A stretch of 64,000 bases of DNA from an uncultured Peptococcaceae bacterium (GCA_963807495.1 CAWEDD010000005.1:28953-92952); one strand, 5' to 3'. Counted from the first letter of the stretch, positions 1 to 64,000 are shown. Notes: generated by a model from the letters alone, not told the origin. Translations and numbers: made by a program.

Positions 1-1
1 C

Positions 2-223
2 CAGTTCACCCTCTACGGCGACTGCCGGAAGGGAAGGCGGCCCAGCTTCACCGGCGCCGCCTCCCGGAGCGGGCCGCCAGCCGACTGTATGAGGCGGTGG
101 CCGAGCCGCCTGGCGGAGAGCGGCTTGAAGGTTGAGACCGGAGAGTTCCGGGCGATGATGGCAGTGGGCATCGTCAACGACGGCCCGGTGACCATTCTGA
201 TCGACAGCAAGAAAGTATTCTGA
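2..223 (+). CDS. dtd: D-aminoacyl-tRNA deacylase, C-terminal fragment (5' end lies outside the window)
   Basis: My translation of frame 2 gives [16 protein letters not shown]...[30 protein letters not shown], with stop TGA at 221-223. This matches the conserved Dtd C-terminus (FTLYGD, KGRRPSF, NDGPVT). The minus-strand ORF 13..210 in the track is antisense to it. Confidence 0.75.
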
Positions 224-240
224 AGCGGAGGTAGAAGGGA

Positions 241-862
241 TGATAGTGAAAAGCCTGGCAGTTGGCTCGATGCTGGCCAACTGTTATCTTGTCTGGTGTG
301 AAGAGACGAGAGAAGCCCTGGTCATCGACCCCGGCGGGGAAGGCAGGCGGATCCTGGCGGAGATAGCCAGGGAACAGTTCAGGTGAGGTATATCGTCAAC
401 ACCCACGGGCATGTCGACCATATCGCCGCCAACGCCGAGATCCGCAGCGCCACCGGCGCCAAGCTGATGATCCACGAGGACGACGCCTCCCTGCTGGGCA
501 ATCCTGGAACTGAATCTCTCTCTGTATGTGGCGGATCTGCGTTACAGGGATTGCAGCCGGATGTGCTGCTCCATGAAGGCGATGAGATTGCCTGCGGGAA
601 GCAGGTGCAGCTGAAGGTGTTGCACACGCCTGGCCATACCCGGGGCGGCATCTGCCTCCAGGCGAGGAGCGATCTTCACCGGTGACACTCTGTTTGCCGA
701 GTCGATCGGGCAGGACCGATTTCCCGGGAGGCTCCTACCGAGACCCTGATCGAGTCCATCAAGAACAAGATCCTGGTGCTGGACGACGACTGCCTGGTCT
801 ACCCGGGGCATGGCCCCGCCTCTACGGTCGGCCACGAGCGGAAGCACAACCCCTACCTGTAA
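241..862 (+). CDS. MBL-fold metallo-hydrolase (glyoxalase II-like), read through two apparent frameshifts
   Basis: The N-terminus is [33 protein letters not shown]. The next frame has the THGHVDH metal motif and [10 protein letters not shown] third frame gives [18 protein letters not shown]...[20 protein letters not shown], with a stop at 860-862. Frame changes lie near 385 and 670. Confidence 0.75.
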
Positions 863-1084
863 GGGGTTCTGGGAGGCGTCTGACGGGCGAGAGCCGGCAG
901 TTGTCAAAAGGCGAAAAAGGGATGGCGGCCAGAGCGGGAGAGCGGAGTCGCGGCCGCCATAAGGAGAGCGGCAACCCTTCGAGGGTTGGTGAACAGAGCG
1001 GCAGAAACCATCAGGCGTGTCCGAGTTTAGGCAGGAGAATCTGATTTCCGGCATCGGGCATCTTCAACTAAGGAGTGGATCAGT

Positions 1085-2365
1085 TTGATGAGAGCGCCCC
1101 GGGGGACAAAGGACCTGCTGCCTGGCGAGGTAGAGAAATGGCAGTACGTAGAGTGGGCGGCCCGCAAGACTTGCGAAACTTATGGTTTCAAAGAGATACG
1201 CACCCCGATCTTCGAGCACACCGAGCTTTTTTTGAGAGGCATCGGCGACACCACGGATATTGTCCAGAAGGAGATGTACACGTTCGACGACCGCAGCGGC
1301 AGGAGCCTTACCCTGCGGCCGGAGGGCACGGCGGCCGTGGTCAGGTCGTACATCGAGCATCACCTCGATTCAGAGGCGCAGCCGGTGAAACTCTATTACC
1401 TGGGGCCGATGTTCCGTTATGACCGCCCCCAGGCAGGCCGGTTCCGTCAATTCCACCAGCTCGGAATGGAAACTTTCGGCAGCGACGATCCGGCGGTTGA
1501 TGTGGAGATTATCGGATGCACCTGGGATTTCTTCAGCAGCCTGGGGTTGAGGGGGCTGCGGCTGGAGCTGAACAGTGTCGGTTGCCCTAACTGCAGGCCA
1601 GCTTATACGAAAGCGCTGCAGGAGTATTTCCGGCCATTGCAGGGCTCACTGTGCGACGACTGCCGGATGCGCCTGGATCAGAATCCGCTGCGCCTGCTGG
1701 ACTGCAAGGTTCCGGAGTGCCAGCACCTGAGGGCGCAGGCGCCGGCGATCCGGGACTACTTGTGCCCGGATTGCGCCGTCCATTTTGATAAGGTGCAGCA
1801 GTACCTGAGGCTGCTCGGCATCCCTTTCTGCCTCGATCCGGGAATGGTGCGCGGCCTCGACTACTACACGCACACCGCCTTCGAAGTGACCCTGGAGGGC
1901 CTCGGCGCCCAGAGCTCCCTGGCCGGAGGCGGTCGCTACAACAACCTGGTGGAGGCCTGCGGCGGTCCTGCGGCGCCGGGCATCGGAGCGGCCGTCGGCC
2001 TGGAGAGGGTCATGCTGGCCCTGGAGCAGCAGCAGATCGTGCTGCCTCTCCCCGCGGCCGGGCTGGTCTTCATCGCTACCCCGGATGCATTGTCGGAGCA
2101 GCTGCGCCAGGAGGCGCTCTGCCTGCTGATGGAGCTCAGGCGTTCCGGCATTTCAACTGAAATGGACTTCACGGCCAGGAGCCTGAAGGCGCAGATGAAG
2201 CAGGCGGCGCGCCTGGGGGCCAGGTGGTGTGTCATCATCGGGCCGGAGGAGCTGCAGGAGGAGAAGGTGCTCCTGAGGGATATGGACAGGGAACACAGGC
2301 AGCGGTGCCCCGCCGGGAGTTGTTGGGCCTGCTTGAAAACACGCCGACAGGGAAGGCTACGATAG
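1085..2365 (+). CDS. hisS: Histidine--tRNA ligase
   Basis: The 426-aa ORF has class II aaRS HisRS motifs (APRGTKDLLP, LRPEGTA, YLGPMFRYDRPQAGRFRQFHQ, GGGRYNNL). The last ~25 codons read better in another frame ([26 protein letters not shown], stop at 2375-2377), so a frameshift near 2290 is likely. Confidence 0.9.
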   Translation: MMRAPRGTKDLLPGEVEKWQYVEWAARKTCETYGFKEIRTPIFEHTELFLRGIGDTTDIVQKEMYTFDDRSGRSLTLRPEGTAAVVRSYIEHHLDSEAQPVKLYYLGPMFRYDRPQAGRFRQFHQLGMETFGSDDPAVDVEIIGCTWDFFSSLGLRGLRLELNSVGCPNCRPAYTKALQEYFRPLQGSLCDDCRMRLDQNPLRLLDCKVPECQHLRAQAPAIRDYLCPDCAVHFDKVQQYLRLLGIPFCLDPGMVRGLDYYTHTAFEVTLEGLGAQSSLAGGGRYNNLVEACGGPAAPGIGAAVGLERVMLALEQQQIVLPLPAAGLVFIATPDALSEQLRQEALCLLMELRRSGISTEMDFTARSLKAQMKQAARLGARWCVIIGPEELQEEKVLLRDMDREHRQRCPAGSCWACLKTRRQGRLR

Positions 2366-4167
2366 TTGGACGCTGATAAACAGACGGCAGCTTTCATACG
2401 CACACACGGCTGCGGGGAGCTTAACGTACATCACACCGGCCAGGAGGTGGTCTTGATGGGCTGGGTGCAGCGGCGGCGCGACCACGGCGGGGTGATCTTC
2501 CTGGACCTGCGCGACCGGAGCGGCCTGGTGCAGACGGTGCTGAGCCCGGACCGCCAGCCGGAGGCCTTTAAGACGAGCCAGGCAGTGCGCCCCGAGTACG
2601 TGGTGGCCGATGCACGGGCCGGGTCAGCCGGCGTCCCGCGGGAACCGCCAACCCGAACATGCCGACCGGGGAGATCGAGGTCCTGGTAAGCGAGATCGCC
2701 ATTCTGAACGCCGCCAAGACGCCTCCCTTCTATCCCGGGGAAGCGACGGAGGTGGACGAGGCAGTCCGCCTGCGTTACCGCTACCTGGACCTGAGGCGCC
2801 CGGAGATGTGGGAGATCTTCACCTTCCGGCACCAGGCCGCCCTGTGCCATCAGGGAGTTTCTCTCCGGCCAGCGGCTTTCTGGAGGTGGAGACCCCGATG
2901 CTCACCCGCAGCACCCCCGAAGGGGCCAGGGATTACCTGGTTCCAAGCAGGATCTACCCGGGGTATTTCTTTGCCCTGCCCCAATCGCCCCAGCTTTTCA
3001 AGCAGATCCTGATGGTGGCCGGCTTTGAACGCTACTTCCAGTTTGCCAGGTGCTTCCGGGACGAGGACCTGAGGGCGGACCGGCAGCCGGAGTTCACCCA
3101 GCTCGATATCGAAATGTCCTTCATCGGCGAGGAAGAGATCATGGAGCTGATGGAAGAGATGATGGCAGTCCTGTTCGGCCAGCTGCTGGGCAAGGAGGTC
3201 GCCGAGGCCGTTTCCCCGCCTGACTTACCGGGAGGCCATGGACGGCTACGGGTGCGACAAGCCGGACCTGCGCCTGGGCATGAGGATCGTGGACTGTCAC
3301 TGATTTTGCCGGCGGCTGCTCCTGCCAGGTTTTTCCGGGGCGGTGCAGGGCGGCGGCGTGGTCAGGGGCATCCGGGTGCCCGGCGCCGGTTCGCTGTCCC
3401 GCCGGGAACTGGACGAGCTGGCAAAGCTGGCTGGCGGGTGGGGGGCCAAGGGCCTGGCCTGGTTTATCCTGGGCGAGTCAGGAGATCAGGTCGCCGCTGG
3501 CCAAGCATGTTCCAGCAGACGGAGTTGCAGCAACTGGTGCGCCAGGCTGGAAGGGCTGCCGGGAGACCTGCTGCTGTTCGTGGCCGACCGGCCGGGGGTG
3601 GTGTGAGACCGTCCTCGGACAACTGCGCCTGGAGCTGGGTGCAGCGCTTCAATCTGGCAGAGCCCGACCGTTTTGCCTTTGTCTGGATCACCGATTTTCC
3701 CCTCTTTGAGTATAATGATACGGAAAAACGTTTGGAGGCGATGCATCACCCCTTTACCGCGCCCAGGGAAGAGGACCTGCACCTGCTGGAGAAGACTCCC
3801 GGCCAGGTCAGGGCGAGAGCCTACGACCTGGTGTTGAACGGCACGGAGATCGGCGGCGGCAGCATCAGAAACCATCGCCGGGACGTGCAGGACCGGCTGT
3901 TCAAGGCTATCGGGCTGGCCCCGGAGGAGATCGCCCACAAGTTCGGCTTTCTGCTGGATGCCCTGGATTATGGGGCGCCGCCCCACGGCGGGATCGCCTT
4001 CGGATTCGACAGGATGATGATGTTGATGCTGCGGCCGGGAGACTATCCGGGACGTGATCGCCTTTCCCAAGACCCAGAGTTCGACCTGCCTGATGACCGG
4101 GGCCCCGGCGCCAGTCGCGGCGAAGCAGCTTTCAGAAGTGCACATCGAAGCCAAGATTACCGTGTAA
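2366..4167 (+). CDS. aspS: Aspartate--tRNA ligase, reconstructed across at least five apparent frameshifts
   Basis: AspRS signature segments are spread over all three plus-strand frames: [45 protein letters not shown]; [24 protein letters not shown]...[12 protein letters not shown]; [26 protein letters not shown]...[51 protein letters not shown]; HHPFTAPRE...[18 protein letters not shown]...[16 protein letters not shown]; and a final [40 protein letters not shown], with a stop at 4165-4167. Confidence 0.85.
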
Positions 4168-4376
4168 CAACAGATGAAAAGCCTGAAGGCAGATGAAATT
4201 AGGCGCCGAGTCGGTAAAGCCGGGGCCGTGAGCGGGATGCCTGAAGCCTGATCCCATCGCCTCCGGCGAGAGATGGCAGCCGCCCGGCGTGCTTTTAAAT
4301 CGCTGGCAGTGTTGCCAGAGGCTTCATAATAGTCTTTCCTTGAAAAACGGGGGATATGCTACGATAGTAGAAGTAA

Positions 4377-4561
4377 AAAGTGCCCTGCGATGTGCGTGAT
4401 TATTGGGGAGTTTTGAGCCAACACCAAAACTGAGGAGCTTGGGCTCTGGCTGTGGCTTGTATGCCCCGCAAGGGGATCCGAAAAACAGCCAGGCGGGTAC
4501 CGCCGTTGTGAGCCGAGGTTCGAAAACACCGATGACCACGGCATCTGTGGGGTATCTTTTT
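4377..4561 (+). ncRNA. ssrS: Putative 6S RNA (SsrS, 6S-1/BsrA-like)
   Basis: This is a ~185-nt non-coding stretch just downstream of aspS, the same position as bsrA in B. subtilis. The 5' arm AAAGTGCCCTGCGATGTGCGTGATTATTGG (4377-4406) pairs, with G-U pairs and small bulges, to the 3' arm CCGATGACCACGGCATCTGTGGGGTATCTTT (4529-4559). The pairing encloses a large central region and is followed by a T-run. Upstream there is a TTGAAA (4340-4345) and an extended -10-like TGCTACGAT (4357-4365). No covariance model was run. Confidence 0.55.
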
Positions 4562-4653
4562 ACCTAGGTGTTATGGTATTATGTGGTAAAGTCCCGAGTG
4601 ATGGGTAATGGGTATGACTTGTTTGAAAAAGGTGAGGCGATGACAGGATCAAT

Positions 4654-5484
4654 TTGATTATCTTTTGGGTATTACTGATCCTGATCGCTTTGCTCCCCAT
4701 CTTCAAACAGCAGCAATCGAATCTGGCCAGGTTGAGGCTATTCAGAAAGATCGAGGCGATGCGGGGTTCCCGGGTGATCAGCCTGATTCACCGGCAGGAG
4801 TCCGTCAGCCTGCTGGGCATACCCATCGGAAGGTACATCGATATCGAGGACTCCGAACAGATCCTGCGGGCGATTCGCCTCACCCCCGACAATATGCCGA
4901 TCGACCTGATCCTGCATACGCCGGGAGGCCTGGTGCTGGCTGCCGAGCAGATCGCCTTCGCCCTGCGCAACCACCACGCCCGGGTCACGGTCTTCGTGCC
5001 GCATTACGCCATGTCCGGCGGGACGATGCTGGCCCTGGCCGCGGACGAGATCTACATGGACGAGAATGCGGTGCTGGGCCCGGTTGACCCCCAGATCGGC
5101 AGTTATCCGGCGGTCTCCATCTTAAAGGCGATCGAGCAGAAGAACAAGAACCGGGTCAACGACGAGACCCTGATTCTCGGCGATATCGCCCAGAAGGCCA
5201 TCGTCCAGGTGGATGAAACCATGCAGGAATCTCCTCAAGGACCGCTATGGCGACTCAGAGGCCGAGCGCATCGCCAAGGTCTTCACCGAGGGGCGGTGGA
5301 CCCACGATTACCCGATCACCTGCGACATCCTGAAGGAGATCGGAGTTACCGCCGTCTGCAACCAGAATGCCGAGAGGAGGTCTACGATCTGATGGATCTC
5401 TATCCCCAGCCGGCGCAGCGCCGTCCTTCGGTCCAGTTTATACCCATTCCCTACGGCAATCGCGACCAGCATGGGAATAAATAA
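4654..5484 (+). CDS. Membrane-anchored ClpP-fold serine protease (SDH/serine dehydrogenase proteinase family, PF01972-like), two apparent frameshifts
   Basis: The N-terminus has a TM helix (MIIFWVLLILIALLPIF). It is followed by VISLIHRQE...DLILHTPGGLVLAAEQIAFALRNHHARVTVFVPHYAMSGGTMLALAADEIYMDENAVLGPVDPQ. The C-terminal part (ILKDRYGDSEAERIAKVFTEGRWTHDYPIT...VYDLMDLYPQPAQRRPSVQFIPIPYG) is in other frames from about 5225. Confidence 0.65.
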   Translation: MIIFWVLLILIALLPIFKQQQSNLARLRLFRKIEAMRGSRVISLIHRQESVSLLGIPIGRYIDIEDSEQILRAIRLTPDNMPIDLILHTPGGLVLAAEQIAFALRNHHARVTVFVPHYAMSGGTMLALAADEIYMDENAVLGPVDPQIGSYPAVSILKAIEQKNKNRVNDETLILGDIAQKAIVQVDETMQESPQGPLWRLRGRAHRQGLHRGAVDPRLPDHLRHPEGDRSYRRLQPECREEVYDLMDLYPQPAQRRPSVQFIPIPYGNRDQHGNK

Positions 5485-5586
5485 CAGGAGTCAGGAGTCA
5501 GTAGTCAGTAGTCATGTACTCCGCATTCCCGTGTGCCGGCGGGCTTTCCCCGTATCTGGGCTTACGGATGGTGGATCGAATTATAT

Positions 5587-6917
5587 GAAGGGGGTGAGGT
5601 TGAAATTGAGTCTTGTTCTGGAACGAGAATATGAGTGCATGCCGCGGGCAGAACTGGAGGCCCTCCAGGAATGAGCGGCTCCGGGAAACGGTAAGCCGGG
5701 TCTTCCACGAGGTGCCTTTTTACCGCCGGGAGCTGCAGGAGCGCGGCCTGGGACCCGATGACGTGAAAAGTCTCTGGACGACCTGGCCAGGCTGCCCTTC
5801 ACCACCAAGAACGACCTGCGGGACAACTATCCCTACGGACTGTTTGCAGTGCCCCTGAGCGAGGTGGTGAGGGTGCACGCCTCCTCGGGCACCACCGGCA
5901 AGCCGGTCGTGGATGGCTATACCAGGCACGACCTGGAAGTCTGGGCGGAGGTGATGGCCACGCTCCCTCACCTGCTGCGGCGCGACCAAGAATTCCGTCA
6001 TTCATAACGCCTACGGCTACGGCCTGTTCACCGGAGGCCTCGGCGTCCACTACGGGGCCGAGCGGATCGGCGCCTCGGTGATCCCGGTCTCGGGCGGCCA
6101 CACCAAGCGGCAGATCATGATCATGAAGGACTTCGGCAGCACCATCCTGGCCTGCACGCCCTCCTACGCCATGCACCTGGCCGAGGTGATGGAGGAGATG
6201 GGGCTTTCCAAGAGTGACTCTGAAGCTGAAGGGCGGACTCTTCGGCGCCGAGCCCTGGTCGCAGAACATGCGAAGCCAGATCGAGGCCCGGCTGGGGCTG
6301 CATGGCCCTGGATGTCTATGGGCTGAGCGAGATCATCGGCCCCGGCGTGGCGGTGGAGTGTCCGGAGAAGCAGGGCCTGCACGTCTGGGAGGACCACTTC
6401 CTGTTCGAGGTGATCGACCCGGAGACCGGGCAGCAGTTGCCGCCCGGGAGCTACGGAGAACTGGTGGTCACCAGCCTGACCAAGCAGGCCATGCCCCTGA
6501 TCCGCTACCGCACCAGGGATATCACCACCATCATTCCGGAGCCCTGCCCCTGCGGGCGCACCCACCGGAAGATCGGCCGCTTTGTCGGGCGCACCGACGA
6601 CATGCTGGTCATCCGGGGCGTCAATGTTTTCCCGTCCCAGATCGAAGAGGTGCTGCTCCGGATCGCCCACACCGAACCGCAGTACCAGATCATCGTGGAG
6701 CGCCGGGGGCAGTTGGACGAGCTGGAGGTCTGGGTGGAGGTCTCCGAGCAGTTCTTCTCTGATGAGGTGCGGCAGCTTGGAAACCCTGGAGCGCCAGATC
6801 CGGCGGGAGATTGAAGACGTGCTGGGGATCAACGTCAGGGTCAAACTGGTCGAGCCCAAAACCATCGAGCGCAGCGAGGGCAAGGCCAAGCGGGTTATTG
6901 ACCGCCGCCAGATCTGA
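5587..6917 (+). CDS. paaK: Phenylacetate--CoA ligase (PaaK family adenylate-forming enzyme), several apparent frameshifts
   Basis: PaaK motifs are distributed over three frames: [14 protein letters not shown] / [27 protein letters not shown]; [35 protein letters not shown]; [58 protein letters not shown]; [15 protein letters not shown]...RYRTRDIT...[37 protein letters not shown]; and a C-terminal [24 protein letters not shown]. Confidence 0.8.
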
Positions 6918-7007
6918 CACAGTTGATTGGCTAGTGATCGCCAGCGGCAGAATGGTGTCTTTCGAACGTCGCATCATGCAAAAGCACGCTGAAAAGGAGG
7001 GAAAAGC

Positions 7008-7440
7008 ATGCCGATCAAGCAGATCTCGGTTTTCCTGGAGAACAAGTGCGGTCGCCTGGCCAGCGTGACCAGGACAATCGGGAATCACGGCATCAACATC
7101 CGGGCTTTCTCAATCGCCGATACCACCGATTTTGGCATTTTGAGGCTGATTGTCAATCGCCCCGAAGAGACCTACCGGGTGCTGCGGGAAGGCGGCTTCA
7201 CCGTCAGCATGACCGAGGTGCTGGCTGTGCAAGATTCCTGATTCTCCCGGCGGCCTGGCCGGAGTTCTGGAGTTGATGCAGGATGCCGGCGTGAACATCG
7301 AGTATATGTACGCCTTCAGCGCCAAGGTCTCTCAGGATGCCCTGGCGGTGTTCCGGGTGGAGAACTCCCAGGTGCCGAAAGGTTGATCGATCGAGAAGGG
7401 GATCAGGGTGCTCGGCGGTGAAGAGGTCTACAACCTGTAA
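7008..7440 (+). CDS. ACT domain-containing protein (the usual partner of paaK-type ligases), two apparent frameshifts
   Basis: It reads [66 protein letters not shown], then in other frames [24 protein letters not shown] and ..[13 protein letters not shown], with a stop at 7438-7440. It sits immediately downstream of paaK. Confidence 0.7.
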
Positions 7441-7607
7441 CATCTATAGCTTGCGAATCTACAAACTGTGTGTGTTTCCGCCGGTCGCCCGGGACATTGC
7501 TGCCGGATCTCGCAGGCCTGTCCATTGCCATTTATGCACACCGGCGCTTCCAGGCGCAGTTGCTCTTCTCCGGCTGCGCACCCATCACCAGGGGAGGTTG
7601 AGAATAC

Positions 7608-8742
7608 ATGAATATCAGCCCCGGCGGACTGGCAACCGGCATCGGCAGTCTGCCGCACCTGGATGCCGCCGCCGCCGTCGATCTGGTCAGGCGCTATTGC
7701 CCGGCCGGGCCTCACTGGCCGCAGCTTCCCAAGGCCAACAAGCGTGAATACTTCACGTTTCAGAACCTGCAACTGCTGCTCGATCTCGGCCTGCTTGAGA
7801 TGGAGAGCGATCGGCGCGCCCGTTTTGCATCCGATGCTCCTGAGTGGCCGGAAAGATTGGCCGATTTTTACTCCATCTACCTGGAGGCGTCAGCGGGAAG
7901 CGTGCAGGCCCTTGACAGGCTGGCTTTTCCGCCCGGCGCCGCAGACGGCTGGTACCGGTTCTACGATGATCTGAGAACCCGGGGATCCGGCCCGGCCCGG
8001 TTTTTAAAGGGGCAGGTCGCCGGGTTGTTGACCGTCGGTTTCCGGATCACCGATCCCCGGGGTATCCCCGCCTACTACGACCCGCAGCTGCGGGACGTGC
8101 TGCTGAAGCAGCTCGGCCTCCAGGCGGCCTGGCAGGCCCGGCACCCTGGGTCAATTCGGCCTGCCGGTGCTGATCTTCATGGACGACCCGGTGATTTACA
8201 GCTGCGGCATGGGCGACCGGATCGGCGTCACCCGGCGGAGAGGTCATCGCCGAGCTGAACGAATTTGCGCCATCGTGCGCACATTCGGGGGCCTGGTGGG
8301 GGTGCACTCCTGCGCCGACCTGGACTGGTCGCTGCTGCTGGAGCCGAGATCGATATCATCAGCTTCGACGCCTACCAGTATGCCGCCAGCTTTGCCCTGT
8401 TCCCGGAGCTGATCCAGTCCTTCCTGGAGCGCTCCGGGGTCATGGCCTGGGGTCTGGTCCCTACCGCCGGGGAGGCCCTGGCCGGAGAAAACCTGGCCTC
8501 GCTGCAGGGGCGGACACAGCGCTTATTGCAGGAGCTGGAGCGAAAGGCCGATGGATCTCCGGTTGGTGCAGTCCCAGTCCCTGGTGACGCCGGCCTGCGG
8601 CACTGCGAACCTGTCCGAACCGGATGCGGTGCGCACCTACGAACTGGCATCCGCTCTGGCTGCGGCCTGGGAAAGCCTTTTCAAGATTGGGGAGCGGATT
8701 ACTAAAAGGCCCGGCCGGACATGGATGTTCCGCAGTCATTGA
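7608..8742 (+). CDS. Hypothetical protein, possibly a MetE/UROD-like TIM-barrel fold; at least three apparent frameshifts
   Basis: A continuous coding signal runs through ORFs 7608..8258, 8167..8412, 8265..8705 and 8551..8742 in different frames. The N-terminus MNISPGGLATGIGSLPHLD and later VLIFMDDPVIY and DIISFDAYQY resemble cobalamin-independent methionine synthase-like proteins. The function is not established. Confidence 0.35.
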
Positions 8743-8790
8743 TCGGGGTTGGCTATATGGTAAGATTGAATCAGAGCAGGGGGAAGAGAA

Positions 8791-8987
8791 ATGATCACCG
8801 AAAGAAATGACTATCGCGCGAAGTGATCACCATGAGTCCCCAGACGGCGACTGTGTTTCTCTCGTTTGGCATGCAATGCGTGGATTGCCCGACTGCGAAG
8901 GGCGAAAGCATAGAGGATGCTGCAGAGGCCCACGGCATCGACGTTGACGATCTGCTGCACCAGTTAAACCGGCTGGCGATTCACTAG
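8791..8987 (+). CDS. Small DUF1858-type (hybrid-cluster-protein-associated redox disulfide) protein, one apparent frameshift near 8820
   Basis: My translation gives MSPQTATVFLSFGMQCVDCPTAKGESIEDAAEAHGIDVDDLLHQLNRLAIH (8832-8987). An upstream MITER..MTIA..EVIT stretch is out of frame by one base. The pattern FGMxCxxCPxAxxE(S/T)IEEAAxxHGID is typical of DUF1858. The ORF is too short to appear in the track. Confidence 0.55.
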
Positions 8988-9062
8988 TACCCCCTGGATA
9001 GCCATGGCGAAAACTGTTTCCGAACCCCCCATTAAAATTTAAAACCCCGCTAAAATTTAAAA

Positions 9063-9094
9063 CCCTGCTCACCTAAACGGAGCGGGGTTTTTTG
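9063..9094 (+). terminator. Rho-independent terminator
   Basis: The stem CCCTGCTC / GAGCGGGG (one G-U pair) has a 9-nt loop and is followed by TTTTTT (9088-9093). The 5' arm is duplicated in an 18-bp tandem repeat at 9034-9069. Confidence 0.6.
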
Positions 9095-9202
9095 GCGGGC
9101 ACGGCATTGGTGCGCATAGTTTTCAGTCGCACATAAAACAGAAAATAATGGGTATACTTGAAAATGTTTAACATTCTTCTCATAAGATTGGAGGTGAGGT
9201 CT

Positions 9203-9679
9203 ATGTCTTCGAGCTTGGCATGGTTTGTCTTATTTATACTGGCCTGGGCTGTCGTGCTGCTGGTGGTGCCGCTGGACCGGGTAGCCGCCCTGCTGCTGCC
9301 TGGTTTTCTGGGAGGCACAGTGCTCGCCCTGTTCGTCAACCTGCTGGCGGTGCCGATTTTAGGACTGTGGCGCTTCTCACCAGCCATGTTCACAATGCTG
9401 GGGATCCCCGTCTTCCTCCTATTGGCCTATGCAGCAGAGATGCTTCTATTCCTGCACTACTGGGACCATTTGCCGGGTGGCAGCGCGGAGAAGGGGCTCT
9501 ACCTGGTGGCTTTTACAATGGCGACCACGGTCGTGGCATACTTTGCCCTGATCATGCGCTATGTGATCTTCGTCAACTGGAGCCTGATCTATTTTTTCAT
9601 TTCCAGCTTTGTCATCCACTGCCTGGCAGCACTGCTCTATACTGCTCCCGGCATCAGGGAAACATTCCGCAGGGTGTAA
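9203..9679 (+). CDS. Hypothetical integral membrane protein
   Basis: The start is taken at ATG 9203, after the RBS GGAGGTGA. About five hydrophobic helices are visible (LAWFVLFILAWAVVLLVV, LLLPGFLGGTVLALFVNLLAVPILG, and others). No family was recognised. Confidence 0.5.
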   Translation: MSSSLAWFVLFILAWAVVLLVVPLDRVAALLLPGFLGGTVLALFVNLLAVPILGLWRFSPAMFTMLGIPVFLLLAYAAEMLLFLHYWDHLPGGSAEKGLYLVAFTMATTVVAYFALIMRYVIFVNWSLIYFFISSFVIHCLAALLYTAPGIRETFRRV

Positions 9680-9706
9680 GGAGCCGATCCGCGCAACCCT
9701 CATCTG

Positions 9707-9732
9707 CCACCTGATCATGGTGGATTTTTTTT
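9707..9732 (+). terminator. Probable rho-independent terminator
   Basis: The stem CCACC-tgatcat-GGTGG is followed by ATTTTTTTT. The stem is short. Confidence 0.45.
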
Positions 9733-9866
9733 GCTCTAAAAAAATGTGGGTGATAGCGGTTAGATTATTTCAGAAATGAAAATGAAAAATAAATAAAAAA
9801 TAGGACTTAAGACCTAATAAAATAGGTCCTCTAAAAAAAGGAATTTCTTGAAGTCAGATAGAATTC

Positions 9867-9896
9867 AAAGTGGAGTAAAGTGGTGCAAAGTGGTGC
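9867..9896 (+). promoter_or_regulatory. Putative MraZ operator: three direct AAAGTGG repeats with 10-bp periodicity
   Basis: AAAGTGG occurs at 9867-9873, 9877-9883 and 9887-9893 (caAAGTGGagtAAAGTGGtgcAAAGTGGtgcc), about 35 bp upstream of the mraZ ATG. MraZ is known to bind direct repeats spaced one helical turn apart in the dcw promoter region. Confidence 0.6.
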
Positions 9897-9930
9897 CGAA
9901 ATAATATTAAATGGTAATCCGGGGGGAAAC

Positions 9931-10371
9931 ATGTTTATCGGAGAGCATCAGCATAGTTTTGACGCCAAGGGACGGCTGATCCTGCCGTCAAAATTCAGAA
10001 GCCGCCTGGGAGATCGCTGCATCTCCACCCGCGGCCTGGACCGCTCTCTGTTCGTGTTTCCCCTTGACGAGTGGGATTCCCTGGAGCAGAAACTGAGGAA
10101 GCTGCCGCTGACCATGCCCGAGGCCCGGCGCTTCACCCGCTATCTCTTCTCCGGAGCCTCTGAATGCGAACTGGATGTTCAGGGTCGGATTTTAATTCCG
10201 CCTTCCCTGAGAGAATATGCAGGGATTAACCGGGAGGTCGTGATCATCGGGGCCGGTTCCAGGATCGAGATCTGGGCGAAGGAGCGCTGGCTCGAGTATG
10301 CCGCGCCGGTGGAGGAGACCTTCGACGACCTGGCGGCCAAACTTGGCGAGGGCGATATCTTCAGTGTCTGA
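9931..10371 (+). CDS. mraZ: Transcriptional regulator MraZ
   Basis: It reads MFIGEHQHSFDAKGRLILPSKFRSRL...DVQGRILIPPSLREYAGINREVVIIGAGSRIEIWAKERW, a duplicated SpoVT-AbrB/MraZ DXXXR-type fold. The start is taken at ATG 9931 rather than the track start. Confidence 0.9.
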   Translation: MFIGEHQHSFDAKGRLILPSKFRSRLGDRCISTRGLDRSLFVFPLDEWDSLEQKLRKLPLTMPEARRFTRYLFSGASECELDVQGRILIPPSLREYAGINREVVIIGAGSRIEIWAKERWLEYAAPVEETFDDLAAKLGEGDIFSV

Positions 10372-11278
10372 GATCGAACACCGGCCGGTCATGTTGGCGG
10401 AGGCGCTGGAGTGGCTGGCGGTGCGAGAGGGAGGAACCTACGTCGACTGCACGGTGGGGGGAGGCGGACATGCCCAGTCGGTGCTCCGCCAGGCAGGTGC
10501 GGGAGGCCGGCTGATCGGGCTGGATCAGGATGAGATCGCCCTGGCTCGGGCGACGGCCAACCTCAGTGCTTATGGGGAGCGGGTAACTTTAATCAAGAGC
10601 GATTACCGGCGGTTGTCCGCAGTCCTGGCCGGCCTGAAGATAACCGGGGTGGACGGAGCCCTGTTCGACCTGGGAGTGTCTTCTTGGCAGGTGCTGGATG
10701 CTGAAAGGGGTTTTAGCTACCAACAGGATGCGCCGCTTGATATGCGAATGGATCGGTCAGCGGCCACCACCGCAGCCGATCTCGTCAATAGCTTGCCGGA
10801 GCGGGAGTTGGCCGGGCTGATCCTGCGCTACGGCGAAGAGAGATGGGCAAAAAGAATTGCCTCATTCATAGCAGATGCCAGGGTCAAGCGGCCGGTTGCC
10901 ACCTCGGCACAGCTGGTGGAGATCATCAAACGGGCAATCCCGGCGGGCGCCCGCAGAACCGGCCCGCACCCCGCCAAGCGCACCTTCCAGGCGCTGCGGA
11001 TTGCGGTCAACGACGAGCTTAACGGTTTGAGCCTTGGTTTGGAGGCGGCCGTCTCAGCGCTACGGTCAGGGGGCAGGATTGTGGCGATCTCCTTTCATTC
11101 TCTGGAAGACCGGATCGTCAAGAACAGCTTTCGAGACCATGCGAAAAGCAGCGAAGTGCCCGCCAGTGGGGCGGTGTTGCGAGTGTTGACTAAAAAACCG
11201 GTCAGACCGGCAGCGGAAGAGCTGAAGCAGAACCCGAAAGCTCGCAGCGCTAAATTGCGAGCCGCGGAGAGGATCTAG
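10364..11278 (+). CDS. rsmH: 16S rRNA (cytosine1402-N4)-methyltransferase RsmH
   Basis: It has HRPVMLAEALEWL, YVDCTVGGGGHA, DLGVSSWQ, RGFSY..DAPLDMRM and ISFHSLEDRIVK. A GTG start at 10364 overlaps the mraZ stop. Confidence 0.9.
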   Translation: MSEIEHRPVMLAEALEWLAVREGGTYVDCTVGGGGHAQSVLRQAGAGGRLIGLDQDEIALARATANLSAYGERVTLIKSDYRRLSAVLAGLKITGVDGALFDLGVSSWQVLDAERGFSYQQDAPLDMRMDRSAATTAADLVNSLPERELAGLILRYGEERWAKRIASFIADARVKRPVATSAQLVEIIKRAIPAGARRTGPHPAKRTFQALRIAVNDELNGLSLGLEAAVSALRSGGRIVAISFHSLEDRIVKNSFRDHAKSSEVPASGAVLRVLTKKPVRPAAEELKQNPKARSAKLRAAERI

Positions 11279-11377
11279 ACGGGGTCGCCGGGAATGTGTA
11301 GAGAGAGATCGGTTTCAGCAAGAGGAAGCGGCAACCAGGAACAGGAACCCGAATATAAAACAAATGAGGTGAATAAT

Positions 11378-11839
11378 TTGGTATTAGCCGAAAAGAAACA
11401 GTACTCGGCGATACAACCGGAGAGCAACCTCAGTCCTGTCGCTAGGGCGGGCACCGCCGCCAGGAGGCGCCCCCTATACGCCTTGATGATTCTTGCCGGT
11501 TTCGCTTTATGCATGCTGTACACCTATCAGACAACCAGGATCATCTCCCTGGGTTATCAGGCGGAAAATGTCCAGGGCGACATTTCCAGTCTGCAGACCG
11601 CAAACAACCGCATGGAACTCGAGATAGCTCAGCTCCAGGCGCCCATAAGAGTCGAACAGATCGCCAGAAACAAATTGGGGATGACGGACCCGGATAATTT
11701 CCTGGTCGCATCTGCTGCCACTGAGGAGCTGTCCCCGGAACCGCAGGCAGTGAGTCAGGTCCCAAAGAGCACGTGGAGCAGCCGGTTGCTGGCCCTGCTT
11801 CCGCGGTTCACCGGCAGGGCTGAAGCTTCGACCCGCTGA
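11378..11839 (+). CDS. ftsL: Cell division protein FtsL (septum formation initiator-like)
   Basis: The assignment rests on position between rsmH and the PBP, a single TM segment (LYALMILAGFALCMLYTY), then a coiled-coil (ENVQGDISSLQTANNRMELEIAQLQAPIRVEQIARNKLGM). A TTG at 11378 follows the RBS GAGGTGA; the track ORF starts at 11294. Confidence 0.65.
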   Translation: MVLAEKKQYSAIQPESNLSPVARAGTAARRRPLYALMILAGFALCMLYTYQTTRIISLGYQAENVQGDISSLQTANNRMELEIAQLQAPIRVEQIARNKLGMTDPDNFLVASAATEELSPEPQAVSQVPKSTWSSRLLALLPRFTGRAEASTR

Positions 11840-11853
11840 TGGGGTGATCGATA

Positions 11854-13989
11854 TTGGCTAAAGGCGACGTCACTGTACGCAAGAGAATAACCTTTCTCTT
11901 TTTTGGCATTTTTTTTATTTTCGGACTGTTATGCCTCCGCTTGGCATGGCTGCAACTGGTCAAGGGAAACTGGTACGAGCAGCAGGCTCTCCAGAACCGG
12001 ATCCGCGAAATCACGGTCGACCCCAAGCGCGGCGATATCTTCGACCGCAACGGCAACGTACTGGCCACCAGTATCAGCGCCGATGCGGTCTACGCTATAC
12101 CGGCAGAGGTCAAAAGCTCGGGTCAGGCCGCGAACATAGCCCAGCAACTGGCAGGCGTGCTCGGCTTGAATGAAGGTGACGTGCTGGCGAGCATCACCCA
12201 GGATCAGCAATCGGTATGGATCAAGCTGAAGCTGGATCCGGATCAATCCCAGGCCCTGCGCCAGATGAGCCTTCCGGGGATCGGCATTATTTCCAAACCC
12301 CAGCGCTATTACCCGCAAAAAAACCTTGCCTCCCAAGTCCTGGGCATTGCCGGTGATTACAACCAGGGCCTGGAGGGGATTGAGTTCGCCTATGATCAAG
12401 AGCTCTCGGGCGTCAGCGGCCGCATGCTGGTGGAGTGCGATGCCCAGGGGCGTGAAATCCCCGATACCGCTCGCCAATTCATCGAGCCTGAGCCGGGCCT
12501 GAGCCTGGTGTTGACGATCGACCAGAACATCCAGTATTTTGCCGAACGCCAGCTGGACCAGGTGATGCAGGAACGGCATCCGATAAGCGCCTGCATGATC
12601 ATCATGGACCCGAATACCGGTGAGATCCTGGCCATGGCCAACCGGCCGGACTTCGATCCGAATAATTATGCAGCCTATCCTGAGGCCAACCGGCGCAACG
12701 TCGCTATCTCCAACAGCTACGAGCCGGGCTCCACTTTCAAGATCGTCACCCTGGGAGCGGCCCTGGACGAGAATATGGTCAGCCAGAACGACCGCTTCTA
12801 TTGCCCCGGCTATATCCAAGTGGCGGACCGGCTGATCCACTGCTGGCTGCCCGGAGGTCACGGCAGCGAATCTTTGGGGGAGGTGGTTCAGAACTCCTGC
12901 AATGTCGGCTTCATCGACATCGGACTCAGGATCGGCCTGGACGCCTTCTATAAATACCTGGATGCCTTTGGATTCGGTCAGCCGCTTGGCATAGACCTGC
13001 CGGGGGAAGCCAGCGGCATTATTGTCAATCAGAAAGAGGCCACCCAGGTCGACCTGGCCACCATGTCCATCGGCCAGGCCAACAGTGTGACCCCGCTGCA
13101 GCTGGTAACCGCCATGAGCGCAGTGGCCAACGGCGGTAAGCTGATGCGCCCTTACGTGGTCAAGGAGGAACTTAACAGCCAGGGCCAGGCTGTACGCCAG
13201 TTTGGACCGCAGGTGATTCGCCAGGTGCTCTCGACGGCCACGGCCCAGGAGGAGGGCAGCCTGTTGCAGCGGGTGGTGGATGAAGGGACTGGCACCAACG
13301 CCCGCATCGATGGCTACGCAGTGGCCGGAAAGACCGGCACCGGGCAGAAGCCGCTGCCAGGCGGCGGATATTCGGAAACGGCTAACGTGCTCTCGTTCTG
13401 CGGATTTGCTCCTGTCGGTCAGGCGCGCCTCGCCTGTGTAGTGATGCTCGACACTCCCCAGGGCTACCCCCAGTTCGGCGGGGTCATGGCCGCTCCCCTG
13501 TTCCAGCAGGCAATGCAGGACAGCCTGCATTATTTGCAGGTCCCTTTGGGCTATGTGCCAGAGGGCGCTAATTTGAATAATGAAATGACTGTGGTGCCGC
13601 CAGTGATCAATCTGCCTTTAGCTGAAGCACAAAAAGCTCTGGCTCAGGCAGGCCTGACCGGCGTGCCGAACGGAGTGGGTCCGGTGGTGCTCGGGCAGGT
13701 GCCGGTCGATGGTGTCAGCGTGCAAAAGGGGAGCAGTGTGTTGCTGAACCTGGAGGCGCCAGAGGTGAACCCAACTGGCGATCGCACCGTACCTGACGTC
13801 AAGGGCAAGAGCATGCGGGATACGGCTGAGCTGCTGGGAGATATGGACCTGGAGCTGGTTCCACAGGGAGGCCCCTTCTCCTCTGGGAATGCGGTGCAGC
13901 AGGATCCGGCCGCCGGCACCCGGGTCAAAGCCGGCAGCCAGGTTACTGTAAAATTCGCATCGCCGCTGCCCATGACGAGCGGTCCCTGA
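11854..13989 (+). CDS. Class B penicillin-binding protein (FtsI/PBP2B/SpoVD type) with C-terminal PASTA domains
   Basis: This is a 711-aa intact ORF. It has an N-terminal TM segment, the dimerisation domain, transpeptidase motifs STFK (EPGSTFKIVT), SCN (QNSCNVG) and KTGT (AGKTGTGQ), and two PASTA-like repeats at the C-terminus. Confidence 0.85.
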   Translation: MAKGDVTVRKRITFLFFGIFFIFGLLCLRLAWLQLVKGNWYEQQALQNRIREITVDPKRGDIFDRNGNVLATSISADAVYAIPAEVKSSGQAANIAQQLAGVLGLNEGDVLASITQDQQSVWIKLKLDPDQSQALRQMSLPGIGIISKPQRYYPQKNLASQVLGIAGDYNQGLEGIEFAYDQELSGVSGRMLVECDAQGREIPDTARQFIEPEPGLSLVLTIDQNIQYFAERQLDQVMQERHPISACMIIMDPNTGEILAMANRPDFDPNNYAAYPEANRRNVAISNSYEPGSTFKIVTLGAALDENMVSQNDRFYCPGYIQVADRLIHCWLPGGHGSESLGEVVQNSCNVGFIDIGLRIGLDAFYKYLDAFGFGQPLGIDLPGEASGIIVNQKEATQVDLATMSIGQANSVTPLQLVTAMSAVANGGKLMRPYVVKEELNSQGQAVRQFGPQVIRQVLSTATAQEEGSLLQRVVDEGTGTNARIDGYAVAGKTGTGQKPLPGGGYSETANVLSFCGFAPVGQARLACVVMLDTPQGYPQFGGVMAAPLFQQAMQDSLHYLQVPLGYVPEGANLNNEMTVVPPVINLPLAEAQKALAQAGLTGVPNGVGPVVLGQVPVDGVSVQKGSSVLLNLEAPEVNPTGDRTVPDVKGKSMRDTAELLGDMDLELVPQGGPFSSGNAVQQDPAAGTRVKAGSQVTVKFASPLPMTSGP

Positions 13990-14271
13990 TCAGGCATTTA
14001 TAGACATAAATGGAATCAATTTTACTAAATGATTTTTTTGGGAAGGATAGAATTATTACAAGTAATAAGCCAGCCATGTGCAATTTCGTAAAGTTATGGT
14101 CGGTCCGTTTTTTCCGGGCCGGGAGCCAGTAAGATAAACAGCCGGAAAAGAGCGGCATCGCTTGATACTGACGGGGACGAACTGTAATGGTGGCGCGCGG
14201 TCTGATAACAGGTCGAGAGCTGACTGATAGCAGTTGCGAGCGGAATGAGAGTCAAGAGTGGACTGAACTTG

Positions 14272-15755
14272 ATGGGGACAGAGATTAGATTTTCTTTGCA
14301 ACAACTGATGGGGGGCATCAAGATCCGGGCTGCGTCAGGACTGATGACTCCGGTGACAGGGGTGCATTACGACTCCCGCCAAGTGCAGCCAGGTTTTGTC
14401 TTTGTCTGCATTTCCGGCTACCGAGCCGACGGCCACAGCTACATCGACGATGCGGCCCGGCGGGGTGCAGCAGCGGTGGTCATCGAAACAGAAGCCGCGC
14501 TGCCCGCCGGATTGGCATGGGCAAGAGTGCCGGACACCCGATCGGCTCTGGCCGATATGGCGGCCAACTTTTACGGTCATCCCAGCCGGGAGATGAGCCT
14601 GTTCGGAGTCACCGGCACCAACGGCAAGACGACCACGGTGCACCTGATCGCCAGCCTCCTCAGGGCCGGGGGCATGCCCATGGCGGAGGTGGGCACCGTC
14701 TGGAATCAGCGCACCACTCCGGAGTCCCTGGACCTGCAGCGCTCGCTACGGTGTTGGGCTGATCAGGGAATCCGGGGGGTGGCCATGGAAGCGTCTTCCC
14801 ACGGGCTTTTTTTGAAGCGTGTGGCTGGCTGTGAATTCGACGCAGCCGTTTTTACGAATGTTTCCCAGGATCACCTGGACTTTCACGGGGATCTGAAAGA
14901 ATACCTGGCAGTCAAGATGCGGCTTTTCCAGCACCTGGGCCAGGACCGTACCAAGGCCAGACCCTGCTATGCAGTGGTCAACCTGGACGATCCGCATGGA
15001 AGAGAGGTGTGCAGGGCGACAGCGGCGCCCATACTCACCTACGGCATCGATGAGGAGGCGGAGGTGAGGGCCGTGGATCTGCGTCTCTCGGAGCATGGTA
15101 CTGCATTTACCGTTTGCTTTGAAGGGAACCGTCTTCCGTTTAAGATATCCCTGCCGGGCAGGTTCAACGTTTATAACAGCCTGGCGGCTATCGCCGTCGG
15201 TTTAAAAGAGGGCCTGCAGCCGGATCTCATCGAGCGGGTGCTGGCCGGAGCGGCAGGGGTGCCGGGTCGCTTCCAGGTGGTGAATGAGGGACAGGATTTT
15301 ACAGTAGTCGTCGACTACGCCCATACCCCCGACGGTCTGGAAAATGTGCTGCGCACCGCCAGGGCGCTGACACGGGGCCGAGCTGATCGCCGTGTTTGGC
15401 TGCGGCGGCGACCGCGACCCGGGCAAGCGGCCGATGATGGGCAAGATAGCCGGGCAGCTATGCGATGCTGTCATTATGACCTCTGACAACCCGCGGAGCG
15501 AGGAGCCGCTCTCTATCATCCGGCAGATCGAAACCGGCCTGAGGGAAGTGGCGGCTGCCTGCTACGAGGTGATCCCGGACCGCCGCGAGGCGATCGGAAG
15601 GGCTCTGAGCGGCAGCCCGCAGCGGCGATTTCGTGGTGATCGCCGGCAAGGGGCACGAAGACTACCAGATCATCGGCAGCCAGGTGTTGCCCTTCAGCGA
15701 TGAGCAGGCTGCAAGAGAGATTTTGACCGGGGATATTTTGAAGAAGGAGACTTGA
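14272..15755 (+). CDS. murE: UDP-N-acetylmuramoyl-L-alanyl-D-glutamate--2,6-diaminopimelate ligase, two apparent frameshifts near 15375 and 15620
   Basis: It has [24 protein letters not shown], then in another frame [38 protein letters not shown], and a final frame [31 protein letters not shown], with a stop at 15753-15755. Confidence 0.85.
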
Positions 15756-15869
15756 AGAAAGAAAGAAATTCTTACCGAGAGCTGCATTCGGAAAGAAACT
15801 TTAACTGAGGAACTTTAACCGACGAGATTTCAACGAAATAAATTTCAAAGAAGGAGATCCCGGCCAGCG

Positions 15870-17264
15870 ATGGAAGCGCTCCGCATGTGGCAGATCGAGG
15901 CAGCGGTCAAGGGCTGCCTGCTCCAGGGAAACAGGGAGACCGTGGTGACCGGCGTGGCTATCGACAGCAGGCGGGTGGAGGACGGACAGCTCTTCTTCGC
16001 CCTGCCGGGCGCCAGGACCGACGGGCATCGATACTTGGAGGATGCCTGGCAGCGGGGGGCGGCGGCGGCGGTTGTCTCCAGCCCGGTGTCCGCCGCAGCG
16101 GGGCGGACGCTGCTGCTGGTGCCCGATACGCTGCAGGCGCTGCAGGTCCTGGCCGGGTATTACCGGAGCCTGTTTTCGATTCCGGTGGTGGCGGTTACCG
16201 GAAGCACAGGCAAGACCACCACCAAGGACCTGACCGCAGGGGTGCTGGGAGTAAAATGGAGCGTCGTAAAAACCGAGGGAAACCAGAACAACGAGATCGG
16301 CCTACCCCTGACCCTGCTGCGCCTCGATCATCACTCTGGGGCTGCGGTGCTGGAGATGGCGATGCGCCTCCCCGGAGAGATAGCGTTGTTATCAAGGATC
16401 TGTCAGCCGCTGATCGGGGTGATCACCAACATAGGCATCACCCATTTGGAAAGGCTGGGTTCACAAGCTGCGATCGCAGAGGCCAAGGGCGAGCTTGTAC
16501 AGGCCCTCCCGCCGCAAGGCTGCGCCGTCCTGAACGGGGACGATCCCTGGCAGCTGCAGCTGGCCCGGAAGTGCAACTGCGAAGTGCTGTTTTACGGGAC
16601 GTCGTCTGAGCATTGCGCGGTGCGCGCCGGAGGCATCAGGCTGGATGGGCTGAATGGGTCGGAATTCACCCTGTCAACGCCGCTGGGGGAGTCATCGTGC
16701 TATCTGCCCCTGCCAGGCGCCCATAACGTCGTCAATGCCCTGGCGGCGGCGGCGGTGGGCTACCGTCTGGGCATGCGCCCCGGAGAGATCGCCAGGGGTT
16801 TGGGGACTGCCAGCCTCACCGGTATGCGCCTGGAGGTCAAGGCGGGGATCGGGGGCAGCACACTCATCGACGACACCTACAACGCCAGCCCGGATTCTGT
16901 CATGGCAGCCTTGCAACTGCTGGTGGCCGTGCCCGCAAACAGGACGATTGCAGTGCTGGGAGGGATGTATGAGCTGGGTGAGGCTGCAGCCGCCAGCCAC
17001 CGGACGGTGGGAGAACAGGCTGCCGCGCTCGGAGTTCATCGCCTCTGCGCAGTGGGTGAGCTGGCCCGGGAGATCGCCGTGGGCGCACGGGCGGCCGGCA
17101 TGCCGGAGGAGCGTGTCCGGTTTTTCCCGGATAACGCTGCCACTGCTAATTTTTTGGCCAGTCTGATCGCACCGGGCGACGTCGTGCTGTTGAAAGCGTC
17201 CCGGGGGGCGCACATGGATGAGCTCGTGACGTTGCTGCGCTGGCAGGGTCTGCGGGATGGATGA
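15870..17264 (+). CDS. murF: UDP-N-acetylmuramoyl-tripeptide--D-alanyl-D-alanine ligase
   Basis: This is an intact 464-aa ORF with AVTGSTGKTTTKD, NNEIGLPLTLL, ITNIGITHLERLGS and DDTYNASPDS. Confidence 0.9.
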   Translation: MEALRMWQIEAAVKGCLLQGNRETVVTGVAIDSRRVEDGQLFFALPGARTDGHRYLEDAWQRGAAAAVVSSPVSAAAGRTLLLVPDTLQALQVLAGYYRSLFSIPVVAVTGSTGKTTTKDLTAGVLGVKWSVVKTEGNQNNEIGLPLTLLRLDHHSGAAVLEMAMRLPGEIALLSRICQPLIGVITNIGITHLERLGSQAAIAEAKGELVQALPPQGCAVLNGDDPWQLQLARKCNCEVLFYGTSSEHCAVRAGGIRLDGLNGSEFTLSTPLGESSCYLPLPGAHNVVNALAAAAVGYRLGMRPGEIARGLGTASLTGMRLEVKAGIGGSTLIDDTYNASPDSVMAALQLLVAVPANRTIAVLGGMYELGEAAAASHRTVGEQAAALGVHRLCAVGELAREIAVGARAAGMPEERVRFFPDNAATANFLASLIAPGDVVLLKASRGAHMDELVTLLRWQGLRDG

Positions 17265-17414
17265 CACCGATGACTGACGGATGCCCTCGTGCCGGCGGAT
17301 GGCAGCCGGTTGGTCATGAACATGCTTTATCCGGTGCGGGAGACTGCTTCAGGAGGGGTGGAGCGGCTATTTCTCAGGATCGGATGATTTCAAAGCCTGA
17401 TAGGCGAGGTTGTC

Positions 17415-18323
17415 ATGAATGAGAAGATCGCGGAAGTGGCGGCAGCTTTTGGGATCAGCCTGATCGTAGTCCTGCTGCTCGGTCCAATACTCATACCACT
17501 GCTCCATCGCCTGAAGTTTGGGCAGCAGGTGCGCCGCGACGGCCCTGGTTCTCATCTGGAGAAACAGGGAACCGCCACTATGGGCGGGCTGCTGATCCTG
17601 GCAGGCACGGGATTCGCCACCTTGTTAGCGACCGGCCTGAACGCCAGGGCGCTGCTGCTGGTGGCGATCATGGCCGGCTGCGGCCTTTTGGGTTTTGCCG
17701 ACGATTTCATGCAGGTGGTGTTAAAGCGCCCGCTCGGAATCAGGGCGCGCACCAAGCTGCTGGGCCAGCTGCTGTTGGGAGCGCTTCTGGTCTGGGGAGT
17801 TTTCACCCTGCAAGCGGGAACGGCGGTGCGTTTGCCCTTCACCGGTCAACAGCTCCCGCTTGGCATCATCTGGTACCCGGTGCTGGCGGTGTTGATCCTG
17901 ATGGCCACCACCAACGCCGTCAATCTTACGGACGGCCTTGACGGTCTGGCCGGCGGCCTGGTGCTGATCGCCTCCCTGGCGTACGTGCTGTTTGCGTGGA
18001 TGACAGGACAGTATGAGGTGGCTGTCTTTGCCGGGGCACTGGCCGGAAGCTGTTTGGGTTTTCTCCGCTTCAACTATCATCCGGCCCGGATCTTCATGGG
18101 AGATACCGGTTCATTGGCGCTGGGAGGGGCTCTGGCGGCGCTGGCGGTAATGACTCATACCGAACTGGTGCTGCTCATCCTGGGCGGTGTATTCATACTG
18201 GAAACGCTGTCGGTGATTATCCAGGTGATCTCTTTCAAGCTTACGGGAAGGCGGGTTTTCAGGATGAGCCCCCTGCACCATCATTTCGAGCTTTCAGGCT
18301 GGACCGAGACCAGGGTCGTTTAA
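17415..18323 (+). CDS. mraY: Phospho-N-acetylmuramoyl-pentapeptide-transferase
   Basis: This is an intact 302-aa polytopic membrane ORF with GTATMGG, NAVNLTDGLDGLA, MGDTGSLALGG and SPLHHHFELSGW. Confidence 0.92.
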   Translation: MNEKIAEVAAAFGISLIVVLLLGPILIPLLHRLKFGQQVRRDGPGSHLEKQGTATMGGLLILAGTGFATLLATGLNARALLLVAIMAGCGLLGFADDFMQVVLKRPLGIRARTKLLGQLLLGALLVWGVFTLQAGTAVRLPFTGQQLPLGIIWYPVLAVLILMATTNAVNLTDGLDGLAGGLVLIASLAYVLFAWMTGQYEVAVFAGALAGSCLGFLRFNYHPARIFMGDTGSLALGGALAALAVMTHTELVLLILGGVFILETLSVIIQVISFKLTGRRVFRMSPLHHHFELSGWTETRVV

Positions 18324-18453
18324 CTCTTCTGGATGCTGGGGTTGTGCTGTGCAGTTTTCGGTTTCTGGGCGATGCGCGGGCCAAGCTGATGGTTGGCAGC
18401 CCGGCGGCCGTCTGCCGGCCAATAGCTCAAGACACGGTAGGGGTGGGTTTAGA

Positions 18454-19914
18454 TTGACAAGCCTTGAGAACAAAAAAGTGCTGGTAGTGGGGATGGCCCG
18501 CAGCGGCCAGGCGGCTGCACGCTTTTTGGCGACTCTTGGAGCGCGGGTGACCGGCACCGACATCAAACGACAATCGGAACTGGATCTGGATCCGGGCGGG
18601 ATGGGGCCCTGCTTCGAGCTCGTTGCCGGGGGCTATCCGGAGCTGCGGAGGGGTAAGTACGACCTGCTGGTGGTCAGCCCCGGCGTGCCGCTGACCATAG
18701 CCCCGCTAGCGGAGGCTGCGCAGCTGGGAATTCCGGTCTGGAGCGAGTTAGAGCTGGCGTCCCGGTTTATTAGAGAGCCGATCATTGCCATCACCGGCAC
18801 CAACGGGAAAACCACCACCACCGCGCTGGCCGGCTACATCTTCGAGAAGGCGGGACGCCGGGTAGTGGTGGCTGGCAATATCGGCATCCCGCTGATAGGC
18901 GAGGTCGAACGGACGCTCAGGGAGCGGAGCGGCGTGGATTACTGGATCGTGGAGGTCAGCTCTTTTCAACTGGAGCGCTCCCACAACTTCCGGCCGCATA
19001 TCGCGGTGTTGCTGAACCTCACCCCGGACCACCTGGACCGGCACCGGACGCTCGAGGAGTATGGGCGGGTAAAAGCGCGCCTTTTTCAAAATCAGGATTC
19101 CGGCGACCATGCCGTGTTGAACCTGGAAGACCCCTGGGTTAACTCCAGGGTGGAAAAGCTGCGCGCTCAAAAATGCTGGTTTTCCACCAAGCGCGTGCCG
19201 GCCACAGGCATCGGCATCGAGGAGGGGACGATCGCATACGCCGCCGACGGGTTAAGGGAGGATCTCTGCCAGGCGCGGAGCATCCTGATCCCGGGGCCTC
19301 ACAATCTGGCCAATGCCCTGGCCGCATCTGCGACGGCGCTCCTGGCAGGTATAGGGAGGGAAACCATAGCGGCCGCCCTCTCGACCTTCCCCGGGGTGCC
19401 TCACCGGCTCGAGCCGGCCGGCATGGTCGGCGGGGTCAGATACGTCAACGATTCCAAGGGAACGAATCCGGATTCGGTGCTGAAGGCCCTGGACTCATTC
19501 AGTGAACCGATCATCCTGATCGCCGGAGGAAAGGCCAAGGGGAGCGATTTCTCAGCTCTGGCCGAGAGAATCAAGGCGGGTAAAGGCGCTGGTCCTGCTT
19601 GGCCAGGCCGCTCCCCAGATCGAAGAGGCGGTCAGGGCGGCCGGCTATAATGCTGTCTGGAGGGCGGCCACCTCGAGGAGAGTGTGCAGACCGCAGCCCG
19701 GCTGGCCAGCCCCGGCGATGTGGTCCTGCTCTCACCGGCCTGCGCCAGTTGGGACATGTTCAGGGATTACGAGGAGAGGGGCGATTTATTCAAGTCGTTG
19801 GTGTGTCAGATGTCGGAGGACGCCCCACCGGCCGGGTACCGCGCCCATCCACAGGATGGGCGCCCGGCAGGGGGGGTGCGGATACCCGCTTTAGCGGGTC
19901 GGGCGTTGCCATAA
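18454..19914 (+). CDS. murD: UDP-N-acetylmuramoylalanine--D-glutamate ligase, one apparent frameshift near 19580
   Basis: A TTG start at 18454 gives [18 protein letters not shown]. It also has [11 protein letters not shown] and [10 protein letters not shown]. The C-terminus continues in ORF 19684..19914 ([32 protein letters not shown]). Confidence 0.85.
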
Positions 19915-19977
19915 CTGTTCATCCTCTTCCGATATCCGGCAGTACGCATCTGATCTCCGTTTGAAAGGAGGAGGCAC

Positions 19978-21078
19978 GTGAAGGCAAACAGGCAGCCCCT
20001 CGATTTCATGCTGTTCCTGGTGATCCTGATGCTGCTCACCATGGGCATCATCATGGTGTTCAGCGCCAGCTTCGTCTCCGCGCAGACAACCTACGGAGAC
20101 GGCTTCTATTTTTTGAAGCGCCAGTTGCTCTTCGCAGTGTTGGGCGTAGCCTGCATGATCGCGGTCATGCGCATCGACTACCGGCAATACAAGAAATGGG
20201 CGATGCCGCTATTTATCGTGTCGGTTTTCCTCCTGATCATCGTCCTGATCCCGGGGGTGGGGCTCAAGATCAGCGGGGCACGGCGCTGGCTGGGAGTGTC
20301 GGCGCTCTCCTTCCAACCCTCCGAGGTGGCCAAGCTGGCGCTGGTGCTGTTCCTGGCCCGGTACCTGTCCCAGCATCAGGACAGCGTCAAGGAGTTCTTC
20401 AAGGGTTTTGCCCTGCCGATGCTGATCGTCGGCCTCGTCTGCGGCTTCATGCTGCTGCAGCCGGACCTGGGCACGGCGGTGACCAATTTGCCACCTCCTA
20501 CTCATGATGATGGTGGCAGGCGCCCGCAAGACTCACACCTGATGGGCCTGGCCTGTCTGGGAGATGGCTGACTGGGGGTGGCCATCGCAGCGGCGCCATA
20601 CCGCCTGGCGCGGTTCACCGCCTTTCTCAATCCCTGGGCCGACCCCCTGGGCAGCGGGGTTCCAGACTATCCAGTCCCTTTACGCAGTGGGCTCGGGAAG
20701 GCTGTTCGGCCTGGGACTGGGCATGGGCCGGCAGAAGTTCCTGTACCTGCCCGAGGTGCAGACAGACTTTATCTTTGCCGTGATCGGCGAGGAACTGGGC
20801 TTTATCGGGTCGTATTCGTGTTGGGATTATTTTTCGTCTTTATGTGGCGGGGGTTGAGAATCGCCTTGAAGACGCCTGACACATTCGCCTCCCTGGTGGC
20901 GGTGGGCATCACCTTCAACGTAGTGCTGCAGGCGTTTATCCACATCGGTGCCGACACGGCCACTCTGCCGGTCAAGGGGATCACCCTGCCCTTTATCAGC
21001 TACGGAGGTTCTTCTCTGACCCTGACCTTGCTGATGGTTGGAATTTTGTTAAATATTTCGTATTTTAGTGATGGATAG
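19978..21078 (+). CDS. ftsW: SEDS-family peptidoglycan glycosyltransferase FtsW/SpoVE, about three apparent frameshifts
   Basis: It reads MKANRQPLDFMLFLVILMLLTMGIIMVFSAS...RWLGVSALSFQPSEVAKLALVLFLA...LLQPDLGTAV, then QTIQSLYAVGSGRLFGLGLGMGRQKFLYLPEVQTDFIFAVIGEELGFIG and LPVKGITLPFISYGGSSL in other frames. Confidence 0.85.
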
Positions 21079-21299
21079 ATTAGTTATTTGCGGTGGATAG
21101 AGCAGTTTATTGATGAATGAGGGAGATTAAGGTCGGACTGGGAGTATCTGCGCATGGTTAGAACAGTTTTTACAAATGGCTGAAGAGTATTTACCCATGG
21201 TTAGAAGAGTTTTCGCGTATGGCTAGGGGTGTATCAGATGCACAGAGGAGTCTTTCCAACTGGAATTGGATTTTTGCAGATGGATAGGGGGGCGCGGTC
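21071..21299 (+). repeat. Degenerate tandem array of ~21-22-bp units in the ftsW-murG spacer
   Basis: The core [A/G]TGGNT[A/G][A/G] recurs at 21071, 21093, 21154, 21176, 21197, 21219 and 21280, with spacings of 22, 61, 22, 21, 22 and 61 bp. Each core re-creates the ftsW stop context GATGGATAG. Confidence 0.55.
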
Positions 21300-22499
21300 A
21301 TGCGCGTCCTGATCACAGGCGGGGGAACGGGCGGGCACCTCTATCCGGCCCTGGCGGTAGCAGGCATTCTGAAGGAGGAGGACCCGTCCGGCGAGATACT
21401 CTTTGTCGGCACCAGGGAGGGGTTGGAGAGCTCGGTCGTTCCGGCCCGGGGCTTTGCCTTCCGGGCTGTGGCCGCGGCGAAATGGCCGCGCCGCCTTTCG
21501 CTGCACGCGCCGGCCTTCCCACTCGCACTGTCCCGGGGATACCGCCAAAGCCTCGCTATCATCAGGGAGTGGAGGCCGCAGTCGGTTTTCGCTACAGGGG
21601 GCTATGTATCAGTGCCGCTGGTATTGGCGGCGGCCCGGCTGCGGGTGCCCATCTTCCTGCACGAGCAGAACGCGGTGCCGGGGCTGGCCAACAGGCTGTT
21701 ATCGCGCTGGGCGCACACTGTATACTTAACCTTTCCGGCGCGATCGGACTCGATCTCCGGCAATGCCAGAGTGGTTCATTCCGGACTGCCGGTGCGCCAG
21801 GAGATCCTGAAGACCTCCAGGGCGGCTGGCCTGGATTATTTTCAACTGAGCGCCGCTGCCATGACCATCCTGGTCACAGGCGGCAGCAGGGGGGCCCGGC
21901 GGCTTAACGAGGTGATGCTGCAGGTATACCGGCAGCTTGGCGCAGCCGTAAACAGGAGCGCCGGAAGCTGGCCGCGGCTCCAGTTCATTCATGTGACCGG
22001 CAAGGCGGAGTATCCGGAATTTATACAACAGATGGCAGCGCAGGGAATAAATGAGGATAATGTTGGAAGAATAGTGATCAGGCCCTACCTGGAGGAAATG
22101 GAGTACGGACTGGCGGCGGCAGATCTGCTGATCAGCCGGGCCGGGGCGGCAACGATAGCTGAATTGACAGCCCTGGCGATCCCCGCTATTCTGGTCCCAT
22201 ACCCGTATGCGGCCGGTGATCATCAATATCAAAACGCCCTGTTTCTTGACAGGCAGCGGGCAGCCATGATGATCCCCGAGCCTGACCTGACGGCGGAACT
22301 CCTCTTATGGCGGCTCAAGCAACTGATCGGAAATGATGAGAGGCGGCAGGAGATGGGGCGGGCCGCCGGCAGGCTTGGCAGGCCCCAGGCGGCGGAGATT
22401 ATCGCGCGGTCGTTGTTGCAGGCGGCGCCGGGTTTCGACCCGCTAGAGCGGGCACGAGGCGGGCGCGGCGCGGCTGGCCCGGGCGGCAGACGCAGCTAG
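21300..22499 (+). CDS. murG: Undecaprenyldiphospho-muramoylpentapeptide beta-N-acetylglucosaminyltransferase
   Basis: It has MRVLITGGGTGGHLYPALAV, GGYVSVPL, ILVTGGSRGA and the GT28 C-terminal domain (ISRAGAATIAELTALAIPAILVPYPYAAGDHQYQNA). The last ~25 codons are an odd G/R/A-rich tail that overlaps a local duplication. Confidence 0.9.
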   Translation: MRVLITGGGTGGHLYPALAVAGILKEEDPSGEILFVGTREGLESSVVPARGFAFRAVAAAKWPRRLSLHAPAFPLALSRGYRQSLAIIREWRPQSVFATGGYVSVPLVLAAARLRVPIFLHEQNAVPGLANRLLSRWAHTVYLTFPARSDSISGNARVVHSGLPVRQEILKTSRAAGLDYFQLSAAAMTILVTGGSRGARRLNEVMLQVYRQLGAAVNRSAGSWPRLQFIHVTGKAEYPEFIQQMAAQGINEDNVGRIVIRPYLEEMEYGLAAADLLISRAGAATIAELTALAIPAILVPYPYAAGDHQYQNALFLDRQRAAMMIPEPDLTAELLLWRLKQLIGNDERRQEMGRAAGRLGRPQAAEIIARSLLQAAPGFDPLERARGGRGAAGPGGRRS

Positions 22500-22544
22500 C
22501 TATGATTTCAGGGCGCGGCGCGGCTGGCCCGGGCGGCGGACGCA
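22461..22544 (+). repeat. 34-bp direct duplication (1 mismatch) at the murG 3' end
   Basis: GGGCGCGGCGCGGCTGGCCCGGGCGGC(A/G)GACGCA is present at 22461-22494, inside the murG tail, and again at 22511-22544, which is non-coding. Confidence 0.85.
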
Positions 22545-22760
22545 TCGAGGCTGCGGTCTGATTCGGACTCCGCCCTGGAAGCGACGCTGGTGGATATCCA
22601 TCCAATGAGCACGGGTTCAACTGTCAACGGTAAAACGTGCGGGCGGCCGGTGCAGGAGCGGCCAGGAAAAGGCCAAGCTGACTGACGGGCGGCAAATGAC
22701 CTCCGGCCAAAATGTACGGCTTGAACCTGTTAGTAACCTTCGTCTGAAGGAGCACATAGA

Positions 22761-24188
22761 ATGTTGATGCACGTGGAAACGGATGAAACAGCGCTATTCG
22801 AGGGAGGGGATGGAAAATTGCAGGGCAATTGGTATCACTTTATTGGAATCGGAGGCGCTGGCATGAGCGGGCTTGCCAGGATCATGCTGGATCTGGGAAA
22901 GAGCGTCAGTGGCTCTGATCTGGTTGCTTCTGCCAATATCAAGAGATTGATCGAAAAAGGGGCGCAAGTCTCCATTGGCCACGCCGCAGGCAACTTGCAG
23001 CCGGGTGTCGACAATGTGGTGATCTCGTCGGCGATACCTCCCTCCAACTTAGAATTGAAAGCGGCCAGAAGGCTGGGCCTGAGTGTGATCAGCCGCGGCG
23101 AACTCCTGGCCCGGTTGATGAGCGAGTATAAAGGGATAGCCATTGTCGGAGCCCACGGCAAAACTACCACGAGCTCGATGATCTCGCTCGTTCTTAAAGC
23201 CAGCGGGCTTAACCCTACCATTATCATCGGCGGGGAGGTCAACGACATCGGTGGGAACGCCAGGCTTGGGGACGGCGAATACCTGGTGGCGGAGGCGGAT
23301 GAGAGCGACGGCTCATTCCTGAAGCTGGCGCCTCACGCTGCAGTGATCACCAACATCGACAACGACCATCTGGATTACTATAAGAATTTGCCGGTAATGA
23401 AGCAGGCCTATGAACAGTTTGTCGATCAGGTCCAGGCTGGCGGCTTCACGGTGTTGTGCACCGACAACGAGCATGTGCGCAGCCTGAAGCCCGGAACGAA
23501 CGAGAAGATCACTTACGGCCTGAGCAGAGAGCCCGACTTCCTGGCCCGCAACATCATCAAGGACAAATTCACCACAACGGCAGAGGTGCTGCGGCGGGGG
23601 CGGCTGCTGGGCCGGTTGTCCCTGTCCGTACCGGGAGCGCACAACGTCCAGAATGCCCTGGCGGCGATCGTGGTAGGGATGCGCCTGGGTCTGACCTTTG
23701 ATCAAATCTCCGGGGCGCTGGCGACTTTCAAGGGAGTTCAGCGGCGCTTCCAGTTGATAGCCCAGAGCGACGGCATCATGATCATCGACGACTATGCCCA
23801 CCATCCTACCGAGATCCGCGCCCTGTTCGATGCCAGCGAGAGCATAGACAGGCGCCGCACGATCGCTATCTTTCAGCCGCATCGTTATACCAGGACCCAG
23901 TTTCTGCAGAAGGAATTCGGCAGCGCCTTCCAGGGGGCGGATCTGATGATCGTCACGGATATCTACTCTGCAGGCGAAAAACCGATCGCCGGCGTGAGCT
24001 CCGACCTGGTCGTCCGGGCGCTGGAGAATAATGGGGCCGAAGTGGCCCTGATCAGGCGGCTCGATGAGGTGGTAGATCATCTCCGCGAGCGGATCAGGCC
24101 AGGAGACCTGATCATGACTATCGGAGCCGGCAACGTCTGGACAGTGGGCCAGAGATTGGCCAAAGCGATGGAGTCCGCTGTTCAATGA
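22761..24188 (+). CDS. murC: UDP-N-acetylmuramate--L-alanine ligase
   Basis: This is an intact ORF with HFIGIGGAGMSGLA, VGAHGKTTTSSM, DDYAHHPTEI and PHRYTRT. Confidence 0.9.
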   Translation: MLMHVETDETALFEGGDGKLQGNWYHFIGIGGAGMSGLARIMLDLGKSVSGSDLVASANIKRLIEKGAQVSIGHAAGNLQPGVDNVVISSAIPPSNLELKAARRLGLSVISRGELLARLMSEYKGIAIVGAHGKTTTSSMISLVLKASGLNPTIIIGGEVNDIGGNARLGDGEYLVAEADESDGSFLKLAPHAAVITNIDNDHLDYYKNLPVMKQAYEQFVDQVQAGGFTVLCTDNEHVRSLKPGTNEKITYGLSREPDFLARNIIKDKFTTTAEVLRRGRLLGRLSLSVPGAHNVQNALAAIVVGMRLGLTFDQISGALATFKGVQRRFQLIAQSDGIMIIDDYAHHPTEIRALFDASESIDRRRTIAIFQPHRYTRTQFLQKEFGSAFQGADLMIVTDIYSAGEKPIAGVSSDLVVRALENNGAEVALIRRLDEVVDHLRERIRPGDLIMTIGAGNVWTVGQRLAKAMESAVQ

Positions 24189-25099
24189 ACTGGAGCGAGC
24201 TGGCCCGGGAGCTGCAGCGGTTGGCAACCGGCAGGGTGCTGGCCGGGGCGCCGATGAACCAGTTCACCACCTGGCGCATCGGCGGCCCGGCGGATCTGAT
24301 GCTGATACCGGACCGGGAGGCGGATGTGGCGGCGGCCCTGGAGTTTGCCGGCCAGGCACGGTTTGCCGCTGACGGTGATCGGAAACGGCTCCAACCTGCT
24401 TGTCGGAGACGGGGGATCAGGGGTCTGGCCCTGAGGATCGGCGGAGGCCTGACCGGCCTTGAAGTTCTGGATGATGAAATTCGGGCCGGAGCCGGGGTGC
24501 TCCCTGCCCACCCTGTCGCGAACCGCTTTGTCAAAGGGGTTGGGCGGCCTGGAGTTTGCAGGAGGCATCCCCGCATCCTTGGGGGGCGCCCTGATCATGA
24601 ATGCCGGTGCTTTCGGACAGTTTCTCGGCGAAGTCGTCGAGTCGGTTGAAACTGTTGATTTAAACGGGGTTAGCAAAGAGTGGAACCATGCGGAACTGCA
24701 CTTCGATTACCGGCAATCAGCTTTGCAATCAGAGCCGCTGGTGATCCTGCGGGCGATCATGAAGTTGAAACCGGCTGACATCGGAGAGATCAGGGAACGC
24801 TGCGAATATTTTTTAGAGTACCGCGGCATTTATCATCCGTTGGATCAGCCATCGGCCGGGAGTGTTTTCCGAAACCCGCCCGGGGCTGCGGCAGGGCAGC
24901 TGATCGAATGGCCGGGCTGAAAGGATTCCGAGTGGGCGATGCCCAGATCTCAACCAAGCACGCCAACTTTATAGTCAACCTGGGCAGCGCCAAGGCGGGC
25001 CAGGTGAAAGAATTGATGAAGATAGCGACCGACAGAGTCTCGGCCCGGTTCGGCATCGAGCTGGAGGCCGAGGTGCGCATGGTGGGGGAGGAAAGGTGA
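24185..25099 (+). CDS. murB: UDP-N-acetylenolpyruvoylglucosamine reductase, about three apparent frameshifts
   Basis: The ATGA overlaps the murC stop. It has [12 protein letters not shown], then [51 protein letters not shown] and [24 protein letters not shown] in shifting frames. Confidence 0.85.
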
Positions 25100-25105
25100 G
25101 TTTGA

Positions 25106-26363
25106 GTGGAGCGGTTGGTTATCTCTGGCGGAGCCAGGTTAAAAGGCGTCGTCAATATCAGCGGTGCTAAAAATGCAATTCTACCCATTCTTGCAGCCTC
25201 TCTATTGAGCGAGAGCCCCCTGGTGCTGGAAGGCGTTCCCTGCCTTGAAGACGTCAGGATCATGAAGGAAGTGTTGGAGGCACTGGGGGTCAAGGCCGGT
25301 ATGGCGCAGGATGTCATGGAGATCGATCCCTCAGGGATCTCCTCCACGGAGGTGGCGCCCTCGCTGATGAGGATGATGCGCGCCTCCAACCTGGTGATGG
25401 GCGCTCTGGTCGGACGGTTCGGAAGGGTCCGGGTATCACAGCCCGGCGGTTGCACGATCGGTTCCCGGCCGATGGACCTCCACCTGAAAGGTTTTAGCGC
25501 CCTGGGAGCGGAGAGTCGGCTCAGAAACACGGATTTCATCGAGGTGGAGTGCGCCAACCTGGAAGGTGCGGAGATCCACCTGGACTTTCCCAGCGTGGGC
25601 GCTACTGAGAATATCATGATGGCTGCGGTCCTGGCCCAGGGCGCAACGATCATCCACAATGCTGCCCGGGAACCCGAGATCATCGACCTCCAGAACTTTT
25701 TGAACAAGCTGGGGGCGCAGATCAAAGGAGCGGGCCTGGACGCGATCCGGATCGACGGTGTGCCGAGAGTAGGCCGGGAGATATCATACCGGGTCATCCC
25801 GGACCGGATCGAGACCGGCACCTTCATGGTGGCTGCAGCGCGTGACCAGGGGGGACGTCCTGATCAGAAACACCATCCCCGAACACGTGGAGCCGATCAC
25901 GGCCAAGCTCAGAGAGGCTGGCATCGAAATCAGGGAGAAGGATGACTGGATCCATGTGCGCGGGGGCAGCGACTGGGAGGCGCTGGATGTCCGCACCATG
26001 CCTTTCCCCGGTTTTCCGACGGATATGCAGCCGCAGATGATGGCGTTTTTGAGCCTGGCCAAGGGAACCAGCATCATTACCGAGAACATTTTTGAAAACC
26101 GCTTTCAACACGTGGGCGAACTGCGGCGCATGGGCGCCCAGATCCGGGTGGAGGGCCGCAGCGCGGTGGTGGAAGGGGTCGCGCATTTGACCGGGGCGAT
26201 GGTAGAGGCGACGGACCTGAGAGCTGGGGCGGCCCTAGTGCTAGGCGGTCTGGCCTCTGACAACACGACCGTGGTGGAGGGGCTGCAGCATCTGGATAGC
26301 GGATACGAAAAACTGGAGTCCAAGCTGAGCATGCTGGGAGCCAGCATCCGCCGCGAACAATAG
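25106..26363 (+). CDS. murA: UDP-N-acetylglucosamine 1-carboxyvinyltransferase, one apparent frameshift near 25850
   Basis: It has ISGAKNAILPILAASLL, the active-site region GGCTIGSRPMDLH and FPSVGATENIMMAA, then ORF 25842..26363 with FPGFPTDMQPQMMAF and TDLRAGAALVLGGL. Confidence 0.88.
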
Positions 26364-26396
26364 CAACCTCTGTCCGGTTTCGGGAGTGGACAAGCT

Positions 26397-27185
26397 ATGG
26401 CAAGGGTCGAGCCAATCAAAAGAAGGACCGGCAGGACCGCGAGAAGTTCATACAGGGCGCTCAAGGCGATCCTGGCAGCCGCTTTCGTGGTATTCTCCCT
26501 TTACTATTTCAGCCAGTCACCTTTTTTTGCATTGGAGCAGTTTAAGGTCAGCGGCCTCAGGCACCTCTCCTCTAATCAAGTTACCGGGGAAAGCGGCCTC
26601 ATTCAGGGCATGAACATCTTCCAGCTCAACCTCGGACAGGCAGAGCAGCGACTGCTGTCCGACCCCTGGATACAGAGCGCCGCAATCAACCTCCAGTTGC
26701 CGCATACAGTGCAGATAGCGATCGTGGAGAGGCAGCCGAGCGCCATGATTTATGCGAACCAGCACTGGTTGCTGCTTGACCGGGAAGGGATCTGCATTGA
26801 CAGCGTCGACAACTTGTACTTTTACAGCCTGCCGATTATCAGCGGTTTGAATCCGGATACGTGCCAGCCGGGCAAGCAGGTGAGCGCCAACCCTGTTTTG
26901 CAACTGGTGCTGACCGCCCTAGACCCGGGCGTTGAGGATTTCTTCTCCGAGGTCAACATTTCTCAGCCGGATGACCTCGTGGCCTATACCCGGGACAGCA
27001 TCCCCGTTTACCTCGGCAAGTGCGAGGACCTCCACTCCAAGCTGGCCCTGGCCCAATCGCTCCTCACAAACTTCAAGGACAGAGGGTCGGTGTCTTATGT
27101 TGACCTGCGCTCCCTGCAGGCCCCCGCCATCAAGTATACTGGAGTGAACTCACAGAGCCAGGAAAATCTGTTCATAGGAGATTGA
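26397..27185 (+). CDS. ftsQ: Cell division protein FtsQ/DivIB (POTRA domain)
   Basis: The assignment rests on position between murA and ftsA, an N-terminal TM segment (ILAAAFVVFSLYYF), then POTRA-like FKVSGLRHLSSNQVTGESGLIQGMNIFQLNL...PWIQSAAINLQLPHTVQIAIVERQP. Confidence 0.8.
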   Translation: MARVEPIKRRTGRTARSSYRALKAILAAAFVVFSLYYFSQSPFFALEQFKVSGLRHLSSNQVTGESGLIQGMNIFQLNLGQAEQRLLSDPWIQSAAINLQLPHTVQIAIVERQPSAMIYANQHWLLLDREGICIDSVDNLYFYSLPIISGLNPDTCQPGKQVSANPVLQLVLTALDPGVEDFFSEVNISQPDDLVAYTRDSIPVYLGKCEDLHSKLALAQSLLTNFKDRGSVSYVDLRSLQAPAIKYTGVNSQSQENLFIGD

Positions 27186-27260
27186 ACAGTCAGGAAAAAA
27201 TGTTTATAGGTGATTAAACAAAAAAGGGAAATATTGATTTATGTTGAATTAACTTGATAA

Positions 27261-28517
27261 ATGTGGGTTGGGGGTGCCAGGGTGACCCGCGGAGATACCA
27301 TTGTGGGGATAGATGTAGGTAGTACTAAGATTGCGGTCATCGTCGGCAGCATGGGGTCGGATGGCCAGCTGCGAATCATCGGTTTTGGATCGGTTCCCTC
27401 CGCCGGAATCCGCCGGGGCAGCGTCATAGACATCGAGAACACCGTCCGCTCGATCGAAGAAGCGATCGAGAAGGCTGAACAGATGAGCGGGCGGACAATC
27501 GATGGAGGGTTATGTCGGCATCAGCGGAACTTCGATCGCCTCTCTCAATAATCGTGGGCGTAGTCGCAGTTGCCGAACCCGAACAGGAGATCACCCGCGA
27601 GGACGTGGAGAGGGTGCTCCAGGCGGCAAGGGTTATCGCTCTGCCCCATGACCGCCGCGTCATTCACGTCATCCCTCGCCAGTTTATCGTAGACGGCAAT
27701 GAAAACATACTGGATCCGGTCGGCATGGTGGGGGCGAGGCTGGAAGTGGAAACCCAGATCGTGACCATCGCCAACTCCGCGGTGCAGAATCTATTGAAAT
27801 GCTGTGAGCGGGCTGGTTTTCGTGTGCGCGAACTGGTGTTGAACCCCTTGGCCTCCGGGCGAGGCTGTGCTGTTCCCGGCAGAGAGGGAGCTGGGGGTAG
27901 TGGTGGTGGATATCGGCGGCGGCACCACCGATATCGCCATCTTTGATCAGGGCTCTCTCTGGTTCAGCGTTGTGCTGCCGGTTGGGGGGGATTACATTAC
28001 CAGCGACCTGGCGGTTGGCTTGCGGACTCCTTTAAACAAGGCCGAGGAATTGAAAAAGACGATGGGTTGCACCCTGCCAGACCTGAGCACGGACAGCGAA
28101 TCGTGGAAATACCCAGTGTGGGCGGCAAGGAGATGCATCAGGTCTCCAGGAAAATGATTGCCAGTATAATTCAGCCCCGGGTGCAGGAAATTCTTGGATT
28201 GGTGAAGAATCAGATAGAAAAGTCGCAGTACCAGGGAATGCTTCCGGGAGGGATGGTGATAACCGGGGGAACGGCTTTGACGGAAGGGATCATCGAACTG
28301 GCGACCGAAGTGATGCAATGCGCCCGGTGCGATTGGGTTATCCGGAGGCGGTAGGCGGCCTGGCCGATGTGATCCACAGCCCGGTTTTTGCCACCGGCGT
28401 AGGCTTGCTGTCCTATGCTGCCAAGCGTCATACGTTCGGAGATCGGAGAAGAACGAAGGTTTGTCCTTGAAAGAAGCCTTTGGCAGAATTAGAAAGTGGT
28501 TTAAAGATCTCTTTTGA
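27261..28517 (+). CDS. ftsA: Cell division protein FtsA, about four apparent frameshifts
   Basis: It has [57 protein letters not shown] and [20 protein letters not shown]. The C-terminal amphipathic helix [17 protein letters not shown] ends at 28517. Confidence 0.85.
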
Positions 28518-28536
28518 AATGGGGATGAGCAGGGAG

Positions 28537-29583
28537 ATGCTGGAATTGGAGACTGGAAGTGAATCAGTTTGCCAATATCAAGGTGATCGGGGTGGGCGGC
28601 GGCGGCAACAACGCCATCAACCGGATGATCCAAGCGGGGTTGAAAGGAGTCTTATTTCTACTGCGGTCAACACTGATGCCCAGGCCCTCAACTTCTCCTT
28701 GACGGAGCACAGGATCCAGATCGGCGCCAAGCTGACCAAGGGGCTGGGGGCCGGGGCCGACCCGGAGATCGGTTTCAAGGCTGCCCAGGAGAGCCGTGAG
28801 GAGTTGAGCCAGGCGCTCCGCGGGGCGGACATGGTTTTCGTCACCGCCGGCATGGGCGGCGGCACGGGTACCGGCGGCGCCCCGGTAGTGGCCGAGGTGG
28901 CCAAGGAGTTGGGGGCGCTGACGGTGGGAGTGGTGACGCGGCCATTTACCTTCGAGGGGAAGAAGAGGGCGCTTGCAGTCGGAAAAGGGGATTCAGGAAC
29001 TGAAGAGCAAGGTCGATACCCTGATCATCATCCCCAACGACCGTCTGCTTCAGGTGGTCGACAAGAAAACCTCGATCAACGAGGCCTTCCGGATTGCGGA
29101 TGATGTTCTCAGGCAGGGCGTGCAGGGCATTTCCGACCTGATCTCGGTGCCCGGCCTGATCAACCTGGACTTCGCCGACGTGAAGACGATCATGAGCGGA
29201 GACCGGCTCGGCCCTGATGGGGATCGGCAGCGCCCAGGGAGAGAACCGGGCGGCGGAAGCGGCTCGGATTGCCATCTCCAGCCCATTGCTGGAGACATCC
29301 ATCGAGGGAGCGAAGGGCGTCCTGTTTAACATCACCGGGGGCCCGAGCCTGGGTCTGTTTGAGGTGAACGAGGCCGCCAGAGATCATTCAGCAGGCCGCA
29401 GACGCCGAGGCCAACATCATCTTCGGCGCTGTCATCGATGAGAGCATGGACGACGAGGTCCGGGTCACGGTGATCGCCACCGGATTCGACATCAGGCCGG
29501 CAGTCAAGGATGCGACCGTGATTGACTTCAAATCCTTTGCCTCGGAGGACCTGGACATCCCGGCTTTCTTGCGCAAGCGTTGA
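28537..29583 (+). CDS. ftsZ: Cell division GTPase FtsZ, about five apparent frameshifts
   Basis: It has [24 protein letters not shown], the tubulin signature [70 protein letters not shown], and the C-terminal peptide [11 protein letters not shown]. These segments are in alternating frames. Confidence 0.9.
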
Positions 29584-29733
29584 AACGCTGAAGTGCGGAT
29601 GAGAACAAGGCTGTTCCCGGTTCAAAAGCTTGCGGCAAGCTCTATATTTGGCATCTTATTCAATAACAGATGATGACAGCTTTTTAAGATGATGACAGTC
29701 TTGTAAGGCATTTATAGGTGTGTTTTCGGAGAG

Positions 29734-29781
29734 TGCTGTTTTTTGGCTCAATGAGTCAAAAAAACAGCATTTTTTATTTTT
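29734..29781 (+). terminator. Rho-independent terminator downstream of ftsZ
   Basis: A near-perfect 17-bp stem TGCTGTTTTTTGGCTCA / TGAGTCAAAAAAACAGCA is followed by TTTTTTATTTTT. Confidence 0.65.
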
Positions 29782-29794
29782 GATGAAGCATGTT

Positions 29795-29827
29795 CTGACA
29801 TAAATAATCTACCATAATATGTATAAT
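29795..29827 (+). promoter_or_regulatory. Candidate spoIIG-type sigma-A promoter with an over-long spacer
   Basis: CTGACA (29795-29800), a 21-nt spacer, then TGTATAAT (-10 TATAAT at 29822-29827). The B. subtilis spoIIG promoter is known for a ~22-bp spacer that requires Spo0A~P. TTCTGACA here resembles a reverse 0A box (TTCGACA) with one extra base. Confidence 0.4.
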
Positions 29828-30031
29828 TTATTGGAAGCTCTGCCATCTTCCGATCTTTCAAGGGACGTATGTTTATGGCATGGACACCAGAGGCGTGGCA
29901 TATAAATGGTAAACGAGAGAGCTCCAGGAACAACCGGGATCTTTAAGTAATGGGGGAGTAATGGTGGATTCTTAAGGAAGCCGGCACCTTTTTGATGAAT
30001 GTCCACTGTGCAGTGCCATCGAGGTGAAGCC

Positions 30032-30940
30032 ATGGCCGGGCAGCCGGAAATCTATGTCGATGTCCTCTTCTTGATTAATTTTGTCATGGATTACGGGGTT
30101 TTGTGGGCTGCAGCCAGGCTGTCCCGCCTCCGGTTCGCCTCCTGGCGGCTGGCTGGTGCTGCGGGCCTCGGAGCGGTCTACGGCATTCTGGTCCTGTTCC
30201 CCGATCTCTATTTCCTTTCTGCCATCTGGATGAAGTTCCTGGCATCGCTGTTCATGCTGGCGGTCGCCTTCGCCCCGTTATCCTGGAAGAAGTTTGTCCA
30301 GGCGCTGCTGTACTTCTACTTGATCGCCTTCATGATGGGCGGAGCTGTCCTGGGCATCGTATACTTCCTGAACAACTTTGTGATCCAGCCGGTAAGCACC
30401 GGTGCACCGCTTCCCTATCTGTGGTTGGTCATAGCGCTGGGTACGGCAATATTGCTCGGCAAGTGGGGCGTTGTTTTTCTGCGCAAGACCTTTCTTCAAG
30501 ATATGTTGAAGGTGCCGGTCACGATCCGGCTTCAAGGCCGCGAGATCGCCGTAGACGGACTGGTGGACACCGGCAATCAGCTTCTGGATCCGCTAACCGG
30601 GGCGCCGGTGGTGATCGTGGAATACGACGTGCTGGCGCCCTGCCTGCCTCCTCACGCCAGGGATTGTTTCCGTGCCGGGGGCGAGGTTGATCTGGACAAG
30701 GTGGCCCAGTGCTTTGCAGAAGCCGGGTACAACATCCCGATCAGAGTGATACCTTTTACCACCATCGGCAAGCGGCATGGGATGCTGGTGGGATTCAAGC
30801 CGGACGAGATCACCATCCTGACCGGGGACCAGAAGGTGCGCAACTCGAATGTCGTGGTCGGGATCTACAGCAGGCGCCTGTCGCCCAAGGGCACATACCA
30901 CGCCTTGCTGCACCCGGATTTACTACAGACGCCGGCTTAA
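30032..30940 (+). CDS. spoIIGA: Sigma-E processing aspartic peptidase SpoIIGA
   Basis: It has a multi-TM N-terminal half (VDVLFLINFVMDY...) and a C-terminal protease domain with the GLVDTGNQLLDPLTG (DTG) motif. It lies immediately upstream of sigE. Confidence 0.88.
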   Translation: MAGQPEIYVDVLFLINFVMDYGVLWAAARLSRLRFASWRLAGAAGLGAVYGILVLFPDLYFLSAIWMKFLASLFMLAVAFAPLSWKKFVQALLYFYLIAFMMGGAVLGIVYFLNNFVIQPVSTGAPLPYLWLVIALGTAILLGKWGVVFLRKTFLQDMLKVPVTIRLQGREIAVDGLVDTGNQLLDPLTGAPVVIVEYDVLAPCLPPHARDCFRAGGEVDLDKVAQCFAEAGYNIPIRVIPFTTIGKRHGMLVGFKPDEITILTGDQKVRNSNVVVGIYSRRLSPKGTYHALLHPDLLQTPA

Positions 30941-30982
30941 CTTGGCCTTCGCCGTATCTCATGTCTGAAAGGAGGGATTCGC

Positions 30983-31705
30983 TTGGGATTTCCAGCGGCA
31001 GATTTATTCCGGTATGTCCGTGACATCATGGCCGAACTGTTGCAGAAGATCGATTCGGAGATCTACTACATCGGCAATCATGAGGCATTGCCTCCCCCCC
31101 TCAGCAGCGACGAGGAAGTAATCTTGATCAGGCGCCTCGAGACTGGCGACTCCAACGTGCGCAACATGTTGATTGAAAGGAACCTCAGGCTCGTAGTCTA
31201 CATCGCCCGCAAGTTTGAGAACACCGGGGTAGGCATCGAGGATCTGGTCTCAATTGGCACTATTGGTCTGATCAAGGCAGTCAACACCTTTAAACCTGCA
31301 CGCAAGATCAAGCTGGCGACTTATGCCTCCAGGTGTATCGAGAACGAGATCCTGATGCACCTGCGCCGAAGCAACAAGATGAAAGCAGAGGTATCTTTTG
31401 ACGAGCCGCTTAACATCGACTGGGACGGAAATGAACTGCTGCTCTCCGACGTTCTGGGCACAGAAAACGATATCACCTGCCGGGAGCTGGAGGAAGAGGT
31501 GGAGCGCGATCTGCTTCATAACGCTATCGACAAGCTATCTCTGCGGGAGCGCAACATAATGGAATTGAGGTTCGGCCTGCGCGGTGAAAGCGAGAAAACG
31601 CAGAAGGAAGTGGCAGATTATCTAGGCATCTCCCAATCCTACATCTCCCGCCTGGAAAAGCGGATCATCAAACGCCTGCGCAAGGAGATCTCTCGCTTCG
31701 ATTGA
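30983..31705 (+). CDS. sigE: RNA polymerase sporulation sigma factor E (pro-sigma-E)
   Basis: It has a pro-sequence, then [70 protein letters not shown] and [13 protein letters not shown]. Confidence 0.9.
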
Positions 31706-31769
31706 AAGGCGGCAGCCCTGATTCACAGCACGGGCCTGGAAGCACTAATAATTATGATTTGAACAGTGC

Positions 31770-31802
31770 AAAAATGGGGGAATACCCCACTTTTTGTTTT
31801 TT
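31770..31802 (+). terminator. Rho-independent terminator after sigE
   Basis: AAAAATGGGG-gaata-CCCCACTTTT is followed by TGTTTTTT. Confidence 0.6.
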
Positions 31803-31826
31803 AGAGAGGGTTCTCTGGGCATCACG

Positions 31827-31856
31827 GTATAAACTGAGACCGCAGCGGTAATAATG
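31827..31856 (+). promoter_or_regulatory. Candidate forespore (sigma-F/G type) promoter of sigG
   Basis: GTATA (31827-31831), a 15-nt spacer, then GGTAATAAT (31847-31855). As I recall it, the sigma-F consensus is G[C/T]ATA-N15-GGnnAnAnT. sigG is sigma-F dependent in B. subtilis. Confidence 0.5.
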
Positions 31857-31929
31857 AAATACGACCAGAGAACCGGGTGACCCACCCGCTACAGCGGGTA
31901 CCCGGCGGGCGCGGGAGGATTTGGGCGGC

Positions 31930-32700
31930 GTGGTTAACAAGGTTGAGATATGCGGTGTTAATACGGCTAAACTCCCGGTTTTGACAAGCGTCCAGATGCG
32001 CGAGCTCTTTCAGAATATACTGAGCGGCGAAAGCACCGCCCGCGAAAAGCTGATCAAAGGGAACCTCCGCCTCGTGCTCAGCGTCATCCAGCGATTTACG
32101 AACCGTGGCGAGTACGTCGACGATCTGTTTCAGGTGGGTTGCATCGGGCTGATCAAGGCGATCGACAACTTCGACCTTTCCCAGAATGTAAAGTTTTCCA
32201 CTTATGCAGTGCCGATGATCATCGGAGAGATCAGGCGCTACTTGCGGGACAACAATCCGATCCGGGTCAGTCGCTCGCTGCGCGATGTCGCCTACAAGGC
32301 GATCCAGGTGCGGGAGACTTTGGTCAACCGCCATTCCCGGGAGCCATCCCTGAACGAGATCGCCGAAGAGCTGCACATCCCCAGTGAAGAGGTGATCTTT
32401 GCCATGGATGCCATCCAGGAACCTGTCTCACTGTTTGAGCCGATCTACCACGATGGCGGCGATCCGATCTTCGTGATGGATCAGATCAGCGACGAGAAGA
32501 ACCACGACGGCAACTGGCTGGAGCGGATAGCTGTCAGGGATGCGCTGAGAAAGCTCAGCGACCGGGAGAAGCTGATTCTGACCCTGCGCTTTTTTGAAGG
32601 CAAGACGCAGATGGAAGTAGCCGAGGAGATCGGCATCTCTCAGGCACAGGTGTCCCGCCTGGAAAAGGCCGCCCTCACCCACATGAGAAAATATGTCTGA
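31930..32700 (+). CDS. sigG: RNA polymerase sporulation sigma factor G
   Basis: It has VNKVEICGVNTAKLPVL, GNLRLVLSVIQRFTNRGEYVDDLFQVGCIGLIKAIDNFD, STYAVPMIIGEIRRYLRD and GISQAQVSRLEK. The GTG at 31930 lies 12 nt after the RBS GGGAGGA. Confidence 0.9.
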   Translation: MVNKVEICGVNTAKLPVLTSVQMRELFQNILSGESTAREKLIKGNLRLVLSVIQRFTNRGEYVDDLFQVGCIGLIKAIDNFDLSQNVKFSTYAVPMIIGEIRRYLRDNNPIRVSRSLRDVAYKAIQVRETLVNRHSREPSLNEIAEELHIPSEEVIFAMDAIQEPVSLFEPIYHDGGDPIFVMDQISDEKNHDGNWLERIAVRDALRKLSDREKLILTLRFFEGKTQMEVAEEIGISQAQVSRLEKAALTHMRKYV

Positions 32701-32910
32701 TGCCCTAAAAGGCAGCTTCGCCATGCTCTTGCTGCCCGATTTTTTAGGGGCGCGGTGTTTCCCGGGGCGAGCTTGGGTGTGCGTTGCGTATTTGAGGCGA
32801 AAATCTGGAAGCGCGCTGAGATCTTATAAACAAGCGTCTGAGCCTGTTGCTCATTTAATGCAGAGATAACGGCACCAGGGTCATTTTGAACATCTGAAGG
32901 AGTGGCGGGC

Positions 32911-33594
32911 ATGAAACGTAAAGCAGCGATCGTTATCATCATCTGCGCCTTGCTGGGAGGATTGGCTGTGTCTTATAGGCTGCAGCTTGCCAGGGAGCAA
33001 GCCGGCAGGGATTATAGCCACGACAACCTGATCAGGCTGCATATCATCGCCAATAGCAACGATCCCCCCGATCAGGCCCTGAAATACAAGGTACGAGACG
33101 CCATCATCGCCGCCTTGAGCCCAGAACTGCTGAAGCTGCATAGCCGCACCGAGGCGGAAGCGCTGGTGGCATCTGAACAGGACAGGATCGTTAACATTGC
33201 GGAGCAGGCTGTGTTGGCCGGAGGCTATTCCTACCCGGCGAGAGTTGAGTTGGGGGACTTTGCCTTTCCAACCCGAACCTATGGCGATCTGGTATTGCCA
33301 GCCGGCACCTACAGGGCCGTGCGCGTCGTCCTGGGCAAAGGTGCTGGGGCCAACTGGTGGTGCGTGCTTTATCCGCCGCTCTGTTTTGTGAACGCCGCCA
33401 GTTCCGGGATTACAACCAGCGAAGATGGTGTAAACATGAGCAAGGCTCTGGCAGCAGTGAAGCAGGATCTGACCCAGGGCGGGCCGCAGGAAGGGTTCAG
33501 CCCTGTTGCTGCCGGAGGCGTGAGGCTGCGGATGCGGCTGCTCGAATGGCTGCAATCCAAGAGCGTGCAGGTGGCCAGGCTGTTCGATTCTTAG
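32911..33594 (+). CDS. spoIIR: Stage II sporulation protein R
   Basis: It has a signal/TM segment, then IRLHIIANSNDPPDQALKYKVRDAI, FPTRTYGDLVLPAGTYRAVRVVLGKGAGANWWCVLYPPLCF. The start is taken at ATG 32911, after the RBS GAAGGAG. Confidence 0.85.
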   Translation: MKRKAAIVIIICALLGGLAVSYRLQLAREQAGRDYSHDNLIRLHIIANSNDPPDQALKYKVRDAIIAALSPELLKLHSRTEAEALVASEQDRIVNIAEQAVLAGGYSYPARVELGDFAFPTRTYGDLVLPAGTYRAVRVVLGKGAGANWWCVLYPPLCFVNAASSGITTSEDGVNMSKALAAVKQDLTQGGPQEGFSPVAAGGVRLRMRLLEWLQSKSVQVARLFDS

Positions 33595-33732
33595 TTCCGT
33601 CGGTATTGCCGGCAGCTGGTATTTTTGCCTTCATCAGCTCTTCACTAATTTTTTTAGGCTATTTGGATCATGATGTTGATACCATGTTCTGTATATCCAA
33701 AAATGTTTATATCTGGGTCCGTCGTTAAGGTT

Positions 33733-34900
33733 TCAATCCATCTGCCAGTTTTTATAGATCAGCAGCTCTTCAAGTATCATTTCTAGCCTTTGTTGATCCA
33801 GTGACTGGTTCATAATCGCTATATAGCAGTATAATGTTTCTTTTGGCAGACTGATGGGTTCTAACTCAATGCGCATATTTGCAGCGTAATCATTATCTTT
33901 GAATTTATTAAGTTGCAGGTGAGTCCAGCAATTATTTCTGGCAAAGGCCAATTTATGATAAAATTGTGCCAGCGGGGGTATCATTGTTGCGGCCATCATA
34001 ATTGCATGGCACTTCTTTTGAGAAATACGCTTAGAATGGAGTATGATTGATGCTAACTTGTTGTCCAAACACCGGGTATCAAGTGCATTTGCTTCTTCTT
34101 TACCGTCACAATTTAAATGGTGACGGGCCAGTTCATGCGCAGTTCTTTTTATGTCTTGAAGCTTTTTATGGTTAATCTCAAAAGCTACTAAATCCAAATG
34201 CAATCAACTCTATGATTTGCTTTATGATATAGGTAACATCATTATCGATATTTTTTTGCACTAAATAAATAATGCTGTCATACGGTAGCCCCGCAATAGG
34301 TCCCTCTCCAATGAAAGTAAGGACATTTTGTACGGCATGGTCTTCATCCTGCCCCAGTTCATAGATCGCTTCCACAGAGTTCATGTGACATGTATCCAGC
34401 ACCAGGAGATCTATGTTTTTTCCGGTATCCTTTTTCAGCAGATTCAGGGCTTTTGCCATTTCCGGAAGCCCCATGATATATGGAATATTCTGGCTGTAAT
34501 CCGTCATCATTCCAACAAATTGAAGGGCATGGCCTCCTAGTATCAACATGCAGTGCCTGGCAGGATAATTTTCCATGCCCCATTTGATAAAATCGTAGAG
34601 GCTCCGAGGATGGGCCATATTGATGTTCCCCAAGTCATTAATTAAATCAGATTGATTTTTCTTGATATAATATCGCCTTGCCCCAACCCATCTCTCATCG
34701 GCATCAGGCAGCATGTCCATGGGTCTCAGGATTCTGATCAACTGCCGGTTTTCCCGCCCTATCTGCATTATTACATTTACATTGTGACTTGAACCGGTTT
34801 TTTCCGCATCTAACTTAGCCTGCCACATTTCAGGCTCCAGTTCGTTGTTGCCGTTTGCGTAAATTAGTAACGTCCACTGCTTTTGTGTATCTGCAGCCAT
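33733..34900 (-). CDS. Clostripain-like (C11, clan CD) cysteine peptidase homologue without a signal peptide; two ORFs probably joined by one frameshift near 34190
   Basis: ORF 34178..34900 reads MAADTQKQWTLLIYANGNNELE (the C11 hallmark WTxxxYxxxDNNLE), has a His region MLILGGHALQF and a Cys region LLVLDTCHMNSVEAIYEL. ORF 33733..34203 continues in another frame with a 26-nt overlap. The gene is visibly AT-rich. The RBS GGGGTGGGA lies upstream. Confidence 0.6.
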
Positions 34901-35035
34901 TCATATCCCACCCCGTATTATTAACATATTATGACAAACAAATGATCATGGCCCCAACCTGTTTATGAAACCCACAGTAACCACATTATGCCATATTACA
35001 TATAATAAAAAATGAAGGGAGGTGTTCTTTGTCCC

Positions 35036-36148
35036 ATGCCACAACCACCAGTAAACCTTGGAACGGCAGGCAATTTCGCAGTTCTGGCCGGCTCCGGGAT
35101 CACCAACACCGGTCCGACCACGATTACGGGGGATGTTGGGACGTTTCCAACTACAACAGAAACCGGCTTTGGTTCTGTCACATTGATCGGGACGAACCAT
35201 GTGGGTGACGCTGTCACGCAGGTGGCAAAAACCGATTTGACCACCGCATATAACGACGCTGCCGGACGAGTACCTGCTACCACCGTATCCGGGGACCTCG
35301 GAGGGCAAACCCTCGTCCCTGGCGTCTACAAATCCGCGTCCTCACTTGGGCTAACAGGTACTCTCACGCTCGACGCCCAGGGCGACCCCAATGCCGTCTT
35401 CATCTTCCAGATGGGTTCCACGCTCACCACGGCATCGGGTAGCAATGTGAGTCTCATCAATGGCACCCAGTCATGCAACATCTTTTGGCAAGTTGGCAGT
35501 TCTGCGACGCTCGGAACGGGTTCTACCTTCAGGGGAAACATCCTGGCTTTGACATCAATCACAGCTACGACCGGTGTAACGGTGGATGGCCGATTGCTGG
35601 CTATGAACGGCGCGGTCACATTAGACACTAATACCATTACAAGAGCGACATGCGAAATTCCCCTGATTCTTACCAAGGTATGCCCTACTCCCACTCCTCC
35701 GAACACCCACTTTAATGTCGGAGACACGGCAACCATCACCCTTACGGTTGCCAACAACGGCTCCACCGCTGCCACCGGCGTTACGGTGTTGGATCAGATT
35801 CACATACCGGCGGATGTGCAGATCAGCAGCTTAACGACTGTTCCGTTGGCAACTTCGATCGCCCCTCCAGCGGGGCCATACTCTAATACCAACATATTGA
35901 TTACCTGGACCGGATTGACCGTGCCCGCTTTTTCATCAATACTGTTGACTGTGACCTTTACCATCTTGGCCTCCACACCGCAAGGTGACGTGATCACGAA
36001 TGTGGACGCCGGCATCACAGTATTAAGCGGCACCAGTCAATTTACGTGCACCATTCCGGTCATCGTGCCACTGCCACTGCCGCCGCCACCGCAGACCAGC
36101 CGTGCCCGTCGGGCTCAGCATCCAGGACTGCGAAACTTTTACCCGTAA
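35036..36148 (+). CDS. DUF3494 (ice-binding-like beta-solenoid) protein with a C-terminal DUF11-like repeat domain and no signal peptide
   Basis: MPQPPVNLGTAGNFAVLAGSGITNTGPTTITGDVGTFP...DLTTAYNDAAGR...DLGGQTLVPGVYKSASSLGLTGTLTLDAQGDPNAVFIFQMGSTLTTAS...CNIFWQVGSSATLGTGSTFRGNILALTSIT...GRLLAMNGAVTLDTNTI is a near-textbook DUF3494 pattern. The C-terminal VGDTATITLTVANNGSTAATGVTVLD looks like DUF11. The domain begins at residue ~6. Confidence 0.65.
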   Translation: MPQPPVNLGTAGNFAVLAGSGITNTGPTTITGDVGTFPTTTETGFGSVTLIGTNHVGDAVTQVAKTDLTTAYNDAAGRVPATTVSGDLGGQTLVPGVYKSASSLGLTGTLTLDAQGDPNAVFIFQMGSTLTTASGSNVSLINGTQSCNIFWQVGSSATLGTGSTFRGNILALTSITATTGVTVDGRLLAMNGAVTLDTNTITRATCEIPLILTKVCPTPTPPNTHFNVGDTATITLTVANNGSTAATGVTVLDQIHIPADVQISSLTTVPLATSIAPPAGPYSNTNILITWTGLTVPAFSSILLTVTFTILASTPQGDVITNVDAGITVLSGTSQFTCTIPVIVPLPLPPPPQTSRARRAQHPGLRNFYP

Positions 36149-36294
36149 CTTGAAAAAGTAATCAGGGATCAGGAAAGCGGATGCAGGCTGCAGGCGACAG
36201 CCGCTTCCAGCAGGTTCGGCCGAAAAGTTCCGCTCAGGGTCTAATGACTGGAATGCACTAAATAAACCCCCCGGACATATATTGTGTTAGGGGG

Positions 36295-36570
36295 GTGAAA
36301 GATTTGGTCAAGATTTCGGAACTACGGCTGCGCGATGTCATTAATACTTTCGATGGCAAGCGGTTGGGCGCTATCAAGGATATCGACTTCGATCTGGAGG
36401 CCGGCAGGATCAAGTCTCTGATTCTGCCGGGAGCCAACAACCGCTTTTTCAGCATGTTTGCCCGGAACGATGAGGTGATAGTTCCATGGGAAAATATAAC
36501 GAAAATCGGTGTTGATGTCATTCTGGTGAACCTGGGGCCGGCAATCCAGCCTAATCGACAGGAAAAGTAA
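36295..36570 (+). CDS. YlmC/YmxH family sporulation protein (PRC-barrel)
   Basis: ISELRLRDVINTFDGKRLGAIKDIDFDLEAGRIKSLILPG...EVIVPWENITKIGVDVILV matches the YlmC/YmxH pattern. Confidence 0.8.
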   Translation: MKDLVKISELRLRDVINTFDGKRLGAIKDIDFDLEAGRIKSLILPGANNRFFSMFARNDEVIVPWENITKIGVDVILVNLGPAIQPNRQEK

Positions 36571-36612
36571 AAAATAAAAAGAACAGAAGATTAAGAACAG
36601 AAGATAAGACTT

Positions 36613-36641
36613 TAGTCCCATAATAATAGGGACTTTTTTTA
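36613..36641 (+). terminator. Rho-independent terminator after ymxH-like gene
   Basis: TAGTCCC-ataataat-AGGGACT is followed by TTTTTTT. Confidence 0.65.
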
Positions 36642-36662
36642 TGACCTCTTGCAGGAGTTATG

Positions 36663-36710
36663 ATACTATATATTGTATTAGATAATAATACATGACTCAA
36701 TATCTTGACT
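36663..36710 (+). promoter_or_regulatory. Tandem NrdR boxes upstream of nrdR
   Basis: Box 1 is ATACTATATATTGTAT (36663-36678), close to the palindromic NrdR-box consensus acaCwAtATaTwGtgt. Box 2 is ACTCAATATCTTGACT (36695-36710; 12 of 16 positions self-complementary). The offset is 32 bp, matching the ~31-32-bp phasing reported for NrdR box pairs. Confidence 0.55.
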
Positions 36711-36824
36711 TTTTATCTTTGTGCGGATGGCTTTCAGCCCGGTTTTGCTGCTTTGCTATAAGACCTGGTTCAGGATTATGTTCAAACGTTCACTTGATGT
36801 AAAAAGAGACAGAGGTGGTTAAAC

Positions 36825-37337
36825 ATGCGCTGTCCTTATTGCAAGCATGGCGATACCAGAGTGTTGGATTCGCGGTTCGCAGAGGAGCGGGACGCGATCA
36901 GGAGGCGCCGGGAATGCGCCGCCTGCAGCCGCCGCTTCACAACCTACGAGCGGATTGAAGAGGTGCCGCTCTGGGTGGTCAAAAAAGACGGGCGCCGCGA
37001 GTTGTTCAACCGCGAGAAGCTGCTGCGGGGGATCATGAAGGCCTGCGAGAAGAGGCCGGCTACCCTGGAGACTCTGTCGGCCCTGGTGAACGACATAGAA
37101 CTCATTTTAAAAGATGCTCCCAACTCCGAGGTCTCCAGCGAAACCGTCGGGCGCCTGGTGATGGAGCACCTGCGCAGCGTGGACAAGGTGGCCTATGTGC
37201 GCTTTGCCTCGGTTTACCGGGAGTTCCAGGACGTCGGGCAGATTCTTGACTGCCTGGAAGAACTGGGAGTGGAAAACGAACCGGAAGAAGCAAGAGACGG
37301 CCCGTTCGCACTGCCCGGAGGCGGACCGGCTCAATAA
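36825..37337 (+). CDS. nrdR: Transcriptional repressor NrdR (zinc ribbon plus ATP-cone)
   Basis: It has MRCPYCKHGDTRVLDSR....CAACSRRFTTYER and the ATP-cone VVKKDGRRELFNREKLLRGIMKACEKRP. Confidence 0.92.
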   Translation: MRCPYCKHGDTRVLDSRFAEERDAIRRRRECAACSRRFTTYERIEEVPLWVVKKDGRRELFNREKLLRGIMKACEKRPATLETLSALVNDIELILKDAPNSEVSSETVGRLVMEHLRSVDKVAYVRFASVYREFQDVGQILDCLEELGVENEPEEARDGPFALPGGGPAQ

Positions 37338-37554
37338 ATCCGGTGAGAAGTGAAGACAAGAAAATTAAAGTATGGCATTTGCCCGTTGCCGGTGATACAA
37401 TTAAATAACAAACATACGTTCTTAGCCGAGATAGGATTGATCGCCGCATACAACATAGAGGTTTTGCCTGAAGCACCGTTGAGTCACACAGTCTTAATTC
37501 CAACCAGGATGTAAAATTGATAACTGTCAAAGTTACCATCAATAGGACGAGTAT

Positions 37555-40500
37555 ATGGGGGAGGCGGCCGATTTGTTTGATAGGATTAAAAAGAGAGACG
37601 GGCGGGAAGCGTCTTTTGACGATTCCAAGATCACCGACGCCATCTTCAAGGCAGCCCGGGCGGTAGGAGGGGAGGACCGCGAGACTGCGGTCGAACTGAC
37701 CCTGGAAGTGCTGCGCAAGCTGAAGAAGCAGTATAACGGGCAGGTCTTCGGGGTGGAGGACGTCCAGGACATCGTGGAGAAGGTGCTGATTGAGAAGGGA
37801 CACGCCAGGACGGCCAAGGCGTATATCCTTTACCGCGACCGGCGCACGCGGCTGCGCGACGCCAAGGGCGAACTGATGGACGTGGTCGAGGAGATTGTCA
37901 AAGAGACTGATAAGGACAACGCAAACGTGGGCAATTGCGTCAAATATGATACAAAGATAGTAAATCCTACTTCCGGAGAGCTTTTAACAATTGCCGACAT
38001 TGTTCAAAAGGGCAGGGGCGATGTTCTATCTTTATCGGGCAATCGAGTTGCGCCCAGCAAAGTAGTTGATGTGTTTGATTCAGGAGTTCAGGAATGTTTT
38101 AAAGTAACAACCAAACTAGGGAAAGTTATTGAATGCACAAGAAACCACCCTTTATTTACATTAAATGGCTGGATTAAACTAGAAAGATTGAGTATTGGTT
38201 CAAGGATTGGCATTCCTTCGATTATCCCTGTTGATGCACATGTTCAAATCAGGGATTGTGAGGTAAAACTTCTAGGATATCTGATCGGTGATGGCGGTTT
38301 AACCGAGGGGAGCCCAACATTTACTTGCCAAAATAGAGAGACTTTAAAAGACTTTACAAAAGCCGCTTCGGAATTCGGAGGAATAAGACTTTCTCTCAAA
38401 AAAAGTGTGCCATCTTGCCTTGGTGCCCCAGATACCCTATATTATAGAATCGCAAGAACAACCATTTCAGGGAGTAATCCCCTAACTGAATTTATAAGAA
38501 GTCATGGTCTATATGGTAAAACAGCGCACCATAAATTCGTGCCTGATATTCTTTTCAGGCTTGACAATCGGCAACTCAGGTTGTTTTTAGGAGCTTTATA
38601 TGCCACTGACGGTTCGTTAAACGTGTCCAATGATTTAGCATCTGTTTCATATTCTACTGTGTCTGAAAGATTGGCAAGAGGCGTACAGCATCTTCTATTG
38701 AGACTGGGGATTGTAGCAAATTTATCGAAACGAAAAACATTTTTAAGAGGGAAAGCTTGCGCTCCTTCATACGTTGTTGATATTCGCAGCAGAGAATTTG
38801 TGAGGTTGTTCTGCGAGAAGATCAGGGTTACTGGCAAACCGGCCGATAAGGTACTCGAGCTTGTTGATAGGCGCACCAAAAGTGGGGGAAGAAATAGAAA
38901 TACTCTTCCGTCAGAAGTTAGGCAACTGCTTATTGAAGCGCAACAAATAAGTGGAATGTCATGGAAGGAATTATCGAGTGCCCTTGGTTATACCGGTCCC
39001 AGAATTATCATGTACAATGCAGGCTATTACATAGCTCACGATAAACGAAACCGTTCGGTTAGCCGTGACATTGTTCGGGTAGCCGGCAAGGTCTTTAGTT
39101 CAGATAAGCTACTCGAACTAGCAAATTCAGATATCTATTGGGATGAAATTGAAAACATCGAGCCCATAGGGAAACACCAGGTTTATGATATTGCTGTTGC
39201 TGGAGCTGCTAACTTTGTCGGCAATGATGTTTTTTTACATAATTCACCGAGCGCTAAAATGCTGCAGATTGCTAGTGCTGCCAGCCGGAAGTATTATCTC
39301 ACACGCCTGATAGATGAGGATTTTTCCCTCGCCCATAGCCGGGGAGACGTACACATACATGATTTAGACTTCTACGCTACAACTTGTAATTGTCTCCAGA
39401 TACCCCTAGAAAAGCTATTAATGGAAGGATTTAACACAGGACACGGTCACATCAGGCCGCCCAAACGCCCGGCGTCGGCCACGTCCCTGGCTGCCATTAT
39501 CCTTCAAAGCTCCCAGAACGACATGTTCGGCGGGCAATCCTTCCCCTTCTTCGACAAGCAGATAGCGCCATCGATGGATGGCGCCGATGAGGATAAAGTG
39601 TACCAGGCCATGGAGGCCCTGGTATTTAACCTTAATTCGATGCACTGTTTGCCGTACAGGGAGCAGATATGGATCTTTGATATCAAAGAACAGAAAATGA
39701 TGCAGTTGCCGATCGGGTTATTTGTTGAAAACTTTGAACCAAATCGTTATAAAGCAATAAGCCTCAATGTTAAAACAGGTGAATCTGAACTCAAGTATGT
39801 AACTGCTGTGCAACGCAAGGGCAATCATAGAAGGCTCATCACTCTTATCGACGAAGATGGAAAGAAAGTTACGACTACCGATAATCACAGGATCATGTGT
39901 ATTGATAATCAGAATAGAATAACATCGGCATTCCCCGAGCAAATAATCAATATATTATCGCCGGAGAATCTATCGAGCCCTTTAATAAGCAAGATTGGAC
40001 ATGTAAACGTAAAACAATCAGTTGAATCAAGTAGCAATGATGAGTATGTTTATGATATATCTGTTGCCGATAATGAAACATTCTTAACTGCAAGCGGAAT
40101 ATTTGTTCACAACTCCAGGGCGGGAAGCCAGGTCCCTTTCTCGTCGATCAACCTGGGGACGGATACCAGCGAAGACGGGCGGCGGGTTACCCGAAACTTT
40201 CTACTGGCCTATGAGTCCGGGCTCGGCCGCGGGGAGAATCCGATCTTCCCCAACGTCATCTTCCGGGCTCAGAAGGGGGTCAGCCTAGACCCCCAAGATC
40301 CCAACTACGACCTGTTCCAACTGGCGGTGAGGGTGGCCAGCAAGCGGCTGAACCCGACCTTCAGCTTCATGGACTCATCATTCAACAAGCCTTACGACGA
40401 TCAGGTAGCCTACATGGGCTGCCGCACCAGGACGATGGACAACCGCCACGGCCCCTCGGTGACCACAGGGCGAGGCAACCTCTCCTTCACCACCATCAAC

Positions 40501-41360
40501 CTGCCCCGGTTGGGGATCAAGGCCGAGCGGAACATGAAGACCTTCTACAAACTGCTGGATGAGGTCACAGAGCTCACCATCAACCAGCTCTACCACCGAT
40601 TCCAGGTGCAGTGCCGGCTCAAGGTCAAGGACCTGCCCTTCGTCATGGGGCAGAACCTCTATTTGGGATCCGAGGGTCTGAAGCCGGATGATTCCATCGA
40701 GCCCGCCATCGTCAACGGAACCCTGACCGTGGGATTCATCGGGCTGGCGGAGATGCTGGTGGCCCTGACCGGATACCACCACGGGCAAAACAAGGAGTCC
40801 CAACAACTGGGCCTGGAGATAGTCGACTATATAAAAAAGAAAGTTGATGAGGCGAGCGAGTGCTTCAACCTCAACTACACTCTGCTGGCCACACCGGCCA
40901 GGGGCTGTGCGGCCGCTTTCTAAAGATCGACCGCAAGGAGTTCGGGATCATCCCGGGAGTTACCAACCAGGATTACTACTCCAACTCCTTCCACATCCCG
41001 GTGCATTTCCCGATCAACAGCTTTGACAAAATCAGCCTGGAGGGGCCCTATCATAAGTATTGCAATGCTGGGCACATCAGCTACGTGGAGTTTGCCGCCC
41101 CGCCGCAGCACAATCCGGAGGCGGTGGAGACGATCGTCCGGCACATGGCTGCCAGCGACATGGGCTACGCCGGCATCAACTACCCGGTGGACTTCTGCTG
41201 CAGTTGCAACCTGCAGGGGGTCATCAACGATCATTTTTGCCCACGCTGCGGCTCCGCCGACATCCGGCGCATCCGGCGCATCACCGGCTACCTGAGCACG
41301 ATCGACCGCTTCAACGACGGCAAGGTGGAGGAGTTGAACCACCGCCTGCCACACAGCTGA
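37555..41360 (+). CDS. nrdD: Anaerobic ribonucleoside-triphosphate reductase (class III RNR), interrupted by two inteins; one apparent frameshift near 40905
   Basis: It has an ATP-cone N-terminus (IKKRDGREASFDDSKITDAIFKA) and extein motifs DNANVGN|SPSAKM, HSRGDVHIHDLDFY, NLNSMH|SRAGSQVPFSSINLG and GCRTR. ORF 40860..41360 then carries the Zn ribbon CCSC...CPRC and the glycyl-radical motif RRITGYL. Confidence 0.9.
37936..39243 (+). mobile_element. Intein 1 in NrdD (436 aa) with a LAGLIDADG homing-endonuclease domain
   Basis: It starts at Cys (NVGN|CVKYDT) and ends ...DVFLHN|S. It has block B ECTRNHPLFT, LAGLIDADG motifs LLGYLIGDGGL and FLGALYATDGSL, and block F/G VYDIAV..NFVGNDVFLHN. It is visibly AT-rich relative to the exteins, in frame, and its removal restores the conserved NrdD sequence. 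Confidence 0.85.
39646..40113 (+). mobile_element. Intein 2 in NrdD (156-aa mini-intein, no endonuclease domain)
   Basis: It begins SMH|CLPYREQIWIF and ends ...GIFVHN|SRAG. It has block B VTTTDNHRIMC and block F EYVYDISVADNETF. It is AT-rich and in frame. Excision restores NLNSMHSRAGSQVPFSS. Confidence 0.8.
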
Positions 41361-41392
41361 TGGATGTACTGCCGGACAGGAGATGTTAGGCA

Positions 41393-41935
41393 ATGACATT
41401 GACCCAAGATGATGCCGCCAGATTTTATAGCATTTTTTTTAAACTAATAGACTACACCAATGACAAATACAAAGTAGTGCCAAGGCTTAAAAAAATATCA
41501 AATGCCAAAAGTGTCGATCCCAACGCTATCATGCCAATTCGTGATCGATTATGGGAAAGCGATGATATTATCAATCAAATTGTCTATAAAAATCCTTTTT
41601 CTTTCGATGAGAGGGACTTATTGCTTGTTGCAAGCTGGAAAAAAAGAATTGTAGACAATCTATTAATTTATAAACACCTGAAAAAATATACTATCTTCAT
41701 GGCCAGTGGCGGGCTCTACGGCGTAGTCGGTATTGTAAGCCCCATTGAGGAGCTGTTTCCTTCATATGTCCTGCCTCTTTTTGCGAAAACAGTATTGCTA
41801 CCCTTTGAGGGAAAGATCATTTATGACAGCCAGATAAGTGTCTATCAAATTACTTATGGCAGTGGCATACGCAGAGTGTTTAACGAAGATTACCGGAAGC
41901 TGAAGAATAGAGACGGTATTATTACTACCCTATAG
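41393..41935 (+). CDS. Hypothetical protein (180 aa), AT-rich orphan ORF inserted between nrdD and nrdG
   Basis: This is an intact ORF with MTLTQDDAARFYSIFFKLIDYTNDKY...LKKYTIFMASGGLYGVVGIVSPIEE...LLPFEGKIIYDSQISVYQITYG. It has no motif I can assign. Its composition differs clearly from the flanking nrd genes. Confidence 0.5.
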   Translation: MTLTQDDAARFYSIFFKLIDYTNDKYKVVPRLKKISNAKSVDPNAIMPIRDRLWESDDIINQIVYKNPFSFDERDLLLVASWKKRIVDNLLIYKHLKKYTIFMASGGLYGVVGIVSPIEELFPSYVLPLFAKTVLLPFEGKIIYDSQISVYQITYGSGIRRVFNEDYRKLKNRDGIITTL

Positions 41936-42068
41936 CGTGGGTACCCGGTATAGGCGGCTATCACCCCGGAAACGGCTCTGAGTTGATTCGGCGCCGGAAG
42001 TGCCGGCCCGGTTGAACAGTTAGAACGCACTGGAGCATGGCGAGGTATAAGATGATAGGAGATCGATT

Positions 42069-42577
42069 ATGCAGATCAGGGTGGCGGGAATCGAGAAGGA
42101 GAGCGTGGTCGATGGCCCCGGGCTGCGGTTAGTCATATTCGTGCAGGGATGCTCCCGGCACTGCCCTGGCTGCCACAACCCCGACACCTGGGACTGCGAC
42201 GGCGGCCAGGAGATGGACACGGGGGAGATTCTGCGTCAGATAGGGGACAGCAGGTTGATCCAAGGGGTCACCTTCTCCGGAGGGGAGCCTTCGAACAGGC
42301 TACAGCCTGTGCTCTGCTGGCTGAACATTCAAAAGCAATCGGCTTTGATATCGTAACCTATACAGGATATACTTTTGAGGAGTTGGCAGCCAGAGCGCAG
42401 GAGGAACAGGATGTCCGGAGACTGCTGGATGCGACTTTAATTCTGGTTGACGGGCCGTATCGCCAAGAGGAACGGGACTGGGACGCTCCTTTTAGAGGCT
42501 CGCGCAACCAGCGCCTGGTTCTGGTGCAGGAGTCACTGGCGGCAGGAAAGATAATCGAAGCGGCCGCCAGAGCTTGA
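42069..42577 (+). CDS. nrdG: Anaerobic ribonucleoside-triphosphate reductase activating protein (radical SAM), one apparent frameshift near 42290
   Basis: It has SVVDGPGLRLVIFVQGCSRHCPGCHNPDTW (the CxxxCxxC cluster) and GVTFSGGEP, then ORF 42149..42577 in another frame (...VTYTGYTFEEL...LVDGPY). Confidence 0.85.
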
Positions 42578-42603
42578 AGATGCTCTGGCAAAAAGAACGG
42601 TAA

Positions 42604-42675
42604 GAGGGCATCCGGCGCATCACCGGCTACTTGAGCAAATATTTAACAGAAGATGAAGATACTTCGGACAATTAG
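42604..42675 (+). pseudogene. Relic duplicate of the nrdD 3' end (glycyl-radical motif stub)
   Basis: The segment 42608-42637, GCATCCGGCGCATCACCGGCTACTTGAGCA, matches 41269-41298 in nrdD at 29 of 30 positions. In frame it reads EGIRRITGYLSKYLTEDEDTSDN-stop. It has no start codon and a stop lies immediately upstream. Confidence 0.6.
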
Positions 42676-42772
42676 ATGGCTAATTTAACTGGCAGACAGG
42701 TTTTTAAAACGAGAAAATTCGGTGACGAATAATAATATCTGCTGTCAGTGCAATTTGGAGACAGGTGATGGA

Positions 42773-43021
42773 ATGAACATTGATACATCCAAAGAGGCCG
42801 AAAAAAAACAGATTGATATTCTTAGACGAATGAATTCCTCAGAGAGACTTGAGCTTGCCCTCGAATTGACAGCAACATCTCGTGGCTTGTTGGAGCAAGG
42901 GGTGCGACGCCGGCATCCAGAATACACGGAAGACGAGATCAGACTAGCAGTAATCCGCATACTAATCCCTGAGCCTTTGTTTATCAAAGCTTATCCTCAT
43001 GCCGCTGGTATCAAGCCATGA
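42773..43021 (+). CDS. Small helical protein, putative partner (antitoxin-like) of the downstream nucleotidyltransferase
   Basis: MNIDTSKEAEKKQIDILRRMNSSERLELALELTATSRGLLEQGVRRRHPEYTEDEIRLAVIRIL... is 82 aa. Its stop overlaps the next start (ATGA at 43018-43021), indicating translational coupling. The functional assignment is inference only. Confidence 0.4.
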   Translation: MNIDTSKEAEKKQIDILRRMNSSERLELALELTATSRGLLEQGVRRRHPEYTEDEIRLAVIRILIPEPLFIKAYPHAAGIKP

Positions 43022-43572
43022 ATCCGGAGAGCGCTTTCGAAGCGATCTTGAAGAAACTTGAACAGGCTGGCATCGACTACATGATCACCGGTTCTTTTGC
43101 CGGTAATCTTTATGGAGTTCCTCGCACAACCTACGATGCGGATGTGGTCATAGAAGCGCATCCGGTCTCGTTTGCCTTCTTTCCCCAACTGATCGGGGAC
43201 GACTTTTATGTGTCTCCGGAAGCAATAGAAGAGGCGCTGAAATACGAGAGGATCTTCAATATAATTCATATGGAAACGGGCTTTAAGATCGATTTTATTG
43301 TCAGGAAAAACAGGGCTTATTCAAAAGGAGAATTTGCAAGGAGAAGGCTTGAAACATTTAGGGGCAACATGTACTGGTTTGCCAGCCCCGAAGACATAAT
43401 TCTATCCAAACTAGAGTGGTCAAAGGTTGGAGAGAGCGAACGACAGTTCAGGGACTCGCTCGGTGTGGCGCAGATTCAAGGAGATAGCCTCGATAAAGAG
43501 TACCTGGAATTCTGGTCCGAAAGGCTTGGCCTGCAACAGCAACTTGCAAGGCTCTTCGAAGAACTGGAATAA
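43018..43572 (+). CDS. Minimal Pol-beta-superfamily nucleotidyltransferase-fold protein
   Basis: ITGSFAGNLYGVPRTTYDADVVI fits the hG[GS]-x9-13-Dh[DE]h NTase signature. It is 184 aa with a helical C-terminal half, and its composition is AT-richer than the backbone. Confidence 0.55.
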   Translation: MNPESAFEAILKKLEQAGIDYMITGSFAGNLYGVPRTTYDADVVIEAHPVSFAFFPQLIGDDFYVSPEAIEEALKYERIFNIIHMETGFKIDFIVRKNRAYSKGEFARRRLETFRGNMYWFASPEDIILSKLEWSKVGESERQFRDSLGVAQIQGDSLDKEYLEFWSERLGLQQQLARLFEELE

Positions 43573-43601
43573 TTCCATTTAAAATTAAGCGGAGAACCTT
43601 A

Positions 43602-44654
43602 GTGATGGAGTTTATATTACAAACAGCGTCAGACGGCATACCGTACTTGGCTTTGCCCGGCTTCGGTGAACAGGGCAAACATGAGGTGCACCTGGTTTTC
43701 ACCACCCGCCGCGGAGGGGTCAGCACCGGGCCGTACGCTGAGCTGAACCTTGGTATGAGCGCAGGTGACGACCCTGAACAGGTGGCGGAGAACCGGAAGT
43801 TGCTTTGCAGCACCCTTGGCCTGGACATTACCCAACTCTCAATTGTTAAGCAGGTGCACAGCGACCGTGTGGTCGTTGTCGATGAAGATCGGAGTATTGC
43901 CAGCGCGGTCATCGAGGCGGATGCCCAGGTGACTGCCACCCCAGGCATTCCCCTGTTTGGCCTCTTCGCTGATTGCCTAGCGATCTATCTCTATGATCCG
44001 GAAAATAATGTCATTGGCTTGGCCCATGCCGGCTGGCGCGGAACCGTGGCCGGGATTGCGGGCAAGACCGTGGCAGCGATGATAGAACAGTTCGGAACGC
44101 GGCCCGAGCGTTGTCATGCAGCCCTGGGCCCTGCGGCAGGCCCCTGCTGTTATGAGGTGGGGGTCGAGGTGGCTGCAACTGCCCAGTCTGCCTTTCCACC
44201 GGATTGGCATATCCTGCGGTCAAAAAACGGGAAATGGCAGCGAAGCCGTGAAGTGCCGCAGAGCGAGGTTGCGCCCCAGAGCGAGGTTGCGCCCCAGAGC
44301 GAGGTTGCGCTGCAGAGCGAGGATATGAAGGATATGCAATCCAGCAAGAGCGTGCCGCAGGGCAAGGAAGCGCTGCCCAAGAACATGCCGCAGCACGAGC
44401 AGGTACTGCCAAGCAGGGATGGAGAGAGTCATCAGGATGCGGGTACAGGCCAACCAGAGCCCGGAAGCCTGGAAAAGTGGACCTTTGACCTCTGGGAGGG
44501 GAACTCCAGGTGGCTGCAAAAGGCAGGACTGCGCCGGGAGAATATCTGCATCAGCCGTCTCTGCACCATCTGCCGTCAGGACCTGTTCTTCTCGCACCGC
44601 GGCAGCGGCGGTGTTACAGGCAGGATGGCGGCGCTGATTTACATGGACGCTTGA
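43602..44654 (+). CDS. pgeF: Purine nucleoside phosphorylase/laccase-domain protein PgeF (YlmD, DUF152) with a ~70-aa low-complexity insertion
   Basis: It has FTTRRGGVS.GPYAELNLG, VKQVHSDRVVVV, ADCLAIYLYDP, LAHAGWRGT and CCYEVG, with C-terminal CTICRQDLFFSHRG. The insertion (about 44230-44470) includes the QSEVAP repeats. Confidence 0.85.
   Translation: MMEFILQTASDGIPYLALPGFGEQGKHEVHLVFTTRRGGVSTGPYAELNLGMSAGDDPEQVAENRKLLCSTLGLDITQLSIVKQVHSDRVVVVDEDRSIASAVIEADAQVTATPGIPLFGLFADCLAIYLYDPENNVIGLAHAGWRGTVAGIAGKTVAAMIEQFGTRPERCHAALGPAAGPCCYEVGVEVAATAQSAFPPDWHILRSKNGKWQRSREVPQSEVAPQSEVAPQSEVALQSEDMKDMQSSKSVPQGKEALPKNMPQHEQVLPSRDGESHQDAGTGQPEPGSLEKWTFDLWEGNSRWLQKAGLRRENICISRLCTICRQDLFFSHRGSGGVTGRMAALIYMDA
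44255..44323 (+). repeat. 18-bp in-frame tandem repeat (about 3.6 copies) inside pgeF
   Basis: The CAGAGCGAGGTTGCGCCC unit starts at 44259, 44277, 44295 and 44313 (partial). It encodes (QSEVAP)n. Confidence 0.85.
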
Positions 44655-44699
44655 GCAAATTGAAATTGAGAGCAAATTGAAATTGAGAGCAAATTGAAC
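44651..44699 (+). repeat. 17-bp tandem repeat (about 3 copies) at the pgeF stop
   Basis: It reads TTGAGCAAATTGAAA, TTGAGAGCAAATTGAAA, TTGAGAGCAAATTGAAC. Confidence 0.8.
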
Positions 44700-44879
44700 C
44701 CTGTGTAACGATCCTGCGGTGATATAGAGAAGCGGGAGATTCCGGACCGGGTTCGATTTTCAAAATTGCAGGATGCTGCGGGCGGGCGGTGGTCAAGGCA
44801 GGATATGGCGTACGGTAGGCCTGGCAGTCAAAACGGCCGGACAAACAGTCAAATCAGGAGTTCAGGCAGGCATAAAAGA

Positions 44880-45824
44880 ATGGGGAGGGCAGTGCTGACC
44901 GGCAAGGCCCGCAGCTGGGCCTGGCGCCTGCTGCTGGCTGCCCTTGCGCTGTTGATGTTTTCCTGGCTGGGGGAACAGGCCTTCACCTTCTGTTTGACGC
45001 AGGTAATCAAGACGCAGCCGGCGGAGCAGGGAGTTTTGTCTTCCAATTACACCGGCAGTGCCATTATTTTGAGGAAAGAAACCGTGGTCACTGCCAGCGA
45101 GGCCGGCAGTGTGAAACGTCTGGTTCCGGAAGCGACCAGGGTCGCCACCGGTACGGCTATTGTTCAGATCGAAGGCGCTGTGAACCCCGGTACGGATCAG
45201 GGGCAGGTCGTTCTGCTGAGCCCGGCCGCCGGCATCGTCAGCTTTTACCTCGACGGCTGGGAGGGAATTCTCACGCCCAAGAACGTCGACAAAATGGATC
45301 TGGCAGGACTTTTCAAGACTGTCGACAAAAACCCTCCAGACAATACGCCGCCGGTGATCAATGACGGTGAGCCCGTTTTCAAGATCATAGACAACCTGGT
45401 CGATCCTGATCTGGTAACCCGGCTTGATGCATTGCCTAGCGACCTGCCGGTTGGCAGCGAGGTGGACCTGCAATGGACGGGCGGCGGCAGTGGCGAGGGA
45501 CGCCTCCTGTCCCTGGACACGACGTCTGGGGCGGCGATTGCGGTGGTTGAACTGAAGGAGTCCAACCAGGATCTATCTAACGTCCGCACTATGGACATAA
45601 CTATGGTTAAGAAGCAGTACGAAGGCATCCTTATACCCGCCAGTGCCCTGGTGAGTATGGGCAATGACCAGGGGGTTTATATCAGGTCTCCCCTGGGATT
45701 CCATTTTTTCAAGGTTCAGGTGCTCGGCACTTTGGGAAACGAGGCAGCCTTGCAAGGCATTCCGCCGGGCGCGGAGGTCGTCGTGAACCCCGGGCTGGCT
45801 GAGAGAATCGTTCCAGCTAATTAA
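44880..45824 (+). CDS. Membrane-anchored hypothetical protein (possibly a HlyD-like barrel-sandwich fold)
   Basis: ATG 44880 gives MGRAVLTGKARSWAWRLLLAALALLMFSWL (a TM anchor), followed by a mostly beta extracytoplasmic domain. It lies between pgeF and yggS. The family assignment is weak. Confidence 0.35.
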   Translation: MGRAVLTGKARSWAWRLLLAALALLMFSWLGEQAFTFCLTQVIKTQPAEQGVLSSNYTGSAIILRKETVVTASEAGSVKRLVPEATRVATGTAIVQIEGAVNPGTDQGQVVLLSPAAGIVSFYLDGWEGILTPKNVDKMDLAGLFKTVDKNPPDNTPPVINDGEPVFKIIDNLVDPDLVTRLDALPSDLPVGSEVDLQWTGGGSGEGRLLSLDTTSGAAIAVVELKESNQDLSNVRTMDITMVKKQYEGILIPASALVSMGNDQGVYIRSPLGFHFFKVQVLGTLGNEAALQGIPPGAEVVVNPGLAERIVPAN

Positions 45825-45956
45825 GGAGGGCGGTTCCAGTTTCATAGCCTGTAATTCATAGCCAGTAAATCGAGGCTGCCGATCCGTCTGCGGGCAGTTC
45901 ACTGTCAATGAAGGAAAATAGATGCTATTGTCGAACATGGGAGAAGGGAGTATGGC

Positions 45957-46640
45957 ATGCAGGACTCTCTGGAAGGAAGGCTGCAGAACATAACCGGTCG
46001 CATCTCCGAGGCAGCCGCCAGAGCCGGGCGCTCACCTGCGGACGTGCAGTTGGTGGCTGTCACCAAAATGGTGCCGGCGGAGCGGATTACAGAAGCGATA
46101 TCCTGCGGTCTCCAAGTTTTTGGCGAGAACCGGGTGCAGGATTTTCTGGCCAAGTGCGATCTGGTGCCGGAACAGGCCGAGTGGCACCTGATCGGGCACC
46201 TGCAGCAGAACAAAGCAAAGTATCTGGTTGGTAAGATCGCCATGGTACACTCCCTCGACAGCCTGAGACTGGCAGAACAGCTCGACCGGCTGAGCCCGGG
46301 GCAGGCGCAGCCCTGGCAAGTCCTGGTCCAGGTAAACATATCGGGGGAGGCGACCAAGTATGGTCTGCCGCGGGAAGCGCTGCCGGATTTCCTGGACGCA
46401 ATCCGTTCCCTGCAGGGGCTGGAGATCTGCGGTTTGATGACTATTGCCCCTAATGAGGATGACCCGGAAAAGGTGCGCCCCGTTTTCCGGGAGTTGCGCT
46501 TGATGCAGGAAGAGATAGGTCGGGCCAAACCCTGGCTGAACCTGAGGCACCTGTCTATGGGCATGAGCAACGACTACGAGGTGGCGATAGAGGAGGGAGC
46601 GACCCTGGTCCGGATCGGAAGCGCTCTCTTTGGGTACTGA
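45957..46640 (+). CDS. yggS: PLP-binding protein YggS/YlmE family
   Basis: It has VQLVAVTKMVPAERI (the PLP lysine), FGENRVQD, WHLIGHLQQNK, GLMTIAP and LSMGMSNDYEVAIEEGATLVRIGSALFG. Confidence 0.88.
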   Translation: MQDSLEGRLQNITGRISEAAARAGRSPADVQLVAVTKMVPAERITEAISCGLQVFGENRVQDFLAKCDLVPEQAEWHLIGHLQQNKAKYLVGKIAMVHSLDSLRLAEQLDRLSPGQAQPWQVLVQVNISGEATKYGLPREALPDFLDAIRSLQGLEICGLMTIAPNEDDPEKVRPVFRELRLMQEEIGRAKPWLNLRHLSMGMSNDYEVAIEEGATLVRIGSALFGY

Positions 46641-46655
46641 AGCAGAAAGAAAGGA

Positions 46656-47123
46656 GTGTTCCGCATGCCAGGTTGGCTTGATAAGGTGCTACACTTTATA
46701 GGATTTGGTGACAATTACACCGATGAGGACGAGGATGATCCGCAACAGGTGGTGGAGAGCGGCCAACGTAAGCGGGCTCCGGTCCTCAGCCTGCACTCCT
46801 CGCCTGATTTGAAGATCGTAGTGATGTCGCCCGAAAGCTTTGAGGAATCAGAAAAGCTGGCGGGCCATCTCAAAAACCGCCGACCGGTCATCGTTAACTT
46901 CGATAATACATCCAAGGAGATAGCGCAGCGCATCATCGATTTCCTGAGCGGGGCAGTCTTTGCCTTAAACGGCGGCACATGGAAAGTCACTGCAGAGACC
47001 TTTCTGTTCATGCCCAGCAATATCTCCATTTACTCCGAGGCGCTGATCGATGATCAGCGCGAGCACATGACAGCAAAATGGGACCAGGGAGGGATCAGAG
47101 ATCGCTTCCAGGAAAAGGATTAG
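46656..47123 (+). CDS. sepF: Cell division protein SepF
   Basis: The assignment rests on position after yggS and on IVVMSPESFEESEKLAGHLKNRRPVIVNFDNTSKEIAQRIIDFLSGAVFALNG...FLFMP. Confidence 0.85.
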   Translation: MFRMPGWLDKVLHFIGFGDNYTDEDEDDPQQVVESGQRKRAPVLSLHSSPDLKIVVMSPESFEESEKLAGHLKNRRPVIVNFDNTSKEIAQRIIDFLSGAVFALNGGTWKVTAETFLFMPSNISIYSEALIDDQREHMTAKWDQGGIRDRFQEKD

Positions 47124-47142
47124 CCTGATTGGAGCCGGATCC

Positions 47143-47913
47143 ATGGGCGGCGCAATAGCCACGGGCTTCGTACGCGGCGGTTTGGTAGCGCCCTCTGACC
47201 TGGTGATCAGCGATAACAACCGCGACGCTCAATCTGACCTCGCCGGTCAGTTGGGAGCAGTCGTTGCTGAGAACAACCTTCAAGCTGCCGGCGCAGCAGA
47301 GATTGTGATCTGCGCGGTGAAGCCCAACCAGGTCAAGGATGTCCTGATGGAGATATCACCTGTGATGACCCCCGGGCGTTTATTGATCTCGGTGGCGGCA
47401 GGGGTGTCCACCTCTTTCCTCGAGGCGATCCTCCCGCCAGGAGTTCCTGTGATCAGGGCGATGCCCAATATTCCGGCTCTGGTTGGCGAGGGGATGACCG
47501 CCCTGGTTCTCGGCCGGCATGTCAGTCCTGAAGACCGGGGCGATGCCGAACTGCTCTTCAGCGCTGTAGGCAGGGTGGTCACACTGGCGGAAGCCAACAT
47601 CAACGCGGTAACCGGTTTAAGCGGCAGTGGGCCTGCTTTTATGGCGATTTTCCTGGAAGCACTGGCTGATGGCGGCGTGCTGATGGGATTGCCGCGGCCG
47701 CTGGCTTTAGAGCTGGCAGCACAGACCATGCTGGGCACGGCCAGGCTGGCCCAGGCCACAGGACAACATCCGGCAGCCCTGAAAGATCGCGTAGCATCCC
47801 CGGGCGGAACTACCATAGCCGGATTGCAGGTCCTCGAGGATGGCGGTGTCAGGGGCCTTCTGATCAGCGCCGTCGAAGCAGCTGCCAGGAGAGCCGCAGA
47901 ATTGGAAATTTGA
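47143..47913 (+). CDS. proC: Pyrroline-5-carboxylate reductase (the conserved N-terminus extends upstream of the first ATG)
   Basis: It has VKPNQV, RAMPNIPALVGEGMTAL, LSGSGPAFMAIFLEALADGGV and ASPGGTTIAGL. The Rossmann motif KRISLIGAGSMGG is encoded in frame from about 47113, but I found no start codon upstream of 47143 in that frame. Confidence 0.88.
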   Translation: MGGAIATGFVRGGLVAPSDLVISDNNRDAQSDLAGQLGAVVAENNLQAAGAAEIVICAVKPNQVKDVLMEISPVMTPGRLLISVAAGVSTSFLEAILPPGVPVIRAMPNIPALVGEGMTALVLGRHVSPEDRGDAELLFSAVGRVVTLAEANINAVTGLSGSGPAFMAIFLEALADGGVLMGLPRPLALELAAQTMLGTARLAQATGQHPAALKDRVASPGGTTIAGLQVLEDGGVRGLLISAVEAAARRAAELEI

Positions 47914-47956
47914 CAACCGGACCTGTCAAATCTCCGGCGGCTGCACAAAAAGGAAG

Positions 47957-48250
47957 TTGGACGCGATGCTCCTTGTCGATTATTTAAACCTCATCATATC
48001 GCTTGGCTTTCAAATTTACACCTGGCTGATCGTTGCCAGGGTTGTCATTTCTTTTTTTCGTCCCCGCAGATATCATCCGGCAATCAGATTCATTTATGAA
48101 GTCACAGAACCCCTGCTGGGATTTGTGCGACGCTTGCTGCCTCCGGCCGGCCTGTTCGATTTTTCCCCGTTGGTTGCTGTTATTTTCCTGGAGATCGCCA
48201 GGCCAATCGTGATCATACTGGTAATAAAGCTCTTTACCCTGGGCGGGTGA
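47957..48250 (+). CDS. YggT/YlmG family membrane protein
   Basis: At 97 aa it has two TM segments and IYTWLIVARVVISF...EPLLGFVRRLLPP.G.FDFSPLVA, the typical YggT pattern. Confidence 0.8.
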   Translation: MDAMLLVDYLNLIISLGFQIYTWLIVARVVISFFRPRRYHPAIRFIYEVTEPLLGFVRRLLPPAGLFDFSPLVAVIFLEIARPIVIILVIKLFTLGG

Positions 48251-48254
48251 CGAG

Positions 48255-48557
48255 ATGTCCTGGATCAGCAATGGCGCCGGAGGAGCGAGAATTCAAGTAA
48301 GAGTGCAGCCCCGGGCTGCGAGAGACGAACTGGTCGGGGTCACCGGCGATCACCTCGCTGTCAGGCTAACCGCTCCTCCGGTGAGGGGAGAGGCTAACAA
48401 GAGGTTGCAACGGCTGTTGGGCCGTTTTTTCGGGTGCGGCGTCAACAACGTGACTGTTGTCAAGGGTCAGACAGGCCGCCTCAAGCTGGTGGAGTTGACC
48501 GGCGTGGATGAGAGGGAAGCAGTGAGGTTGCTGTCTGAAAAAGGATTATTGCCGTGA
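48255..48557 (+). CDS. DUF167 (YggU) family protein
   Basis: IQVRVQPRAARDELVGVTGDHLAVRLTAPPVRGEANKRLQRLLGRFFG...VTVVKGQTGRLKLVEL matches the YggU pattern. Confidence 0.75.
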   Translation: MSWISNGAGGARIQVRVQPRAARDELVGVTGDHLAVRLTAPPVRGEANKRLQRLLGRFFGCGVNNVTVVKGQTGRLKLVELTGVDEREAVRLLSEKGLLP

Positions 48558-48588
48558 TTCGTGCTGCGCTCAGAAAGCTTGAGGGGAT

Positions 48589-49716
48589 GTGGCAGAAGGC
48601 GTGAAAAGCTTCAAGTCGATCTCCGGGATAATGTTAGTGCTTGCCTTGATGTTGACGGCTGCCGCCGGATGCAGCGAAAAGATGGCTGCACCCGTCCCTC
48701 AGCCTGTAAAAATGTTAAAGGTTGCTTTTATCTATCCTGGAACGATCAACGACAAGGGATGGAACCAATCACATGATCGCGGCCGTCAGTATTTACAGCA
48801 GCAACTGCCCGATGTGGAGACAAGCTACATGGAAGCGGTTGACGGGGCCGATGCCGAGGGGATGCTGGCCGAGCTGGCAGATAAAGGCAACAGGGTGATT
48901 TTTGCTGCATCGAGCAGCTACACAGAGGCAGTGCTCAAGGTCGCCCCGCAGTACCCGAACGTCGTGTTCATGGTCTGTTCAGGGAATAAGACAGCAGCAA
49001 ATGTCGGCGACTACACGGCGCGCACCTATCAGCCCCGTTACCTGTCAGGGCTGGTGGCTGGCAAGATGACCAAGTCAGGCATTATTGGCTATGTAGCCCT
49101 GGCACCCACTCCCGGCATCATCAGGGATATCGATGCCTTCACCCTGGGCGCGAAAGCTGAGAATTCCAAGGTTAAGGTAGATGTTGCCTGGACTCAAAAC
49201 TGCCTCGACGTGCAGCGCGAATCAGGCGCTGTTAACAATCTGCTGAAGGATAATGCGGATGTTATAGTACAGGAGCGGGATGACCCGTTCATGCAGCAGC
49301 CGGCGGCAGAAGAGGGGGTTCTTTTTATCGGATCCGACGGCGATCTGGCGCAGCCCTTGCCTGGAGCGGATTTGATCAGCACCGGTATCAACTGGGGGCC
49401 GATGTACGTTGCCCTCGTAAAGGCTGTACAGAACGGGACCTGGAAACCGGGTCAGACCTGGGGAGACATCTCCGATCACACAGTTGGCATATCTTCCTTA
49501 AACCCGGTTGTTCCATGGGATGTAAGAGAGCTGGTAGAGAGCGAACGGGTGCGTCTGCTTGCCGGACAGGCCAGCATTTTCACGGGGCCGCTGCGGGATC
49601 AGCAGGGAAAGTTGCGAGTGAAGGCTGGCCAGACCATGACCGACACCCAATTGTCTGGCATGGACTGGTTCGTGTCCGGCGTCGAGCTGCCGGACTTCAA
49701 GCAGGCCGCCTCTTAG
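48589..49716 (+). CDS. BMP-family (PnrA-like) ABC transporter substrate-binding lipoprotein
   Basis: It has a lipobox (LALMLTAAAGC), then KVAFIYPGTINDKGWNQSHDRG, YPNVVF and IGYVA.....IIRDIDAFTLGA. Confidence 0.8.
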   Translation: MAEGVKSFKSISGIMLVLALMLTAAAGCSEKMAAPVPQPVKMLKVAFIYPGTINDKGWNQSHDRGRQYLQQQLPDVETSYMEAVDGADAEGMLAELADKGNRVIFAASSSYTEAVLKVAPQYPNVVFMVCSGNKTAANVGDYTARTYQPRYLSGLVAGKMTKSGIIGYVALAPTPGIIRDIDAFTLGAKAENSKVKVDVAWTQNCLDVQRESGAVNNLLKDNADVIVQERDDPFMQQPAAEEGVLFIGSDGDLAQPLPGADLISTGINWGPMYVALVKAVQNGTWKPGQTWGDISDHTVGISSLNPVVPWDVRELVESERVRLLAGQASIFTGPLRDQQGKLRVKAGQTMTDTQLSGMDWFVSGVELPDFKQAAS

Positions 49717-49863
49717 CCCGGTTTGGGCAACCTGTCTGGCAGGATTGAATTTGCAGGATAAAAAAAGAAGGCAGAGGTCCGGATGCCGGATGGGATTAGC
49801 CCAGGTGGTGTCTTCCGGATCGGGCGTCTTTCCGTCTTGACACGGACCGCTGCGCCAGTCTGC

Positions 49864-49893
49864 TTGACACACCTCATTAGGACTACTTATAAT
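49864..49893 (+). promoter_or_regulatory. Sigma-A promoter for the ileS leader
   Basis: TTGACA (49864-49869), an 18-nt spacer, then TATAAT (49888-49893). Confidence 0.6.
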
Positions 49894-49959
49894 TGGTTAA
49901 GATGTGATTCTGGTCTGCCTGAGCCAGATTTGGAAATGACGATGACTGATAAATGAATA

Positions 49960-50216
49960 TCTCAAAATGATGAGTGGGAAGAGTAGGCTGGGATTGGATT
50001 CAGCGAGCCGGAACAGGTGGGAGCCGGTGTCCAGGAACAGTGGAAGATCGCCCACGAGTGCCTCCCGAAGACGCTCCAGCAGCGTTGTGTAGGCAGGGCC
50101 GGCAGGAGACCGTTAATTCCCGAAGAGAGCGCTGTGGCTGACGATACAGCGCAATAAGGGTGGTACCGCGGGAACATCTCGCCCCTGGTGACGGGAGAGG
50201 GTTCCTTTATTTTTTA
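49960..50216 (+). promoter_or_regulatory. T-box riboswitch leader (Ile specifier) with terminator
   Basis: Stem I elements are AGCGA plus the distal-loop motif GGTGGGA (about 50001-50022). The candidate specifier is ATC (50047-50049). The T-box sequence is AATAAGGGTGGTACCGCGGGA (50153-50173). The terminator hairpin GGAACATCTCGCCC/GGGAGAGGGTTCC (50171-50205) is followed by TTTATTTTTT. It sits directly upstream of ileS. Confidence 0.85.
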
Positions 50217-50270
50217 CAGGAACGGGGACACGACCTTTTCTGAGGAATGCCCCCAGAATGAGGTGGCATC

Positions 50271-53111
50271 ATGGATTACAAGGAAACTATAAACCTGCCG
50301 CGTACTGACTTTCCCATGAAGGCGAACCTGCCCCAGCGTGAGCCGGAAATGCTTGAGCGCTGGGACGAGATGAAGATCTACCAGCAGGTGCAGCAGCATT
50401 CCAGCGGCAGATCTAAGTTCATACTTCACGACGGCCCCCCCTATGCCAATGGGGATATTCATATGGGCACGACCCTGAACAAGATCCTCAAGGACATGGT
50501 GGTCAAGTACCGGACGATGGCCGGATACGATGCCCCCTATGTTCCCGGTTGGGATACCCACGGCCTGCCTATCGAGCACCAGGCAATCAAGTCTCTGGGA
50601 GTGGACCGGCACCAGATCGACGTGTTGGAGTTCCGGCGCTTGTGCAAGGAGTATGCCCTGAAGTACGTCGGTATACAGCGCGAGGAGTTCAAGCGGCTTG
50701 GGGTCAGGGGCGACTGGGACCATCCTTATCTGACGTTGGAGCCGGCCTATGAAGCGGTGCAGATCGGCATCTTCGGCGAGATGGCCAAGCGCGGTTTCAT
50801 CTACAAGGGTTTAAAACCGGTATATTGGTGTGCGGACTGCGAGACCGCCCTGGCCGAGGCGGAGGTGGAGTACCAGGAGAAGACATCTCCCTCCATCTAC
50901 GTGTTGTTTACCGTAAAGGACAGCCGGGGCCTGTTCCCGGTAGATGACCACACTTTCATCCTGATCTGGACCACCACGCCCTGGACTCTGCCGGGCAACA
51001 CTGCCATCAGCGTGCATCCCGACTTTACCTACCTGCTGATTGACCTGAATGGCAGGAAGATCCTGATGGCTGAGGAGATGCTGCCCCAGGTGCTGGCCTT
51101 GCCTGTCGGCAGGGATGAGGAATATCAGCCCGGACAGACGTCCGCTTTAGCAGGCCCGGCGCGGCTGGGAGCCTGGAAAGGCAGGGAACTGGAAGGGATC
51201 CGCTGCTTCCATCCACTTTACGGGGAACGGGAGTCGGTGGTGGTGCTCGGAGAGCATGTCACCCTGGAGCAGGGCACCGGAGCGGTGCATACTGCACCGG
51301 CGCACGGCATGGAGGACTTCGAGGTCTGCCAGGCCTATAAGATCCCGGTGGTCTCCCTGGTGGATGGCAGTGGCAGATTCATTTCCGAAGCCGGTCTGTT
51401 TGCGGGGCAGCGAGTTTGGGATGCCAACCGGAGCGTGATCGCTGAGCTGAAAGATAAAGGCCTGCTCTACTATCAGGAGGCCATCAGCCATCAGTATCCA
51501 CACTGCTGGAGGTGCAAACAGCCGCTGCTGTTCAGGGCAACCGAGCAGTGGTTCGCCTCGGTGGACGGTTTCCGGAGCGAGGCGCTCCGGGAGATCGAAC
51601 GGGTGACTTGGATTCCTGAGTGGGGCAAGGATCGCATCTACAACATGGTAGCTGAGCGGGGGGACTGGTGCGTCTCCCGCCAGCGCGTCTGGGGCGTTCC
51701 CATCCCGATCTTTTACTGCGGCCAGTGCGGCAAGACTATCATCAACGACCAGACTATTGCCCGCCTGCAGGATCTCTTCCGCAGCCATGGCTCGGACATC
51801 TGGTTCGAGAAGCCGGCGACGGAGTTGCTGCCGCCCGGGTACACATGTCCTGACTGTCAGGGCCGGGATTTTAGAAAAGAGAGCGATATCATGGATGTCT
51901 GGTTTGACTCTGGTTCCAGCCACGCAGCGGTGCTTGAGCAGCGCCCCGGCCTGAGATGGCCCGCGGACCTCTACCTTGAGGGCAGCGACCAGCACCGCGG
52001 CTGGTTCAACTCTTCCTTGTGCACCTCCGTTGCCACCAGGGGCGTCGCCCCCTACAAGGCCGTGTTGACCCACGGCTTTGTCATTGATGAGGAGGGGCGG
52101 AAGATGTCCAAGTCTCTTGGGAACGTAATCATTCCCCAGGACGTGATCGGGCAGTATGGCGCAGATGTGCTGCGGCTGTGGGTCGCCTCCTCGGACTACC
52201 GCAGCGACGTAGTGGTTTCCAAGGCGATCATGGCCCAGTTGGCGGAGGCTTACCGCAAGATCCGCAACACTTTCCGCTTCCTGCTGGGGAACCTGTACGA
52301 CTTTGACCCGAATCGCGATGGCCTGCCCTATCATGAGCTGGGCCCGCTGGACAAGTGGGCGCTGCTGAGGCTGCACCAGCTGATCCAGCGGGTGACCAGG
52401 GCTTACGAAGAGTATGAGCTGCATGTGGTTTACCATGCGATCTCCAACTTCTGCGTGGTCGACATGAGCTCTTTCTACCTGGACGTGGCGAAAGACACTC
52501 TTTACTGTGCTGCAGCCGCCTCCAGGGAGCGGCGCGGGATTCAGACAGGGCTCTATGAGATCGCCAGCGCCCTGGCCAGGCTGCTCTCTCCAGTGCTCAG
52601 CTTCACCATGGAAGAGGTCTGGGGATACCTGCCAGGGGGAACAGAACTGGCCGCCAGCGTGCAGCTGGCCTCCTTGCCCCAGGCGGAACGAGGCTGCCTC
52701 GATCCGGCCCTTGAGGCCAGGTGGGAGCGGATTTTGAGCGTCCGTGAGGAGATCAACCGGGCTCTCGAGGAGTCCCGGAAGCAGAAGCTGATCGGTGCCT
52801 CTACCGAAGCCGAGATCGCTCTCTATCCCGAGAATGAGGAGACAGCCGCCCTGCTGCAAGGGATCGAGGATGAACTGAAGAGGCTCCTGATCGTTTCCCG
52901 CGTAAGGGTGCACGCCTCCTGGGAGGCCGCGCCGGCCGGCATGACAGTCAGCAACAGCTCCGACTTCAAGATCTCCGTGCAGAAAGCCGCCGCACCGAAA
53001 TGCATCCGTTGCTGGCTGCATGACGAATCTGTAGGTTCGCATGCCGAACATCCGCTGCTGTGTGAGCGCTGTTACAGCGTGATCGGCAGCACTGATCAGC
53101 CCGGCGCTTAG
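50271..53111 (+). CDS. ileS: Isoleucine--tRNA ligase
   Basis: This is an intact 946-aa ORF with [12 protein letters not shown] (the HIGH region), GWDTHGLP, the CP1 editing domain, KMSKSLGN and C-terminal Zn-binding cysteines (CIRCW....CERC). Confidence 0.95.
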
Positions 53112-53173
53112 GCTCGATCGGAAGCATTATTGAAAACGTTCTTTTTGGGCAGAATTTAATCAGGGGAATAACC

Positions 53174-53482
53174 GTGTCTGAGGTCAGTGCGGGCCTGATC
53201 GACAGCTTGAAAGACAAGATCGAACAGCTGTCATTGAATCTGGAAAGAATGAAGCTGGCAGAATACGTCGAGTTGCTGAACAGACCCTGGCATCTGTTCT
53301 ATATCAATTTCATGTCCGGGTTGGCCCGGGGGCTGGGTATTGCCGTAGGCTTCACCATACTCAGCGCCCTCGTCCTGATCCTGCTGCAGCGGTTGATGAT
53401 ATTAAATCTGCCGGTAGTGAGCAACTTTATCGCGGAGATCGTACGGCTGGTACAGTTGCAACTGAAAGTGCGCAGCATCTGA
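53174..53482 (+). CDS. Small membrane protein (DUF5665-like)
   Basis: It has a GTG start, LERMKLAEYVELLNRPWHLFYINFMSGLARGLGIAVGFTILSALVLILLQ, and two TM helices. The family call is from memory of the motif and is not verified. Confidence 0.45.
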   Translation: MSEVSAGLIDSLKDKIEQLSLNLERMKLAEYVELLNRPWHLFYINFMSGLARGLGIAVGFTILSALVLILLQRLMILNLPVVSNFIAEIVRLVQLQLKVRSI

Positions 53483-53658
53483 ATCATGAATGATCCGCGT
53501 TCCGTGTTCCTTGCCCCAAAAAATGTGCCAGAGAAAGTGCACTGCTTTGGAACCGGGAATGGAACGACAGCCGGCAGCGCTGAGACATCAACGAAAGGCC
53601 TCGCGCTGCAACCAACCGCCTGAGGAGCTGTTTTTAGCTCCGGAAATGGGGTGCGATT

Positions 53659-54315
53659 TTGGATCAGAAAGAGCTCGAACATTATCGTCAAAGATTGGAA
53701 GCAGAACGAAGAGAGGAGCTCGGGCGCCTGGAACGGCTGAATCAGGGCCTGCTGGGAGAGGACCAGCGGGATTCACTATCTGAACTGTCGCTGTGCGATA
53801 ATCATCCTGCGGATATAGCGACCGAAACCTTTGAACGAAGCAAGGATATCGGTCTGAAAGACCGCGGCAGGGTGCAGCTGTCCAAGATTGACGAGGCTCT
53901 GGCAAGCATCTCCGACGGCACCTACGGTACCTGTGCGCAGTGTGGAGCCAGGATACCGGAGGAGAGGCTGGAGTCAGTGCCGGACACCAGAACCTGCATC
54001 AGTTGCCAGCAGGCCAGGGACTCCCAGGACCGGGCCCGGATCCGCCCGGTAGAGGAACAGGTGATTGCCATGCCCTTCGGAGGCGTTCCCGGGGGTGACA
54101 ACTCCGAAAACAACATGTATGATGGGAAAGACAGCTGGGAGGATGTTGCCGGATACGGCACATCATCGGATACAGTGAGTCATGACGAGAATGAGAACGT
54201 TCAGGAAGCCGGCGACAGCGTGGATAAAATACCATACCGCCGCAGCCGGGATGGCATTCTTTACCAGGATCTGCTGGGCAGAGACGACGAGAGGCCGCCT
54301 GGGGGGCCGGTTTAG
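53659..54315 (+). CDS. DksA/TraR C4-type zinc-finger protein (YlyA/YteA-like)
   Basis: It has a coiled-coil N-terminus and the zinc finger GTCAQCGARIPEERLESVPDTRTCISCQ. Its position downstream of ileS and upstream of lspA matches ylyA in B. subtilis. Confidence 0.75.
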   Translation: MDQKELEHYRQRLEAERREELGRLERLNQGLLGEDQRDSLSELSLCDNHPADIATETFERSKDIGLKDRGRVQLSKIDEALASISDGTYGTCAQCGARIPEERLESVPDTRTCISCQQARDSQDRARIRPVEEQVIAMPFGGVPGGDNSENNMYDGKDSWEDVAGYGTSSDTVSHDENENVQEAGDSVDKIPYRRSRDGILYQDLLGRDDERPPGGPV

Positions 54316-54386
54316 GTATAGTGTCTTTGAGGGCCGGGGATAGGGTCATGTCCGCCCCGGACCCAGGGGCCGGTCGGGTTAGTGTC

Positions 54387-55565
54387 ATGAGAATCGGATT
54401 TTTTGCGGATAGCTACAGACCCTATGTCAGCGGGGTAGTTCAGTCCATAGACACTTTTGCCGATGAACTGAGGCGCCGCGGACATTTCGTTCAGGTTTTC
54501 GCGCCCAGCTATCCACACAGCAGCGCCATCGACGACGAATATGTCTATCGCTTTCCCTCCTTCCATACGCCGTTTTATCCGGAGTTCTATATCGGGATGC
54601 CCATCCCCTGGCCGGCGATGGAGTATGTCCGCTCACTGCAGCTGGACATCATCCATGCCCACTCCCCCTTTCTGCTGGGGCAGCTGGGCGCTTTATTCGC
54701 GAAGCAGTTCAGGGTTCCCCTCGTCTTTACCTACCACACCCTTTACGAACAGTACGTGCATTATTTTCCATTTGCGAGAGGCCTCTCCCAGAAAACGGTG
54801 CTGACCGTCGCCAAACAGTTTTGCAATAGGTGCGACCTGGTGGTCACTCCGACCAGGGTGATCCAGCAGCTATTGCAGACGTATGGTGTGAACAGGCAGA
54901 TTGTTCCCATTCCCACGGGCATCGAGATCGCCATGTTTGAGTCCGGAGCCCCTGGCTTGTTGCGGGAGCGCTTCCGGATCGGGCCGGAGCAGCAGATCCT
55001 CTTGTTCATCGGCCGCCTGGGCAAAGAGAAGAACCTGGATTCTCTATTCCGGATCTTCAGCAGAGTCCTGGAGCAAGACAGCAATGTCATCCTGCTGCTG
55101 GCAGGAAGCGGCCCTGCGGAGGATGAGCTCCACGATCTGGCTCAACAGATGGGAATCGGCTCCAAAGTGGTTTTTACCGGCCGCCTGTCCCGGGCTGAAG
55201 TGGCTTCAGCATACAGGGGGGCCGATCTGTTTGTGTTCCCTTCTGTCACCGAAACTCAGGGCTTGGTGCTGGTGGAGGCGATGGCTGCCGGCCTGGTCGT
55301 GGTGGCCAGTTCTGCATCGGTGTCCGAGGAGATCGTGGAGGACGGAAGCACCGGCTTTCTCTGTGCCGGCGAGGACGGTTTTGTGGAGCGGATCATGATG
55401 CTGCTGCAGGAACCCGGGCTAAAAAAGAGGATCTCCACAGCTGCCGCCGCCAGAGCCGGCAATTTGACTGCGGACAGGATGGCGATCCGCCTGGAGAGAG
55501 CGTATCAAGCCTTGCTTGCCGGAGATCGCCAGGCGCTCGAGACGATGTCCCTGGATAGACTGTGA
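54387..55565 (+). CDS. Family 4 (GT-B) glycosyltransferase
   Basis: It has MRIGFFADSYRPYVSGV, DIIHAHSPF and the EX7E region PSVTETQGLVLVEAMAAG. The start is taken at ATG 54387. Confidence 0.8.
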   Translation: MRIGFFADSYRPYVSGVVQSIDTFADELRRRGHFVQVFAPSYPHSSAIDDEYVYRFPSFHTPFYPEFYIGMPIPWPAMEYVRSLQLDIIHAHSPFLLGQLGALFAKQFRVPLVFTYHTLYEQYVHYFPFARGLSQKTVLTVAKQFCNRCDLVVTPTRVIQQLLQTYGVNRQIVPIPTGIEIAMFESGAPGLLRERFRIGPEQQILLFIGRLGKEKNLDSLFRIFSRVLEQDSNVILLLAGSGPAEDELHDLAQQMGIGSKVVFTGRLSRAEVASAYRGADLFVFPSVTETQGLVLVEAMAAGLVVVASSASVSEEIVEDGSTGFLCAGEDGFVERIMMLLQEPGLKKRISTAAAARAGNLTADRMAIRLERAYQALLAGDRQALETMSLDRL

Positions 55566-55604
55566 TCGCTTCAGCGAAACTTTTAACTGGGGGAGGCAAC
55601 CTTT

Positions 55605-56060
55605 TTGTGGCTGTTCGGAATCGTGGCGCTGGTGATCCTGGCGGCTGATCAACTGACCAAATGGCTGGTGGCAGTTCATCTTCAGCCGGGTGAATCCCTG
55701 GCGGTCGTACCGCACCTGCTGCAGTTGACTTATGTGCAAAATCACGGAGGCGCCTTCGGCATTCTGGCCTACCAGTCTGACAAGTTTGTCTGGCTCGGCC
55801 TGGCGCTGGCGCTGGCGCTGGTCGCCGCCACTTTTTACCTGGGCGATGACAATCGAGTTCTGACCCTCAGCCTGGCATTCCTGACCGGGGGCATTCTGGG
55901 CAACCTGGTGGATCGTTTGCGCGCCGGATACGTGGTCGACTTCCTGGACGTTCATATCTGGCCGGTATTCAATGTGGCGGACTGTTTCATCTGTATCGGG
56001 GCGGCATTGCTGATCTATGCATTGCTGTTCTCTGCCGACCGCAGAAAGGGGGGTGCGTAA
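55605..56060 (+). CDS. lspA: Lipoprotein signal peptidase (signal peptidase II)
   Basis: It has DQLTKW, NHGGAFG, GNLVDRLRAGYVVDF and FNVADCFICIGA. Confidence 0.9.
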   Translation: MWLFGIVALVILAADQLTKWLVAVHLQPGESLAVVPHLLQLTYVQNHGGAFGILAYQSDKFVWLGLALALALVAATFYLGDDNRVLTLSLAFLTGGILGNLVDRLRAGYVVDFLDVHIWPVFNVADCFICIGAALLIYALLFSADRRKGGA

Positions 56061-57007
56061 TGTGCCAGACGCATCGTTTGGCAACTCCCCCGGAGGCGGC
56101 CGGGCTGCGCCTGGATCAGTTCCTGGCAGGACAGGAGCCCTGCCCGAGCAGGAGCCAGGCCCAGCGCCTGATCGATAGGGACCTGGTCCTGGTAAACGGA
56201 AAGCCGGCGCGCTCGAGCCATAGACTGCAGCCAGGGGATCTGATCGAGATCACAGTGCTGCCCCCGGAAGAAGTTGCGCTCGTAGCGGAGCCGATTCCCC
56301 TCGACATCGTTTACGAGGATGCGGATCTGTTGGTGGTGAACAAGCCGGCAGGGCTGGTGGTACACCCGGCGGTAGGCCACGCCAGGGGCACTCTTGTAAA
56401 TGCGCTGCTCGCTCACTGCCCCGAATTGCCCGGAATCGGAGGCTACCTACGACCGGGGATTGTCCACCGCCTGGACAAGGACACATCGGGGCTGCTGCTG
56501 GTGAGCAAGTCCGATCTGGCTCACAGAGGCCTGGCGGCCCAGCTGAAGGACCGCCGGATTAAAAGAAGATACCTCGCCCTAGTACACGGCGAGGTGCGTT
56601 TCGAACAGGGCTGCATCGATGCCCCCCTGGGCCGGGATCCCCGGAATCGCAAGAAGATGGCGGTGGTTGCCGGTGGGCGCCAGGCCCGCACTCATTATCG
56701 CATCCGGGAGAGGCTCCATGGCTACACCCTCCTGGACGTGGAACTGGAGACCGGGCGCACGCATCAAATCCGGGTGCACCTTGCCTTTATCGGTCACCCG
56801 GTGGCCGGCGACCCGGTCTACGGACACCGCCCGCCAAGGCAGGCACCCGGCCCCCGCAAAAACGGGCACCCGGCCCTGAACCTGCCAGGACAGGCGCTCC
56901 ATGCTTACCGCATCGCCTTTGCCCATCCCCGAACCGGTGAGCCCCTCGCCTTCGAGGCCCCGCTGCCACCGGTATTCAGCGCCGCCCTAGACCTTCTGCG
57001 CTCCTGA
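56060..57007 (+). CDS. rluD: RluA-family 23S rRNA pseudouridine synthase (RluD-like)
   Basis: It has an S4 domain (RLDQFLA....SRSQAQRLI....VLVNGK) and the catalytic HRLDKDTSGLLLV and GRTHQIRVHL. Confidence 0.9.
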   Translation: MCQTHRLATPPEAAGLRLDQFLAGQEPCPSRSQAQRLIDRDLVLVNGKPARSSHRLQPGDLIEITVLPPEEVALVAEPIPLDIVYEDADLLVVNKPAGLVVHPAVGHARGTLVNALLAHCPELPGIGGYLRPGIVHRLDKDTSGLLLVSKSDLAHRGLAAQLKDRRIKRRYLALVHGEVRFEQGCIDAPLGRDPRNRKKMAVVAGGRQARTHYRIRERLHGYTLLDVELETGRTHQIRVHLAFIGHPVAGDPVYGHRPPRQAPGPRKNGHPALNLPGQALHAYRIAFAHPRTGEPLAFEAPLPPVFSAALDLLRS

Positions 57008-57028
57008 GATCCCGCTCCCTTCATCTGG

Positions 57029-58243
57029 TCAGGGAGTATCGCGAAACAGAAACAGCTCCGTTGCACTTCTTTTTATAGTATTGCCAAGACGCATTCCGGC
57101 TTCGCGGGCGGCAGCCAGCTCCTGTTCGTCAGGTATGTAAAGGAGGTTGATTATCTCCTCCGGCATCTCCCAGCCCATCTCCTTGATAGCATCCGCTACC
57201 CCCCGGGCACCCTGGCCGCCCCAGCCGTCGGACCCGAAAGCCATGCCGATCCTGTGTTTGGGTCGCAGCCCCTTGAGGTACGTGAGCAGGGAGCCGATGG
57301 AAGGCAGCATGCCGTTGTTGAGAGTGGCGGTGCCGATCAGGATCGCCTTTGAGGTCAACACTTCAGGTATGACCTCAGATATATGATTGGTCTGGAGAAA
57401 CTTCATGGTGACCGGCACCCCGGCTGCCTCCAGCCCCTCCTGCAGGGCATAGGCGATCTTCTGCGTGGAGCCCCACATGGTATCGTAGACGATCACGGCC
57501 TTGGGGTCCGATTCGTTGTTTGCCCAGCGCTGATAGACAGTTAAAAGCTGGGGGATGTATGAGCGCCAGATCAGCCCGTGGCTGGGAGCGATCATATCGA
57601 TCGGCAGCGACCCCACAACTTCCAGGGCGCTGCCCACCTGTTCGCCATAAGGAAAGACGATGTTGGCGTAGTACTTGGCAGCCTCCTCGTGGACGATATC
57701 CCAGCCCAGCTCGTCGTCGAAGCGTGCGGCGCTAGCTATGTGCTGACCGAAGGCATCGTTGGGAAGCAGCAGCTTCTGGTCGGGGATATAGGTGACCATT
57801 GAATCCGGCCAGTGCACCATCGGCGTGTGCACGAACTTCAGAGTGCGCTGCCCCAGCTTAAGTTCGTCGCCGGAGTTGACGATCATGTAGTCCCATGACT
57901 TCTTGTAGTGACGGTCCAGTCCCTTCTGGCCCTTGGGCGAGGTGACTATCTTGATCTGGGGGGCGGCTTCCAGCAGCTTGGGCACGCTGCCGGAGTGGTC
58001 CATCTCCACGTGGTTGACCACCAGGTAGTCGATCTTGGCCGGGTCGACCACCTCCTTGACCCTGCTCCACATCTCGTCGAACAGGTAGTGCTTCACGGTG
58101 TCCACCAGTACGATCTTCTCGTCAATGATCAGGTAGGAGTTGTAAGTAGTGCCGCGGGGGGTGAGGTAGCCATGGAAGTACCTCAAGTTCCAGTCGATGC
58201 CTCCGACCCAAAAAACTCCGGGCTTGATCTCCAAGGGCTTCAT
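57029..58243 (-). CDS. FprA-family flavodiiron protein (O2/NO reductase)
   Basis: This is an intact 404-aa ORF. It has a metallo-beta-lactamase-like diiron domain (NSYLIIDEKIVLVDT, VVNHVEMDHSG) and a C-terminal flavodoxin domain (AVIVYDTMWGSTQKIA). Confidence 0.9.
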   Translation of the reverse strand: MKPLEIKPGVFWVGGIDWNLRYFHGYLTPRGTTYNSYLIIDEKIVLVDTVKHYLFDEMWSRVKEVVDPAKIDYLVVNHVEMDHSGSVPKLLEAAPQIKIVTSPKGQKGLDRHYKKSWDYMIVNSGDELKLGQRTLKFVHTPMVHWPDSMVTYIPDQKLLLPNDAFGQHIASAARFDDELGWDIVHEEAAKYYANIVFPYGEQVGSALEVVGSLPIDMIAPSHGLIWRSYIPQLLTVYQRWANNESDPKAVIVYDTMWGSTQKIAYALQEGLEAAGVPVTMKFLQTNHISEVIPEVLTSKAILIGTATLNNGMLPSIGSLLTYLKGLRPKHRIGMAFGSDGWGGQGARGVADAIKEMGWEMPEEIINLLYIPDEQELAAAREAGMRLGNTIKRSATELFLFRDTP

Positions 58244-58513
58244 TAAATCTCCTCCTTAGCGTTTTTATTGTTCAAAAATATCAAGGGGATACATCTCCTG
58301 ATCCCAGGACTGCTCTATTTATTCCGGAGATTTTACCATTGATCTGGAAAGGCAGAAAGCTGCCGGCAAGAATTCCACCAGCCGGTGCCGATTTAATGCC
58401 CGGTGCAGTTTTTAATGCTATGAGGCGATATGCGGAGGGTTTCTAGGGGGTCTACCGTCAACTTTACTCCAAGATACCCGGAGTGTCAATTCAACAGACT
58501 TTTAGGTGGTGGG

Positions 58514-59347
58514 TCATTTTGAATTTTCCAACAATTCCACAATATCCAGACATGTCCAAACTCGATTCGTTATTCCAGCAGCAATAGCCGGAGTCGTTTT
58601 TAATGTCTTATGAACACGGCAGAAATTGTAATACATAAAATGCAAGGATACAGCCGCCTCTAAGTTCTCAATCTTCTTTGAAAAGGCATTCGTCAATCTC
58701 GTAAACCGCCTCATGCCCATTCTCATAGTCAAGTTCTGCCTTTCAACATAACTGGTTGATATATGAGTGGGATCGGGATTGCCTTGAACTTTCTCAGCTA
58801 TAACACCTGTGCATATAGCTGGACTATATCTTACTTCTCTCTTTTCCTCATTGCCGTAAAGCTTGATCAAAATAGCGTAATCAATATCGCTACCGAATAC
58901 ACTTTCCACTGCACTTAAATATGCCCTGTGTCCATCAGTGGTCAGTTGAACCCTATTTGAAAGGCGACCTGCAAGATCCTTTATGAATCTCGTGGCATCA
59001 TACAGATCACGCTTGCCAACCAGCCAGGAGGGAACTAATTTGGTGTCCGCGCATATTGCGGTGAACGTCCAAACATCACCGAACCCTAAAATACCTTTTA
59101 CTTCTTTAGGCACGTTCTTTTCTTTTGCATAACAGAACGACCATATTTCATCACACTGGATACGCTTGCAGGGTAAATTCCTAAACGCTTCATCTTGATA
59201 TTTTGCACAGGCTTGCCCAGCTTGATTTAATAAGCGCAAGACAGTGCCTTTTGCCGTATTGGTCATTCGGCAAGTTGCTAGTACTGAATTGCCCTCGATT
59301 AAAGCCTGTATTACCTGTGCTCTTTGGGTAACGCTTAATCTGTTCAT
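58514..59347 (-). CDS. IS1-family DDE transposase (single ORF, N-terminal HTH)
   Basis: It has MNRLSVTQRAQVIQALIEGNS (the HTH), CDEIWSF, LTTDGHRAY and SYVERQNLTMRMGMRRFTRLTNAFSKK, a pattern typical of IS1-type transposases. Its stop lies inside IR-L. Confidence 0.8.
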   Translation of the reverse strand: MNRLSVTQRAQVIQALIEGNSVLATCRMTNTAKGTVLRLLNQAGQACAKYQDEAFRNLPCKRIQCDEIWSFCYAKEKNVPKEVKGILGFGDVWTFTAICADTKLVPSWLVGKRDLYDATRFIKDLAGRLSNRVQLTTDGHRAYLSAVESVFGSDIDYAILIKLYGNEEKREVRYSPAICTGVIAEKVQGNPDPTHISTSYVERQNLTMRMGMRRFTRLTNAFSKKIENLEAAVSLHFMYYNFCRVHKTLKTTPAIAAGITNRVWTCLDIVELLENSK

Positions 59348-59353
59348 ACTTCT

Positions 59354-59382
59354 ATTATACTTGAGCGCTCAAGCATTGTCAA
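59354..59382 (-). promoter_or_regulatory. Consensus sigma-A promoter of the transposase with a palindromic operator in the spacer
   Basis: On the minus strand: TTGACA (59382-59377), a 17-nt spacer containing the perfect 14-bp palindrome CTTGAGCGCTCAAG (59360-59373), then TATAAT (59359-54). The ATG lies only 6 nt downstream, which would make the mRNA leaderless or nearly so. Confidence 0.6.
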
Positions 59383-59478
59383 CAATTATTTCAATAATTT
59401 TATATGATTTTTTGTCTAAAATATAACGACTATCTGTGCAATAATTTCCGATTGATAATTTATTTTTCTCGTCCATGA

Positions 59479-60520
59479 TCACAGAATACTAACTAAATAA
59501 TTGAGTTCTCTTTGATACCTTTCAGCAGAATCATTGACTTGTAATCTTTTCCCTTGAATTTTATGAAAAGACCTTGCTTTTAAGCATTCAATAGGGACAC
59601 TTTTTGCGCCGCTAATTCTCCCTGTTGACATAAAATCATCCGTGATAACAAATGCATCTATTGGATCGTCATAATCAAAAAGATTTTGTACTGATATGCT
59701 AATGACAATGCTCTTTCGATATACATTCTTGACGCGCTTGTCGGGGGTTGATTTGGGTTGGCTTCTTGCTCCAACCATAGTCATAACAATGGCAGCTATC
59801 TTCGGAGAAGGGAGGCCCTCCAGCACGTTTATTCCACATCACAAAGTCTTTTTGTTCGTTAAGAGAAGATCTAGAGTAAGACTAAGAGATTCGATAGAGT
59901 GCTCATCTACGCGGACGGGGACAATGACCGCATCAGCCGCACACCAGGATAAGTGCGTGCCGCCGGAATAAAATGGGCTGGTATCCATTAAAACTTTATC
60001 AGATTTCTTATATTCAGTTTCTTTATCAAGAATATCCTTCAGACATTCTAATAATTTTCTCATGGCGCTAACATTAGATTGCGCATTTGCAATTTGAAGT
60101 TGCTGATATAGGGTTGATGGAAAAGCAAACATCTCCGCATCGCCTGGTATAACATAAGAAATTTTCCCACCCTTGAATGAGTCGCAATAATTACTAATAC
60201 GATATGATATATCTTCTAAAACATCTCCGAATGCAGGCCCCAGAACAAAACAGGCCTCAAAGCTTTTAAAACAGTTATATCTGGACTCTCATTGTGCATT
60301 AGAGATTCTGTTAGATTGCATTGAGGACACAAATCTGCAACCAATAAATGGTGGGATCTTGATATTTTATATGCAAGGTTGAACGCAAGAGTAGACTTAC
60401 CTACTCCCCCCGCAATGTCGATATCGCATAGCTTCTATATTTCAAACCACCTGTCTTCGTGTATCCCTCTTCCGCTACTTTCGCATAAACATCCATAATT
60501 TTTTGTATTTCTCCTGCCAT
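59479..60520 (-). pseudogene. ParA/Soj-like Walker ATPase, disrupted (two frameshifts plus an in-frame TGA)
   Basis: My minus-strand reading starts at ATG 60520 after GGAGG. It has Walker A IAGGVGKSTLAFNLA (frame change near 60417), a second frame change near 60240, an in-frame TGA at 59839-59841, and a ParA-like PFYSGGTHLSWCAADAVIVPVRVDEHSIESL. Confidence 0.7.
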
Positions 60521-60564
60521 TTCTTGTTCCTCCCCTTTTGGTTATTTTATAAAGATAATACCAT

Positions 60565-60664
60565 GCAGGAGATGCAGGTGCAACATAAATGTGCAGGAGA
60601 TGCAGGTGCAACATAAATGTGCAGGAGATGCAGGTGCAACATAAATGTGCAGGAGATGCAGGTG
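60565..60664. repeat. Perfect 28-bp tandem repeat (3.6 copies), iteron/centromere-like
   Basis: GCAGGAGATGCAGGTGCAACATAAATGT occurs at 60565, 60593 and 60621, with a partial copy at 60649-60664. It lies directly upstream of the ParA-like gene. Confidence 0.9.
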
Positions 60665-60787
60665 TCGATTATTCCGAAACTGAAGAAAACAGCCAAAAGA
60701 AAAGAAAATCCCTTTTGGCCTCGGTGTAGAACACGGACCAAATATTATTCTTTGTTTTATTCCTTGAGCGGAAATATCCGCGTCATA

Positions 60788-61093
60788 TTAAGCTTTAGAC
60801 CTATTTTGCCAGCGTGTCTTTGCGGCCTTAGTTGCTATTTCTTTCCTTTTCTCAGGTGATAGTTTTTCTGGCCTGGCTTTGCCGCCTTTACGCCCCCCTA
60901 AACGTCCTAATGCAACGGCAGCTTTGTTCTTTTTTATACTGGGTTTTTCTCTGGGCAGACTTTCATCTGTTGCCGCATCAACGATACTGGCAGCTATTTG
61001 ATTTATGTCCTGTTTGGTTTCCTTGCTTGATCGCTTAGGCATGTTTATATTATTACACAGACTTTGAATTTTATCAAGTAGGTTATTTCTCAT
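60788..61093 (-). CDS. Small basic protein with a KAAVALGRLGGRKGGKARPEKLSPEKRKEIA tail (putative DNA-binding)
   Basis: The ORF lies within 60788..61204. The start is uncertain (ATG 61093 or 61042), and neither candidate has a good RBS. The lysine/arginine-rich C-terminus is a recurrent motif in small phage/plasmid proteins. Confidence 0.45.
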   Translation of the reverse strand: MRNNLLDKIQSLCNNINMPKRSSKETKQDINQIAASIVDAATDESLPREKPSIKKNKAAVALGRLGGRKGGKARPEKLSPEKRKEIATKAAKTRWQNRSKA

Positions 61094-61153
61094 AGAGGAA
61101 ACTGTTACCAAATGTCGAATAAGTGTCAGAAAAATAAAGAAGGGGAGAGAGAT

Positions 61154-62098
61154 ATGTGCGCTGACGAAAAACACCCTAATGCTACACATACTGGTGAACT
61201 GCAAATAGGCGAACTGCTTATTCCTTGTGCTGTCTTAGAAACCGGTGAACGGGTTGTTTCTGAAAGAGGAGTTATTAAGGCTTTAGGTGGTAAGCGTGGT
61301 GGTGCACATTGGCAAAGAATAAAAGCATCTGAGGATGGCGCCTATTTACCTGTTTACGCATCGGCAAAAAACCTAGAACCCTTTATTGATGCGGATCTAG
61401 CAATGGCGCTCACCCAACCCATTTTATATCAAGGTAAAAGTGGAGGACGGGCTGCTTATGGTGTAAATGCAATACTTTTACCCCGAATATGTAACGTATG
61501 GTTAAAAGCGCGAGATGCAGGGGTTTTGAAGCCTAGTCAAGAGCATATGGCTATAATGGCCGATATTTTAATTAGAGGATTAGCAGAAGTAGGTATTATT
61601 GCCCTTGTTGATGAAGCAACAGGTTATCAAGCAGAAAGAGATAGAGATGAGTTACAAAAATTACTTGCAAAATATTTATCAGAAGAACGTCTTAAATGGG
61701 CTAAAATGTTTCCAGATGAATATTATCGACAATTATTTCGACTTCGAGGTTGGACATATAAACCGCTTGATACTAAGCGTCCCAAATATGTTGGTCTTCT
61801 AACAAATCGATTGGTTTATGATAAGTTACTGCCTGATGCACATGCTGAACTAAGAAGATTAAACCCTGTAAGGAATAAAGAAACATATAGACGGGGCGCT
61901 GCCCATTTTCAATATCTTTCTGCTGATATTGGTCAGCCCGATCTAAGAGATCATCTGTTACAGCTAATCGCCATAATGAGAATATCAGATAACTGGGAAG
62001 AATTTATCTGTAATTTTAATAAAGCCTTTCCTGCTCTAGGAGAACCTATCCAAGTAGAATTAGAAGATATAAAAGATGATGAAAATGATAAGCAGTAA
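61154..62098 (+). CDS. P63C domain-containing protein (phage-associated, function unknown)
   Basis: The start ATG 61154 follows the RBS AAGGGGAGAG. IPCAVLETGERVVSERGVIKALGGKRGG...LPRICNVWLKARDAGVLKPSQ....IIALVDEATGYQ..R..DELQ resembles the P63C family as I remember it. This was not verified by a search. Confidence 0.6.
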   Translation: MCADEKHPNATHTGELQIGELLIPCAVLETGERVVSERGVIKALGGKRGGAHWQRIKASEDGAYLPVYASAKNLEPFIDADLAMALTQPILYQGKSGGRAAYGVNAILLPRICNVWLKARDAGVLKPSQEHMAIMADILIRGLAEVGIIALVDEATGYQAERDRDELQKLLAKYLSEERLKWAKMFPDEYYRQLFRLRGWTYKPLDTKRPKYVGLLTNRLVYDKLLPDAHAELRRLNPVRNKETYRRGAAHFQYLSADIGQPDLRDHLLQLIAIMRISDNWEEFICNFNKAFPALGEPIQVELEDIKDDENDKQ

Positions 62099-62261
62099 TA
62101 AATAAAGTATAGGCTTATATATTTGAGATTCTTATTATTCTGAGGGAGTTAGGACTCCCTCATTCAAATTGACCCACTACCGACTTTTACATGTTTCAGT
62201 ACCCGCAAACTCCTGGTATGGCCGCGGTAGTATAGTCCTTGTTCAAGTGTTCAAAAAACGA

Positions 62262-62289
62262 TTGACAGGGCAGCGGCCGATGATATAAT
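62262..62289 (+). promoter_or_regulatory. Sigma-A promoter of the pyr leader
   Basis: TTGACA (62262-62267), a 16-nt spacer, then TATAAT (62284-62289). Confidence 0.6.
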
Positions 62290-62298
62290 AAGCTTCAG

Positions 62299-62409
62299 GA
62301 ATCCTTTAATGCCAGCCCCGAGAGGCTGCAAAGGGAGAGGGTGTCGGTATGGGCTTCATCAGGAAAAGCGACCTGGTTACAAGGAACAATCCTTGTAGGC
62401 GGGTTTTTT
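62299..62409 (+). promoter_or_regulatory. PyrR-binding attenuator (binding loop plus terminator)
   Basis: AATCCTTTAATGCCAGCCCCGAGAGGCTGCAAAGGGA (62299-62338) matches the conserved PyrR RNA motif (UCCUUUAA..CCAG..GAGAGGCU..AAGG). The downstream hairpin CCTGGTTACAAGGA/TCCTTGTAGGCGGG (62372-62403) is followed by TTTTTT. Confidence 0.75.
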
Positions 62410-62609
62410 AATTTTAGAGGCGGGTTATTCGGCAGGCTTCTTGGTTGGAGAGCAGTTTTTTATGTGAGCTTGTACTACTCAGCCTGTTCATGAAGACAGA
62501 ATAGCGAGGAAAAGCACCGGTTTTTTACAGGAGCAAGCAAGCTTGTAGACGCAGGCAAGTTTTTTGCCGGGATGGACAGTTTCTTATCGGGTGATCAGGT
62601 TTTTTATGA

Positions 62610-63170
<561 letters not shown>

Positions 63171-63309
63171 GATGTCGGCCCGGTGGGAGCACCCTGCCGG
63201 CAGATTCAGCCCGGGTGGCATTTCTGGATGGCTCTGGAGCATGCTTGCAGGAACGTCTAGGCGGTGCTTTTCCGGTAACACGAGCGGCTAACGAAGGGAG
63301 GAGAGATGT

Positions 63310-64000
63310 TTGACGGCTTTCAAGCACAAGGATCTCCTGGGCATTAAGGACCTGAGCGCCGATGAGATCAACCTGATCCTGGATACGGCCGAACCGATGA
63401 AAGAAGTCCTGGGCAGGGAGATTAAAAAAGTTCCCACCCTGCGCGGGCGGGTCATTGTGACCATGTTCTACGAGGCCAGCACCCGCACGCGCACCTCGTT
63501 CGAGCTGGCAGCCAAGTACCTGGGGGCGGACACCGCCAGCTTGACGGTGGCTACGAGCAGCGTACAGAAGGGGGAGAGCCTGGGGGACACCGCCAAGACC
63601 ATCGAGGTGATGGGCGCCGACGCCATTATCATCAGGCACGGATCTACCGGGGCACCCCACCTGCTGGCCCGGCTCCTCGATGCCAGGGTGATCAATGCCG
63701 GTGACGGCACACACGAGCATCCGACCCAGGCCCTGCTTGACCTGTTCACCATCAGGGAGAAAAGGGGCGCCATCGCCGGTCTCAGAGTGGTGATCCTCGG
63801 CGATATCGCCCATAGCCGGGTGGCCCGCTCCAATATCCTGGGCCTGATCAAGCTCGGGGCCGAGGTGCGGGTGGTGGGACCGCCGACGTTAATCCCTCCG
63901 GAGATCGAGCGGCTGGGGGTGACGGTATACCACGATTGGCGGCAGGGGCTCAAGGACGCCGATGTGATCAACGTGCTGCGCATTCAGTTGGAGCGCCAAC
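63310..64000 (+). CDS. pyrB: Aspartate carbamoyltransferase catalytic subunit, 5' part (runs off the window)
   Basis: My translation from TTG 63310 (RBS GGGAGGAG 6 nt upstream) gives [27 protein letters not shown]...[22 protein letters not shown]...[16 protein letters not shown]...[21 protein letters not shown]...[13 protein letters not shown]. This ORF is not in the supplied track because it is open-ended. The minus-strand ORFs 63151..63813 and 63468..63983 are antisense artefacts. Confidence 0.88.

Follow-up and report, generated by a model that had tools for sequence, protein, structure and literature searches.

We find that a 3,677-bp segment of bacterial DNA is very probably a single transposable unit, that is, a passenger-carrying insertion sequence (a tIS) that belongs to the IS1 family, on a distant branch with a single-ORF transposase. 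The segment occupies positions 58505-62181 of the 64,000-nucleotide stretch that we analysed (hereafter, the window), which comes from a Desulfofundulus-like Bacillota genome. An initial annotation had proposed that these 3.7 kb moved as one passenger-carrying unit, and the comparison reported here bears this out: we recovered 61 long, repeat-bounded elements from many phyla, from metagenomes and from two isolate plasmids, ranging from 2,083 to 4,656 bp, and 58 of the 61 have a perfect 8-bp target duplication. Since each of these 58 elements has its own duplication, units of this lineage insert whole, and the insertion of all 3,677 bp as one unit is strongly supported by the sequences compared. 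The mobility of the window element itself we infer from its own duplication and from its relatives.

By the chemistry of the IS1 family, the DDE transposase would bind both inverted repeats, make 8-bp staggered cuts in the target, and join the entire repeat-to-repeat segment to it. As expected of a tIS, the repeats enclose a P63C gene and a ParA-like pseudogene as well as the transposase, with the 8-bp duplication outside.

Ends, target duplication and insertion site

The boundaries of the element are the following.

58497..58504, no strand: left 8-bp target-site duplication GACTTTTA, read directly and identical to 62182-62189
58505..58524, plus strand: terminal inverted repeat GGTGGTGGGTCATTTTGAAT, adjoining the transposase 3' end (IRR in transposase orientation); family consensus GGTAGTGGGTCAWTTTGAAT
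62162..62181, minus strand: terminal inverted repeat GGTAGTGGGTCAATTTGAAT, transposase-distal (IRL in transposase orientation); exact match to the family consensus
62182..62189, no strand: right 8-bp target-site duplication GACTTTTA, read directly

The two inverted repeats agree at 18 of 20 positions, as had been described initially, and at up to three mismatches the 20-bp sequence has these two matches only in the 64-kb window, versus none in 100 shuffles. The 8-bp direct repeat that had been reported on both sides is equally real; it abuts both inverted repeats exactly, which at fixed positions has a chance of 4^-8, or about 1.5e-5. Neither a third inverted-repeat copy near the transposase promoter nor a second copy of the element was found in the 64-kb window. 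A 12-mer match to the repeat core at 58084, with two mismatches, falls within the flavodiiron gene and is at chance level. Look-ups by exact protein sequence yielded no other context, and the same exact element was not found at another site. Across many phyla, more than 119 genome stretches contain the family consensus of the repeat, and solo repeats of the lineage also occur elsewhere.

The G+C content of the element is 39.6%, versus 58.5% for the 2-kb flank on each side. The difference (element minus flank, -0.19) is the second most extreme among 54 elements, and the low G+C points to a recent foreign origin. The compositional break that the initial annotation had placed at the ends does lie near them, though it is not razor-sharp, the intergenic flanks being of intermediate G+C (0.44-0.48).

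The element sits between the divergent promoters of the flavodiiron-protein gene and the pyr operon, and the host genes flanking it are intact. The reconstructed empty site, CAATTCAACAGACTTTTACATGTTTCAGTACCC, gave no match in an exact-match metagenome scan, and the predicted site was not recovered in that exact form. What does stand is that the flavodiiron-pyrR neighbourhood of the nearest retrievable relatives is free of any part of the element, including the ParA/P63C region, whose presence at this locus without the repeats had been named as evidence against a unit insertion. The intergenic DNA of these relatives shows no alignment, and they have a further gene between the flavodiiron gene and pyrR.

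Relatives and the architecture of the lineage

Relatives were found by three independent routes, namely by repeat sequence, by transposase and by small protein. The repeat-sequence route gave 20 elements, 19 of them with a perfect 8-bp duplication; transposase homology alone, in metagenomes, gave 38 more (2,083-4,474 bp); and the small-protein route gave one, of 3,229 bp, in which the order is small gene, Fic, NYN and transposase. Two elements lie in complete plasmids of the cultured Mesorhizobium loti (3,370 bp) and Acidiphilium multivorum (2,634 bp). Of 80 metagenome loci, 42 ran off a contig end or had repeats that had diverged. The lineage spans Acidobacteriota, Chloroflexota, Patescibacteria, Pseudomonadota, Bacillota and other phyla. 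The spacing between other copies of the 20-bp ends, which the initial annotation had suggested measuring, is 2,127-4,656 bp in the 20 elements of the repeat-sequence route. Its view of the window element as a long exception among IS1 members of about 0.8-1.4 kb has to be given up, because in this lineage such length is the rule.

The comparison shows what appears to be a two-gene core, consisting of a small basic protein of about 80 aa and the transposase. The small gene is normally first inside one repeat, and the transposase normally ends inside the other. Cargo is variable and occurs in any of three gaps: between repeat and small gene, between small gene and transposase, or between transposase and repeat. 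For example, in the window copy the P63C gene lies between the repeat and the small gene, while the ParA-like gene and a repeat array lie between the small gene and the transposase.

None of the 61 elements has an inverted repeat just upstream of the transposase. The initial annotation had said that its proposal would be contradicted by copies of about 1 kb in which a repeat immediately precedes the transposase promoter; we looked for such copies and found none, nor any cargo-free form of that size (0 of 61 complete elements are cargo-free). Assembly bias may account for part of this absence, because short-read assemblies collapse multi-copy short insertion sequences or break at them. In other genomes there are eleven transposase-less derivatives, 59-775 bp long, with the same repeats and perfect 8-bp duplications. 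These resemble IS-derived MITEs, unlike the window element, which is autonomous, its transposase and small gene being intact.

Two other accounts of the segment have to be weighed against these results. One could suppose an ordinary insertion sequence of about 1 kb beside unrelated AT-rich DNA, the far repeat being a stray solo end and the 8-bp match a coincidence; after all, the classical IS1 of textbooks is about 0.8 kb long with a transposase only, and this family does have solo repeats and short derivatives without a transposase elsewhere. We regard this as very improbable, given that nothing resembling a repeat precedes the transposase here or in the 61 relatives, that the 8-bp match adjoins both repeats so exactly, that the same long architecture with duplications is seen 58 times, and that the small gene, normally beside the far repeat, is inside the unit. 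Alternatively, the AT-rich segment might be a plasmid or phage remnant within a composite transposon of two IS copies, one of which later decayed. A ParA gene with an upstream repeat array and a P63C gene are typical of plasmids or phages, and the ParA gene is indeed decayed. However, neither the remnant of a second transposase nor another repeat pair is present in the element (no degraded remnant of either kind was found near 61100-62160), and its far repeat is adjoined by the P63C gene and a hairpin rather than by IS sequence. Moreover, one transposase, two repeats and a duplication are standard in the 61 relatives, whose cargo is unrelated, and we give the composite account very little credence. 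In what follows we keep to the reading of a single passenger-carrying unit.

The transposase and its relationship to IS1

58514..59347, minus strand: single-ORF DDE transposase, 277 aa, distant IS1-family member (ORF reading, profiles and hhalign)
59354..59382, minus strand: candidate transposase promoter/operator, TTGACA, 17-nt spacer ATGCTTGAGCGCTCAAG, TATAAT (12/12 consensus match)

The initial annotation had noted a single transposase gene whose 3' end runs into a repeat, with no third repeat by its promoter, and we agree on each point: the TGA stop, at 58514-58516, lies within the inverted repeat at 58505-58524, whose positions 10-12 (TCA) are its complement. The protein has an N-terminal helix-turn-helix and no InsA zinc finger. 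It scores 46.4 bits against the NCBIfam model transpos_IS1 (NF033558; cut-off 100) and 20.4 bits against Pfam DDE_Tnp_IS1 (PF03400; cut-off 24.1). At least 8,000 homologues exist, and those with a name are mostly called 'IS1 family transposase' (NCBI and JGI). When a 27-sequence alignment is compared with E. coli IS1A InsAB' by hhalign, the probability is 88% (E 2.8e-6, 162 aligned columns); D66, D138 and E202 align with the DDE residues of IS1, and the motifs DEIW, TDGH and VERQNL pair with DEQW, TDGW and IERHNL of IS1, respectively. This alignment begins at InsA residue 53, past the zinc finger. Because the transposase scores under both curated cut-offs, we would place it, on these profile comparisons, on a distant branch of the family.

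In the ISfinder description, terminal inverted repeats of the IS1 family start GGnnnTG, and the target duplication of IS1 is 8-9 bp. The ends of the element read GGTGGTG... and GGTAGTG..., and its duplication is 8 bp. The element is therefore like IS1 of Escherichia coli in its termini (GGTnnTG) and its duplication; it is also like IS1 in a DDE transposase whose homology is seen at profile level, the catalytic D, D and E being aligned, in a transposase 3' end that overlaps one repeat, and in a small basic gene that, in the lineage, normally comes first inside the other. It is unlike IS1 in that the transposase is one ORF, rather than an insA/insB' fusion made by a programmed -1 frameshift, and has its own consensus promoter and putative operator; in that the small protein is unrelated to InsA, which in classical IS1 is a zinc-finger plus helix-turn-helix protein; and in that the lineage measures 2.1-4.7 kb with passengers, against 768 bp for IS1.

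The transposase promoter contains a perfect 14-bp palindrome, CTTGAGCGCTCAAG, at 59360-59373. Since its -10 box ends 6 nt ahead of the ATG, the transposase mRNA is probably leaderless, and the gene would be transcribed from its own consensus promoter in that form. The promoter/operator is kept at the nucleotide level in about 10 of the first 16 aligned elements, the transposases of which have merely 52-66% identity to that of the window. The conserved promoter-operator and the apparently leaderless design would offer a simple explanation for a very broad host range.

The small basic protein and the shared motif

61049..61077, minus strand: candidate promoter of the small ORF, TTGATA, 17 nt, TG-AATAAT (10/12 with extended -10)
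61026..61042, minus strand: second copy of the operator-like motif, ATGCCTAAGCGATCAAG, overlapping the start codon of the small ORF (3 mismatches to the transposase-promoter motif)
60788..61042, minus strand: small basic protein, 84 aa (MPKRSSK...KNKAAVALGRLGGRKGGKARPEKLSPEKRKEIATKAAKTRW), conserved second core gene by comparison
60691..60720, minus strand: terminator-like hairpin and T-run downstream of the small ORF (sequence reading)

The gene for the small basic protein is found in 55 of the 61 elements, in 52 of which it precedes the transposase on the same strand. Mostly it begins 56-93 nt inside the transposase-distal repeat, where it is usually the first gene. The protein has at least 7,770 homologues, called 'hypothetical protein' or left without a name, and no Pfam domain; in one isolate plasmid it is mislabelled 'histone H1'. 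Its motif is KNPAAVALGRLGG.KGGKARA..L....R.EIA.KAA..RW, which is also the N-terminus of many P63C proteins. It has no similarity to IS1 InsA (probability 0.1%) and no relative by fold or sequence in the PDB, the predicted model being of moderate confidence (pLDDT 71).

The operator-like motif has 42 matches in 20 elements, versus 1.4 in shuffles, and in 13 of the 20 the 17-nt motif is found both at the transposase promoter and at the start or promoter of the small gene. The palindrome that recurs in this way would be an operator, through which one repressor could keep both core genes down. Judged by the comparison, the small basic protein appears to be a core gene of the lineage and not cargo. 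Our best guess, which we hold tentatively and by analogy, is that it is the repressor, a functional but not homologous counterpart of IS1 InsA.

It seems rather unlikely to us, on balance, that, in a unit that is otherwise real, the small protein belongs to the passengers, if very common among them, and stands outside the machinery of transposition and regulation; such a gene could be nucleoid-associated, anti-defence or antitoxin-like. This would accord with the lack of any detectable relation to InsA or to a known DNA-binding fold, with the six elements that have target duplications without the small gene, with the sharing of its motif by P63C proteins, which are themselves passengers, and with the association between operator motif and small gene, which is not significant (Fisher p = 0.07). 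Yet the small gene is present in 90% of elements at a fixed position and orientation by one repeat while all else varies, its start or promoter and the transposase promoter have the 17-nt motif in common in those 13 elements, and in some elements (L189, L114 and L188) it directly precedes the transposase, as insA precedes insB. The core-gene reading is the one used below.

Passenger genes

59479..60520, minus strand: ParA-like P-loop ATPase pseudogene, decayed cargo (three-frame reading)
60564..60664, no strand: array of the 28-bp unit TGCAGGAGATGCAGGTGCAACATAAATG, 3.6 perfect copies (period 28, 100% matches)
61112..62098, plus strand: P63C-domain protein, 328 aa (Pfam P63C, 1.7e-28)
62142..62161, plus strand: hairpin GAGGGAGT-TAGG-ACTCCCTC, 3' of the P63C gene and abutting the repeat (read from sequence)

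The initial annotation had counted the ParA-like gene, the 28-bp array, the small basic protein and the P63C protein as cargo. The P63C gene and the ParA-like gene with its array remain on this list, while the small protein leaves it as a core gene and the ParA-like gene proves to be a pseudogene, with frameshifts at about 60425 (in a G-run) and about 60270 and an in-frame TGA at about 59838. Once repaired, its sequence matches Pfam AAA_31 (58 bits) and PHROG 164, 'ParA-like partition protein' (6.7e-40, residues 9-311). The array stands just upstream of this gene, and because no such array was seen upstream of the genes of other elements, it is probably part of the ParA cassette, where it would be an operator or centromere-like site.

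A ParABS partition system comprises an intact ParA, a cognate centromere-binding protein and a centromere. Here ParA is broken and no ParB was identified in the element. The ParA-like gene, the 28-bp array and the nearby small basic protein do recall type Ib partition cassettes (ParA, upstream iterons and a small ParB/ParG). Unlike in those cassettes, however, the ParA is a pseudogene, and the small protein belongs to the IS core, occurring in 54 other elements that show no ParA; its gene lies upstream of the 28-bp repeats, behind its own terminator. The three together are no working partition system.

The P63C gene is the sole intact true passenger gene in the element. Its product matches PHROG 2384 at 7e-104 (profile positions 38-335), and P63C genes occur in 5 of the 61 elements. 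The hairpin 3' of the gene may serve as a terminator; no T-run follows it. The P63C and small proteins gave no PADLOC family match, and the cargo of other elements gave matches to HEC-06/GmrSD, MTase_II, PD-Lambda-2_B and HEC-09.

Place among known elements

Cargo-free relatives predominate in the familiar tIS examples, whereas 0 of the 61 complete elements of this lineage are cargo-free, a difference to which assembly bias may contribute. As two accounts describe them (PMC9330008; PMC7986276), tIS are a known kind of IS derivative with passenger genes inside the inverted repeats, and the likeness extends to the single transposase, the one repeat pair, the one target duplication and the loss of inner non-transposition genes only through transposition-independent events. 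In the literature that we searched we met no account of the conserved small protein, of the operator common to the two core genes or of the range of cargo. ISfinder lists the ISMhu11 subgroup of the IS1 family at 900-4600 bp with two ORFs. By this general description its size range and two-gene organisation would fit, and the lineage may be that subgroup.

Taken jointly, these features would describe an unrecognised, phylum-spanning and always cargo-carrying class of IS1-derived transposons, with a two-gene core, leaderless consensus promoters, a shared palindromic operator, and a small protein that acts as a new transposition regulator, InsA-like in function and unrelated to InsA. We regard this full combination as doubtful. 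If it were true, the leaderless consensus promoters should work in almost any bacterium, and the class would be an all-purpose carrier of defence-type genes, among them toxin-antitoxin, Fic, protease and restriction genes.

With its thousands of members, this IS lineage routinely moves 1-3 kb of variable genes across phyla, and many of these cargo genes are toxin-antitoxin or defence genes. Because annotation pipelines name the transposase alone, the units and their cargo are overlooked. The small gene, none of whose homologues has a functional name, gains a concrete context and a candidate role. For the host genome the consequences are modest: a recently acquired element lies between two promoters, neither of them disrupted, and brings with it one intact gene, P63C.

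Ends of the element

The element is delimited by a pair of terminal inverted repeats, which are in turn enclosed by two copies of a short direct repeat.

58505-58524: left terminal repeat, GGTGGTGGGTCATTTTGAAT; its inverted mate, the far repeat, lies at 62162-62181 and agrees at 18 of 20 positions
58497-58504 and 62182-62189: 8-bp direct repeat, GACTTTTA, identical in both copies and abutting the outer edge of each terminal repeat
59347..58514, minus strand: transposase gene, 277 aa

The two terminal repeats are the sole matches in the 64-kb window when up to three mismatches are allowed, and no such match arose in 100 shuffles. G+C content is 39.6% inside the 3,677-bp element, compared with 58.5% in the flanks (2 kb per side). 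The TGA stop of the only transposase gene sits within the left repeat, and nothing resembling a repeat is found near the 5' end of that gene. The inverted repeats, the direct repeats, the drop in G+C and the single transposase gene lacking a third repeat copy had all been described in the initial annotation, and each is borne out here.

Insertion as a long unit

It had also been proposed that the whole 3.7 kb moved as one passenger-carrying unit. Under one alternative, other copies of this IS would be about 1 kb long, with a repeat directly preceding the transposase promoter. We gathered relatives by three independent routes: by the repeat sequence, by the transposase alone, and by the small basic protein of the element together with isolate plasmids. 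More than 119 stretches, spread over many phyla, matched GGTRGTGGGTCAWTTTGAAT in a scan of a genome collection. At every locus on this first route that carries a full transposase homologue (52-66% identical), the repeat pair is spaced 2,127-4,656 bp apart and no repeat lies just upstream of the transposase; a perfect 8-bp duplication is present in 19 of 20 elements. A duplication-validated search of 119 loci yielded two classes only, 11 transposase-less elements (59-775 bp) and 18 transposase-bearing ones (2,127-4,656 bp), with no sizes between 775 and 2,127 bp. The transposase route led from 80 metagenome loci to 38 complete elements of 2,083-4,474 bp, 37 of them with perfect duplications and one with 7 of 8 positions matching; the remaining 42 loci are truncated at contig ends or have diverged repeats. 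The small-protein route added a 3,229-bp element (gene order small gene, Fic, NYN, transposase), and complete isolate plasmids of Mesorhizobium loti and Acidiphilium multivorum contain elements of 3,370 and 2,634 bp, respectively, both with perfect duplications.

All routes combined, we obtain 61 elements of 2,083-4,656 bp, of which 58 have perfect 8-bp duplications, and no copy of about 1 kb with the additional repeat occurs among them. Three candidate minimal ISs on short metagenome contigs (L187, L205 and L140) were rejected as chance matches, because their repeat-like sequences have 3 mismatches in 12, do not extend and lack a duplication. From these comparisons, insertion of a long unit is thus the rule in the lineage, with the window element a typical member, and our confidence that this element inserted as a whole is high. 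Target-site preference was set aside, since the orientations of the elements in the duplication set are mixed.

The other alternative is that the ParA/P63C region was already present at this locus without the repeats, in which case relatives of the host should show it there. The flavodiiron protein of this Desulfofundulus-like Bacillota host is 75% identical to the D. kuznetsovii protein. The reconstructed empty site reads CAATTCAACAGACTTTTACATGTTTCAGTACCC, and an exact scan of metagenome contigs with TTCAACAGACTTTTACATGTTTCAG gave 0 matches. Exact-protein look-ups (the window transposase, the flavodiiron protein and the 100%-identical entry P0001) led to no further contig, and the cluster listing added only a contig of 1.3 kb. 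The closest relative, with a flavodiiron protein of 86% identity (L126:1-45), has a contig that breaks off 45 bp upstream of this gene, on the side where the window has its element; in the window, the distance from the flavodiiron start codon to the element is about 260 bp. This contig end may be a repeat-induced assembly break. The next relatives (79% identical) keep the flavodiiron gene and its pyrR-pyrB-pyrC neighbourhood; a different gene, of 402 aa, separates pyrR from the flavodiiron gene, and the intergenic DNA cannot be aligned. At the level of synteny, no part of the window element is found in their flavodiiron-pyrR region, and the alternative of prior residence is therefore unsupported.

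Control regions of the host genes lie on both sides of the insertion.

58461-58489, minus strand: candidate flavodiiron promoter, 8 bp from the duplication
62262-62289, plus strand: perfect consensus promoter with an extended -10, before pyrR
62377-62398 and 62541-62556, plus strand: two terminator-like hairpins before pyrR

The insertion point falls between the divergent flavodiiron and pyr promoters and hits neither. To judge from sequence, the promoter and hairpins upstream of pyrR look like a pyr attenuation leader; an Rfam search of 57900-63000 returned no family at gathering score, and so gives no support there for a PyrR-binding RNA.

A distant relative of IS1

With GGTnnTG termini and an 8-bp duplication, the window element fits the IS1 family. 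Its transposase falls short of both curated IS1 thresholds (NCBIfam transpos_IS1, 46 bits against 100; Pfam DDE_Tnp_IS1, 20.4 bits against 24.1). Homologues of the transposase number at least 8,000, and those that are named (NCBI, JGI) are mostly called "IS1 family transposase". For comparison we rebuilt InsAB' from an annotated E. coli IS1A, restoring the canonical D where that copy reads MGEQW. BLASTP of the transposase against InsAB' recovered only the C-terminal motif ER.NL..R...FSK (E 5e-5). InsAB' aligns with a profile built from 27 family members at 88% probability (E 2.8e-6, 162 columns), from the InsA helix-turn-helix through the catalytic positions; DEIW is matched to DEQW, TDGH to TDGW and VERQNL to IERHNL. 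Because this alignment begins at the helix-turn-helix and covers the catalytic residues, we regard the transposase as a distant, single-ORF relative of IS1 without the InsA zinc finger. The ISfinder IS1 subgroup ISMhu11, whose members we take to be 900-4,600 bp long with two ORFs, may be the lineage of the window element.

A conserved small gene

When all ORFs of the first 20 elements were clustered, only the transposase and the small basic protein emerged as shared families.

60788-61042, minus strand: small gene, 84 aa

A profile search places the small gene in 55 of the 61 elements; in 52 it lies upstream of the transposase, on the same strand, and its start usually lies 56-93 nt inside the far repeat. 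The protein is strongly conserved (pattern MPKRSSK..D.NQLA..IV..AT......KNPAAVALGRLGG.KGGKARA.KL.PE.R.EIA.KAA.ARW). It was counted as cargo in the initial annotation; given its frequency, conservation and usual position, it is better read as a core gene.

At least 7,770 homologues exist, all unnamed or "hypothetical", with no Pfam domain among the matches listed. The record of M. loti plasmid p_1 (CP050295.1; L129:3075-3284) calls the gene 'histone H1', likely a misnomer from its Lys/Ala-rich composition. The protein belongs to no Pfam, NCBIfam or PADLOC family, has only spurious HEAT-repeat matches among PDB sequences, and shows no similarity to InsA. Its AlphaFold model has three helices (pLDDT 71, pTM 0.28), for which Foldseek returned nothing with E below 8. 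We also considered the small protein as the ParB partner of the ParA-like gene, and rejected this reading because it is present in 54 other elements in which no ParA is visible.

Promoter and proposed operator design

The two core genes share a sequence motif near their starts.

59382-59354, minus strand: transposase promoter, TTGACA, 17-nt spacer, TATAAT, matching the consensus at 12 of 12 positions
59360-59373: perfect 14-bp palindrome, CTTGAGCGCTCAAG, inside the promoter spacer
61042-61026, minus strand: related 17-nt motif, ATGCCTAAGCGATCAAG, overlapping the start codon of the small gene

The end of the -10 box is 6 nt from the transposase ATG, the spacing expected of a leaderless mRNA. 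The 29-nt promoter block is conserved at the nucleotide level in about 10 of the first 16 aligned elements, from different phyla, whose transposases share only about 52-66% identity with that of the window. In relatives, the 17-nt motif lies at the promoter of the small gene or over its start codon. It has 42 matches in 20 elements, compared with 1.4 in shuffles, and both sites are present in 13 of the 20. The motif occurs in 25 of 55 elements with the small gene and in 0 of 6 without it, a difference that is not significant (Fisher p = 0.07).

The palindrome motif at both core genes could serve as an operator common to the two, bound by one repressor. The best candidate for that repressor would be the small protein, which would then be a functional analogue of InsA, though unrelated to it. 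We hold this mechanism with moderate to low confidence. Between the ParA-like pseudogene and the transposase promoter lies an AT-rich spacer (59383-59503, 31-33% G+C) with an imperfect 26-nt inverted repeat (59383-59408 / 59478-59503, 73% complementary).

Cargo

The passengers of the window element, apart from the core genes, are as follows.

61112-62098: P63C gene, intact
60520..59479: ParA-like gene, disrupted by two frameshifts and an in-frame TGA
60564-60664: 28-bp array, 3.6 perfect copies, directly upstream of the ParA-like gene

Of the cargo originally listed, the P63C gene thus stands, and the ParA-like gene is inside the element but as a pseudogene. When repaired, its sequence matches AAA_31 (58 bits) and, over its whole length, a phage ParA-like family (6.7e-40). 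One frameshift falls in a G-run. Because the host genes beside the element are intact, the damage reflects decay rather than sequencing noise. The 28-bp array presumably belonged to the ParA cassette; a terminator-like hairpin separates it from the small gene.

P63C occurs in 5 of the 61 elements. Many P63C proteins begin with 38 residues homologous to the small-protein motif GG.ARA..L....R..IA..AA..RW. In the PHROG 2384 layout an N-terminal copy of this motif is followed by the P63C body, and positions 7-38 of the profile correspond to the small protein of the window and 38-335 to its P63C protein. Motif and body are separate, divergent genes in the window, and are fused in L083, L195 and L163.

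Across the lineage, cargo occupies three slots: from the far repeat to the small gene (the window element, L118, L076, L149), from the small gene to the transposase, which is the commonest, and from the transposase to the repeat (L189, L114, L188). In the last three elements the small gene and transposase are adjacent, as insA is to insB in IS1. The cargo is diverse and mostly of selfish or defence type: GmrSD (PADLOC HEC-06), a methylase-Mrr fusion, NYN (HEC-09), Fic, HTH with M78/IrrE (like PD-Lambda-2_B), SDH/Clp-type proteases, a STAND ATPase, MazF, HicB, AbiEii-like ATPases, DUF3800 and P63C.

Two modules recur. One, HTH with M78/IrrE, is found in L175, L145, L149, L199, L129 and L040, mostly with a neighbouring gene of about 160-200 aa, and the L040 copy matches PADLOC PD-Lambda-2_B. 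The other consists of proteins, about 230-300 aa long, that share the N-terminal pattern MT.CIAA (L171, L132, L179, L142 and L133); no Pfam family was found for them, and by eye they resemble N-terminal-nucleophile or proteasome-type hydrolases. The element at L054:2738-5948, which is without the small gene, contains a gene for an rve-type integrase of 535 aa; this is probably another IS nested within the first.

Age, novelty and miniature derivatives

In 54 elements, G+C content correlates with that of the host (r = 0.85), with a mean deficit of 8 points. At 19 points under its host, the window element is the second most extreme of the 54, consistent with its having come fairly recently from a donor of lower G+C.

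Passenger-carrying ISs (tIS) are an accepted category (PMC9330008, PMC7986276). The literature searched contains no description of the conserved small gene, of the dual promoter-operator design, or of a lineage with no cargo-free member among 61 elements, a count to which assembly bias may contribute.

The 11 transposase-less miniatures, in other genomes, carry the family's repeats and perfect 8-bp duplications, and thus the family also yields MITE-like elements. Among others, they include:

L057:6948-7006
L052:3633-3776
L067:1994-2238
L097:4353-4776
L021:4065-4752
L050:5983-6724
L115:3673-4447

Several repeat-like copies in the same orientation are seen at L072:6478-6851 (about 100-120 bp apart) and L023:6487-6804 (298 bp apart); either miniature elements or solo ends may be arrayed in tandem there.
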